DNA of 64,000 bases from Vitrella brassicaformis CCMP3155 (taxonomy: Eukaryota > Protista > Chromerida): positions 1 to 64,000 of the forward strand of contig CDMY01000370.1 of assembly GCA_001179505.1 (NCBI GenBank), in the 5' to 3' direction. Numbering within the stretch: position 1 is the first letter of the stretch; the number at the start of each line of letters is the position of its first letter. The notes below the pieces were generated by a model. The model was not told the origin of the DNA. It did not search any database and saw only the letters and a list, made by a program, of their open reading frames with translations. Of this stretch, positions 1 to 64,000 are shown piece by piece. The position numbers and the translations under genes are program-made.

Positions 1-409
1 GCCAGATGGACTTGGCCAGCTGCACCATCAGGTTGATGGGCAGGAAGGCCATCATGTAGCTGAGAAGCCCCTCCTGAAACACACGGAGCCATTGACAGAT
101 ACAGCCGGAATCGCCTTTAGTGCGTGTGGCTGCCTCACCGTGCCGCTGATCTGGTCGCACAAGGCTCTTTCCCTCTCAGCCCGACGCTGTCGCTCCTCGT
201 CGCTCTCAGCACCACCACCACCACCACCACCAGACGCAGCAGCAGCAGCAGCAGCCGATGAAGATGCTGCCGGTACGTTGCTACGGCGAGACCTTTTAAC
301 CTGCACCCACACACCCAACACACAAACACAGCCATCCCCTCAGATGACAGGTGCCATTCATTGGAGGCGGTGCTGTGATGCACCTCACCTGTCTACCGTC
401 CTCCTCCAT
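1..409 (-). CDS. 5' part (exons 1-3, runs off window) of a lineage-specific multi-exon hypothetical gene; paralogue of 7194..9363
   Basis: ATG at 409 gives MEEDGRQ|VKRSRRSNVPAASSS...RERALCDQISGT|EGLLSYMMAFLPINLMVQLAKSIW, with the same intron positions as the + strand copy at 7194. Confidence 0.75.
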
Positions 410-640
410 GGCTAGATGTAGATCTGACTCAGCGGCTGGTCTCTCCGCTGCGATGACAACTCCAAGGCCTTCTCTGAGGCCGCAGCTAATAAGCGATGCT
501 CAGGGCTCTATGACGTCCCTCCCTGACGCACAAACACACACAGTGAGGGCGGCACCGATGGCGGATTCGCCTTCTCCCTCTCTCCCTGGCGTACCTCAGG
601 AAGGACAGACGCGACGATGCCGCTCAGTCAACCCATCGAT
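1..640. repeat. Inverted duplication partner of 6961..7583 (upstream region plus first exons)
   Basis: Reverse complement of 1..640 aligns to 6961..7583, e.g. gactgagcggcat..cgcgtctgtccttcctgaggtacgcc and gctggccaagtccatctggc. Confidence 0.9.
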
Positions 641-1099
641 TTGAGGCCTCAGCCGCCCTCGATGCTGCACAGGGGTGGCTGCGTTCCCCTGCCTCCCTCC
701 ACTTGAATGGGAAAGACCTCCCAGCCAGCCCTGCGGTCGCCTGCAGGGTTTCAAACCCTGCGAGCTTAGACGTGCACTGTGTTCAGTTCGTTCGTTCGTT
801 CGTTTCTTGGCAGATCCCGCGCGCAGATAGCCAACAACCCAGGCCGTCCATCAGGACAGCTCATTGGCCGTCATTGACATCGCGGGTACGCAGATCAGAT
901 CTGGTTCATCCTTCCCACATAATGACTGACTTGCTGTCTGTGTGGACGTAGAGTTGCGGCTGTTTGCAGGGGATGTGACAGAGGGGCAGCTTCCATGGTG
1001 GCGGGCTCGGCAAGGGTGCGAGGACTCAACGGGCCAGCAAGGCGAAGAGGAAGGCGATGGCCCAACTTGATTCATCTGAGCGCGCTGTAGGCTGACAGA

Positions 1100-2411
1100 A
1101 TGTCATCCTCTGGCCCCTCAACGTGTTGGCGGCCCCTCTCACCGTCAGAAGCCCTCGATGCCATTCGCGCGGCATCGTCGCCAACTCATCCACCAGCACC
1201 AGGGCCGTCGGCAGCAGCATCTGGTGCCTCCCAGCTGGTGGTTGTGGTGCCCTATCGGCAGCGAGAGCACCACTTGAGGCGCTTCCTGCCCGCCATGAGT
1301 GGACTGCTCACGCAAGAGCAAAGAGGCGGGATGATAATGGTGGTTGAGCAGGCGTCTGGGATGCCTTTCAACAGAGGTGTGTTGTGGCCACAGGTGTCGA
1401 GAGGAACGATTGTCACTTGTGTGTGTGTGCGTTAGGCAGGTCTGTTGTTCAATGCTGCAGTGGCCACCATTCAGAGGCGCATGTCTGAGATGGGCTGCGC
1501 TGCTGACCGCCTGTGGTACATATTCCACGACGTCGACACTCTGCCAAACGAACAGAATGCAGGTCAGCTTCGTCAGTCAGTGTGCTACTCCACGCTTCGT
1601 GTCCGCCAGCTGTGCATATCGTCTGCCTGCCTGCCACCATGTGTGTGCAGCGGCGATGTCGTTCTACCGATCCTGCCCGCCTCCCCTGTGTGTGCGTCAC
1701 GCGTACGGCCACCCATGGGCGCTGTCAATGGTCTTTGCCATTCGGCATCACGACTACCTGCTGACCAAAGGTGGGCGGGCATCAATCCCATCGCATATGG
1801 GAGTGCATCCATGTGAGAGTTCTCTGTGTTTGCAGGTTTCTCGAACCACTACTGGGGCTGGGGATGGGAGGACAACGACTTCGAGCGGCGATGTCGGTCG
1901 GCCGGCGTGCACATCGACCGGCGGGCCTTCACCGACCGCCTCAGCCCCCCGGCCGCCGGCAGTGACAGTGAGAGTGAATCCCCTTGCCCCTTCATTGAGT
2001 TGGACAAGCCGTCTGAGAGCGACCTGGCCGCCAGGATCCAGCAGCCCGACGCACAGAGGAACCAGGAGGTGTTTGCCCGCAACCCTGATGACCACGGTGG
2101 GTGCGCAATCAGAAACAGCCGAGCAAAGCATCCATGTGGTATTTGATGGTTGCTTCGCTTTGCGTGTCTGTGTGCCAACAGGCTTGTCAGCGGTGGAGCG
2201 GCTGATGGACAATGGCTGCCTCTCAGCCCGTCTGCGGTTCGTCGATGTGCAGTCCTGCCCACCTCACCACACAGACAGCGGCCATGGGAGAGACCACGGC
2301 CACAGTCACTGTGACGATAGACGTGTCGGTTGGATCCTTGTGTCGCTGGACGAGGCGAGAGCAGACGAGTGGGGGGAGCTGTTGGGGTGGGCTGGGGAGA
2401 GAGACTGTTAA
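1100..2411 (+). CDS. Glycosyltransferase family 7 (beta-1,4-galactosyltransferase-like), ~5 exons
   Basis: Spliced product contains GT7 motifs VVVPYRQR, FNRG|LLFN, IFHDVD (DxD) and KG|FSNHYWGWGWEDNDF; GT-AG introns join the exons in frame. Confidence 0.85.
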
Positions 2412-2646
2412 GGGACGATGACACTGAGAGTGCACACGTACGATGGTTGAGGCAGCCATCTATGCATTGGGGATCGCGCGGGGGCCAATTCTGGGGGCGT
2501 CTTATCTTGAGACTGAGAGACGTCTCTGAAGTCTGCTTCTGTCGCCGCGCTGCACTCCCTCTGTCCACGAAAGTGAGGCAAACAAAGAGAAGTAGTGCCG
2601 CGGCTCCACTCTTGGGTTCTCTGCACTGCCAGGTCAGAGGTCAATC

Positions 2647-3405
2647 ATGCAGCAGCTGATCCTGTTGATCTTCGTTGTTCTCGCCCCCCTTGCGTCATGC
2701 GACGTTTTGTCGGTGAGCCTGAGCACTGGGACGTCATGTGACCTGAACGACATCGAGGCGAGCGGCGGCAAGACGCTCGACCAGTGGCTTTCGGGGAAGG
2801 CGTTGGCCTCCGCGGTCTGGCTCAGGCCGACAAGCTTCTCAGAAAGGCCGTACGATGTCGTGCTGGACTGGGGCAGCGACCTGACAAAGGTCAGTGACCC
2901 ACGTGAGACACCATGCATTGTATGGGTCATGAATGGGCCGGTTGTGCATGTGTCGCCAGGTGCTGACCATCGTTCAGGAGAAGGAGGGCTGGTGGCAATA
3001 CGGCCCACACGGAAGCATCGCTGCAGAGGTCAAGGCCACGGTGGATTCCATTGAGGCCAGGGAAACCGACAAGGGCACCGAGACCACCGTGGCCTCCCTC
3101 TACATCGCATACAAGGGGCTTAAGGCCGGAAAGGAGGCCTCACAGGTCAGACGCACGGATGGCTAGCCATACTTACATGGTCCCAGTTTTCCTGCCAGCC
3201 AGACTGATGCCTCTTATTGCTTCATGAATCCCTTCAGATCCTGCCGCGTATCCACGACGCGTGGTGCTACATCACCTACCTCCACGAAGGAGGCGTCTTG
3301 CCCAAGCGCAAGGGCCAGTTTGTGGCCTTCAACGACCTTCCAGCCAAGGGGCAGGCCAAGGACAGCGTGTGGGTCGACGCCGTCGAGCAAGTCATGTTCA
3401 AGTAA
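2647..3405 (+). CDS. Hypothetical secreted protein, 3 exons
   Basis: Signal-peptide-like start MQQLILLIFVVLAPLASC; in-frame exons ...DWGSDLTK|VLTIVQEKEGWWQY...KEASQ|ILPRIHDAWCY...QVMFK*; GC3-rich codons. Confidence 0.65.
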
Positions 3406-4105
3406 GAGTAGACTACCCGGCCGCCCAAGCGGATCAAGAGATCTCGAGCACAATTGCAATCTTTTGGCGATGACGCCTGCACAACGGATGCTGCATGAGT
3501 TGAGGAATACAAGAGACACGACAAGGGGGCGCACGTGACATATCAACAGAGGCCCTGTGCGCACCAAGAGAGCACGCTGACTGAGCTACAGTGGCACAAC
3601 CAGAAAAAGGAAACACGCACAAACTTCAAACACACCCAAAGGCATCATTGAGCCCACTGCACTAACGCGCGAACAGCGCTACTCATTCTCTCGCTCGCGC
3701 CTTCCCTCCCTCACACGCCTTGGTCGCCTCCGCTTTGCTGGCCTCGGCGTAGAAGGCCCGCAGCTGGTGCTGCGTCTGCTTTGTCTATCGTTTGAACTCG
3801 TGGGCGGCCGGGGGGTGGTAAGAGGACCAAGCCAAACAATCGTTCGTCAACCTGGCAGACGAATGGGTGCTGCCTTCTACCCAGTGCACACTTTGTCCAA
3901 TCCTGGCCATGAAGCGCGCGCAAATGCATTTACGTGCAGCCGCACTTTCCCAAGGCATGGAGGTGTTTTGCGAGAGATCTAAGCGCCTGAGCACTTCCTA
4001 AGGCCATCTGCAGCTGACCACAGCCAGCCGACAGGCGCATCTCTGTCCACCCTCCCTCTCTGCGCGTGGGCGCTTGACGAAGGCATCTGTGCTGTGTGTG
4101 TGGTG

Positions 4106-4820
4106 ATGTCGGGCAAAGGCAAGGGCGGCCGCGGCAAGACCGCCGAGAAGACCAAGAAGGTCAGCAGGGCAGATGGATCGATGGATGGATGGATGGATGG
4201 ATGGGCACCATGGATCTGTGTTATGTGTGGTGTGGTGCGGCGCCCTTTCTCGGTTCGTTCGTTCTGCAGGTGAGCCAGTCGGTGCGTGCGGGTCTGCAGT
4301 TCCCCGTGGCGCGCATCGCCCGCTACCTCAAGAAGGGCCGCTACGCCAAGCGGCTCGGCAGCGGCGCCCCCGTGTACATGGCCGCCGTGCTCGAGTATCT
4401 GTGTGCTGAGGTCCTGGAACTCGCCGGCAACGCTGCCCGTGACCACAAGAAGGTCAGAGAGGACAGAGAGGGTGGAGAGAGGGAGAGAGGGAGATGGGGG
4501 AGGGGAGGCGTGTGTGTGTGGGTGTGTACGTCAGACTCGCATCACGCCCCGCCACCTGCAGCTGGCGATCCGCAACGACGAGGAGCTCAGCAAGATGCTG
4601 GGCGACGTGACCATCTCCCAGGGCGGCGTCATGCCCCACATCCACGACGTCCTGCTGCCCAAGAAGTAAGAACACACCACACACAGGGAGATTCATGGGC
4701 CGAGGAGCCGCACACAAATCGGGGGGTGCCTTCTGTTGTGGTGTGTTTGTGTGTGTGTGTGTGTGCAGGTCTAAGGCCAAGGCTAAGAAGGTTGCAGAGG
4801 CCGCCAACAACGAGGAATGA
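4106..4820 (+). CDS. H2A: Histone H2A, 4 exons, C-tail ending ANNEE
   Basis: [18 protein letters not shown]|[61 protein letters not shown]|[18 protein letters not shown]...VLLPKK|[16 protein letters not shown]. Confidence 0.97.
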
Positions 4821-6569
4821 ACCGACACACACCACACCACACCACACCACATAATACGACACGATACACTGCAACACGTCATGACGGGCGAACCCACCTA
4901 CCGAGACACACACATCGAAACACCTATACCCACACCCATCCACACACACACACACAGAAACACACACACACAGATGGGGCGTAGCGGCGATTTTGCTGAC
5001 AGCCATCTCCCCAGGCACCGCCCCGACCCATACACACATACACGTGCTCACCTGTACATACCATCCATGAGTGTGTGTGTGTGGCCGTCGTCCCCCTTGG
5101 CTGACCTCTTCTCTCTTCCCGCGTCCGGCTGGCTGGCTGCCCTCTGTATCTCTCTCCCCCACATTTTTGGTGTCGATGGCCGGTTTTCAAACCCATCGTC
5201 CACACACCTATGAATGCTTCTCTTCCCTCCCCTTGAAAGCACAGACAGACAGACAGACATTCCACATCTGTGCAGCCGACACACGCCATCAAGATTGTTG
5301 GCCGGTAGCTCCGTCCTTTCCATGCCACCATGTTCATGTTTGCACGTTTCCATGGGATGTCTGCATGCATTGTGTCGATGAGTGAGTGCGTGTTAATTAA
5401 TCAGTTGGTTGTGCAGATGGCTGTCGGGTGAGGTGCCTAGGTCAATTCCTATGCGTGTCTGTCTAGATGGATGGATGGATGGATGGACGAATCGCACCGT
5501 GACGGACAGCTCCATATGCGCATGCATGTGTCAGTGTGACTCTTGCGTGTGCCTGCAGTTCATGTGTGTGCGCATGTGTCAGTGTGATCCCATTTCTTCA
5601 AGTGAGGTTCGTAGCCACCGATTGCACGTCCAATGCACTAATACGCACACAGTTGGTCGACTGACTCCTTGCATACCCCACCCGCATCCACAGACAGACA
5701 GAGAGAGAGGCAGACACACAGACACGTGATAGCCCCACCCACCAATACCATTGAGCGGTGCACATAGCTGCCTTCACGGACGATTTATTGGCGTGACAGA
5801 ACACGCCCACGACGCACCCAGCCAGGCAGATCCATCGGTCGCACCCACTATGCAACAGACGGAAGAAAACAACGCGAAAAACATGCACGCACGTACGAGC
5901 AGTAATGTGACCGTAGAGCCGAACGCTGTAGACACACTGGGGGAAACAGTATCGGTCTGCCTGGGTCGACTGACGAGCGCAGAGCAGGATGGCGGCCATC
6001 GTGATGACGCCATACGTACACCCACGAGCTGCAAAGCTGTGCTGTGGTACGTCCCACAGACAAACAGCACATTGAGGATTGCCAGCAGAGGGCCGACCAC
6101 TGCAAACAAAGCACCAAACGATGGCAGAGATGGGATGGCAACTCACTGCAAAGAGTGTCTTCGCAGCTCGCCTCCCTACCGATGCCGTCATGGCGACGAT
6201 GCCGGCCCATAAACTGACGTCAGGCATCAGGACAATCACTCTCGCTCCCTTCCATCAGCCAGCCAAGACTGCAAGCACCAACACAGCAAACAAACATCGC
6301 CCCTCTGCTTGCAGCAGCATCTCCCATTGGCTGACTCTCCAACACAGCAATGCCCAGTAGAAGCGCACCGTGGCCGCCACGTCAGGGAGATAAACACATC
6401 AGCCGACGCTTCGTGCCCCACAGCTCCATCGCCAGGCAGCTGCCTGGCAGCTATTAAGGGCCTCCTTGTCACACCCATCGTCATGGACACAGGAAGACAG
6501 ACTGGGGCTGGGATCCTGGTCGCCGGCAGCAACACACACTCGACGTGACGGTTGGGAGGGAAGGACACA

Positions 6570-6851
6570 CACAGCCGTCGACGGCGCTGCCTTGCTGGTA
6601 CAGGCCAAGTCGAGCACATGAATAATGACAGATCTCGATGGCATAGCTCTTGTCGATGATGATGGGCGAATGGTATCGATGTCGTCGAGGGCCGGGGGGG
6701 CGTCAGGGGCTGCCGAGAGGGGCGAGAGGAGGACATGCTGAGATCTCGCCGAGAGATGAACGATGACCTCTCAGCCGATAATGGCGCTTCTCACAGGCAC
6801 CCTCACGTCCGCCAAAGACGTCAATCAAACGAGCCCCTTTTCCCCCTCCAT
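6570..6851 (-). pseudogene. Possible decayed coding fragment
   Basis: Protein-like reading MEGEKGLV*LTSLADVRVPVRSAIIG*EVIVHLS...ALDDIDTIRP then, after a frameshift, IIIDKSYAIEICHYSCARLGLYQQG; two in-frame TGA; no family recognised. Confidence 0.25.
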
Positions 6852-6960
6852 GGTCTTCTTTGAGCTCGCAGATCAGAGAGAAGCGAAAGGAGGGAGGGGG
6901 AAGGAGAGGCAGCAGCATCGAGGGGGGGCTGAGGCCCTTTTTGTGCCTTCTACGCCTCAA

Positions 6961-7583
6961 GTCGATGAGTTGACTGAGCGGCATTCTCGCGTCTGTCCTT
7001 CCTGAGGTACGCCGGACAGGGAGAGAGAAGGCGAATTTGCCATCGGTGCCGCCCTCATGTGCTTTGTGTGTTTGTGCGTCAGGGAGGGACCCTGAGCATC
7101 GCTTAATTAGCCGCCGCCTCAGAGAAGGCATTGGAGTTCTCATCGCAGCGGACGGCAGAGAGACCAGCCGCTGAGTCAGATCTACAGCTAGCCATGGAGG
7201 AGGACGGTAGACAGGTGAGGCGCATCACAGCACCGCCTCCAATGGATGGCGCCTGTCATCTGAGGGGATGGCTGTGTGTGTTGGGTGTGTGGGTGCAGGT
7301 CAAGAGGTCTCGTAGCGACGCACCGGCAGCGTCTTCATCGGCTGCTGCTGCGTCTGGTGGTGGCGGTGGTGGCGACAGTGAGAGTGGCGAGGAGCGACAG
7401 CGTCGGGCTGAGAGGGAAAGAGACTTGTGCGACCAGATCAGCGGCACGGTGAGGCAGCCACACGCACTAAAGGCGATTCCGGCTGTATCTGTGATGGCCG
7501 TGTGCTTCAGGAGGGGCTTCTTAGCTACATGATGGCCTTCCTGCCCATCAACCTGATGGTGCAGCTGGCCAAGTCCATCTGGC
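6961..7583. repeat. Inverted duplication partner of 1..640
   Basis: See 1..640. Confidence 0.9.
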
Positions 7584-9363
7584 AGCACGCCGCACCCGAG
7601 CTCTCGGACGTCACCATCAGCTCGGCAACCAAGGAGGAGCGGTCCTTTTGGCAGCACGTCCATCTCGCCTTCGTCGCCCAGCTGGCCGCCCGACTCACCC
7701 ACCTCACGTCCATCACCCTCCGCTACCCCCTCGGCGCTGCTCGCTGGTGTTTGGACGTGCTTGTGGCCATTGCAGAGGGCCACATTGCCGGCCGACGCGC
7801 AGCCAACATGCAAGGAGGGACACTGCACACCCTCACCATCCAAGGGGGGGTTCAGCTGAGCGGCGCGGCGAGGCAGACCCTCTCGAGGACTCGTCCTCCC
7901 CTCCCAGCCCCTCTCGACCCGCCCCCCACCCTCCACGCACTCGAGACCATTGCTGGCCTGACCGACGGCCATCAGGGGCTGGCCAACCAACGCTGGCTGA
8001 TGCCCTCACTCGCCACTGTGCGGCAGTGGGGATGGGGTGCCGGCAGATTGGGCCAGTTCATCAGCTCGTCCCGCTCCCTGCGGCGTGTGGAGGGGACGTT
8101 TAGGGGTGAGGACTGGGCGGGTGTGTTTGACCGGGTCCCTGTGGCACCTGCTGGGCAGCAGGGGGGGCCACTCGCGCAGCTGGAGAGCATCGGCACCATC
8201 GTGGTCGATGACAATGACGCGGCGGGCATCCATCGGCTTCAGGTGAGACAAAGCACAGCACAGCGGCGCGTATGGGTTGGCTCATGATGTCCTTCCTGTA
8301 TGTGTGTGTTGTTGCCTTCAGGCTGTGCTCGTTGCGCGGGGCTGTCGATGGTCGCTGAAGCAGCTGCACGTGCGCTTTGGTGGTTCCTTCTACCCCATCG
8401 GCCGCCGCACCCTGCCCGTGCTGCTGGCCCTCGACCGGCTGATCGGCGCATGCTGCCGACAGGACGCCCAACTCACACTCACCACCGCCCGTTTGGAGTT
8501 CGACCTCTCCATCTTCTACCACCCCCACTTCCCCACCCGCCCCTCACCCTCATTCAAGACCATGATCCAACAGCTGGCCCAGCAGGCCACGAGTGTGTAC
8601 TACATCTTCACCCAAGACGGCCTCACCGACCCGCACGCCAACCCCAGCCAAGCGGCCATCGACATTGCATCCAGCCTCTCATTCGACGAGGCCACGAATG
8701 TGGAGGTCCTGAATGCCGACGACTTCCATCCCCCGGCCAATATTCCCTCCCCCCACCCCACCATCATCACCCACCTACAGCCCTTCTCAACCCAGGCCAC
8801 ACGGCTGTGCGTCGCGAGCGGATTGGGTGGTGCTGCTGGCGAGCTGCTGGCCGGCAAGATGCCCAAGGAGGTGCGGGTGGTGGACGTCGAAAGGGGGTTG
8901 GGTGGTGAGGAGAAGGTGGGCGTTTTGGCGGCGCTGGAGAGGGAGAGGGAGGTGGATACGGTGGTGATGGGGGCGGTCTGGGTCGACCAGCTGGTGGAGG
9001 CGGCCGGCAGATTGCCGACGATCAGGATGCTAGACTCCAAGCTGCCAGGTATGCCGAGAGAAGAGGGCAGTGTGTCCTTCCCTCCGTCCTCATTGTTGCC
9101 TTGTGTGTGTTCCCTTCCCTTCAGTGGCCGACGATGTGGAGGATGCGAGCAGCCTCGTCCGCGCCCGCCTCTCGTCGGTGATCCCGCACATCAGGGGCCT
9201 GCAGCGCGTGCATCTGAAGATCTGCAATACCGACGATGAGCAGGGTGCTTCCATCCGCGCCTTCCTCCCTGTCGGCATCAACATCGATGCCTTCAGCGTC
9301 CGAGGCATCGGTGGGTCGGTCGACGCCACATGGACGACAGTTACTGCAGTTCGCAATCCCTGA
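7194..9363 (+). CDS. Lineage-specific multi-exon hypothetical protein (5 exons; family has at least two members in this window)
   Basis: ATG 7194; introns ~7215-7298, ~7450-7510, 8243-8321 and 9049-9124 join long GC3-rich ORFs (7427..8287, 8277..9239, 9070..9363) in frame. Confidence 0.8.
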
Positions 9364-10034
9364 AGTGAGGGGACGGCACTCAATTCTCCAGACGGGCTAA
9401 TTCTCTGACCTCTGTGTGTGTGTTGGTGGTGGTGTCTGTCAGGCCGGCTATTGTGTGTGGTGGATCATTGGTAGCAGACCGGCAGTGCGGCTATTCTTAG
9501 CCGACGCATTCAGTCGCTGCCTAGCATAGCTGCGGGCTGTCTGTGTCTGTGTGTGTGATGACTGACTGGGTAGTGTACAGATTGACAGACGGACGGGGGC
9601 TGCATGATGCTGGCGCGGGAGTGAGCACATCACACACACACACACTCACACACACGCGCACACACACACTACTGTCGTGTGTTGTGGTGCTGGATGACGC
9701 ACAGACGGTGCTGCATCGACTGACTGACTCACTCACTCACCCACTTGTCTGTTTGTCTGTCTGTCTGTTTGCCTGCCTCCTGGCCTGCCTGTTTGTATCG
9801 ATCGCTTCTTGCTGCTGTCTGGCCCCTTCCTCTCCTGCCTCCCTCAGTTCCCCTCACCCATTGGTCGGGATGAGAGGACGGACAGCACAGAGGCGAGATG
9901 GGCGAGCCCAAGATGGTATGTGTGTGGATGCATTCGAATTGATACGACTGCGTGCCGTGGTGTCAATGTCTGTGTGTGTGTCGATCAAGAAGGAAGCTCA
10001 AGTCGGCCATTCGCACACCACCAAAAGACATTAT

Positions 10035-11395
10035 TGAGTCCATTGCACTAACGCGCAAACAGCGCCACTTATTCTCTCGCTCACGCCTTTCCTCCCTCAC
10101 ACGCCTTGGTCGCCTCCGCTTTGCTGGCCTCGGCGTAGGAAGCCCACAGCTGGTGCTGCCTCTGCTTTATCTGCCGCTTGAACTGGTGGGCGGCCGGGGG
10201 GCGGTGAGATGACCAAGCCAAACAATCGTTCGTCAACCTGGCAGACCGCTGCCTACCCATTGCGCATCCAGGGTCCTCTGCGGATGCGCATCTTCGCTAG
10301 CGGGACCATAGCAGCATTGTTCTGTGATCGTGCTTCTGGCCGGGACGCGCTAGTGGGTTGATGCACGCCGCCTCATTGTCCTGGCCGAGAGGGATGAATG
10401 GGATAATTATATGTTAAGGCGAGGTGGTAACGGACGGCGGGCAGCGCCGGCGCCAAGAAGGAGAAGCGCTTTGGGGCTTGTTGACCCTGGCCGCGAATTT
10501 TTAAGCGCGTTTACGTCACGCCGAGCTTGTTGGTGAAGGTTGTGATTTCGCGCGAGATCTAAGCGCCTGAGCCCTTCCAAAGGCCATCTGCAGCTGACCG
10601 CAGCCACCCGACCGGCGCATCTCTATCCACCCCTCCCTCTCTGCGCGCGTGGGCACCTCGTGAAGGCATCTGTGTGTGTGTGCGGTGATGTCGGGCAATG
10701 GCAAGGGCGGCCGCGGCAAGACCGCCGAGAAGACCAAGAAGGTCAGTGGGGAAGGCGTGGATGGATGGATGGACATCATTTGTGTGATGTGTGATGTGTG
10801 ATGTGTGATGTGGTGTGGTGTGATGTGGTGTGGTGTCCTGTTTGTTGGTTCTGCAGGTGCGTCAGGAGGTGCGTGCGGGTCTGCAGTTCCCCGTCGGCCG
10901 CATCGCCAAGTACCTCAAGAAGGGCCGCTACGCCAAGCGGGTGGCCAAGGGCGCCCCCATCTACATGGCCGCCGTGCTCGAGTATCTGTGTGCTGAGGTG
11001 TTGGAGCTCGCCGGCAATGCTGCCCGTGACCACAAGAAGGTCAGTGAGGGACAGAGAGGAGGGAGGGTGGGAGGGATGTGGGAGGGTGGTGGGAGGGGGA
11101 TGGGGGATGGGTGTGTGTGTGTGTGTGTGTGTGTCAGAGTCGCATCACGCCCCGCCACCTGATGTTGGCCATCAAGAACGACGAGGAGCTCGCCAAGTAC
11201 ACGAAGGACGTGACCATCTCCATGGGCGGCGTCATGCCCAACATCCACTCAGTCCTGCTGCCCAAGAAGTACACACCACACACCACACAGGGAGGTGGGA
11301 TGGCGGCCATCTGTGTGTGTGTGTGTGTGTGTGTGTGTGCTATCAGGTCTAAGGCCAAGAAGAATAAGGAGGCGGCGCCCAGCCAGGAGTACTGA
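10035..11395. repeat. Direct duplication of the H2A locus including upstream block (partner 3646..4820)
   Basis: 3646..3850 matches 10035..10246 without obvious indels; 3975..4160 matches 10555..10745; H2A intron positions are identical. Confidence 0.9.
10688..11395 (+). CDS. H2AX: Histone H2A.X-type variant, 4 exons, C-terminal SQEY
   Basis: [18 protein letters not shown]|[25 protein letters not shown]...DHKK|[44 protein letters not shown]|[15 protein letters not shown]; a terminal SQ(E/D)-hydrophobic motif defines H2A.X. Confidence 0.93.
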
Positions 11396-11537
11396 AGAAC
11401 CGACACAGACAGACAGACACAGACACACCGTAGAGACTGACAGACGACACCTACACGACACAACACGACACAACACACATACATGGACATGAGTAGGGTT
11501 TGGGGTAGATCTGTGTGTCGGCCGACCGGCTGACTTC

Positions 11538-11570
<33 letters not shown>

Positions 11571-12150
11571 TCTTTTTTGTCTTGGTGGCGGCGGTGCGGC
11601 CACACACAGACAGAGACAGATGGGGCGTAGCGGCGATTTGGCTGACAGCCATTTCCCCATCCACCGAGCCACACATCTCTGTACAGACACCCACGGCCCA
11701 CGATTGGTTACACAGACAGACAGACAGACAGACAGACAGAGGGACGCGCCTTCTCTGTGCAGTGCAGACACACACACATCCATCCATCCATTCACCACAC
11801 ACATGAATGGCGCAGCGAGGGACACTTTCCTCTACGCCGCCCTCTGCCTTTCCGTAGGTGGATGTGTCCTTTGTGTGGATGAGCGTGGCTCGCTGTGTGA
11901 TCAATTAGCGGCTGTGCGGTCTCTCTGCCCACGTGGATGGATGGATGGAACTCTGTGTGTGTGTGTGTGTATGTGTGTCAAGGACCCAGCTCTTCTCTCT
12001 TTCAAGCAACGCAGTGTAGTCGGACATCGATGTCCGTCGCGAGTTGTCAATTGCATCCATCCATCCAGCGCAGCACAACGACACACACAGGAATTCACTG
12101 CAGTGCAATGCGCCATCGGCAGACACCCTGAAAGTGTCTCAGACACCTCG

Positions 12151-12203
12151 AGTCTGAACCATCAGCAAGTCCTGAACCATCAGACTTGCTGATGGTTCAG
12201 ACT
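12151..12203. repeat. Perfect 21-bp inverted repeat with 11-nt spacer
   Basis: agtctgaaccatcagcaagtc (12151-12171), spacer ctgaaccatca, gacttgctgatggttcagact (12183-12203). Confidence 0.95.
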
Positions 12204-12378
12204 TGTTTCCACTGATGAGATATATGCTGACAGAGAGTGACATTGATTTACTAGGCCGATATTCTATGTCTTTCGCCGCCAGCCCACACACATACTCATG
12301 CTGCATCACACACACTCAGACACGCCTAAAGACCTATTTCCCAGGACACAATCCATCGATCCACGGGGGCATCAATTG

Positions 12379-13688
12379 TCACTTGGCACAGAAGTCGGCA
12401 TATCTCCTCTCAACCCCATCATAATACAGCGTCCCCTGCAGCCGCTCATCCGTCCACTGCGCAAAGGACGGCGGCCCGATGTCATTCCACCCCTTTGGCC
12501 ACGTCTGGCCGGGGAAGTGCACCACTGCCGGCACAGACACATAGTGGGCGTCCGGCCACTCGACCACCACACGCCCGCCCCCAGATGCAGAGAGCAGCTC
12601 TTTCGCCCTCTTGCGGATGGCCGAGGGATCGGTGCTCGACATAAATGCCTCCGATAATGGGAGGGAAAAGGATGGATGGGAGGCGTTGTGTCGGTGGGGG
12701 TGGGGATGATAGTGGAGGTGTCTGTGGACGAGTGGCGTGTTGGCCGTCAGCGAGAGACGCGAGTCGTAATCCAGCCGCAGACCGAACCGCTCCCGTGTCT
12801 CGTCGTTGAGGAAGATGAAGTATGACATGGCCTGGTCCGAACCCAGAAAGGTCTCTTTCCCCGCCCCTGTGTCCAGCAGCTGCTGCTTGTACGCCATATA
12901 CTCGCGAAAAGCGCCAATGCGGCCCAGGTGGAGGCCCGCATTGATGAACCGGTTGCCGAAGGGGCTCTCAGCAAGGGATGAGAGCATGGAGGTCAGATTG
13001 CCGTCGTGACTGATGGCAACGGACCGTGTTTCTCGTGGATTGGGCGGCATCAGGCGGCATACATCTGTCTGTTGCTGCAGCTGCTTTGGCGCGCAGAGCG
13101 TCTCGGTGCTGACGATTAGCCCTGATGAGTTGACGGCGGTCGCATACAGTTCCTTGATCTGCGTCTCGTTGAACTGAAACCACACATCCCATGCACTGAT
13201 ACACGCACACACACACACACAGAGCACACATCGATGGTGCCATTCATGGGTCGCGCACTCACTCCGACTCACTCGGCCATGAGGATGAGGTCATCGTCAG
13301 GCAGCCCCTGCAGGTAGCTCTGTGGCAGGAGTATCTTGACATTCCCCGCCGTCCGGTTGATGCCTCTCGCTTCGCAGTCGATGTCGTCGCTCCCAATCAC
13401 CTCCAATGCGATGCTGTTGGCCGCTGCTGTGGCGAACGAGTTGCGGCACACGAAGGCCCAGTGAGTGTGGACGTCTGTGTCGCCGTCAAGCGTGGCCACC
13501 ATCACAACATGCAGGCGTGGCTCGTCGGGCGAGGTCCTCTTAAGAGGGCTGCGGAATCCGCCATGCCGATGCTTAACGACGGATGACAGCTGACATGGCA
13601 ACAAGGACAACATAGGACAACAAGTTGAACGACACTGCAAACTGAGTGTCTCACTGACCCACCTGTTGCTGCGGCGCTCTCTGCTCAT
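12379..13688 (-). CDS. PLOD-type (procollagen lysyl hydroxylase N-terminal) glycosyltransferase-like protein, 2 exons
   Basis: Splice join gives DDDLILMA|DAWDVWF (cf. PLOD ..FTDAYDV); also STETLCAP, RFINAGLHLG, SDQAMSY, LRLDYDSRL, VVHFPGQ; start codon uncertain (13688 or 13613). Confidence 0.72.
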
Positions 13689-14007
13689 GGCCCTCCCTGG
13701 AGGCAGCCCACACGCACACGTGTCGATGACTGAGACAGACCACCAGCACCACCTGCAGAGACGCTCGCAACCACGACAGCATCATTCGTCAGGCGGGGCA
13801 ACAGAAAGTCGGCAGAGAGTGGTCATGGGGGCGAGTTGCTCTGGGGGTCAGGAGGGTATGCAATGGCGTTTGTTCGAATGACCTTTCGGACGACTGGCGG
13901 AGACTCCTCTGCAGGGTTCGGGGGTTACAGGGTAGGGTCTCAAACCCTGAACCGTGCAAATTGCTTTCGGGTATTGCGTGTGGGTGTTCGTGTGTGGCTG
14001 TCCAGCT

Positions 14008-14045
<38 letters not shown>

Positions 14046-14786
14046 TGATGGACAAATGACGAGTGAATACTCCACTGAGTGGGGCAATGAATAAATTGTG
14101 TGAATGGTTAAGAGACGCCGCATCGTGTGGTGTGGAGTGTACAGCAACGAGCTTCATCGGTCACCCATCAAAGCATTCTCGGTCTCTCTGTCACGCCATT
14201 CACACAGCCATCCGTTCAATCATCCCAGCAGACAGACAGACAGAGAGGGAGGCAGGCCAGCCATAGTTGCACCGTGGATCTTTGCTATCACATCCTGGCA
14301 CGCACCATCCATGGCAACCAGGCGACTACGAGACAGCACGATGCAATGACGGCTGGCTGGGCTGGGAGGATATCCGTGTGCTGGCGCTCGGCTCGGAAAA
14401 AGGCACACAAAGAAGCGGCGGTCGATTTAGCAGCACGCACGTACCTGCCTTGGCCACGAAAAATTGAATACCTTGACAGAACGAATTGTCTCAAAGGGCA
14501 AACACCCCACATATGAAATGCAGCAAACGCTTCGCAGACGTATCTGCCTGTCTCAGCTGGCTATCATTACAGCAAACAACAGTCGCTACCCAACAGTCTA
14601 CCCAACACAACACCTGCACACCATATGGCAACAGATAGCAGGCACGAGTCAATCAATCACAACGGAGTCAATCAGTCAACGCACGTGTCCTTGGCTGGTT
14701 ATCGGTGGCGGCTGCAAGACCTATTGAATGAATGTGCTCTTGGACGGCCCCGGGGCAGGGCATGTATGTCGGGCGACTAGTCATAT

Positions 14787-15466
14787 ATGGGAACGGGCAG
14801 ACCGATAGGGAAAAGGAGAGCCCATCGAACGGGCCCTGAAACAAACCACACCACACCACGCCACACCACACACCACCACACATACAGGGAGAGACCATGT
14901 GCCCATCCAGCCCATCGGTGTAGCTTTCTTCCCATTAATTTCGTCTCACTTGGCGCCCGCTTGATGTAAAAGCGTATCGGATTGCGGCCGTTGTCGCCCA
15001 CATCCTTGAACGCCTCAGCCACAGTGTCGGCAACGCTGATGGATCGGTTCTGCAGAAGGACGTTTCCTGGGTTGATGTACCCGGCTGGGTAGTGACGCGA
15101 CGCCTTGACCTCTCTGCACAAGGCTCCCACCTTGGCGTCCGCCGGAACAGTCACCGGCGTATAAATGATCGTGCTGTTGTCGACTTCTTCGAGGGTCACC
15201 CACTTGGTGAGCTGCCCCTGTGCACCGCCGGACCTCGTCGAGGCGGCCCTCTGAATGCTGCGCAGCATGTCGGGGGGCTGACTCATGCCACGGTGCCACC
15301 GTGCCGCACACGGCATAGTGCGGACAGAGGGGCGAAGGAATGCGGCGCCAACGCCAATCTGCAGGTCGACAGACACGCACAGAACAAACACGAACAAAAA
15401 GGTGAGGGCTCCACAGACACATCCAATGCGTTCACGCCTTCTCCCTTCCTTGCCCTTCATCTCCAC
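14787..15466 (-). CDS. Hypothetical protein with signal/transit-like N-terminus
   Basis: 229-aa ORF; hydrophobic stretch LTFLFVFVLCVSV followed by AAFLRPSVR and an R/S-rich segment; GC3-rich core; 3' end uncertain. Confidence 0.5.
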
Positions 15467-16829
15467 CCACCAGCGTGTTGCTGCGTCCTGTCGATGGCGA
15501 GTGCGCAGTCAACCAGGGCACCATAACGGCCAGAAAGGCCAGAGTGACGCAACAAGAGATCCGGCTTTCCATGGCGGCCATAGGTCGGGAGGGCGGGCGA
15601 AGAGGGTCAGGATGCATCTGGCAGCATCTGGCGGTCCCCCTGTCACTCAACGCTCCATGTAATCGGGTCAGAATCACACGAGTTGTTCAATGGACTCGGC
15701 AACGAGTGGCAAGGAACGTTTCACGGACTTCTTTTGGAGGCCGACATGCAGCTCTGCAGCGGCAAACTGCGTGCGACTTTGCAATGACCTTTGCGTACGG
15801 TTAGATACACTCGCGTAGACACACACACGCTGAGACACACACACAAATCTTCGAGAGAGCCCGGCTTGTAACTCTCAGTACAGATGGGCTGGAGACATCT
15901 ACAGCAGTGCAAGTATCAGTACCTGCCTGTCTGCCTGCCTCCCTGTCTGCCGGTCCGCGGTTGGATGATCGAATGCAGCCGGCTGCACGGCATTGATCGA
16001 GCACAGGCACAAAATCGTCAACGAGTCCAGACCGCCAGCTCAAACACAAATGACGCAAGCGCACCACACCACACCACACGTAGGTACATTATCCAGTCAG
16101 TCCCCATAGCCATTCGTGCCACAGCCAACCATTCAGCCCATGTCTGGTGTCTGTCTTGTCTTCCATCGATAACCGGGCCTGCCTGCCTGCCTGCCTGTCT
16201 GTTTGGCTATGGATGTCTTTCTGATCCAGACGCAGCAGCCACCAAAGAAAGAACCCCGCACGAACCATGAATGAGTCATCCGTACAGTACATGCAGCGGC
16301 GGTCACTGGCTTGTTGGGGTGTGTTTGTGATTGATGTGGAAAGGCAAAAGAGGCAACGATGCAATGCCCGACATGTGCGTCGCCTGACCCCCCGTCCCGT
16401 CCGTGCCACACGCACTCCAAAACACACAAACATACTCAGCCGGCGCGCCGCAAGGGAGATCACCCGCAGCATTTCATGATGCGACCTGCACACACGCAGA
16501 GACGACATGCATCCCTGCAGCAATTTTCGTCCGTGCGTGCGGTTCTCTCACGACAGCCACGAGTGCGAACGGCTGGGGGGAAGATCTGAGCATCGCCGAC
16601 AAACAGACAGAGGGACACCAAGCCATACATGCAAGAGATTAGATTGATGCGGTCTGTCTCCATACCACGGGCGGATACCAACGGTAGGTGATCGAAACCT
16701 TGCTCACCCTCTGACAGACACAGGCGTACACACCGATGGATGGATGGATGGATGGACAGACGGCTGATCCCCTTCCTCTCGACCAGCCACTCACTCAGTC
16801 ACTCACTCACTCACTCACTCACTCACCAC

Positions 16830-17640
16830 ACTGAGTTTGCGACCAGGCGACCATCCCAGGGCCTTGACCACTTGCGACTGCGACTGCTCCTGCACAGCAC
16901 ACAACAAGCGACACCCACATCTCCCGCCTCCCTCACACATGCATGCATGCATATGCGGATGGGTGCAGTGCACACTGACCTCTGCGGTCGGTTGCTCATC
17001 CTCCTCCTGTATGACCCCCAGGGCCTGCAGCTCAACACCATTGACGCCACCGGCCACACGGTGATGTTGCATGTCGCTGGTGTCGTCGTTATTGGCGTTG
17101 TTGTCGTGGTTGTTCGCGACCTCTCCCTCTCCCTCGGTCACCCCCGTGGACAGCTGACGGATGTCCGGCCGGGGCTGTCGCACTTTTACCACGGTGCCCT
17201 TCTCATCCTCTGCACTCACACACACAGACACAGCAGGATACATTGAATGAACGCACTCATGTCGTGAGGACTGTGAGTACACACCTTTCCCTTTGATTTG
17301 GTACAAAGCCGGTCCCAGCTTTCGCTCCTTCTCGCGCCACGCCCGGATGGCAGCAGTCAGTGCTGCATCGACACGCAAACCGTCACAGTCAGGCCTCTCA
17401 CACACACACGAATGCAATGCGTACCTGCCTCCTTGTCTGCTGCGATGTGTGGCTCGGTCTCCAGCGCCTTTGTGAGCTCTGGAGACACATAGAACACCAC
17501 ACATGTGACAGGCATGTGACAGGCAGGTGGCGAGGCACATCAGCCCACACTCATCCATTCGCGCCTTTCTGGTGCTTTTCGATGGCCTGCTCTCGAAGGC
17601 AGTGCTCGAGGGCTGCATCAACACACATACACACACGCGC
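16830..17640 (-). CDS. Coding-like exons of unknown affiliation (possible C-terminal extension of the MAT-like gene, or a separate gene)
   Basis: Blocks MQPSSTAFESRPSKSTRKARMD, PDCDGLRVDAALTAAIRAWREKERKLGPALYQIKGKG and AEDEKGTVVKVRQPRPDIRQ...EQPTAE separated by repeat-rich intron-like DNA. Confidence 0.4.
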
Positions 17641-17742
17641 ACACACACACACACACGTGAGGCACTACACGCCCATGCCTCTGACTGACACACCTTCTGT
17701 GGACGACTTGAACTGGGAGGTTCGCACATTGCCGCACTTCTT

Positions 17743-19437
17743 TCACCCCAGCGGGCCACAAAATAACTCCAATACACGGAGCCACCAGGCAAATGGCGTA
17801 CTGAGATCCACACAGCAACGGATGCATGTAGCTGCTGTGCTGTGTGCGTGTGTGTCAGGGCTGTCTTCCTCTGTCTCCCTCTGTGTGTGCCCGAGTCTGT
17901 GTGCATGTGTGTGTGTGTGTGCGTGTGTGTGTGAGAGGGGGGGAGGGGGACGTACCTCTGTGGGCGCGGGATGATCTTGGCGACCTCCCAACGAACCACA
18001 TCTCCCGCTGCCCCAGACTAAACGAGGCACACAGGCAATGAGAAACCACACATGCATTTGTGTGTGTGTGTGGGTGGGTGGGTGCAGGTGGTGACCTTGA
18101 ATGTAGAGTTTAGCCCGCCGATGTCGAAGTTGAACTCGGCGTTGACGATCTTGAGCAATTTCTCGTCATTGATGCCCTTTGCCGCCGTGCCCCGCGTGTC
18201 GACAGACACATCCCAGAGGCCACCATCGCTGTAGGGAGGCCGGAGAGGCGGATATGTCACCTGAAGGGACCAGACACACATACACAGATGAGCAAAGCAA
18301 TTTCTCTCCAGGTGTGTGGCGTGACCTTGATGAGGCACTCTCGACAAAGTCCGCTGTCAACCAGGGAGAGTGCCACCCACCGAGCTGCAAGTCCAGCGAC
18401 CCGGGCAACCTAACCGATCAACGACGCACAAGGACAAGGTCAGCAGATGGTCAGAAGGACGGCAGGCAGGCTGTCGCTCGGACTTACGTGAAGACCGCCG
18501 TGGATGTGCATCCGACCGTACTGGGCGTCCCACTCGCCGAACAACTCCACTGTTATGCGACCTGGTCGCGTAAAAAGACCATTTTGCCCTCCATTCATTC
18601 CTCCTGGTTCTTTGTCTGACGCCCCACTCACGTCCGGCAATTGCGACGAGCATCTGTGCCCCCCTGCACAAGATTGTAGTGGATGTGCAGGTCCTGTTGT
18701 TGATGATGGGCTTGATGACGAAGTCCTCGACGTCCTTGTACAGCGTCTCAGAGAGAGAGTCCGGGATGACTCGTCGCGCGACGGCGAGGATATGGTGGAC
18801 GTGGCGGCCGTGGTCGTCCTCCATGGCGACGAATGTCTTCGCGACTCCCGGGTACAGGTACGGCAATTGGCCTGAAAGACATCCCAGCGCAGAGGGGATG
18901 TCATGTAGTGCTATGTGCGAGTGTACCTCACGTCTCATTACCGGTTTTGACTTTCTCGAGCACGTTTCGCAGCGTGTGGACGATGTCTTTGGTGCCCGGC
19001 ATGTGTTGGGGGGGGTCGTTGCCCGCGAAGCCGACAATGACTGCACACACACACACACACACACACGCAAGACATCCACGCAACCGTCATCCCTCCCTGC
19101 ACCGGCCCCTCTCATGTCCGACCTAGTTCATCCGCAGCCTTGACCAGGGTCGGTGGAAGGCCAGCAATGGCGTTCACGTCCACATCACTGTTGGTGAGGA
19201 TCTCCCAGAAGGCCACCAGGTTGCTGGACCGCCCTGCAGACGACACAGAAGGAGAGAATGGGTGTCGGTGGATCATGCACCCGGCAGCCTTTGTTGTCCG
19301 TCGTGCTTACCCGGCTGGTGGACCTTGACGCTCAGCACCTTGGTGTCCTTGTCCTTCTTGATGCACTCGTCGATGACTCTCTCCACCACGCACAGCCCGG
19401 GGAGGCCGGTGGACCGGATCAGGCTGGTGATGTCCAT
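17743..19437 (-). CDS. Highly divergent S-adenosylmethionine synthetase (MAT/MetK) homologue lacking catalytic motifs; ~8-9 exons
   Basis: Spliced exons align colinearly by eye with eukaryotic MAT: GLPGLCVVERVIDECIKKDKDTKV, VIVGFAGNDPPQHMPGT..VHTL, GQLPYLYPGVAKTFV, VIKPII, IAGRRITVELFG, VARVAGLAARWVALSLVDSGLCRECLIKVTY, SVDTRGT..NDEKLLKIVNAEFNF, VRWEVAK. Confidence 0.85.
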
Positions 19438-19669
19438 GGCCTGATGATGGATGAAAGAGAGATGCCAAGGACGACGGGATGGATGAGGGGGGTGAGCACT
19501 AGAGAGGGAAGATGCGGGCGCTCCGTGGGGATGCGTCCACGAGAGATGCCGAGCAACGAAGGGGCCGAAGGTGATGACTCTCACAGTCGAAAGACACTCT
19601 CACAGTCGAAAGACGGATTTGGAGAAAGCGGAAGATCTGCTCAAGAGCTCGCAGATGAGGCTAGGGTAC

Positions 19670-21141
19670 CTTGTGAAACCGCTGTGCAGCAGAAGGTCGC
19701 CGAGTTCGTTGCTGACGTCCAGGCGCTCAGCGAAGCCGCGTCGCGCGTCCCCCAGGAGGCCCTGTACGCGGCGGCCAAGTCCCTGCAGGCCAAGTGGATC
19801 TACCTGCGTCGGGTCATGCACACCACCTGTGAGGACTTCGAGGTCCTCCGCGACACCATCACCGACACGTTCCTGCCCGCACTCGTCGGCACCCCACAGC
19901 CCCTCTCTGACGACATGAAGCGGCTGCTCCTTCGCCCTGTGCGCCACGGCGGCATCGGCCTTGTCGACCCGTCCTTCCGTGCTCCCCTTCCGGCCCCACT
20001 TGACGGGCAGACCGACCTCTGTCAGCTCACGCGCAAGGCCTCCCGGGCGGGCACCACCATCCTCGCCCACGCCATCGCCACCTCCGCCCCCCATTACCCC
20101 TCCGCAGCGCATCGCAGCCAGATGCACAGGGCCAGGAGAGTCTTCCGAGAGTCCCTCGATGAGACCTTCGCCCACGACTCGACAGCCATCATCGGCCGCC
20201 TCCCTCCCGGCCAGGCCAGGGCCGCAGAGCGTGCTCGCTGCAACGACACGGGGCAGTTCATGACTGTCCGCCCGTCCCAGCTGGACGACACCGACCTCAG
20301 TGCACTCGAGTTCCGTGACGCCATGTGCCACCGGTACGGCCTGCCCCACCAGGACATGTCAGACAAGTGCGACGGCGAGCGCCCGAATGGGGCGAGGTGC
20401 GGTGCCGACTTCACCGTCCAACACGCGCTTGGCTGCTCCCTGGGCGGGCTGGTGTACGCCAAACACGACCGGCTCAAGCACGAGGTCGGCGGCCTGTGTC
20501 AGCTGGGCGGACTCAAGGTGGCGTACGAGCACACGGTGTGGAAGGAGACCGCCCACGCCGCCGCCGCCCGCGACCCCCGTGCCGTTCCCTTGGGTGTGAC
20601 CCCCTGCGACGGTGCCGGCCACCCCCATCCCCCTCCCCCCCTCCCCTCGCCAACTCCCCCTCCCCCGCCCGACCCACCTGACCCTCCTGACCCGCCCGAC
20701 CCACACACTGCGCCCGACGAGCCTGATGGTGTCCCCAACGACCCCACCGTCCGCACGGACCTGTTCGTGTCGAGGTTTTGGCCAAGCGGCCGCGAGCTGT
20801 CGATCGATTTCTGCGTGACCGACGCTGACACTCGCTGCAACCAGGGCAAGACCACCGGCACGATCACCCGCGAGAGAGAGAAGCTCAAGAAGGACCACCA
20901 TATTGACGTGTGTCGGCTCAACCGCATGGACTTCACGGCATTCATCGTGACGTGTGACGGCGTCTATGGGAGGGAGGCCGATTGCTTCATTCGCCGCTTG
21001 GCCGAGCTCATCAACAAGAGGGGCGGATGGGACAGATATGGTGTTGGCCGGGTCGAGCAATGGATTCGGGCGCCGCTGTCAGTGTGCCTGGCTTGTTCGG
21101 TGTCTGCGTGTCTGCGGCGGCCCAGGAGGAAGGGCCGGTAG
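19670..21141 (+). mobile_element. 5'-truncated non-LTR retrotransposon (CRE-like, restriction-like endonuclease type): post-RT/thumb region, CCHC knuckle and RLE
   Basis: Intronless open frame: QKVAEFVADVQALS...PQEALYAAAKSLQAKWIYLRR; CDG..C...HALGC...KHDRLKHEV; RTDLFV..DFCVTD..REKLKKDHH..C..FTAFIVTCDGVYGREADCFIRRLA; RT catalytic YxDD core absent; boundaries approximate. Confidence 0.85.
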
Positions 21142-21495
21142 CATTGGTTGTATCAGCGGGGGCGTTGGGGTGATGGGGCTGGGATGTTCGTGCCTGGGGA
21201 GCCTCTCATTTTCTGAGGGTGCCCCCATGTGAGTAGGCGTGTGGGGATAGTATGTGTTGATTGGCCTGGTTGCCTGTCAGTCTGGTTGGTAGTCTGTCTG
21301 TCTATCTGTCTGTCAGTCCGCATGTCTGTCCACTGCATTCGCGTGTGCTGCTCATGAGCATTGTTTGTCCATTTGGGTGTCTGTAGCTCGTTATCATTGC
21401 ATTGCGATCGACTGTTCATGTTTGTCCGTGCCGTGGACCAACACGTGTGTGGCCCTCGGCGCATCGTTACACATCAAGCAATCAATCACATTCAG

Positions 21496-22830
21496 GCGGC
21501 CTGCCCGGACAGCTCAGCAACAAGGCCCTTGAGGACAACGAGATCAAGCGTCACATCACCGACATGATTATCGACTATCGCCATGAGCCGAGGGAGGGCG
21601 AGGAGAAGCGAGTTACCTGGCGGGACATGATCGGAAACGCCAGCGTCAAACGAAAGTGAGTCGGGATGAAACGGTGCATCAATAACACAGTAGATTCGTT
21701 GGCGCCTTTGTGTGTGCAATGCAGCCTTCTGCAGCTGTTCTTATGGCCGGCCAAGTATCCAGCCGAGTTCACGGGGCTGCTGGCCCCACAAGAGGGCCTT
21801 TTGCCTTTCGGCCCACCCCGCAACGGCAAAACGATGGCAGCGAAGGCAGTGGCCTCCAAGGTAAATGAGCTGCCGCGATTTGCTTTTATTGTGTACTGCT
21901 TGTTGTCTCTTCCATACAGTGCAAGGCCACTTTCTTCAACGTGGACGCCGCCTCCTTCGGCTCCAAGTGGTAATGCCTGCAATCACACTCCTGTTGTGTT
22001 GGTCATTGTGTCCTTTCTGTGCTGCTGCTGCTGCTGTTTGTGCATTTAGGTTTGGCGATAGTGAGAAGATGGTCAAGGCGCTGTTCGAGGTGGCCAGAGA
22101 GCGTGCTCCGTCCATCATCTTCATGGATGAGGTCGACGGGATCATGCCAGCGAGCGGCGCTGACCTAGGATTTGGCTCTCAAGCCCTCAAGTAGGCATTG
22201 TGTGTGCCTTCGCACACTCACCCTCACCGATCTCCTTGTCTCTGTACCATTGTATGCAGCCGCATCAAGGCTGAGCTTCTGGTCCAGCTGGACGGCCTGC
22301 CCACCACTGCTGATCGCGTGCAAGTCATCGGTGCCACCAACAGGCCATGGGACATCGACGTCGCGTTGCTGAATCGGCTGCCGATCCGAACCTATGTGCC
22401 TCTGCCTGATCAAGAGGGACGTGCGGCGCTGTTCCGGAAGCTGCTGGGCACCAACACCAGGGGCCACACGTTGACCGACGACGATTTCGACCACGTGAGC
22501 ACGGCGGAAGGATATGAATGATAGTGTCGATACGCAATTGTATGGCTATGTTTGATGCAGGTGGCGATAAAGACGGAGGGCTACTCGTACCGTGACCTGA
22601 CAAAACTCTGCCGAGAAGCGGCATACGTGTCCGTTCGTGAGGCCCTCATGACTGACGACGTCGACGAGTGCCTGGAGGACGAAAGCGAGGCGGTCATGGC
22701 GCTGCGGAGCCGACGATCACTGCAAGTCAACAAAGTCCTCACGGCAGCGCAGAAGATCAAGCCTACCACACACCCGCAGCTGATCGCAAGACTTGAGGAC
22801 TGGAAGAACGAGTACGCCGAGCAGACATAG
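21496..22830 (+). CDS. Spastin/fidgetin/katanin-type (meiotic clade) AAA ATPase domain; 5' exon(s) missing or displaced
   Basis: [31 protein letters not shown] (Walker A), SKW|[20 protein letters not shown] (Walker B), [26 protein letters not shown]; first recognisable exon begins at an AG acceptor. Confidence 0.85.
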
Positions 22831-22836
22831 GGTCGG

Positions 22837-23714
22837 GCAGATAAGAGCACAGAGAAAGGGCCGGGGCAGACAGCTGCGTGGTTGGGTGGTTGGGTTTTTG
22901 GGGGGCTGAATAGCTGACCACACGGTGATTGTGCTGCAGTGTGCGGGTCACGCACTTTTGGTCTGTACGGCGGGAAGCAAGGCCGACAGAGGGCTGGCCT
23001 GGCCCCTCACTCAGTCTCTCTCTGTGCTGCGTGATGCGGCGCTTTCTCTTCTGCATCTGCTGTCGTGTCGAGCAGTGTCTGTCTTCCTTTCTGTGATGCA
23101 TGCATACGTATGCATCACAGACCGTTGTTTCAAGGCACCATCGGTGCGGCGGGCAGACAGGAAAGCTCCATGGCTAGGCAGCACAGCTGCCCAAGCCTGG
23201 CATGCCTAGCCTCTGTGTTTCTGCGCGTGGATGGAGAGGAGACCGCTTGTAAGACTGACTGAGGCATTCATTCGTCGCGTCTGACTTGATATTTGGATGG
23301 CTGGGTGGGTATGTGGATTGCTAAGACCGAAACCCTCCCTCCAGTGTGCGTGCAGTTGTGTGTGTTGTGTTGCCAACGCCCGAGACGCACGCACCAGAGA
23401 GCCGCCCAGCCTTCCGTTGCTCTCTTCTATTGATTACACGTCCATCTCTTGTTGGTCACCAGATGCGTGTGCGTATGCTGAGGCTGCGACGTAGGCTGCG
23501 ATGTTGATGTGCCGTGCCTCTGTCTCGTCTCGTCTCGTCTGTCGATTGGTGTTTTGGATGAATGGATGGATGGATGGATGAGTCGAGTCACAGATTGGCG
23601 AGCAGATAAGAGCACAGAGAAAGGGCCGGGGCAGACAGCTGCGTTGGGGGCTGAATGGCTGACCACACGGTGATTGTGCTGCAGTGTGCGGGTCATGCAC
23701 TTTTGGTCTGTACG
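22837..23714. repeat. Direct repeat pair, ~110-130 bp (22837..22969 and 23602..23714)
   Basis: gcagataagagcacagagaaagggccggggcagacagctgcgt...gctgaccacacggtgattgtgctgcagtgtgcgggtca.gcacttttggtctgtacg occurs twice. Confidence 0.9.
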
Positions 23715-24147
23715 TCTGATGAGAGTGCAAACGCATTTCCTTTTACACGTGAGAGTTGTCTGGACATGCATGCAATCACGGAAAAGCGGCTGACCCATGC
23801 TGAGAGACATCATCAGTCACAAAAAAGGGCCTCAAAATGCATGAGAAAGCCAGGCAGCTGCCTTGTACCCAAGTATCCCATTTCCTTTCGCCGCAGCAAT
23901 CGCAGCCCTCCCTCCATGCTGCTGTACTCGTAGTGGCTGCCCTGAGCTTGCTTGTTTGCTATCTGACCCCACACACCCTGAGAAAAAGGATACGGCTATC
24001 ATGTATGGTACTGTACATCACTCGACTAATCATCTGTCTCGTCCAGAAGCATGTAGATCATGGGCGCCCCGTCACGAGTGTCTGTCTTCATTGACACACC
24101 ATTCACCGAAAAATGTCTGTCTGTTTTTCTGTCTGTCTGTCTGTCTG

Positions 24148-26163
24148 TCATGCCGTTACGACGGGCACCCACGGCCCGGGCAGCCCTTTTTCTTTCGCGA
24201 TTTCCGGATACACCCACAGCCATTTTCCTCGCCTCCACTGGCCGTCTCTCGACAAGGTCTCTCGCTCCATCACCCACCGCCCATCCGACCGCAAACACTT
24301 TCTTCTGGGACCGAGACCTGCGAGCGGGATGAAATACTGCTGTGTCGTCCATTGTGGCCTGATGCCGCCGCACTGGGAGGTTGGAGGAGGGCAGAGGGGG
24401 GACTGGCAGAGGATGGAAACGGGGTGCTGGGCGGGAGACACAGAAGTCCGAACGGGAGTCTTGTCCACCCGCCTGCACTCGGCAGTCCCCTTCCTCTTCT
24501 GTACGAACATCGACACACAGACAGACAGACAGACAGATCTCTACGGCATGGACCATATTGAGCTCTTGGGCTACGCACCAGATTGGTCAGGTCGCTCGCA
24601 TTGGTTTCTTCCGTTGCGGCAGCGCTCACGGAGTCTCCTCGCCTGTAGCTGGCGAGGAGCCTCTCGGGAAGGGGTGGGGGCGGTGGCATCAAGAAACGCA
24701 CTCCTGGGCCCCGAACCCTCACCCACTCCTGATATAACGCCAGAACCTACATGGAACACACATCGAACAATGAATGCATCGGAGACATATCGATGCACTA
24801 GAGATCACTTCGTCGATCGTTCTTGCACCCCCTACTCCGGCACTGTACAGGAAAGCAGACAACTTGCGAGCCTCGGCACTCTGAGAGAGAACAAAGAGAT
24901 TGTACCAAATCGTTCTTCTTCTTTTTTCAAGCCCTTTCGCTCACGTAGTCAGGTTTGTCGCTCAGGAATCCGTTGATGAAAGCGCCTGAGACGAAATGGC
25001 TCACACAGTGTGAGGCAGCTCTCTCTTATCCATTTTTGTGCTTGTACCGACGAAGAGGAAGTCACCAATAGGCGCTATGCACTGAACCAACACACGGCCG
25101 ACAGACCCAGCCTTAATTCGCTCACGCTTGCTTACGTCACGGTGTCCGTCTGGTGTTGGGCGAAAAGCTTGCAGGTGATCGATATCAATGAGCACCGCCC
25201 TCGCCCTGCCGTCTTCGCCTCGCTTAATACAGACATTCTCTGGCTGCACAGACAGCGGGGAGAAAAGCACAAACAGCGCCAGATCACGAACAAATAGAAT
25301 AGCACCGAAGTATGGTCCCTCTTACGATCAAGTCCGAATGCGCCAACCCCCGGTCGTGCAGCCACTTGAGCCCACTCAAAATGTCCCCAATAAGCGGCAT
25401 CAGGATCTTCTCCGTAACCGCCCCCATCTCCCAACCATTAAGCTCCTCTACCTCTCGTTCTACCACGAGAGCGCTGAGATCCATCAGGTCTCCGCCTACA
25501 CACACAGATATGCACAGACACAAGGATTTTGATTGATCGATTGGTCCACTCTAGTGGATGGATTCATCACCTTGGCACCACTCTCCGAAAAATCCCTTCA
25601 GGCCAGAAGACCAGCCATGTCCGGGAAGACTCGTCGTGGAGTAGAGGCCTTCGATGCGGAGGATGCTTGGATGTCGCAGGCCGTTGTCAAACAACCAGTC
25701 CATGCCATTCTTCGGAAAGAGACCCGCGTCCTGAAACGAATGACCCATACAACCACCGGCGGGGAAGTCTCCTCTGCTCGGGTGTGTGCTCACCGGATCG
25801 TATATGTTGACTTCATCGTAGTCGGTATTCACCTTCAACACAACTCGCTTCTGGTCTGAACAATTCAGAAAACCACACGAGCAAGTCAGTCAGTTCATAC
25901 ACAGTACTGGGAGTTCACCTCGCAAGTCGAAAAAGACGATTGCGCATCCATGCCGCCCATGGCACCCTGAGCTCCCGAGCCCCATGCTCCTGTCCAGAAC
26001 AAAACGCCCCCCGAAACCGCTCTCCACCCTTCTCTGAAATCACACCCAAAGAGAACTGCGGCAAGATTTATCTTGCTCTCATGGATCTAACGCAAAAGTG
26101 GTCGATGAGGTCGCCCTTCTGCTCGTTCGTGAGACGTTTCTGTGGACAATGCGGAGCAATCAT
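24148..26163 (-). CDS. Atypical protein kinase-like protein, multi-exon
   Basis: Spliced motifs LGSSGCHG (Gly loop), KRVVLKV, LRHPSILRIEGL, EWCQG|GDLMDL, LKWLHDRGLAHSDLI|PENVCI, VLIDID; C-terminal exons end PWVPVVTA*; start codon uncertain. Confidence 0.7.
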
Positions 26164-26356
26164 TCGCCGCTGCTCTTTCGGCCTGATTGATGATCGCCTA
26201 CCGGTGGGGTGAATGTCACCATCTTGGGCCGATGAAGATCTCTGCCAACAGTCATCGCGCGGGAGGAATCGTTGGAAGAATCACGAGCATAAGGCCTGCG
26301 AGCTTACCAAAGGAAGCTCGCATTGCCAGAAGGGCTAGAGCCAGAAGGGCTGGATC

Positions 26357-29295
26357 ATGACGCTACGAATGAATCGGCTGCAGCCTGCAATGACGTCATT
26401 CATCTTTCTCCTTTCATCCTTACTGATCTTTCATCTGGTCTCCCGGACAAGCGCTTTCCTGCCCCCCTCTCCCTTGCGTCAGCAGCGGCAGCAGCAGCAG
26501 CACACAAGGCGGCGGCCGCCAGCTTCACCGCAATCTCGTCTGCTCTCCCATCGGCTGAGCACCGTTGATGTGCCGCGGCACAGCGTCAAGAGGCCCCTTG
26601 ACGATGATCTGCGAGAGGTGGATGTTGTGGTGGTGGGCAGCGGGATCGGCGGCCTCTCCTGCGCGGCGATGCTGGCGAGATACGGCGTCAAGGTGAGTGC
26701 ACTGGTTGCAGATGGGTACAGACATGTTGGATGGATGGATGTGGTTGCCGTCGCTGGCTGGCTCTCTGGCTGTCTGGCTGGGTGATCAGGTGCTTGTGTT
26801 GGAGAGCCACGTTGAGGTGGGCGGGGCGGGCCACTCCTGGGAGAGAGATGGCTTCGTGTTCGACAGCGGACCCTCACTGTACTCAGGCCTGACCAGTAAG
26901 TAGGCAGCCAGCAGACACCAGACACCAGACAGACAAATGTCTGCGGTGTGCGTGATAGATGAAGATGTGTGTGATATGTGTCTGGTGTGTGTATGTGTGC
27001 CGTGCCAGTCGACCCCTCTCCCAACCCGCTGAAGTTCGTCTTTGATGCCATAGGGGAGTACCCATCGTGGTAGGTACACCACCCCACACCACAGTCAGGC
27101 GTTTTGTGACCGAAGCCAACCGACCTTTACCGAACGAACAGCCAGGCTGCATGCCATGGAAAGCTACCTCTCTCTGGGCAGGTTAACCTATGACACCTGG
27201 GGCGTGTCCATTCCGGGCGGCAGCTTCGACGCCACGATCGGCCCGGGGCCCTTCTGGGCCATACTGGACAGATTCGGGGGACCCAATGCAAAGCAGGTCA
27301 GCGGAGTGGACAGAGGGAGGGAGGGAGGGAGGGAGGGCGTGTTGTGTGCTATGTGTCCTGCGTGTTTGTGCATTGTGTAGGAGTGGTCCCGGTTGATGGA
27401 TTACATGCAGCCCTTGGGCGAGGCCGCGATGGCCGTGCCATCACCCGCACTCAGGAGGTGCAATCATATCACGTAGATGAGACGGAACTACACGGACGAA
27501 TGCCGGTGCACATCGTTGTGTGTGTGGTGAGGGGTTCAGTGACTTGGGCGCGCTCCTGACTCTGTCCCCGTTCTTTCGCGAGCTGCTTAAGACGATACCC
27601 AAAGGCCCCAAACTACAGGTCAGGAAAAAGGAAACAGCCGTCTACCTTTTGCGCCTATGCATTCCACGCGTGTGTGTGTGTGTGTGTGTTTGCTGAGAGC
27701 AGGGTCCGTTTGGGAAGATGCTGTCTGAGGCAGGCGTGACGGACCCCTTCATACTCAACTGGCTCAACATGCTCTCATTCCTACTACAGGCACGTACACA
27801 CACACACACACACAAACACGCAGCTACACGTACACAGAGGGAGAGAAATGCCCTGTCCCATTGTCCCCTGTGTGTCTATGTGTTTCTGTACTTGCTCTCC
27901 CAGGGCATGCCGGCCGACGGCACAGTGGGTGCCGTGATGGCATACATGCTTGCAGACTGGTACCGACCCAATGTCAAGCTCGATTACCCAAAGGGAGGCT
28001 CGGGCGCCATCGCAGAGGCACTTGTGCGGGGTATACAGAAGCACGGCGGGCACGTGCTGGTCAACGCTCACGTGGAGGCCATCACTTTGGATGAGAGGGG
28101 CGGGGCGAAGGGAGTGCGGCTGAGGGGCGGGCAGACTGTGAGGGCCAGGAGGGCGGTGGTGAGCAACGCAAGCATGTGGAACACGCTCAAGCTGCTCGGA
28201 GAGAATGAGGGGCACGCCAACGTCAGGAAATTCGCTGAGAGGGTGAGTGAGGAGATGGAGAAAGAGAGAGAGGTGTGGTGCAGCTTAAGGTGGTTATTGA
28301 TTGCTTTGGTTCCTTCTTTCTTGTGCAGGTGGGTGAGTATGAGCAGGTGCCGAGCTTCATGCACCTGCACGTCGGCTTTGATGCAAAGGTAGGTGACTGA
28401 CTGACGCACATGACATGCAGAGAAGAAAGAAAGAGGTCGCTTGACAGACGATGCACATGTCATGTGTGCAGGGTTTGGACCCAATCCAGTGCCACTATGC
28501 GGTGTGCAACGACTGGAGCCAGCCCATCGACGCTCCAGGAAATGTCATCATCATCTCAATACCATCCGGTACGTCCGTCAGACAGCGACGCCACACCCTG
28601 GACCACACCCACTGCACCTCTCTCTCTTTGTCAGTTCTCGACAGCAGATTAGCTCCCGATGGCCACCACGTGCTGCACGCCTACACCGCCGGCAATGAGC
28701 CATACGAGCTCTGGGCCGACCTCAAGCCAACCTCGCCAGAATACCGCCAACTCAAAGAAGAAAGAGGCGACGTACGCGTGGGTGCATAGCAAGCAGTATC
28801 CAGGCATCCCTTTGTCTGTTCCTGTCAATGAATCAGATTCTGTGGCGAGCGGTCGAGAGGTTCATTCCCGACATCAAGCGGCGCGCGAAGGTTGCCATGG
28901 TGGGGACACCCAAGACGCACGAGCGATACCTCAGGAGAGACAGGGGCACATACGGCCCGGTGCTCAGGTACCTGAGCGAATGAGCAACCTATCCACGTAC
29001 CTCTGACATAGAGGTGTATGTGTGTGGGTGCAGGGCGGGTGAGCAGACTTTGCCCGGTGCAGGCACACCCATCCCGCGTCTGCTGTGCTGTGGAGACTCG
29101 GTGTTTCCGGGCATCGGGGTGCCGGCAGTGGCTGCGAGTGGGTGCATCGCCGCACACAGCCTGGTGGGGGTGGGGCAGCACTACCAGATGTTGCAGAGGG
29201 TCTTGAAGAGAGGCGAGAGGACGGCAGAAATGGATGTGACAGAGTACGAGCCTGCAGCAGCAGCCAAGGCAACAACCCCTGTCGGGGCAAAGTGA
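26357..29295 (+). CDS. Carotenoid isomerase (CRTISO/CrtH)-like FAD-dependent oxidoreductase with bipartite plastid leader, ~11 exons
   Basis: Signal peptide ending TSA-FLP plus transit-like region; VVVGSGIGGLSCAA (Rossmann), LESH..GG..HSWERDGFVFDSGPSL, DYPKGGSGAI, VVSNAS, GTP.THER.LRR..GTYGP, LLCCGDSVFPGIGVPAVAASG. Confidence 0.88.
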
Positions 29296-29703
29296 TCTGA
29301 CGTGTGTGCGTGGGGTCTGATGAGGCTTGTCTGCAGATGAAGCGTATGACATATGTATTGGCTGGCATTGGGGGGTTTTGTGTACACAGGAGACCATTGG
29401 TTGTACGGCCATGTATGGGTCGGGTCGCATGAATGTGTTGATAACATAGCAATGCAATGCAATCGCGAGCGAGCGAGCGAGCAGCGGTCCAGAGAGAGAG
29501 AGAGCAACAGACAGACAAATATGTATATTTGACATGCAGGACGACGCACATTAATGAATGCGACACGCACATACAGCGAGCGTACACACGACAGACAGGC
29601 CCTCATCGATCGGATCGGTCATTGGCTGCTCCTCTTCATGGGCCTCCCCCTACACACGCACACAAAGAGTACACACACACATACATTCACCACTCGCTCT
29701 TTG

Positions 29704-31889
29704 TTACCTTCTCTGGCACTCAGCAAGTGTCTGCGAGATGCTCTTCTGCTGCGCCACCATCGCCCGGCTCTGTGACCGGGCTGTGTGGGACAGCTCAGAG
29801 AGCATGAGAATGGCCTGGAATGACCTCTTCAGCTGGTCTCTGTAGAAAGTCACACTCTCGGACAGCTCGCGAAGCTGGACACACACAATGAGAGCCAATC
29901 GATGGATGGCCGGATGTATGTGGCCTTGCCGACCATTCTCATTTGTCTTCGTCTGAGTTTGAGTTTCTTAGGCACCACCGGCTCTGCCAACACGTGGGCC
30001 ATCTCTGCCTTCTCCACACGAGCCAGCTCCTGCTGCCAACGACCTGCATTGAATTGCAGTGCAACACGACCAACCAAGAGCACCAACAACACGAGCACGG
30101 AGAGTGACATCCAAGAAGACTTGTTTCTGTAGCGAGTGCCTACCAGTCTCTGGGAGTTTGACTTCGTCTTCGATGCTCTTCCGGGGCGTCATGTCGTCCT
30201 TGAGAGACTTCGTGGACGACGACTGCCTGCGCCGAAACCTACACACATGCATTCCTATCATGTCTCCTGGTCTGTCTGTTGCCGTGTCGTGTCTCCCGTG
30301 ACCGACGGGTGTACTCACCTTGGCACGGGTGGTCTTCTCGGCATATTGGGGTCGTGGATCTTCCACCGCACAAGACGCTCAGGATCTGAATGGTGATACA
30401 CGTACATATGGACATGTATGCATCACACATACAATTGCTTGCCCCCTCCTCTCTCTGTCTCTGTCTTTCCTCACTCACTCCTCAACCACCTACCCACCTA
30501 CCCGGTTTGGCCACTCGAATGAGGTGCGAGTACTTGGCCAGCTTCTGATGATGATCATCCTCAGTCACAGCGCTCCTATAGGTCGTCATGACCGAGTCCT
30601 CCTCCGGCATCTGCGTGATGAATGGCCCGCTGCTGGACCTCCTCTCGTCCTGAGACCCTCGCTCCTGCGACCCTCGCGGCGACTCGCCCTGAGCACCCTG
30701 AGCACCCTCAATGGCCGGCAGGGGCACCAGTGTTGCAGTGGATGCCTGCTTGGCGGGGGGAAGGGGCGGCTGTTGCTGCTGCTGAATGCTCGTCTGGGAA
30801 GCAAGGCGCAGAGGGGGCAGCTCCACGTGAGGAGACAACTCCTGGGTTGTCATCACTGTGGCAAAACAGACGAGAGAATCACAAAGGAATGAACAGCTGT
30901 GTGTCGCCCGACACATGCGTGTGACGACAGCCGGCATTTCGCCCACCAGATCTGGTTCTGGTTCTCTGGGTGGTAAGGGGGAGAGGGCGTTTGCGGCTCG
31001 CCCGGTCGGTGCTGGAGCCCACCGTCTGGAGGAACCGCTCGTACTGCGCCACGTGCTTCTCGTGCAGCTTCTGTAGACACTTTTTGTAGTAGGTGTGGGG
31101 CGCTGGGAGGGGATTCCGGGCAAACTCATCCGCCAGCTGGACAAAACACAGACAAGGGATAGACAGACGGGCGGACAGATGTGGTGGCGAAGAAAGAGCG
31201 GCCACGATTGTACCTACCTCGAGGATCTTCTGTTTTCGTCTCTCCCTCTTGGCTTCAAGAGCTGCTATCAGTCGGTCCCTCTCCACCTTCTTCTGCTTCA
31301 ACTCAGTCATTCTGCACACGCACACAAAGAAAAACAGGCATCCCATTGCTATGGGCATTGGTGCCCCTCTGCAACATGACTCAGTCACTGACCTCATGGC
31401 CTGCATCTCGCGGTCCCTTCTGGGCTCATGCTCGGCAATCTGAGCATCCAACGCCTGCGGACAAGAGACAGACATCAACATAACGACACGAATGCAAGTC
31501 CCTCCCTCCTTCCCTCCCTCCCTCCACGTCACCTGGACCATCTTAGCGAATCCCACATCAGGTGGGGAAGAGGGCCGGGACACTCCCTGCCCCCCCCCGC
31601 CCGGCCCCTCTACGCGCGAGGTCGAGCGAGTGCCATGGTCCCTCAGAGTGCGGGGCGGCGCCTTCCGCAGCACGGCCCCCTCCGGCGGCTGACCAGGGTT
31701 GGACGCGACGGCGCTCTCGAACTGCTGATACGACTCGGCAAAGTCAGGAGCGAAATACTGTTGACACACAGTATGGAGGCAGGCAGGCAGGCAGGCGTGT
31801 TTGTGGGGCCCTGGTGTTTGTGAAGTGCTGTGAGCTGATGTGGTTACCTTGGCGAAGCCCCGCCATGACTTTGACTCCTTTGTCGTCAT
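29704..31889 (-). CDS. Hypothetical coiled-coil protein, multi-exon
   Basis: Charged helical exons (ELKQKKVERDRLIAALEAKRERRKQKILE; WQQELARVEKAE; QLRELSESVTFYRDQLKRSF) flanked by GT/AG and repeat-rich introns. Confidence 0.6.
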
Positions 31890-33748
31890 GATTGCTCCTC
31901 TTGAGACGGGAAGTCCATGCGAGCTTCAGCTTGCGAGGAGGGCGCTGAGGATTTCATCCATGCGTCTGACCAGAACACCTAGCTGCGTGATTGTGGTGGT
32001 ACAAATGGCACCGCAGACGTCTCAGGAGTCTGAGTTGGTCATCCTCGACACTGATCGCCTTTGCGATCTCAGGCGATTCTTCTGTTTGGTTTGATGGAGC
32101 ACACTTCCACTAACTTAAAGGCAGGCAGAGAAGAACATGATGTCATCGATCGCACCCCACTTGCTGGAGCTCCTGCGTCAGCCATTCAACGACAAATGTT
32201 CCAATTGGCCAATCACGCAGCAGTAAGAGTCAGAGGCAGTCAATAGTAAGTCGCACGAGGAGTCAATTAGCTGAGACTCAGCACTGCACAGGGCCAGCAA
32301 ACCTCATTCGCTGGCCCCATGTCGCCCCATTTCTCTATCCATCCACGAACGCTCACACATACAGGTAGTGTTGGATCGCTGCCTCCTAATTCTGCCTACC
32401 TATCTCCAACCATCATGAAGGACACGCACCACACTACACCGCACCACACCGCACCGCACCGCACCCACTGGAAGGGAACTGCACTGAAACGCACGCCGGA
32501 CAGACCGTATGAATGGGCTATGAAGAATAGAGACCAGTCAGTCAGTCAGTCAGCCAGTCAGTCACGCAAGCACGCACGCAGGACGGCAGAAAGGTGCCTG
32601 CGTATCCTGCATAGTGGGTGCTCTTTCTCCTAATACACAGGCAGGCAGGCAGGCAGGCAGACAATTTACCTTCAACTCGTGCTGTGGGCACGCGCAGAGA
32701 GACACAAGCCGGAGAGAGAGAAGTGCGCATCATCCATCCATTCATTCACATGCAGGCAGCCGATATATAGGTAGATCACAGGAGGGCACGAAGGAAGGGC
32801 TTGAAATGTCGCTCAGGTCGGACTGACTAGCAAATCCCACCCCACACATAATAAGGCAGCAAAACTGGCGAGAGAGGCAGGCAGGCCGGGCTCACGCAAC
32901 CAAAAAGAGGCAGGGAGAAAAAGGAAAGCAACTCGCATAGACGAAAGACATCCAAACACCAAACACAACACAGAAGGGATGGAGCGCCGCGCAAAGGGAG
33001 GGAACGAAAACACATACCCGCCCGACCGCACATACACAGACGCCCCTGCACACCCGCTGCACACTCTTGATGCCGAAAAATAGCAGAACAGTACCCTCTT
33101 TGCCCAGCACACACCTATGGATTAACGCACACGCACATAGAGGAGATCCGAAAAATAGAGCCCAGTAGTGAGAGTAAGGAGGCACCATCGGAAGAAAGAG
33201 ACAATACCCTCACCCACAGTCATATATCTTAATAAACACCGCATTATCACTTTTGTCACTTTTTCCCTTGATGGGCGCATCTGAAAAGACGTGCAAACCT
33301 CATCATGCTCACTCACCCACCGCACTGTCGCACGCCCCACTTACATCCATCCATCCAGCAAGCTTTCAACGCAGTCCGCTGGATGGATGCATGTCCGTCA
33401 AAACGCATGATCCGCCCTTGCCCCCGCCCCCTGCCCGCCTGCCCAGCAGCCTGCCTCTCTCGAAGGAGACACCCCAACGCGAATACAGCAGCGCCCGGAC
33501 ACCCCAATACACTTGGTGAATCGCACCCGGACGCCCACACAAAGATAGGAGAAACGGCATCATGAACGAAGAAGCGAGGTACCAGATAGCCAGATATTCA
33601 CGCATGTACGTATGAATGTACATTTGTAAGTCAACTAGCGCAGCAAAAAGAGCCTCCCTCTGCGTGCCCCCTTGTGTACACGAATGCATACCACGCATGC
33701 ATCCCTCCCTCCCTCCCTCCCTCATCCATCCATCCATCCATCTATCCA

Positions 33749-35612
33749 TCACTCCTCATATCCCGACGGCTGTGCCTCATAAAGCACATCAGCCGGCACC
33801 CGATCCATCGCAGCAGCCAGTGGGGAAGGCGGCACGGGCATCCGCCGCTCCGCAGGCCCAGACGACGCCGATGCCGTACTCTTGGGCCGGGACTTTGCCT
33901 TGCCCCTCTCCTGCTCCTCGCTCCTGCTCCTGGCTGGCACAGGGGCCCCGGCTCGGGTGCCCTCGGACGATGACAGCTGCCGCGTCGAGAGGGCCGTGTA
34001 CTCGCCGATCGATGGCGTGGCGTTCATCGTTGCCGCTGACGTGACCCGACGACCAGCCGGGATGGGATGGACAGGCTCGGTGCTGGCCGGTGCAGCTCTG
34101 GCGGGCGGCCATGGGCAGTGCCCCCCTCCGCCCCTCTCAGCCAGATACGGGTCGACGTCTGCCTCCCTCTGTGACGGAAAATGGTTCCTGGGAGGCCGCT
34201 TGGACTGCCTGTGCATTGGGAAGGGGGGAAGGAGCGGCGGCGCATGAGGCTGAGAAGTCGGGTAGGGGGGCGAGGGCCGCTCGGGCGAGCCAGACTGCGA
34301 CGAGAATGACCGGTCGTAGAACGGCCGATCTGGAACTAGAGGACAGGGGCCATAGCCGAGTAATGGCGGAGAGCCACACGCGAAGGGAACTGTGGGGGCG
34401 GGAGGGGGGTGGAGAGGGTAGTAGGACGAGTACGGCGGAGGGTTGGGCACGCGAGCGTCGTACATGACAGGACACGGCCCCATCAAAGACATGGGAGAGT
34501 TGGCAGCAGAGAGCGGTGCCCGTGTCCAGGGGTACGGGGGAATGCTCGGAGCCGGCAGCATCTGCCCAAATGACACAGATGGACCCAGGTCCCTCTCGAG
34601 AGCCGAGAGTGCCGGTGGGAAGATGGGGGAGAGCAGCTGGGGCGACGGGGGCGGCAGGGAGGCGCTCACGGCCCTAGAGGTGGGGTAGACAGTGCCGCCC
34701 GTCATGGGGAGTGGCGGCTGCGACTTCTCCTGCAGCAGCTGCTCGACGCTCTTGCCCTCCTGCCGGGCACGCTTCTCCAGCTCAGTCCGGCGATATCTGT
34801 GGACAATGAATGAACCAGACCCAGACAGATCGACACATGCCCGGCGACCGACGCGAGAGCCACCTGTGCGTTCACGTGCGCTAGCTCACCTTCTTGTCCG
34901 CAGGTCTGCGTCGCCGTGTGCGTGCCGGCATCTGTCGCCCTCTGGACAGTAGCCGGCCTTCCAGTACTTGCAAATGGACGTCCTGAAGAGAGAGGAGAGG
35001 GCAGGCAGGGAAACTTGTTGTTGTGTGTGTTTGGGTGCGTCTGAGTGAGTGAGTGACTTGCTTGAAGTAGTCGTCGGTGGCTCGCAGCTCTTGCTCTCCG
35101 TGCGCAAACCTGATTGGCGGACAACACAGCAGAGGGAAATGGGAAACGAGCCCTGCATATCTCCCTCTCGTGCCCACTCACTTGCAGTGTGCAGAGTCCC
35201 GAGGACACATACCCTTGAGAAACGCGGTACACAGCCGCGTCCTGGAGCAAAATCGCAAGCAGAGAGAGCGACGGTGGATCAACCAGCGACAGCGAGCTGC
35301 GCTTCCTAGTCTGACTCACTTCTGCAGGTTGGGCGGTGGGCGGAGCTCTCTAGCGTCGTGGGCGAAGAAGCACCGCTCGCCCCGATAGCAGTCGCCCTTC
35401 GCGAAGAAGGGACACATCTTGGTCTTGTAGAACTGAACGAACGCAAACGAACAGAACACACAAGGACACATACACATCCAGCACACACACTCATTCATTC
35501 ACTCAGTGATTGCTGTCGTACGTACCTGGTCCACGACCACACCATCATCTCTCTCATTGAGAGTGATAGATGACGCAGCCACAGGAACCGCCCCGGCACT
35601 CATCAGCACCAT
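33749..35612 (-). CDS. Tandem triple CCCH zinc-finger RNA-binding protein with Pro/Ser-rich tail
   Basis: YKTKMCPFFAKGDCYRGERCFFAH; KTRLCTAFLKGMCPRDSAHCK|FAH; KTSICKYWKAGYCPEGDRCRHAH; last exon is ORF 33749..34705. Confidence 0.88.
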
Positions 35613-36227
35613 TCAATCCACCTCAGCCAGCCATCCACAACACACCCCACACACCCGCCAGTGGAACTCACTCACTCGCCCGACAAATACTCACGGAAGT
35701 AAGGACGACAATTAGGTAGGCATAGGCAGACAGACAGACAGACCCTCAGAAACGCACTCACTGACGCAACCAGGCAAGCAAATACTCGCACACGGCAGAC
35801 ACTCACTCACTCACTGACAGACAACCGGATCAAAACACAGATGGATGAATCAAATCACGTGGCTCATACGGCAGGCGCTCAGTCTCTCTGTCAGCGCAGT
35901 GCCGAGGCGGGGGATGAGAGGGAGAGCAGCTCAGGAGAGAGAGAGACTGACCAACCACTTGAAAGCAAGAGCACTTTGAAACGCGCCTCACAAATCGACT
36001 CCGCCGGTATTTGGCGACTCGGTTGCTGCGTTTGAGACTGTTCAGGTCAGCTCTTTTGCTTCCGCTGTTGGCCCAACTTCTGCGAGCTCAACCCTCCTTG
36101 TGATGCGAGCTCACGATCTTGAAGACAAGAAGAAAAACGACGCGCAAGAGGACGGTGGAGCCTGCCTGCAGAGCGTGCTTGATGAGCTTGGAAGGATGGT
36201 GTGTGCACCGATGATGACGCTTGAGTG

Positions 36228-36785
36228 ATGGGTCTTCCTGGACTTGCCGTTCACGAGGCACGGTGCCTCTTTCGCGAGATCGTTCGCCTCCATCAGACCA
36301 AACTGCCCGAGAAGATGGTCAGTCAGATGCACCACACCGCCGCACTCATCAACTACTCCCTCATCAGAAGACACCCGAACTGCCACGTGGCTGTCTGTCT
36401 TCTGTGTGTGAATGTGCTCATCAGAGGGGCCTGGGCGATGCCTTCCTGAAGCGTGAGTTTCGGCAGCATCTGTTCGGCGGCACGTGCACGCCCAGACAGT
36501 TCGAGATGTTCATGGCACACTGGCGCAAGTACGGGGCCACCATACGCCGGCAGGAGAACGTCATCGGCAAGAAAATGATGAAAACAGAACGGGAAAAACT
36601 CAGCGAAGAACAAAGGTGGGCACCTGGCCAAACAAACAAACAAACAAACAAACAAACACACAGGCAGGCAGGCAAAACGGCGGGAAAGGCAGACCCTCAC
36701 TGTGTGTTGTGTGTGTGGTCACAGGCGGCAGTACGACAAGCTGAGGCGAGCTGTTGCACGCGAAGCGGCAGAGAAGGAAACATAG
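36228..36785 (+). CDS. LYR-motif protein, SDHAF3/ACN9-like, 3 exons
   Basis: LFREIVRLHQTKLPEKM|RGLGDAFLKREFRQH...FMAHWRKY resembles the SDHAF3 pattern LYRRIL..H..LP....LGD.YVK.EFRRH...F..EW..Y. Confidence 0.65.
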
Positions 36786-37055
36786 TGACTGACGGGATGG
36801 ATGGATGGATGGATGGACTGATGCTTTTCTATTGTCGAGGAAGTGAGATGGATGCCTGGAGTGAGCGGTGGGGCCGTGTACAGAGAGGGATGGAAGGCCA
36901 AACTGACCGGTGTGCAGCAGATCTATCATCTTGTGCCTTGCGTATCCATGTATGTAATTCGGTTTATGAACGGACAAGTGACCAATGTGGTCGTGTGAAC
37001 TGAATGGTCATGTGTACAGATATGGTCCGTGTGCCACGTCAAACCATGCGCCAGG

Positions 37056-40000
37056 CTACTGATAGAATTCTGCTCTGGTTTGCTGGTTGATGCGGTGGTT
37101 GAGGTCTCGTATCTTTTCTATAACGATATCGAGACTCTGCGCCTGCGATAGGTACTCCAAACACTCCTGTTGCAGACATCCGCAGACGACACAGGGCACG
37201 CACATTCACCAATGTGTGTGTGTGCCCTCTGTTTATGATATACCTTGATGTTTGCGGCGTTCATCTCCACACAATTCTCCTTGTACGTCGCCAAAGTCTG
37301 CATCCATCCATCCATCCATCCATAACATCTACACCGCTTGAAAATGTCTCTCCCGCCTGCTGTCCACCCCACCTGCAGCAGGTATAGTCCGTTAAGTGTG
37401 AAGTCCGAGCTGGTGGTCTCCCTGAGGTCGGCGATGAGGGTTTTGATGACGAACTTGCCCACGCGCTGCTTCGTCTGCCAGTCGTTGGTGCACAACTGAC
37501 GCAACGCAAACAACACCTGCAACGAAGCGGCAACAGCAACACAAAGAGTTCGTTCCGTGTTTATGCTTGTGCCGGTGATAATGCGTTGACCGACCTTTCC
37601 CTTGAGTGGCGCGCTAGGTTTGCTGTTCTGGAACATGTACAGGAGACACTCTATCGTCGGATACCTATGCGCATGCATGAGACAGACAGCAAGTGCATCT
37701 CGACCAGTCGATCAGCTCATGTCACTTGACTTTGGCAGGCCTACCCCCGCTTGCTGAGAAGCACCCTGGAACTCTCGTCGTTCCCCAGCTGACTGCACGC
37801 ATGAAGCGTAAGGACCCATTGGACAGACTGTACGTGTGTCTCTATGTCTGACGCCATCCATCGTAGGTACCCTATGAGTGAGGACAGATGCGTGAGGGTC
37901 TTGTGCTTGTGCATCTGGTTGTACGTCGACTGCAGTCATTGCACGCACACACACAGCAGCAGCAGTGAATGCCCCTGGCTGCACATTGATTGCACAGCCA
38001 GCCCTCTTCCTCACTGTCAGTATGTCGATGGTGATCGGGATCAAACCTGATGAGGCACAGACATACACACATCACATATGCACACGCATATCCAACGCAT
38101 GTAGAGGGTCTGTGTCTGTGTACCAGCCGCGCAGCAGGCCGCCCTGTGGTGCACGCTTTTGGTCAGGTTGACCAGCAACGTCAGCGTGTACTGGATCAAA
38201 TCATCCTCCTACCAAGCAACACACAGACATACGTGTAAGTGTATCTATGAGTGTAGTCATCGCCGGACGGACCTTCGATCGCAGGTTTTCGACACAGCTC
38301 TGAGCAGCCCCAGACGATATGAGGACATTCTGCGGACAACGGAGAGAGGAGTAAAGTCACGGACGCACGTGTTTGCTCTGCGTGTCAGTCACCTTGATGG
38401 CGTCGTTGGCGGCGCTCAAATTGGTGAGGGCCGCCGTGGCATAGGTGGCCAGGAGGGGCGTGGCGGTGCGCATCAGCCCCACGAGGGCAGGCGTGATCAC
38501 GCTCAGATACTCCTACACAAAAGTGGCCACAATCGCTCACACCAGGCTCTGTGAGGGATTTGCCTGCCCACCTGCGACACGTTTTGTTGCGATTGATGCA
38601 GCACCTGTCGGCAGATGGCTGCCTTGAGGCTGGACGAGCAGGGCGAGTTGAGCAACACGGCAAGCAGATTGGCGTACCCACCGTCAGCACTGACACACAT
38701 CACCCACACACCAGCGTCATGGGATGTATTGCATTCCATCTCCCCTTTGTGTGTAGTGAGAGTGCTCACGAGCTCTTGTGGAAGAGCTTCTGCACGTACT
38801 GCGACTCCAACATGACCTGCATGGTCGACACAGCCACGGGTGTACTTGTGGCGTTGTCTGATCGACAATAGATGGCCGCTGACCGTGAGGACGCTGTCGT
38901 TGAAGCAGTAGTCGGTGCCGAATGTGGCCTCCTTGACGGCCTTGACCAGCGATGTGCTGTAGAAGGGCTTCAGCATGTCGCGTGGACGCAGGTGTAGCAG
39001 GAAATCCAACACCTGACGCAGTTTCTGCACTCAATACAGCACAGAACACAGCCCTCCTTGTATTTGCGTGTCTCTGCATGTGATGGGTCTCTGTCTGTCT
39101 GTCTGTCTGTCTCACTGTCTGTCTCACTTTGTCCGCTTCCGTGCCCACTGCTCCGACCGAGTCGCAGACATCAGCTAACGAGAACTTGCCGCCTGGAAAA
39201 GTGAGCACAAGGTTAGCTTGTGTGTGCGTGTATGTGTGTGCGTGTATGTGTATGCACCTAGAAGGCCGCCATCGACTGCATATGCGAGGTATCTGGCTAC
39301 GCGCATGACCCACTCGTTGCGATAGATCTCCATGTCCTCCGTCTCGTCATGAGGATCCAAACCTACACACATCACACACAACACACACAACACACACACA
39401 CACACGAGACAGACACTCATGCCTGCCGCCCCCACCCATTTGCCCACCGAGCTCCTCGCCGCTTCTGACGATGTCGTCCTTGACCACCAGCGGATCTGAC
39501 ACCACCGGAACGCCATCCAAATCAACCGTCAACAACTCTGACACACAGAGGCAAAGGAAGGTAGAAAAGCCGAGTGCTGCACACGTGCGTCGATTGATGG
39601 CTGCTTTGCTACCTGGTGTGGTGAGCACGTTTTCGTTCTCCATGATCTTGAGGATGGATTTGAGGAACACCCTGGCCTTGTCCGCTACTGACGGCTGCAC
39701 TCAGCCGACCGGTCAAACACACAGAATGCTGATGGAATGCATTGATGCGATGCATTTCGTTGCTGTGTGTCACCCACCTGCAGTTTGAGCCGTGTGCTGA
39801 GCCACTGGAAGCCCTCCTCGTTGAAGCTGAACACACACAAACACGCATGACAGGTGTGAACGAATGACGTCTGTTACGACTCACAGAAGGGCATTCAGCT
39901 TCGCTTCGACCATGTCACGATACCTGAGGAAAGAATGAATACACATGATGTTGTATCGGCACGTGGGTGGGTATGTGGATATGATACCCACCAGACGTGT

Positions 40001-41912
40001 TCCTGGGTGAGCGTCGCAAACAAGTCTGCGGCCAGCCGGCACTCGTTGACCAGATCCTCGTCCTGCACAAACCCATCTGACACACCGACCGAGATAGCAT
40101 CCACAGCCCATCGATGAATGAATGAATGAATGGATGAATGTAGTGCGTGGCTGCCCACCTCTGATGTTCGAGTTGTCTACGCGGAAGACGATAGCGAAGT
40201 CCTGGGCCGTGTCCATTAGCGGAGGAATGTCTGATGGGGACAGATACACGGAATCACGGGCAAAGGGGTGCACATGTGAGTGGGTGCGTGATGCACCGTA
40301 CGTTGCCTCCTGAGCAAGACGCAAAAGATGGACACGTCATTGTGCGGCTCGCGGCACTGCAGAAACAACTGACGAACGAATTGACGGACGGACGCACAGA
40401 CAGAGGAGGGACACACAGGGAAAGGAGACATTCTCGACCAAAGGAGGGATAAATGCGTGGCGAGTGGCTTGCTGTCTGCCTGCGTGCATACCTCCCAGCC
40501 CATCCAGGTGGAGATGTCGTCCGCCAGGTTCATCTTCTTGTAGTAGGCGTTGTTCTTGACCACAAAGAAATGCTTCATGTTCTCCTGTCAAGGGCACACA
40601 CATACACACACAGGCAGATAGCCATGTTGCCCTTTCCTTCCTTGCTCCCCTCTCCGTACCGACCGTACCGTGAGTGCCTGTTTGTACTCCATGGCCACCC
40701 ACCGGATGTGGTCGCGCTGAATCTGACGATACACACAGACAGACAGACAGGCAGCAACAAGGAGGATGTCGGTTGATGTGACTGGGGTGGTTGCTTACCT
40801 CCTCCAGATGGTACAGCGGGAGAGGGTCGTGCACGTGCAGCGACACGTAGATGCCTGACAAACACGCAGACAACTAGCATCCACCCTTCCTTCCTTCTGT
40901 GTGTGGCAAGCTTACTGACCCCTCTCTGAGTCTAGGTACATGCCCGTGTCCTTCGCTGACACCGCATTGGCGCGATCTGCAACACGGCACCAAGCGACGT
41001 GCGCAGGTGTATGTCCCATCTATAAGGACCACCGGCTGACCCATGAAGGATTGCTTGAGGAAGAGGCTGTAGCCCTCGTACCGGACCTCCTTGTACCTGT
41101 GCGTGAACGAGCGAACGAACGATGCCAGGATGAATGAATGGGCATCAGGTGTGGGCACGGCCATCTATCTGTTCCGACCGACCCTTCGAATGGTTTGACT
41201 CTGGGCAGCTCCTGCTGGCGGCCCTCCTCCATCAAAGGATGCTTGAACCGGGGAAACACACACACCTGCAGGCACAACATACATAGCACAGCACGGGTGT
41301 GTGTGAAGCCATCTCCTTGTGTGTGCCGCTGGCTGTCGTACCTTTCCGAATCTGAACATGTAGTCGGTTTGCCATGCGACCATGATGAAGTCGACGAGGG
41401 CCTCGCGATTCAAACTACTCACAAACAGCTTCTCGCTCTGCCACTCAGGCGGCTGACACACACCACACAGAGAGAGAAAAGAGAAGCCATTCCCGCCATC
41501 CATCCATCCAGCTCCCCTTCCGTCCCTCCCTTTCTCACCCTGTCCTTTGAGAGTATGAGTAGGAACTCCGTGCTGTTGGTGTCCTCAACCAGCTTCTCTA
41601 CGTGGGCGAAGAACAGCTGCCCGCCACGGATCAACTTGGACATGTTGCGCTGGAGGAAAAACACCGCTGACAGACAGACAGACAGAGAGAAAAAGGATCC
41701 ATCTGTCCACCCATCGCACAAAGCAAGCCATACACATCGATGGATGCACCATCTGCCAACGCCCATCCGTCTGTCGGAGAGCTACCGTGTTTGCCGACGC
41801 ACATGTAGACTTTTTTGCTCCTTCCCATGAATTTGAGGGTGACGAGGTCGAAGTACCGCAGCTCCGACTTGGTCTTGAGCGCCAAAGGCGCCAATATCGC
41901 CAGATCTGTCAT
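37056..41912 (-). CDS. Large multi-exon hypothetical protein, helical (possibly ARM-like) C-terminal half
   Basis: More than 15 GC3-rich exons, e.g. MTDLAILAPLALKTKSELRYFD, LPLYHLEE|IQRDHIRWVAMEYKQ|ENMKHFFVVKNNAYYKKMNL, ending RINQQTRAEFYQ*; family not recognised. Confidence 0.7.
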
Positions 41913-42008
41913 GATTGTAGGACCACTTGACGAGCTAAGCTCGCATCAACGTGTTTACAAGACAATCAGTTGTTCCCTGAGTTAAAAGGCTTTTAGCACC
42001 ATGCAGCA

Positions 42009-45000
42009 ATGCCCTCCATGCGCATGGTTGCACTGACAGTTGTGTTGTTCATTGGCTACATCTGCTTAGGCAGTGCATTCGTCTTCCCTCGCTGGCTGCA
42101 GCGCCGAAACGCACACAATAGACGAAGATCCCACCATCCCACCCTCCCCTACTCCTCTCTCTCTAGCCATGGGAATGGGCACTTGCCCAATGACAGGGAG
42201 AAGAACGGCGACAATGGCCAGCACGGCAGTCGACCAGCAGCGGGGGATGGCGCGGGTCCCGTGTATGACGCGCCTCTTCGCAGTGAGCGGCTCGTGAGGC
42301 GTGTCGGGCAGTTCCTATACAAACACAAAGGTCAGCACACAAAAGCATGGTTTTCCTGTTTGCTCGATGAGTGCTTGTTTTCCTGTCAGTCCCGTTTCGC
42401 TCATACCACTCTTCGTCTTCTCATGGCTTTGTTGGCCACCGTGCGCCACCCTCCCCTCCTCTCACCGAAGACACCGTCCCCGAGCCGCCGCCCTCTTTTC
42501 CCCCACCCAACCACACATTTGAGTCGGCAAGCCCACAGGCCATCGAATCGTCGATGCCCGACGGTTCGTCAGACTCGGCCATGTGGGTTGTGCCGGCCAT
42601 CCCTCTCAACTGGCCACACCAACACAACGAAGGGAGTAATGAGCAGCCGGGACCGTCTGATGGGATGGCCGGGGATGGAGTCAGATGTGATGAGCTGAAC
42701 GGCGCCAGCTGTCTTCGGCATAAGGGGTGTGCGCTTGTGGGCGATGCGTGCCTCGACTGGCAGGCGGTCAACATCACTTCATGCGACGACGTGACCCGCC
42801 TCAGCCGACACACACTCAAGTGCAACCCTTCGTCCACAACCTCATCCCCACGGGGGCTTCCAGAAGTCAATGAGACAGCAGCACGCCGGCCGTCAGCACC
42901 CCCACCACCAGCAGATGGCGACGTGCAGCACTCTCATGCTGCCAATGAGAGTGGTGCAGCGGCCGAGGAGAGTGATGTGGATGCCTTAGAGGCGGAGGAA
43001 ATTGAAGAGGATACCGACAAACCTGGTCAGTCGTAAGTACTGACGGGAAAAGACAATCGCTGACGGATGTTTGTTGTGTCCGTCTTTGGTCAGACTACTG
43101 TGCAGTGATGTCATCCCTGCAGCCAGTGGCCTCCACCATTGACAGTGACCACTTCATGGGCCTCGGCGAGCACTTCACAGACATACAGGGATGCTACAAA
43201 CCCATATTCTCACTACCAGTACGCTCACACACACGCAGGGAATGCCATGGTGACATCACATGCAAGGATACCGCCTCTCGGTTCCCCCCTAGGTTGGCAT
43301 CTTACCTTCCAACGCAGGCGGCATTCTTCGTGTTGTGGCCGTCATCCGCACACGCGTCGAGTCCCCCACCCCAGCCGTCCAGACAGCCATCCGACTGCTC
43401 AACAAAGCCAACCCCCTGTTCCTCGTCCAAGAGGCCACTAGCAGACGCCAACAGCATCAGCAAGCACCCTCACGCCTTCATCTGGCCCTTCACGTGGGCA
43501 CTGCTGATGGCGGCGTGGCATATGGGGTGGAGCTGCCGTCTGCGGGAGAGGAGATGGTTGGGGACGTGCGGTTCATGGCTGGGGAGGGGTCTGTGGAGAG
43601 CGATGTGCCGATAGAGGTGACAGAAATGGTGGAGGAGACATATAAACAGAAGGGCGACCTTGACAGCAAGGGAAAGCCCTGGCGAACAGCATTCATGGTA
43701 CGCACCATGCACATTGTGCACCGTACAAAGGATGATCTTTTCCCAATTGCTTTTCCCATTTGCCTATGCCCCCCACACACACAGTTATCTCCCGCCGACG
43801 GCCAGGTCCGTGTCTCTCTGCGGAGGGGCTTTGGAGGCTACGCACATACCTTTGCATTAAAGAAGGGAGCGCTCAAAGGCCCAGCATCCGTCCGGCTGAT
43901 CGGCATCTCAGGGGCAAAGCCAGGTGACATCGGCACATCACGTCACGGACATGCATGATCATGCTCTCTTTCAGTAAGTGGCGTGACTGTCGAGTCGCTT
44001 GACGCTGAGGTGTCTCCGTGTCTCAAGCCTCTCCCCACCCAAGCCCCTTCACCGCCCCCTCTCCCCCCACCAGATACAGACATGGAGCCCAATTTCGACG
44101 CCGTCGACCGCGACAGCAGAGGCGACGGAGAGGAGCCCACAGATCCAGAGGCCGACAAAGAAATCCCTACTGAGGAAGAAGGTAAAAGGCGAGTTTGTCC
44201 ATGGCAGTATTTTCATTCTGTGTATGTGTGTGTGTGTGTGTGCGTGTCTAACCTCTGTATGCAGATTGCGTCCATTGCGGTCAGCTGATGGCCTGCATCG
44301 ATGGGTGCGAGGGCGGGCCGACAGCCAAGAGCCCCGTGTGCCTCCAGCGGTGCTATGACGAATTTCTCGAGGACGAGGGGCTGCACACATATGACTACGG
44401 CTGGAAGATGGAGCTCGACACGACGCCACAACCACTCGCCGAGACCACCACCACTGCACAGCCGACACCTGCAGCTACGACGGCCCTCCCGCCGCAGCAG
44501 CCGGGGGCTCCTGTGGCCCCCGTGGCACCACCACCACCACCACCGGCGCCCGTGCCAGGAGCAGCTAACCCTCCCGTGCATCCAGCACCAGCCGCCCCAG
44601 TCAACCCAGTGCCGCCTGCTGCTCAGCCAGTCGAAGATACCAACGTGACCCAGCCATTGGCGCCCACACCTCCATCTCCAAGCCCCGTGGCGCCCGTGCT
44701 CCCGCCCCCACCTCTGCCACTTCAGCCGTCCAATGCGGCGGGCAATGAACCGCCAGTCGCTGCCCCTCCAGTGCCCCTCACACCCCCACAGCCTGTTCTG
44801 CCCCCAGCCAACACTACCCCTCCCTCTCCCCTCCCGCCGATCGCCCCTGTGGCCCCTGCTGTGTCGAAGACACCACAAGGACCAACATATGAGGAGGGCA
44901 CGTCAGTCCCTCCGGCGTCGAGCGAGGTGCCTCCTGGTGGGGGATCGACGACAGGGGTGATAGAGGGTGAGCTCGTGACCACCACGACCACCCCTGCACC

Positions 45001-45433
45001 CACTACACCGCCGCCTGAAGAGGTGTCTCCCGTGACGATACCTCCGCAGCTGGAGCAGCAGATGGAAGAACTCGACAGAGGTACGTTGGCAGAGACAGGG
45101 ATGGGGAAAGTATATGCCACGGCGTGTCTCCTTGCAGCCAACGAGTCGGTGGCAGACAGGATGGAGGAAGAGAAAGAGGAGCTGAAGGAGGAAGGTAAAG
45201 GCAAAAGACACTAGAAATCACCAGGAGCCGCACAACCATCCTCGGTGTGTGTGTGTGTGTCCGTTGTTCATGCAGCAGAGAAGGCACTGGATGAGGCGGA
45301 GAGAGCGGTGCAGGGCACCACAACGACAGTCGTGCCCATCGCGGCTGATATCGAGTCGGCCAGCCCCTCACCATATATGACGAGTGATATCATGACGACT
45401 TTCGGTCCAGCCAACACAGAGGGACCATCCTGA
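42009..45433 (+). CDS. Secreted/surface Pro-Thr-rich (mucin-like) protein with small Cys modules
   Basis: Signal peptide MVALTVVLFIGYICLGSA; Cys blocks CDELNGASCLRHKGCALVGDAC and CVHCGQLMACIDGC..CLQRC; long P/A/T-rich exon 44288..45080. Confidence 0.68.
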
Positions 45434-47345
45434 CTAGTGACATGTACATGAATGGCACTGTGTGCATATGACAATGACAATGACAATGACAATGACTTGG
45501 TGACACTGAAGGCGCATGTCATCGCATCGACAGCGGATTATTATGGGAAGGATTCACATACAGGCGATTCATTCATTCACGTAGGCGTATTGTCCCGAAG
45601 AGTCGAAGACGCTGCCACGCAAACAGCCACAAACAGCCACACACAGCCACACACACACGCACACACACACACACACGAGACACCAACCTGCCGACACTGC
45701 TGCCGCTTTGCTGACATCTGCGTGTCCGTATTGGTCCTTTACTGAGCTATCGTCTCAGTAAACACTCACTCAGTCAATACACCCCACAACGAGAGAGAAA
45801 CAGACGGGCGGCCAGACAGACAGAGACCCATCAGGCACAACACGTGTGTGTGCACGTATGTATGTATGTGTGCGAATGTGCGTGTTTATTTCGTGGTGGA
45901 TGGACCATGGTGTGGATGCCCTGTGGACCCAATCGACGCGTGTTTTTGCGTTCTGTGTTCTTTCTTACCGGCAGTGACAATGCACGTGAGTCAGGGTGAA
46001 ATCGGCAAGCCACCATGCATACGTGCGGGAGTCACTATGCACAGTACCACACATGCATACACACAGCCCTCGACCAGTCATGACCCACTTAAGGCAGCCT
46101 GTACATCCATCCCTCCCTCCCTCCCTCCCTCCCTCCTAATGCCGTGGCAGCGTCGCGTCTATACCGCTCTCCCAAAGGCGATGGCCTCCATCAAAGGCAT
46201 TATCACTACAGGTACCTACCTACATCCACACACATGGATGCAGCCGGCGGCCAAGCTGACATGTGTTCGTTTCGGTGCGGTGTGAACACACAGAGGGTGG
46301 ACGTAGATGAGGCCATCTCTGTCTGCAGTGTGACCCTCCCTCCATCGCACCCGCATGGGGAGAGCGTCGCGATGCCAATACGCATACGCGTCGTCTGCAC
46401 AGCGCAACGAGGCCACATACCCATTGTTGTATGGCGGGATCTCCCGTATCGCACGCACCTCTTGATGGGCATCCTCGCCGTCACAGCGACTCTAGATACT
46501 TGCGCAACCACGTGACCTCGAAATCCACACATATCTCTCTATGGCTGAGAGGACCCTGAGGCTCGGCCCAGGGCTCCACGGCCATGCTCACCCCTACGGC
46601 ACGCGCCTGTGGTTGGTGAAAACACCACAATGGATGCAACAGTCAGTCGGCCTCGTTTGAGCCTCATCTCTCCTGTGCCAGCCGGCATGGCATCTGAACG
46701 AAACACCGCAATCCGATGAGAGTGTATCAGGGACGGATGAGATGAGGATGCATCTTCACCTCGACGAGGTGGATCTCATCTCGTCGATGCTCTCCGAAGC
46801 CATACCTTGAGCCATACGAGGGGGAGATCTGCATCCGTGCTCTTGCTGTCGAGACTGGGCCCCCTGCATGCAAAGAGGTGGCGGACGAGGGGCTACAGGA
46901 ACTCTCTGAAGGCGTACAACAGCCACTGCAGACGTTCGCATTACTCTCGGTGAGCAGCCCGTGGCCCTAGTCGACCGAAGAAGAGAGGAGCTGGAGGCGC
47001 CTTTCGTGCATCATGGGATGTGTTGCTGTGTGTTGTGTGTCGCAGGTTGCATTGAATGGACCGTTCTTCGCGTCACTTTTGACGTGCGCGTCAAACGTCA
47101 CCTGACGGGCGCGGCAAGTCAGAGGAAAGGTGACTCCTCAAGCAAGATGAAGGGAACGATGCACTGACTGTCGCTGTGCTCCTTTGAGTACTGTCTGCAG
47201 CCCGCTCGTATCTACCATCGTACCATCGTACCATCCTATCGTTCGTTCGGGAGCAAAGCAGCGAAGGTAACGACGCACACAGACACTGTCAGACATACAG
47301 TCAGTCAGACAGACAGACAGACAGACAGACAGACACAGACGCTGA

Positions 47346-48316
47346 ATGAGGCCATCTGTGTTGGTGGATGCAGGTCTCGCTCGTCGGTCTGTTCGTTTGT
47401 TTGCTTCCCAAGGCTCTCACTCACTCACTCACTCATTCGGTCACACACACTCTCAGGTAGCTAACACACGCACTCTCAGACAGCGAGAAAGGTTGGTTAT
47501 CGCTTCGCTGTTGCCGTCCTTGGTTGTTTGCAGTGATGACCGTTCTTTCTTCTCGACGGGTGGCAGTGGGGAGACGCGCACGGTACTCTACATCGGCACG
47601 CAGGCCTCGCCCGAGGGTGCCCTGGCCCAGCTGGAGATGTTCCGTGAGGCCGCACGAGTTGCCAGAGTGACGCACGCCATCGGCTTCATCGTCGAGGCGG
47701 CAATTGTGCACGACCCGCAATACGAGCCACTCATGAAGGCCATCTTCTCGACACCGGCCGGCGATCGGCGCTCAACCGTCATCTTCGTGGAGGGGGCCGA
47801 TTTCACCCTGGGGGACAACCCGGTGGCCATCATCTTCCCCGCAGACTCCACCAACGCCGACATCCAGGCCACGCACACGGCCGTGCTCAGCTTCGGCAAC
47901 ACCGGGCTCCTGCAGGCGCTCATCTTCCACAACACGGTCAAGACCAAGATACAGCTGCAGGCGCTGGGCATCCACGGCCTGGACATCGGCGTGGCCGTGA
48001 CGGACGTGGCCGCCATGCCGTACATGCAATCCAACCTGTCGCCCTGGGTGCGGCAGGCCGCCTCCAGCATCCCCGAGCAGGCCGACTTCCACTTCTTCTT
48101 CACGACCCGCTCGTGTGTGCCGGGCACCGGGGATCTTCCGGATGTCATGCAGGTGCAGGACATCAGTGTGGCGTGCCCTCACCAGGTGATGACGGCCATC
48201 CGCGCATTCGAGCGCACCTACAGCTACGGGTTCATGATCAACGGCATGAACGAGTAAGCAAGCCAACAGACCGGGAGACAGACGGGGGAGGCAGGCAAAG
48301 TCACCATGGTGACACA

Positions 48317-48354
<38 letters not shown>

Positions 48355-49673
48355 TGTGTGTGTCTAGGCCGAACGACTGTGCAGCCGTCCTGTGCTTCTC
48401 GACCCCCACCAAGCAGCAGCCGTCGTTCATGGCCATCCCGATCGACGCACTGGCCAAGGGCCTCTTCACCAAGGACGCGCTGATACGCATGCTCCTGTGT
48501 ATCACCATGAAGCAGTGGAGTCTGGAGGACGAGGACGGCACCGACACGCCCCTGATGGTCAAGAGATTCTACGGCAAGTTCCGCGCCAACGTCGAGCACC
48601 TCATGACGCAGATCGCAGCACTCAACTCGGCCCAAGAGGCCACGCTAGCGCTCAAACATGGACTGCAGCGCACTCTGGACGGTCAGCGGCTGCACATCGT
48701 GGCTGCATCCATCCATGTGTGCACGCCTGTCTGCCTGGTGTGTGCGTGGTGTGCTCTGCAGCGTTGGACCACATCACGGCCTACTCCAAGACCAAGACGG
48801 AGAGGGCCTGCATCTTCGCCAACCGCTACTACACGGATCTGGCTGCGGAGGCTGAGAGGAAGGGTCTCCGCGTCAAGAGTCTTGACTTCATCCCTGACGT
48901 CTTCCAGCCGGAGGCCAAGATGAAGGAGATCGGCTACGAAGCGGCTCTCCGGGCGCTCATGGACAAGTTCGACGTCACCGACTTCTCTAAGGTCGTATCG
49001 CAGGTGAGAAACGGGCAAAGGGCACACACACTCGTCCCTATGGAAGATGGTTGGTGTGTGTGTTGAGCTTCCCAGAGGCCCTCCCGCCCAGTTGAGCAAG
49101 ATTACAGCAACTTCTTCAGCTTCACAATGCGTGACGCTACGGTAGAGTTCGACGAGTTCAAAATGGAAGGTACGATACACCCGCACGCACACACAACGAG
49201 TGCCCACACCCACGCATGCAGGATGAGTCCACTGTGCGTGCGATCGATAGGTCAGAGGGTCAGCGGCCGCGTGGTGATCGGCGTTGACGGCGTCATGGTC
49301 TTCGGCAAGGAGCCCCCCCCCGACTTGTCGCTCTTGGCCGACGAGAAGGAGCGCGATGACGCCATGGCCCGTTTCCGCGCCCGCCAAGCCTCTGAGCTCC
49401 AGAAGATCATGGAGATCCAGGAGCCCGAGAAGAAATGGCCAAACGTCAAGGACGAAGAGGGTGCGTGCCGGCACCACACAAGATGGCATACCGAGTCGGT
49501 CCAATGTGTACGTGTGTGGTGTGTGTGTGTGTATGTGTGAATCAGCCTTTGCTGCCTTTGCTGCGCTGTTGAGCAGCGGCCCCTACACGGATCTGCAGAC
49601 GACCCTCCCCAGTGCCGGTCCCCCGGCCGAACACGATGACACTGCCGATGAGGATGACGTTCAGGGGATCTGA
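47346..49673 (+). CDS. Hypothetical globular protein, multi-exon
   Basis: Long GC3-rich exons (47536..48250, 48366..48660, 48760..49000, 49076..49148, 49250..49460, 49545..49673) join in frame; start uncertain. Confidence 0.7.
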
Positions 49674-50850
49674 CTGACTGACTCACTCACTCACTCACCG
49701 ACCGACTGGTGTATATATGTGTTGTCTAGGTCTGTCCGCCCTTCTTTGCCTTTTGTTTCCTGTGTGACGCGTATGTGCGATGCCTGCCTGCCTGCCTGCC
49801 TGCGATGAGTGCATGCATATGTAGCTGTGGTGTATAGGTCTGTCTGTCTGTCTGTCTACCTATCTGGCTGTGGTATCCGCCTCGATTCGTGACCGCCACA
49901 CCACACGCCCAATCTGCGTGCTTGGTCTTGTCTGCTGTGCGTTCGGTCTTCCCTTCTCGCATACCAGACAGAGACAGCCGCATCTCAACACCTTCTTTTG
50001 CCTCAGTCGCACATGCAGTGGCCCGTGAGCAACAACCAGCTTGCCTGCATGGGATGGAATGACACGGGTGAGGGATTTTACCGCATTCATCCTGTTGGCC
50101 AACCCGGTCTGCCGGCTGACATGCAGTGATAGACTGACTGGTGATATGCGGGCGTGGCGCTCTCTCCTCTCTGGTGCACATGCACTCCTCTCTCTCTCTG
50201 CATTGATGCCACCTTACCGCTGCGCATGTGTGATGGTTGTGGTTGATTTGTGGCAGCCAGCGAGCCAGACAGCGAATCTTGCTTCATGCATGTGGGCAGC
50301 TGGCATGTCATGGCTCGTCTGCGTGTCTGTCTGTCTGTCCGTCTGGCCGCGTGGACGTACGTGTGTATGCATGCAATTGGAATGGCCGCCCACCCATCTC
50401 GGTTTCATGCTCGCACATACGTATCAGCGCCGTGTATGATTGCAGAGAGGCCATCTTTTTTGAAGAACGGCGGTGTGTCTGACTGGTTGAATTCGAAAGG
50501 AGGCTGCCTGTACGATGGAGGTGTCGCATTGGGGGCGCAAAACGACAGAGCAGTCTACACGGGTGTCTACCTGCCTTAATCATGGTGTACTCGTGCAGCG
50601 CTCGATGGCCGACGCACTACACCTCGTGTATAGCCACACACTTAATTAATTCACACTGCGTGTATGGATCTGTGAACGACTCGCGTGTACGTCTTGAACT
50701 GAATCCATCCATCACATCACATCAGTGTATCCGAATGGTCCGTCCATCATGCAAGAAGGAAACGAGATATCAATACGCAAACAGACCACCACCAGCGTCT
50801 CAGTCCACTGCACATCGCGCGCCTGTGGATGGTCACCAGCTACCCTGAAG

Positions 50851-52967
50851 CTACCACACAGACAGCTGCAGTAGAGATGGCAACATGGACACAGTGGAGC
50901 TTGCTGCGTACGTACCTTCGGGCATGGATGGAATGGTGACACGGATGAAGGCTGGATGGTCCGGACGGAGAGAGGCGGGCAGCAGCGCGGTCTCCAGCAA
51001 CTGCACCAGCCACTCGCGGACGCGGGTCGCCCCGCGTTTCAGCCGATATTGCGGGTCTGGATTGATCAGCTCGAAGAGGATCGTCTTGGCCGCCTCGCGC
51101 ATGGACTGGTCCCTGATGAGGGTCTCGATGTCAGGCTCGGGAGGGTCGGTCTTCTTGGGCATGACCGCGATGCTGAAGTACTGGCGAAGCATCTCGACGT
51201 AGGCGGCAACCTTCTCGGGTCCGCCGTCAGTGCACAGCCGGACAGCCTCGAAGGACTGCTTCTCGGCCTCGAGTGCAGAGACGATCGTCTCAGGAATCGT
51301 CAGCTCCTCCGGCAGCCGCGCGATGCGACGAACGACTAGACCCCTGCCCACCAACGCCGCCGCCCCCTGCCCGCCAAACCAGCACCGTTCGCCCTCGTCG
51401 GGCACCACCTTGATCGTCTGGCCGATGGTGCCCTCTCTCTCGCTCTTGCGATACACGTGTATCAGGTACAGGTGTAGCAGATCGACGTCGATGTTCCACT
51501 TGACTAATGCCGAGCCATCGCGCCAGAGAGGCTTGCCCGTCAGAAAACTCAAGCTATACAGGGCTGACGACCAGTGATCAGACGCTTGATCAGGTCCGTC
51601 CATCCCAAGATCGTGCCGCACCAACTCCCGCAGACAGCTGTGGTGCTGAGGATCGTGCACAGAAGCGATGGGTTCCAGCTGCCGCAGGTACTCTCGTGCA
51701 CGCTGATCCTCCACGAAAGACTCCCACTGGCCGTTCACACGCTTCACCTTCTCCATCAGCTTGGCGATGAATTGATGGTCCGGCGCCATTGAGTAGGCCC
51801 TGCCCTGAGGATCGAAGTTGGTCCTCTGCTGCATGCCGGTGCAGTCGATGCGTGTGAGGGATAAGACGAAGAGCTTGGTCTTATCATCTTCATCGTCCTC
51901 GCTGACTGCGTTGACCCAGCCTGTCGGCTCTGAGTCGGCGGCAGATGCGGAGGGGCCAGTGGGAGAGGGATCCGCGGGCTCTGGAGAGAATGGCGATGTC
52001 AGCTCCCTCCGAACCACCTGTCGGAGCTGGTTGCCGAGCCAGCCGCACAAACGGGCCACAAACGACTCACCGGGCTGAGCGACAAAGCCACGCATGTGTG
52101 GGACGCCCGCTGGCTGCGTGTCTTTCTTCCCTCTCTCTCTTACCGCATCTTCTCGGCCCGAATGAAGACAAGAATACTGGAAGGTGAAGGGAAAGCTGCA
52201 GGCCTGAATGGAAATGAGGATACTGGAAACGAACAGCAACATACGCGATTGAGTGAGGTGATATCGTGTGCTTTCTGTCCTGTTTGTTGTGTTGCTCACT
52301 TTGGGCCGTTGTCATCGGACGAATAATACAGCCCCAGGCGCTGTTTGAGCTTATCGTAGAGGTCCTCGATCCTCTGCCCGGGCCCAGTATGCTGATGCAG
52401 AAAGTCCCACAGGTCCTTCTCGGGCGGCACCCTCGCCGCATGCATGACCGCTGCCTTGTCCATGGCGTCGAGGACGCCGTAGATCTCAGCGAAGTCCCGC
52501 GCCTCCTTCGGCACGCCAAGCGCATCCATGCACTCCTCCACCTCGTGACGGCTGCTGGCATCCAGATGTCTGCCCGTCTCCTCTCTCAGCTGCTGCAGCT
52601 TGACGACTTGCTGCTGTGACAAAGTGCCGGGCAAGGCGGCATTGTGCGCATACTCGACGGCGGATGACGGGCCGTCAGGTAAGAACTTGACGCGCGATGA
52701 TGCCAGTTGTCGGAAGAGTGGGTTGGGAGAAAAGCCGCCATCGGCCGTCGGTATGTCAATGCTGGCCGCTTGATGCATCCGGAAGGGTGCGTAGGGAGCG
52801 CCTCCATGACGGGCCGGCAGCTGAAAGACCTTGAAGTGGCGATCAGACGTCATCCTTCGGTCCTCTGCGCAGTCCCGACAGGCACCAAGGGCCAGCGCAA
52901 AGGCTCTGAAGGCACAGCAGCAGGGACGACCCACCAAAAGGAGTGCACACACCACGCGCCTTTGCAT
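50851..52967 (-). CDS. Probable two-exon secreted protein: N-terminal module (52300..52967) spliced to a long exon with kinase C-lobe-like motifs
   Basis: Hydrophobic leader MQRRVVCALLLVG; donor aa|gtgagc near 52298 and phase-compatible acceptor ttccag|t near 52224 fuse ORFs 52296..52967 and 50851..52299; DHWSSALYSLSFLTGKPLW and ELINPDPQYRL. Confidence 0.55.
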
Positions 52968-54030
52968 CGCGACTGACCTTCAATGAGCGATGCAGGATGC
53001 AGCGATGCCCGAATGCGATTCGTTCTTCCAAGGAGCGAGTGCAACTGAAGCAGGAACATGGTGTTCGTTTGTGACCCTCTTCGTCCTTCAGTACTGCTCT
53101 TTCCTGACCTGTGTATGCTAGATCTCGCAGACCATCTCGCCTGTGCCGCTACACCCGTACCCCCGCTTCGCCTGACGGAGAGAAAATTGAAGCAATCGAG
53201 AGAGACTGCGATCTTGCCTGGAGCCCCCTGGGGGCTCCGAGTCTCACCGCAAAATGATGTCAAATTCCGCCGCCGCAGCAGCTGGCGCCTCCCGCAAGTC
53301 GTTGGCCGCTCGTGCCTGCGCCTGGTTGAGTAGACGGTTTGCCCTCGCCCTCCAGGCGCAGGCCGAGCTCAAATGCGAGGAGGCCACGATGGATGTTGAT
53401 GAGGAGACAGACTTCGTCTTCGTTGAGAACAGCAGGTGAGCCGAGAAAGGCCACAAATGAGGCGACAATACCTCGAGCTCTTGTTCGTATTCGTGTGGGT
53501 CTTCTTGTCTTCAGCAATCCTCGGTCCACCGGAACCCCGCCCGACTCGGCCCCTGTCTCCTCGCCGCCCTCCCCGCCCTCCCCATCCCCGCACTCTCCCT
53601 CCCCGCCCTCTCCCTGCCCCATCTCGCCGAGCCATCCATGCCCTCCCCCTGCCCTCACTCCGGCCGCCATCGGGCCGGCACTTGGGCGCCCCATCAGCAC
53701 CAACATTGCCTGGGTGACTTTTCATGAGGCGGTGGTGCTGACTGACGCGGGGGAGCACAGGGAGGAGCTGGCTCTGAAAACGCCCCGACCCAACCCGGAG
53801 GCCGAGTACAGTGTGGCCCATGAAGGGTTTATGCTGCATAGCCAGATGATGGCCTGGCAGCACCACAAGGGGCTACAGGCAAGGCTGAAGGAGACGCTTG
53901 AGACGGAGGCGAGGTTGGAGAGGATGTGCCAGCGTGCGGCCCTTGGAGGGCACGACACTGAGGATGAGTGGTTTTTACTGATGTAAATTGTGAGCCGGTA
54001 AGAAAGAAATATGACAACCCAATTGTGACA
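52281..54030. repeat. Segmental direct duplication, copy 1 (partners 58786..59435 and 62190..62845)
   Basis: 52281..52925 is near-identical to 58786..59435, and 53370..54030 to 62190..62845. Confidence 0.92.
53254..53986 (+). CDS. Hypothetical Pro-rich protein, 2 exons
   Basis: MMSNSAAAAAG...DEETDFVFVENS|NPRSTGTPPDSAP...AWVTFHEAVVLTDAGEH...EWFLLM*; paralogue at 62190..62797 conserves the frame. Confidence 0.6.
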
Positions 54031-54059
54031 TCAGTGACGGCTGATGCTCTGAGACTGTC

Positions 54060-56400
54060 GTGGGCATTAGGGGATATGACGCGTGGCGATACATGTTCTA
54101 CACGGTTGTGGCCAGGACAGCGCCTCTTGTGGGCCAGGGCAGCCTCGGTCTTCATGCGGCCATGGAGCTCCTCCGCACAAACGCCTTATTCCGCGTCATG
54201 AATGAGGATTTCTTTCATGCCGTCATGACGCGCCTCACCAGCGAGCTACGTAAGGCACTCAAGGCGGCTATCCGGTGGCCTTTCTGTTGCTGGCATGTGC
54301 GGACCTGGTGTTCAATCTGTCCAAGATGCTGGGCAAGGGAGCCAGTCTGAGGAAGAGGATGGTCAAGGGTTTGAGGGAGATGGCCGAGCTGGTTGGCGAG
54401 TCGGTGCCATTGCTGTCTCATCTGGGGCTACGGGCGGCTGCGTATCGCACCTGAGAAGCTCTTCCAGGCCACGGTGAGACTGACGTTCGATGAATAAATA
54501 CTTGTGTGTGTTCTGTTTTCACTGTCTTTGTGTGTGTGTGTGTGTGTGTGTCCAGCAAGAGGAGGGAGGCGAGGTGCTGGAGTGGCTCGAGCAGACCGGC
54601 ACATCGCTGGCCGGTGGGTACGGTGAGGCAGACGTGGGCTTGCAGGAGCTCATGATGGTCCTCACGGGGCTGCTGAAGGTCAGGTGGCGCAATGACTCCA
54701 TACGAAGGTGAGTAGAGAACGAGATCTTGATATCGAAATGGTGCCTCGATTCATCCATGGTTACTGTGATGTGTTTGCAGTGACAAACGACATGGTTGAG
54801 CGATGCCTGTACCGCGGAGACCACATCGACCCCCGGGCCCTCCCTCACCAAGTTCCGCTATCCCGTGCAGCCACTTTTATCCACCATCGACCAGGCCCTC
54901 GCATACAGCACATCGTCATCGCATCACAGCCCCTACGGCACGGCTCTCCCTCCCCTCTCGCTGTGTGACTATTCGGATCAGGCACTCGCCAACTTGGAAT
55001 ACGCGGTGGCCAAGGGCACGGACACACTGGTCGGCTTCAGTCGCCGGTGGATCGGCAGCAGGCGGTTGAGCGATATGCTGAGTGGGTGGATGGGGAGGCA
55101 CTATGGGCCAGTGGGGTGGGGAGGACTCACCGGGGCGTGGCACGTGATGAGATGGGAGACGATCAAGTCTGCTCGGATGACGACGACGAGACAGAGGACG
55201 AAGAGGTGTGGCTCATGCAAGGAGAGGAGATCGGTGTCGTCCGGGAAGACCCCCAAGGAGGCCGCCGCGAGACGACACCGAGGTGTTTCTCGATGGATCC
55301 ATCCCGTCAGCCCCGCCCCATCCCCACACCACTCATCTCTATGCGCTACCTGAGCAAGATATGGAGCCAATCCAGGGCAACATCCTCAGCGTGATCCTGT
55401 ACAGCATGTCAGAGGCCCACATCGACCCTCACTTCTGCCAACGAGCCCTCGCAGCCCTCAGCCACCCACGGATCCTCCACACACTCACGCCGGTCGACAT
55501 TGCATGTCTACTCCGGGCGCTGGCGGCCATGCGGTTCCACAGCCTCTCTTTCCTCGACGGTGGAAACCGCAACAAGTGTCGGGTGAAACCCGCAACATGT
55601 TGCACCGGGCCAGATGCGGTTTCGCCACGAGGGGCTGCTGTCGGCGTTGGTGCTCGTGTTGGCTGAGAAGCTGCGGGAGTGTGGGCACCAAAGGCTGACG
55701 GTGATAGCGAGAGGGCTGCAATCCCTCAGGTACGGGCCAGCGGCCTTTGTCAACGCTCACGGCAACATTTTCACGCCCTGGTAAGCAGCGACGGACTGCG
55801 CATATTTGACGACGACCATGAATGGTACGTCGTCTCGTTGGCTGTGATCCACAGTTCCATGGCGAAGCTGGACTTGCCAGCTGTGGAGTGCCTCCTCGAC
55901 TACCTTTCCACCATATCCCACCCAGTTCGACACAAAGCTTCTTTCACCAGCGGGGGTCTTCAGTGGATCCGATCCACCTACAACGACTGGTGCTGCAGGA
56001 GGCTGCAGATCAACTGTACATGAGCCGACACCAGTACAGGTGCAGGGGTCTCTGACTGGACGAACACGCCTCCGTCGTCGGCCCCAGCTGCGAGAATACG
56101 CGCATGACACAACCAGAGCAGCAGGGAAGGCCCCAAGAGCTCGCCAATGAAGAGGCGCTTAGCGAAGATATCCGCAGCGAAGAGATTCACGGCAGCGAGT
56201 ACCTTGTGGACCTTGGCCTTCATGTCAAATTGATGGCTTCCGGGGCGCCTGTCGTCATGTGGCGTCACAGCCGACCTTCACTCTGCTGGACATCACTGAA
56301 GAGGGGGGACCGCCACTGAGGGCAGAGGAGATGGCCGTCCAGGCGATGACGACGGAGTTCGAGAAAGCTGCCGGTGAGCCAAATGAAGAAGTCGAAGGGC
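54060..56400 (+). CDS. Multi-exon helical-repeat protein (OPR/HPR/RAP-like organellar RNA-binding type, tentative)
   Basis: Repeat-like helices LTPVDIACLLRALAAMRF, MRFRHEGLLSALVLVLAEKL, LTVIARGLQSL, LAVIHSSMAKL; RAP-like EEIHGSEYLVDL; exon structure not fully resolved. Confidence 0.45.
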
Positions 56401-56577
56401 ACACAGCACATCCGTCTCTATTGCATTGATTCAGGATACCCGGCGGCATTTGAGAATCGCGTCTCGTCTATGAGGACACTGTCATAGTGGATAATAGAGA
56501 GACAAGCCAAGTGCGCGAGGTGCTGGTTGGCACTCATTTTTCACCTGAGTCATTCATAAGGTCATTGCGGCACACAA

Positions 56578-57721
56578 GTGCTCTTTGCCCTTATTCTCGC
56601 GCTGCCGCTGGTCTTGGCGGTGCCCCTGGTGTGGAAGACTTGCGAGTCCAACATGGCCATCGCGTTTGATTATGCAAGAATTGTCATCGGCTGCTTGGCA
56701 TTCATTCTGTTGTTCGTGGCGCTGGTTGAGGGGTGCCGCCCATGTGGAATGCTCCGGCGCATCCGCCAGTTTTGGGTTCCTTTTGTGATAGGCGTAGTGG
56801 CCTATACTACCTCGCAGACCCTGGCGAGATACCCTCAGCTGAAACCTTTGATGGCGACCGTGAATGGCCTTTGTCGCAAGATGCGGGACGGCCCTCCTCT
56901 TTCAACTTCGCGATTATCTTCCCCATCATTGTTGGCTCGCTGATAGTACCGCGCTTCCTCCAAGTGAGGATAATGACTTCTCAACACATGGATGTTGAGA
57001 CATTCCCTCTGTGCAGGCTGAAATGACTGCCCTCTGCTACAAAATCAAGTCGTCTCTGCTGTTCGCCCTCTACGATCTCCTTGGCGATCTGGCGGTGCCC
57101 TATGCTGACATGCTCCATGTCAATGCCATCCGGATCTGCACACGTATCCGCGACGGCCGCTGGCCCAAAGCGGGAGACACGGTTGGCATCCATGGCCTTT
57201 CCGAGACTTCAGGCAGCAGCGAGACAACCCGCACACGGGCAACGAGAAGGAAGGGAGCAGCGTTATTCATCAAACGAGCCGGCAGTGAGATCTATCAGAG
57301 TGTGATGCGGGCAGGCCGCATGCGGTCGACAACAAGCGGGCTATCATCCATGGCGTCCGTGGTCGATCCGCAGAGCAACTTTATGGCGTATGACGTCCGT
57401 CCGAGGTACCTTCGGGCGTTGGCGGACCAAACTCATGCCTACAACCAAGCCGTCATGAATCTGTCGTTGATGCAGTGGCCTGAAAAACGGGTCCCTCAAC
57501 GTGTGCTTCGTCAATTCCATCGTCCAGCTGATGGTCCACTCGCTGCGCCTCATCGGTACCTCACCCGGACACAGAGCGCATGAATATGCACACATGGCGA
57601 CCTTTGTGTCTGTTCCGTGTTGCTGTGCGTAAGTGATGTGTTTCAGAGCCTGTCCGAGTATCTCACGTCGGTTTTCCCAGATGTAGAGCCGCTTCTTGCC
57701 AACTACGCATGCCCGACGTGA
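56578..57721 (+). CDS. Hypothetical multi-pass membrane protein (frame break near 56870)
   Basis: Several hydrophobic segments (LFALILALPLVLAVPLVW; IVIGCLAFILLFVALV; FWVPFVIGVVAY; FAIIFPIIVGSLIV) followed by further exons. Confidence 0.4.
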
Positions 57722-58037
57722 CGACTGTGTGTGGGGGTCGCACCCTCACGCGAGCGCCCTTCCATGCTTCGCGCGAGTAAGATGTATTGGCATTGAAGAT
57801 GGAGCAAGATGCTTGAATGAAGGTCTGAACATCACATCAACGCAGTGGCACGTAGAATTCCAAGGGAACTAAGACCATTCAGGAGAGAAAACACCTGAGG
57901 ATCAGAAGCTCAAACGCTATGGCAACAGGCAGCGACAGAGCCACAGTAGTCTTCGCATCAACAGAGACACACGACAGACACGCATTCCAGACAGCACTGC
58001 TTCTGTCAAAGGCCAGCAGCAGAAGGAAAACAGTGCG

Positions 58038-59435
58038 TTACACACGCATGAAGACGACAGCAAAAAGGCACTCCTTGAGGAGCCTTTTGTGTGGCTCTCC
58101 GCTGGCAGCCATGTCATGGGCTATCGTGTGCGCGACGTCCTTCAAAATCCTGAACACATCCACATGGGAGGATACATATGGACTGGCACTTTCTGCCGTT
58201 GCTTTGGCCCCGTCCGCACGTTCAACAGAGATGACAACACACGCGGTCAGAGAGAGAGAGAGAGAGAGAGAGACAGGCGCGCGTGTGTGTGTACGTGTGT
58301 GTGTGGGTGAGTCTCAATGACATACGAGGAGCTCTCGCTGTCCGACGCCCTGTGACAGACCCTCTGGGAAGCTGCAGAAGCCGCATAAAAGAGACATGCG
58401 CTGATCAAGTATGCCTCCACCTTCAGCAATATAAAATGTAAGCAGCGATGAAAGTTGAAAGCACAAATGACAAATAAGTGTGTGGACCCCTCAGTGAATC
58501 GATGTGCGTGTGTGTCTGTTTTCTGTGAGTCTGGGTCTTCTATGGATACCAGCCGTTGCTGCATGTCTAGCAACTGCCGTTGGGGCCTTTGAAATGGCCG
58601 CCCTGGACTCGGCCTTGTTCTCGAACAGCCCTTCCCGGCACGAGGCGAAATCATCCTCCGCACCCTCCCGTCGCTGCTGCCGTCCCTGCCCAGAGAGACC
58701 ATCCGCAAGCACCAGAAGCACCCGGAGGACCTCACGCACCAACTCGTCGAGCAGAACCCCACCCAACTCATCAAGAAGTCTGCCCGTTTGTTGTGTTGTG
58801 TTGTGTTGCTTACTTTGGGCCATTGTCATCGGACGAATAATACAGCCCCAGGCGCTGTTTGAGCCTATCGTAGAGGTCCTCGATCCTCTGCCGGGCCCCG
58901 TATGCTGATGCAGAAAGTCCCACAGGTCCTTCTCGGGCGGCACCCTCGCCGCATGCATGACCGCTGCCTTGTCCATGGCGTCGAGGACGCCGTAGATCTC
59001 AGCGAAGTCCCGCGCCTCCTTCGGCACGCCAAGCGCATCCATGCACTCCTCCACCTCGTGACGGCTGCTGGCATCCAGTGCCGTCTCCTCTCTCAGCTGC
59101 TGCAGCTTGACGACTTGCTGCTGTGACAAAGTGCCGGGCAAGGCGGCATTGTGCGCATACTCGACGGCGGATGACGGGCCGTCAGGTAAGAACTTGACGC
59201 CCGATGATGCCAGTTGTCGGAAGAGTGGGTTGGGAGAAAAGCCGCCATCGGCCGTCGGTATGTCAATGCTGGCCGCTTGATGCATCCGGAAGGGTGCGTA
59301 GGGAGCGCCTCCATGACGGGCCGGCAGCTGAAAGACCTTGAGCTGACGATCAGACACTCATGCTGCGGTCCTCTGCGCAGTCCCGAGAAGCACATAGGGC
59401 CAGCTCAAAGGCTCTGCAGGCCACAGCAGCAGGGG
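58038..59435 (-). pseudogene. Frameshifted paralogue of the 52300..52967 exon, joined to different downstream exons
   Basis: Relative to copy 1: +1 insertions near 59360 and 59390, a 6-nt deletion near 59080 and a 1-nt deletion near 58895; donor aa|gtaagc leads to LLDELGGVLLDELVREVLRVLL... Confidence 0.7.
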
Positions 59436-59824
59436 TGCAACTGACAAATTAAGTCCCGCTGCTGCAGGGGTCGGGCAAGGTGGCATTCCACCTACTCGGG
59501 ATGCGCGGATCCGTAAACTCGTCGATAAATCTTTCGCGTCTCCGTCTCAAATGTTTTCTCGGAGAAAAAGAAACCCACGGGCGTTCTTGCCCGTAAGTCG
59601 GTTAATTCGCTTTCTTTGCAATCGGACTTATTTTAATCTGAAACGGACTTTTGCGTGCCAACTGACGATCGAACTCATCGATGACTGAACGTATAAACGC
59701 ACAATGCACTCACGCAAGGAACATGAATGCGATGAGTCATCTACATGTATGCACACGCACATGGAAATGAGTCAGTCAGGAGGGGCTTGACACGCTATCT
59801 ACACCTACTCCTCGCCACACCATC

Positions 59825-61724
59825 TCACCCCTCCTCAGCCTCGATATCCACGTTGACATCGCCCTCTGCTTGTGCTGCTTCTGCTGCTGCTGCTGCTCCA
59901 CGTGATGCTGCTGCGGCTCCACGTGATGGTGCTGCTCCTGCTCCGCTCCTGCCTCTCCCCCTGTTAGCGCCGCCCCTGCCCCGATTCCTTCGCTGGGCCC
60001 CTTGCTGCTTAGCTGCGGCGGCCTTGGGCACACCCTTGTCGTCCATATCCTCGTCCATCTGCCCACCGTTGTACCGCAGCAAATCGGCGCCCTCTGAGTG
60101 CTGGCTGCCCTGAATGGCCGACTGCTGGAGCGACGAAAGGCCAGAAACGCTCACCTGACACACAAACACACACACACACACACACACATGCACACATCCA
60201 TTTACGCCGTGCACCCACCTCTCCCTGTGCTCCTTCCTCACCGCATTGCGTTTCGACGCCGCCTTGGGCTTTTGCTTGGCGAGTGCCTCGAGGCCCCCCT
60301 TTGTTCAGCAGCACTGACTCGGAGGGAGGCTCTCTCACAGAGGGAGCTGCTCCTTACACAGGGACTTCTGCTGCAGGGCGGTCCTGTGCATCTTCTTCTC
60401 GGCAGCGTACAACCGACCTGAACGGCGGACACAACAAGCAACGACAATGCAATGAACAGATGGCCTGAGGTGGGGTGGTGTTCGCCTCTCTGATGCCGCA
60501 GAGTGCTCCCGGTTTCATTTCTTCACTCATCGACCACCAGATACAGACGACCCAGGGTCAAACTGAGGGGGGTCTGTTTCGTCTGACCGCCGGCCCGGCG
60601 GACAGACGACATGTACCCCCTCTCGCGTGCTGGTAACTCAAGATCGGGATAGAATCCCACAAGATCGCCTCCAGACTCGCATAACCTTTCACACCTTTGC
60701 TGCGTCTCGCTCCATAGGATGATGACTAAGCCGTCAAAGGTCTCACGGGCTGCGCGAAAGAAAGGGTGTTGAATATCGGCATAAGGAAAGACACCCTTGC
60801 GCAGCGGTGGCCGATATGCCGTTAGTGAGGGCAGCTGGAAGTGGGAGAAGAAGGCTCGGGGGGACGCGATGTGCGTTGTGAGGCGCATGTCTCTCTCAGT
60901 GGTTTTCTCTTGTTTCTCGTTTCCGTTCCGGCACCAGTAGCAGTCCAATAGGCGAGAGAAGAAGAGCCCAATTCTCCAGTTGATTCCCCACCTGCCGGGC
61001 GGTCTCTTCTGTCTCGCCCTCAGCTTGTCGGCTTGGCTCATATTGGATTGGCTATCCAGCCATCTGTCAAATGCGGCGACGATGGTCTCAAGATTCTGGC
61101 CGCAGAATCTGTCGCCATCAGTGAGGATTGGCTCCCTTACGAAGGTGATGGGCTCGAGGAAGTGGGCAGTGGCCGCCGAGCCGGTTGTGAGAGCTTCGGC
61201 CGGGTCCTTAGCTGGCGGCTGCTGTCTCTCACCAAGCGACGGGACCTGCATCTCCTGCAGCAGCTGCAGGAGTTTTTCCAGCCCGTCGATCACACCAATA
61301 AGAGCGGCCTTCTCGTGATCCCTCGCGTTACGTCCACTCAGTAGCCGCTGATGTCCTTAGGATCAGTGACATTCACGCCACTCTCCACAGCCGCCTGCGC
61401 CACAGTTAGCTCATGTACATGGTGCAGCGGCCTGAGTGGAGGTGCAGATTCACAGCCGATAGGCATGGCTCCCAGCTCGTGCGTCTCCAGTTCTGAAGCA
61501 AGACGGCTGTGGAGCACTTCGTTTGTCAGGTAAGGTGGCGTTGGCCGTTCACCGGACGAGCCAAATGCTGCCAGGGTGTCTTGAGAACCGCAAAGGGGCG
61601 GCCATTGATCTTTTTCATCTATCGTGTCTCCAAAGACGCGTATCGGTGCCGATAGTCGCGAAGGTAGCGGTATGCGGATCTTGCAGGACGTCCGTTCCCT
61701 CAGTGATTCTGCCGTTGGGGCCAT
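59825..61724 (-). CDS. Hypothetical multi-exon protein with RG/RGG-rich low-complexity C-terminus
   Basis: ORFs 61338..61724 and 60523..61293; exons RLYAAEKKMHRTALQQKSL|WGLEALAKQKPKAASKRNA|..RRNRGRGGANRGRGRSG..DIEAEEG*; 5' junction unresolved. Confidence 0.5.
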
Positions 61725-61873
61725 AGTAACGAAAGTGATGGCGTGGCTAGTACCGTCGAGGACGAGGTGAAGGTTGAGTAGTTAAAGGAGTAGCGGGTGT
61801 CAGTCAAAGTGGCCTTGAAGCCTTCATAGGTCTCTCAGCGCCGGTCTCGCCCGATTCTCTTTCCTTCCCACCA

Positions 61874-62797
61874 TTGCCCGAGCAGCATAATGCCAATCGA
61901 CATGTGCTGCTCGACTGTGGCTATGGCTCGGGCAGCAGTTTCCTGTCCCTGACATGCATTCACAGAAACATTGCAAAAGCATTGCCTTCATTCATGTGCA
62001 GCGGTCCGCTTGCAGCAGACCTCGTCAGCTGCAGCCTCGCGAGATCTGAGCTCGCAAATCGTCAGCCCCCATTCGCACGGAGTAGTTGGTACGGCAATGT
62101 GGACGCCACGAGAGGAAAATCTCGCTTCTGTTGGGGTCCTCTCTTCTTTGCTGGCCCTGGAGGTCGTTCTTCTTCTTTGCTGGCCCTTCCGTGCGAGGAG
62201 GCCATGCTGAATGTGGATGAGGAGACCGATTTCATCGTGATAGAGAATAACAGGTGAGCTGAGAAAGGCCACAAATGAAGCGACAACATGCCTTGTTCGT
62301 ATTCGTGCGCGTCTTCTGTCAGCAACCCTTTTGGGTCCACCGCAACGCCGCCCGACTCGGCCCCTTTCTCCTCGCCGCCCTCCCCGCCCTCCCCATCCCC
62401 GCACTCTCCCTCCCCGCCCTCTCCCTGCCCCATCTCGCCGAGCCATCCATGCCCTCTCCCTGCCCTCACTCCGGCCGCCATCGGGCCGGCACTTGGGCGC
62501 GCCATCAGCACCAACATTGCATGGGTGACGTTTCATGAGGCGAAGGTGCTGACTGACGCGGGGGAGCACAGGGTGAAGCTGGCTCTGAAAACGCCCCGAC
62601 CCAACCCGGAGGCCGAGTACAGTGTGGCCCATGAAGGGTTTATGCTGTATAGCCAGATGAGGGCCTGGCAGCAGCACAAGGGGCTACAGGCAAGGCTGAA
62701 GGAGACACTCGAGAGGGAGGCGAGGTGGAAGAGGAGGTGGCAGCGTACGGCCCTTGGAGGGCACGGCACTGAAGACGGGTGGTTTTTGCTGATGTGA
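61874..62797 (+). CDS. Paralogue of 53254..53986 with a different 5' sequence
   Basis: ..CEEAMLNVDEETDFIVIENN|NPFGSTATPPDSAP...GWFLLM*; similarity to copy 1 starts only near 62190. Confidence 0.5.
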
Positions 62798-62998
62798 ATT
62801 GTGAGCCGGTAAGAAAGAAATATGACAACCCAATGGTGACAACCTGAGTATAGTGTCCGTGTGTGCCGGGTGCCGAACAGGCCCATGTGGCTGTTGTCCG
62901 CTCCATCAGCGCATTGTACGGGCCAGGGGGGTGACGACGACGACGATGACGATGAGTGCCCTTTTCGTTGCTGAGAGAGGGGGGGGGGGGGGGGGGGG

Positions 62999-63298
62999 NN
63001 NNNNNNNNNNNNNNNNNNNNNNNNNNNNNNNNNNNNNNNNNNNNNNNNNNNNNNNNNNNNNNNNNNNNNNNNNNNNNNNNNNNNNNNNNNNNNNNNNNNN
63101 NNNNNNNNNNNNNNNNNNNNNNNNNNNNNNNNNNNNNNNNNNNNNNNNNNNNNNNNNNNNNNNNNNNNNNNNNNNNNNNNNNNNNNNNNNNNNNNNNNNN
63201 NNNNNNNNNNNNNNNNNNNNNNNNNNNNNNNNNNNNNNNNNNNNNNNNNNNNNNNNNNNNNNNNNNNNNNNNNNNNNNNNNNNNNNNNNNNNNNNNNN
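62999..63298. other. Assembly gap (300 N) flanked by poly-G
   Basis: Run of N; ORFs spanning it are artefacts. Confidence 0.99.
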
Positions 63299-64000
63299 GG
63301 GGGGCGGAGATGGATTGTCGTGTATTGTGAGAGGGGATTTCTTTGCTCTGTCGTGGTCGTGCCGCGAGTGCCATTCAGGGGGCGCCTGCTGCATCTTCGG
63401 TGATGCAGGGCGTTTCTCTGAATGGTCGCTCGCGGCGGCCGACTGGCTGGCCTTTCGACGGGCTTACATATCCTTCCCTCTCTCTCTCTCTCTCTGAATG
63501 TGCATACACATGTATGCATGCCCAAGGACAGGCCGACCGATGCGCCACCCACTGTGTGTGTCCATCCATCCATCCATCCATGTGTGACGCATTGCTTGCT
63601 TCATGCACACAGACATGGCAGTGTGTGTTTCACACTCGTTGTCCATCCATACACACACATGTCATGACACCAGACAGACCGGCTGCTCCCATGCAGTCAT
63701 TTTTGCCTCCTTGTGGGTGCACGGCGATTGATTGATGCGTGTGGGTGGGTGGGTCGACGGGCGGGTTACCTTCCTCTCTCTCTGTGTGTGTCGTCCTGAC
63801 TCCATATTGTTTTTGCGTGACCCCATGGATGCTGATGCTGTGCGGATACATCTGCTGCATGTGGTGGGTGGGATGCGATTTACGTGCGCCTGTGGTCCAT
63901 CTCTGCTGCCTTGCCTGAACACACCTATGTATATATATATACGTACACATCCATGCACCCACGGCCTCTCTATCTGTCTCTCTCTGCATGAATGGCTGGA

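What the first reader, a model, noticed from the sequence alone, without database searches (positions are those of the whole stretch)
17743..19437. Probable pseudoenzyme of S-adenosylmethionine synthetase (MAT) with a dismantled active site
Seen: the exons follow MAT order through all three domains and keep structural residues (e.g. AARWVALSLVDSGLCRECLIKVTY vs human AARWVAKSLVKGGLCRRVLVQVSY; LPYLYPGVAKT vs LPWLRPDSKT). Catalytic signatures are replaced: GHPDK to GLPGL, ACE to LSV, GAGDQG to AADELV with the preceding gating-loop region largely deleted, DSK to VAK, GRF and PQGD absent, GRK to GRR, and GGGAFSGKD..KVD to GRMHIHGGLHVA. Established: these motifs supply the His, Asp and Lys residues that bind ATP, Met, Mg2+ and K+ in MetK/MAT; MATs are obligate oligomers; even the divergent MATX clade keeps these motifs, and the mammalian regulator MAT2B has an unrelated fold. 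Inference: intact splice sites, GC3-rich codons and heavy but fold-preserving divergence suggest a maintained non-catalytic MAT that might be a regulatory or dominant-negative subunit, a scaffold or a ligand sensor. I know of no described example, but could not search. Caveat: see the exon 1/2 junction finding.
Basis: partly seen in the sequence, partly recalled or inferred. Interest (0 to 1): 0.8.

Follow-up and report, generated by a model that had tools for sequence, protein, structure and literature searches.

The report
Dead SAM-synthetase-like gene in Vitrella
The alga-like protist Vitrella brassicaformis transcribes and correctly splices a gene for a shortened, very diverged copy of the enzyme that makes S-adenosylmethionine; the copy has lost almost every catalytic residue, so it cannot be the enzyme, and whether it is a working non-catalytic protein or a decaying relic is still open.

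Summary
On the minus strand, nine GT-AG exons (19437..17743) encode a 339-aa protein. It is identical to a public transcript ORF (P0001). It forms the first 328 residues of the GenBank model CEM06745.1 of Vitrella brassicaformis.

- **Family:** it is a significant S-adenosylmethionine synthetase (MAT) homologue (Pfam M and C domains above threshold; profile comparison E 1.6e-25; structural Z 18).
- **Active site:** it keeps only 35 of 102 highly conserved MAT positions. The His/Asp/Lys of GHPDK, the PxGD Asp and the GGGAFSGKD..KVD residues are gone, and about 50 residues including the gating loop are missing.
- **Expression:** spliced transcripts from at least three studies confirm every intron.
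- **Constraint:** the frame has no stop over a branch of about 3.75 substitutions per site, so it was kept as a protein.

Several results weaken the "maintained regulator" reading:
- No close full-length relative (orthologue) turned up among 1.84 billion representatives.
- The only close kin is a 450-nt duplicate of exons 1-2 in a RING gene, with dN/dS about 1.1.
- The mRNA continues past the TGA through eight more introns, and a 208-codon ORF follows in the same frame.
- The public 527-aa model skips the TGA with a 63-nt intron that no transcript shows.

The scan's first readers noted other degenerate MAT remnants elsewhere in this genome; I did not check them.

Verdict: a real, non-catalytic MAT derivative whose function is unproven.

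The parts
19438..19621 (-). 5' UTR of the mRNA, as far as the transcripts reach
   Evidence: L001 and the X1 contig start at 19621; an X8 contig ends in adapter sequence at 19460.
19311..19437 (-). Exon 1, with the ATG at 19437. MAT N-terminal region; GHPDK is replaced by GLPG-L.
   Evidence: the joint 19232/19310 is seen in X1, X7 and X8.
19123..19233 (-). Exon 2. It ends at KAADEL, the GAGDQG position. About 50 residues, including the gating loop, are missing upstream of that position.
18942..19040 (-). Exon 3, start of the central domain.
   Evidence: Pfam S-AdoMet_synt_M on the exon alone, E 0.036.
18632..18871 (-). Exon 4. PDGK becomes PGVAK; NPSGRF is deleted; PxGD..GRK becomes AQML..GRR.
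   Evidence: the flanking joints are seen.
18488..18561 (-). Exon 5. GGGAFSGKD is replaced by YGRMHIHGG.
   Evidence: joints.
18326..18409 (-). Exon 6, the best conserved MAT helix (AARWVA.SLV..GLC).
   Evidence: Pfam C domain E 2.5e-4 and PDB MAT1A/MAT2A E about 5e-4 on the exon alone.
18096..18260 (-). Exon 7, C-terminal domain.
17956..18017 (-). Exon 8, the end of MAT homology (the W-E motif).
   Evidence: a 62-nt piece in X1 record 1, by arithmetic on the record positions.
17694..17800 (-). Exon 9. It holds a 19-residue non-MAT tail, the stop TGA at 17745-17743, and then 49 more nt that stay open in the same frame.
   Evidence: Contiguous in L001, L005, X1 and X7.
17716..17778 (-). A 63-nt GT..AG segment that the public 527-aa model (CEM06745.1) removes as an intron, which skips the TGA.
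   Evidence: Deduced from the sequence of P0157. It is retained in every transcript or contig seen.
16460..17612 (-). Eight further exons: 17612-17565, 17478-17425, 17362-17285, 17209-16980, 16889-16827, 16710-16666, 16585-16552 and 16485 onward. They carry a 208-codon ORF in frame with the MAT-like ORF, with its stop at 16462-16460. The intron 17564-17479 is GC-AG and is sometimes retained.
   Evidence: Exact mapping of L005; joints; the ORF has 0 stops against 6.9 expected; codon-like GC periodicity.
15714..16459 (-). 3' UTR. No SECIS element was found.
   Evidence: L001 ends at 15714; Rfam scans.

Best explanation
This is a transcribed, correctly spliced nuclear gene of Vitrella brassicaformis. 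Its first nine exons encode a 339-aa, lineage-specific and extremely diverged derivative of a eukaryotic (alveolate-type) S-adenosylmethionine synthetase.

Shown:
- It keeps the MAT domain order and, in a model, about 240 residues of the MAT fold.
- It lacks the residues that bind the triphosphate, Mg2+/K+ and methionine, and it lacks the gating loop. It therefore cannot make SAM.
- The reading frame was kept open through a very long divergence, so it has been a translated protein.

Inferred:
- It works, if it still works, by binding rather than catalysis, as a MAT-fold interaction module.
- MAT active sites are built from both subunits of a dimer. The most specific guess is therefore that it pairs with itself or with the canonical MAT. 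A mixed dimer would have crippled sites, making it a 'poison' or regulatory subunit.
- It may originally have been the N-terminal domain of a 548-codon ORF that now carries one in-frame TGA.
For: - **Homology:** (metK TIGR01034 scores 74 bits against an equivalog cut-off of 309, so it is related but not an equivalent enzyme).
- **Lost residues:** it keeps 35 of 102 columns that are at least 90% conserved, and 17 of 36 invariant columns. H28, D30, K31, E56, D178, D257, K264, D268, K284, D285, K288 and D290 (numbering of the canonical MAT P0009) are replaced or deleted.
- **Fold:** the AF2 model built with an alignment has pLDDT 70.9 and pTM 0.63. All Foldseek top hits are MATs, with E 1e-19 to 1e-17 and TM 0.5-0.58. 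VIA-align gives Z about 18 and rmsd 3.8 A over 232-242 residues.
- **Expression and splicing:** spliced contigs in X1, X7 and X8 from three studies, with depths of 12, 42 and 133. The transcripts L001 and L005 come from two further assemblies.
- **Constraint on the frame:** 0 stops against 10.9 expected, with 0 of 2000 shuffles reaching zero. GC3 is 0.76 against about 0.55 in the introns. The terminal branch is 3.75 substitutions per site.
- **Indels since the duplication:** the two introns carry two indels in 149 aligned nt and the paralogous exon copy carries a frameshift. The 1020-nt ORF here has none.
- **Dimer-shared active sites in MAT:** PMC3923989.
Against: - No close full-length relative was found among 1.84 billion representatives. 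Everything beyond the self-hit and a 72-residue paralogous piece is at most about 34% identical over the full-length matches, so conservation between species cannot be shown.
- Exons 1-2 compared with their duplicate give dN/dS 1.12 over 61 codons, and the exons are more diverged than the introns.
- The stop codon lies 49 nt before an exon junction and upstream of eight introns, an architecture typical of nonsense-mediated decay (NMD) targets or of a truncated longer ORF.
- A 50-residue deletion removes part of one structural domain. The former active-site segment (residues 185-215) is modelled with pLDDT below 50, so the dimer face is heavily altered.
- The model leans on an alignment of canonical MATs.
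- No canonical Vitrella MAT was retrieved here, and no interaction was tested.
Confidence: 0.5

Rival explanations
1. It is a relic in early decay. A formerly longer gene (MAT-like domain plus a 208-codon tail) suffered a TGA nonsense change. It is still transcribed but no longer under selection, and the 339-aa product is functionless.
For: - An in-frame 208-codon ORF follows the TGA, crosses eight introns and shows coding-like GC periodicity.
- In the fully spliced form, that ORF has no ATG within about its first 125 codons.
- dN/dS is 1.12 for exons 1-2.
- No orthologue was found.
- The 18-codon tail before the TGA lacks codon periodicity.
Against: - There is no frameshift or stop in the 339 codons.
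- The transcripts are as deep as those of neighbouring regions.
- The TGA is the same in all samples seen, though these may be one isolate.
- The dN/dS value rests on 26 differences and cannot say which copy changed.
Confidence: 0.25
2. The real product is the long protein of about 527-548 aa. The TGA would be bypassed by rare splicing of the 63-nt segment 17778-17716 or by stop-codon readthrough, and the MAT-like part would be the N-terminal domain of a coiled-coil/acidic protein ending in CCG.
For: - The two ORFs share a frame, and the downstream one is too long to be open by chance (P about 0.001).
- The 63-nt segment has GT..AG ends, a length divisible by three, and a size typical of this gene's introns, which run from 62 to 155 nt.
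- The public annotation uses it.
Against: - All five transcript assemblies or contigs that cover the site retain the segment: L001, L005, X1, X7 and the two MMETSP (marine microbial eukaryote transcriptome project) isoforms.
- In X7 the retained form has the same depth as the upstream exons, 44 against 42.
- UGA followed by A is not a known leaky context (my own knowledge).
- Gene predictors often invent such introns to skip stops.
- Contigs can hide rare variants.
Confidence: 0.15
3. The TGA encodes selenocysteine, read as G-U-K-K-C (a UxxC redox motif), which would make a long selenoprotein.
For: - Other agents of this scan report selenoproteins in Vitrella.
- A UxxC-like context follows the TGA.
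Against: No SECIS-like match was found at E up to 5-10 in the genomic 3' region or in the spliced mRNA.
Confidence: 0.03
4. It is still an enzyme, with altered chemistry on the MAT scaffold.
For: It keeps the Asp of GAGDQG, the Lys of PDGK and the Arg of GRK.
Against: At least twelve ligand or metal-binding positions are replaced by non-equivalent residues, the gating loop is deleted, and the former active-site loops are modelled as disordered.
Confidence: 0.03

Closest known systems
Canonical eukaryotic S-adenosylmethionine synthetase (MAT/MetK, EC 2.5.1.6; for example rat MAT1A 1o90, Cryptosporidium MAT 6c07)
   Same: Same domain order, Pfam M and C domains above threshold, the conserved AARWVA.SLV..GLC helix, and a predicted fold with Z about 18. 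In the tree it sits with alveolate-type MATs.
   Different: It is 339 aa rather than about 395, with 31-34% identity at best. The catalytic His/Asp/Lys/Glu residues are lost, the gating loop and the NPSGRF segment are deleted, and it scores 74 bits against the 309-bit equivalog cut-off.
Degenerate MAT paralogues of dinoflagellate type (for example Symbiodinium necroappetens CAE7170948.1 'SAMS2', P0027; also P0012, P0161, P0038, P0020)
   Same: They are MAT paralogues with several catalytic positions replaced: Lys of PDGK to Arg or Ala, Lys of GRK to Arg or Ala, and Asp of KVD to Ala, Glu, Cys or Gly.
   Different: They are full length, nearly all keep GHPDK (P0027 has GHFDK), retain 55-89 of 102 conserved columns, and form their own clade. 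The Vitrella protein is no closer to them (24-28% identity) than to canonical MATs and is far more eroded.
Trypanosomatid AdoMetDC prozyme (a catalytically dead paralogue that partners the active enzyme)
   Same: It is a dead paralogue of an oligomeric enzyme of SAM/polyamine metabolism (PMC6221367, abstract seen). It is the model for how a dead MAT subunit could act.
   Different: The prozyme is conserved across trypanosomatids and shown to heterodimerise and activate. Here there is no orthologue and no interaction data, and a dead MAT partner would be expected to inhibit rather than activate.
MATX paralogue of MAT
   Same: It is a divergent eukaryotic MAT paralogue with a patchy distribution (PMC3923989).
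   Different: MATX is the working enzyme in the organisms that have it. The Vitrella protein lacks the catalytic motifs, so it is not a MATX.

Membership tests
S-adenosylmethionine synthetase superfamily (homology) | Significant profile match to the MAT domains in N-M-C order | tested here: met
   Pfam M scores 34.2 bits against a cut-off of 29, and Pfam C scores 41.8 against 25. hhalign gives E 1.6e-25 over residues 8-296. The Pfam N domain does not score.
S-adenosylmethionine synthetase superfamily (homology) | MAT three-domain alpha/beta fold | tested here: met
   The AF2 model has pLDDT 70.9. All top PDB hits are MATs, with Z about 18 and 232-242 residues aligned. Caveat: the model was built from a MAT alignment, and about 30% of it has low confidence.
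Functional MAT enzyme (metK equivalog) | GHPDK motif (His, Asp and Lys for triphosphate and Mg2+) | tested here: not met
   The motif reads GLPG-L: H becomes L, D becomes G and K is deleted.
Functional MAT enzyme (metK equivalog) | Asp of GGPxGD, Lys of GRK, and Asp of DTYGG | tested here: not met
   D257 becomes L, K264 becomes R and D268 becomes E.
Functional MAT enzyme (metK equivalog) | GGGAFSGKD..KVD phosphate-binding loop | tested here: not met
   It reads YGRMHIHGG..HVA: K284 becomes H, D285 becomes G, K288 becomes H and D290 becomes A.
Functional MAT enzyme (metK equivalog) | Score above the equivalog cut-off of TIGR01034 | tested here: not met
   74.4 bits against a cut-off of 309.4. 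The canonical control P0009 scores 544.
Functional MAT enzyme (metK equivalog) | SAM synthesis in vitro | not testable with these tools
   This needs a bench assay.
Maintained pseudoenzyme (prozyme-like regulatory paralogue) | Loss of catalytic residues with the ORF and expression retained | tested here: met
Maintained pseudoenzyme (prozyme-like regulatory paralogue) | Orthologues under purifying selection | tested here: not met
   No close full-length relative was found in 1.84 billion representatives. The only paralogous piece gives dN/dS 1.12.
Maintained pseudoenzyme (prozyme-like regulatory paralogue) | Physical association with the active paralogue | not testable with these tools
   No multimer prediction or interaction data were available, and the canonical Vitrella MAT was not retrieved.
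Plain (unitary or duplicated) pseudogene | Frameshifts or stops inside the homologous region, with no spliced transcript | tested here: not met
   There are 0 stops or frameshifts in 339 codons, and spliced transcripts occur in at least three studies.
Eukaryotic selenoprotein | In-frame UGA plus a SECIS element in the 3' UTR | tested here: not met
   The UGA is present, but Rfam finds no SECIS in the genomic or the spliced sequence.

The most novel reading that the evidence does not exclude
A MAT-fold pseudoenzyme has not been described for this otherwise ultra-conserved enzyme. In this reading, Vitrella maintains it as a non-catalytic subunit that pairs with the canonical MAT across the shared dimer active sites and so throttles SAM synthesis. 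It might be produced in two forms (339 aa and about 527-548 aa) by regulated bypass of an in-frame UGA. It would belong to a wider, unrecognised radiation of MAT-derived non-catalytic domains in chromerids and dinoflagellates.
Probability: 0.12. Interest if true: 0.75.

Novelty: new variant of a known kind. Interest (0 to 1): 0.45.

Why it matters
MAT is one of the most conserved enzymes known, and its only described regulatory partner (mammalian MAT2B) has an unrelated fold. A dead MAT paralogue kept as a protein would be a new way to regulate SAM supply. Because MAT active sites are shared between subunits, it would also be a natural dominant-negative design.

Two practical points follow:
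- The public Vitrella model for this gene (527 aa) rests on an intron that no transcript supports.
- MAT-derived degenerate paralogues also occur in dinoflagellate-type data, which gives a comparative set to test whether such proteins are functional.

Tried and rejected
- **Per-exon Pfam scans** gave only two weak hits, and a single-exon PDB search was only marginally significant.
- **The spliced protein** had no reference, so I did not type it into any tool. I reached it by querying the 252-aa stop-free ORF 18360-19115 restricted to its exon-4 part, which returned the stored 339-aa ORF P0001.
- **Single-sequence AF2** failed, with pLDDT 35.6. The second job, with a 50-row alignment, was used instead.
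- **The word-index search** with P0001 found only canonical MATs.
- **Selenocysteine** is rejected for lack of a SECIS. A strong hairpin at about 16460-16563 looked at is a branched structure, not SECIS-like.
- **A separate downstream gene** starting at the ATG at 17515 inside the retained GC-AG intron (157/188-aa ORFs P0160 and P0158) is possible. It does not explain the open, codon-like 32 codons between the TGA and that point, so I kept it as part of the rivals rather than as the main reading.
- **Membership in the dinoflagellate-type degenerate clade** is not supported by the tree. The 3.75 branch makes any placement unsure.
- **Other MAT remnants in the window:** none found by tblastn.
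- **Not done:**
  - retrieval of the canonical Vitrella MAT;
  - verification of the two other first-reader notes on MAT remnants;
Full report
**What is in the sequence.**
- The window is GC-rich (about 58%) eukaryotic DNA with short introns and many (CA)n tracts.
- On the minus strand I built a nine-exon model from 19437 to 17743. All its introns are GT-AG and 65-155 nt long. The CDS is 1020 nt and the product 339 aa.
- GC by codon position is 0.61/0.42/0.76, against 0.51-0.61 in the introns.
- The coding frame has no stop. The other two frames have 7 and 5, and mononucleotide shuffles give 10.9 on average, with none of 2000 reaching zero.

**Organism and public records.**
- A search restricted to exon 4 returned a stored 339-aa ORF, P0001. 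It is identical to my model and comes from an MMETSP (marine microbial eukaryote transcriptome project) transcript and a JGI re-assembly.
- Its 90% cluster also holds CEM06745.1 / UniProt A0A0G4F405, an 'uncharacterized protein' of 527 aa from Vitrella brassicaformis CCMP3155, contig CDMY01000370.1.
- The gene is therefore already catalogued, but it is not described as a MAT derivative in anything I could search.

**Transcription and splicing.**
- Contigs of runs X1, X7 and X8 (three studies) lie on the locus in spliced form. Joints appear at introns 1, 3, 4, 5 and 6, and record arithmetic accounts for introns 2, 7 and 8.
- The 2925-nt transcript L001 maps exactly and confirms all eight introns of the CDS.
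- Unspliced fragments are minor. One example has depth 3.4 against 133.

**Homology to MAT.**
- Single exons score weakly.
- The whole protein passes the Pfam gathering thresholds for the central domain (E 3.1e-8) and the C-terminal domain (E 1.3e-10) of S-adenosylmethionine synthetase.
- It matches rat MAT1A at E 5.6e-15.
- It aligns to a profile of 20 canonical MATs with probability 99.7% and E 1.6e-25 over residues 8-296, including the N-terminal region.
- It scores 74 bits on the metK equivalog model, whose cut-off is 309. A canonical control scores 544.

**Active site.**
- Of 102 columns that are at least 90% conserved in canonical MATs it keeps 35, and of 36 invariant columns it keeps 17.
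- Replaced or deleted are:
  - the His, Asp and Lys of GHPDK;
  - the conserved Glu of the ACE motif;
  - the Asp of PDGK;
  - the Asp of GGPxGD;
  - the Lys of GRK (now Arg);
  - the Asp of DTYGG (now Glu);
  - the Lys and Asp of GGGAFSGKD;
  - the Lys and Asp of KVD.
- About 50 residues before the GAGDQG position (the gating loop and the elements before it), the NPSGRF segment and part of the C-terminal loop are missing.
- The Asp of GAGDQG, the Lys of PDGK and the Arg of GRK are kept.
- From established knowledge of MetK/MAT catalysis (my own knowledge, not tested here), the lost residues hold the triphosphate, the metals and methionine. SAM synthesis is therefore excluded for practical purposes.

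**Fold.**
- A single-sequence AF2 model failed, with pLDDT 35.6.
- With a 50-row alignment the model reaches pLDDT 70.9 and pTM 0.63. Confidence is low at residues 1-16, 37-51, 69-75, 185-215 (the former active-site loops) and 302-306.
- Foldseek returns only MATs, with E 1e-19 to 1e-17 and TM 0.5-0.58.
- VIA-align gives Z about 18 and rmsd 3.8 A over 232-242 of about 370-380 residues.
- The fold is therefore largely MAT-like. The model leans on a MAT alignment, however, and one structural unit is deleted.

**Relatives.**
- The exhaustive phmmer search over 1.84 billion representatives gives 198 hits, with no close full-length relative. The best full-length hits are canonical MATs at about 31-34% identity.
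- In a tree the protein has a terminal branch of 3.75 substitutions per site, against a median of 0.71. It sits unresolved with alveolate-type MATs (an environmental sequence and Selenidium) next to, but not inside, a clade of partly degenerate MAT paralogues.
- One member of that clade is Symbiodinium necroappetens 'SAMS2'. Its members keep 55-89 of the 102 conserved columns.
- The one close relative is P0008, the Vitrella RING-finger protein CEM12040.1. It shares 64% identity with residues 1-72.
- At the DNA level, 450 nt are duplicated at 84% identity on another contig: the 5' UTR, exon 1, intron 1, exon 2 and most of intron 2.
- In that pair the exons differ by 13-17% and the introns by only 4-6.5% (Fisher p 0.003). 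dN/dS is 1.12 over the 61 codons before a 1-nt deletion in the RING copy.
- This shows a recent partial duplication that made a chimeric gene. It gives no sign of purifying selection on the N-terminal remnant, but the sample is small and the two lineages cannot be separated.

**Beyond the stop codon.**
- The mRNA does not end near the TGA (17745-17743). Transcripts L001 and L005 and the contigs continue through eight more introns to about 15714. One of these, 17564-17479, is GC-AG and is sometimes retained.
- In the fully spliced form the frame of the MAT-like ORF stays open for 208 further codons, ending in ...KCCG. The other frames have 7 and 4 stops, and the chance of zero stops in shuffles is 0.001. 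It shows codon-like GC periodicity.
- Its first in-frame ATG lies about 125 codons in.
- The public 527-aa model joins the two ORFs by removing a 63-nt GT..AG segment (17778-17716) that contains the TGA. Every transcript or contig covering the site retains that segment, and in X7 the retained form is as deep as the upstream exons.
- No SECIS element was found in the genomic DNA or in the spliced mRNA.
- The simplest reading is one former 548-codon ORF now interrupted by a single TGA. Rare splicing or readthrough cannot be excluded from contigs alone.
- An ATG at 17515 inside the retained intron could also start a separate 157/188-aa product.

**Weighing the readings.**
- Against a plain pseudogene: the ORF is intact over a very long branch, codon structure is kept, expression is steady, and there are no indels since the duplication although the neighbouring introns and the paralogous copy carry them.
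- Against a securely maintained regulator: there is no orthologue, dN/dS is about 1 in the one comparison possible, the dimer face is heavily altered, and the stop sits upstream of eight introns.
- My estimates:
  - about 0.5 that it is a non-catalytic MAT-fold protein still in use (binding or oligomerisation, possibly with canonical MAT);
  - about 0.25 that it is a relic in early decay;
  - about 0.15 that the functional product is the long form.
- The last reading is compatible with the first.

**Other notes of this scan.**
- Two first-reader notes (s1-227014 and s1-212163) report other degenerate MAT-derived domains in chimeric genes elsewhere in this genome. I could not reach those sequences and did not verify them.
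- The RING-gene duplicate found here is an independent example of the same tendency.
- Notes on Vitrella selenoproteins (for example s1-205469) prompted the SECIS check, which was negative.

Noticed in passing
window 17743-17745 and 16460-17742 (minus strand): A single in-frame TGA separates the MAT-like ORF from a 208-codon ORF that spans eight further introns. The public model CEM06745.1 (527 aa) skips the TGA with a 63-nt intron (17778-17716) that none of the transcripts seen supports.
   Followed up: partly
L004:6729-7160 (Vitrella contig CDMY01000431.1) against window 19492-19047: A 450-nt genomic duplicate of the 5' UTR, exon 1, intron 1, exon 2 and most of intron 2 forms the start of a RING-finger gene (CEM12040.1). 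The exons are two to three times more diverged than the introns, dN/dS is about 1.1, and a 1-nt deletion shifts the frame in the copy.
   Followed up: yes
proteins P0012, P0161, P0038, P0020, P0027, P0034, P0131, P0046: This is a clade of full-length MAT paralogues with partly degenerate catalytic motifs. Almost all keep GHPDK, but the Lys/Asp of PDGK, GRK and KVD are often replaced. One is Symbiodinium necroappetens CAE7170948.1 'SAMS2' and the others come from MMETSP or environmental transcriptomes. They are possible pseudoenzymes or neofunctionalised MATs of dinoflagellates.
   Followed up: partly
window 17479-17564 (minus strand): A GC-AG intron that is spliced in X1, X7, X8 and L005 but retained in L001 and in short contigs. 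An ATG at 17515 inside it opens a 157/188-aa ORF (P0160, P0158), which may mark a second transcription or translation start. Contig depth is higher downstream (104 against 42 in X7).
   Followed up: partly
window 19258-21141 (+ strand): A 627-aa ORF with a proline-rich PPDPPD tract starts inside the MAT-like gene's first exons and 5' UTR on the opposite strand. Another note of this scan (s1-235992) calls it a retrotransposon fragment that splits an AAA gene. An AAA-domain gene is also annotated within a few kb of both the MAT-like gene (L006) and its RING-gene duplicate (L004).
   Followed up: no
window about 10830-11400 (+ strand): A histone H2A gene interrupted by introns that carry (GT)n tracts. 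The public annotation lists it as a 138-aa histone (L006 18043-18750).
   Followed up: no
window 17619-17665, 17893-17951, 18047-18091, 19041-19070: (CA)n/(GT)n microsatellites sit inside introns 2, 7, 8 and 9 of the gene. They caused read laying to drop some joints there.
   Followed up: no
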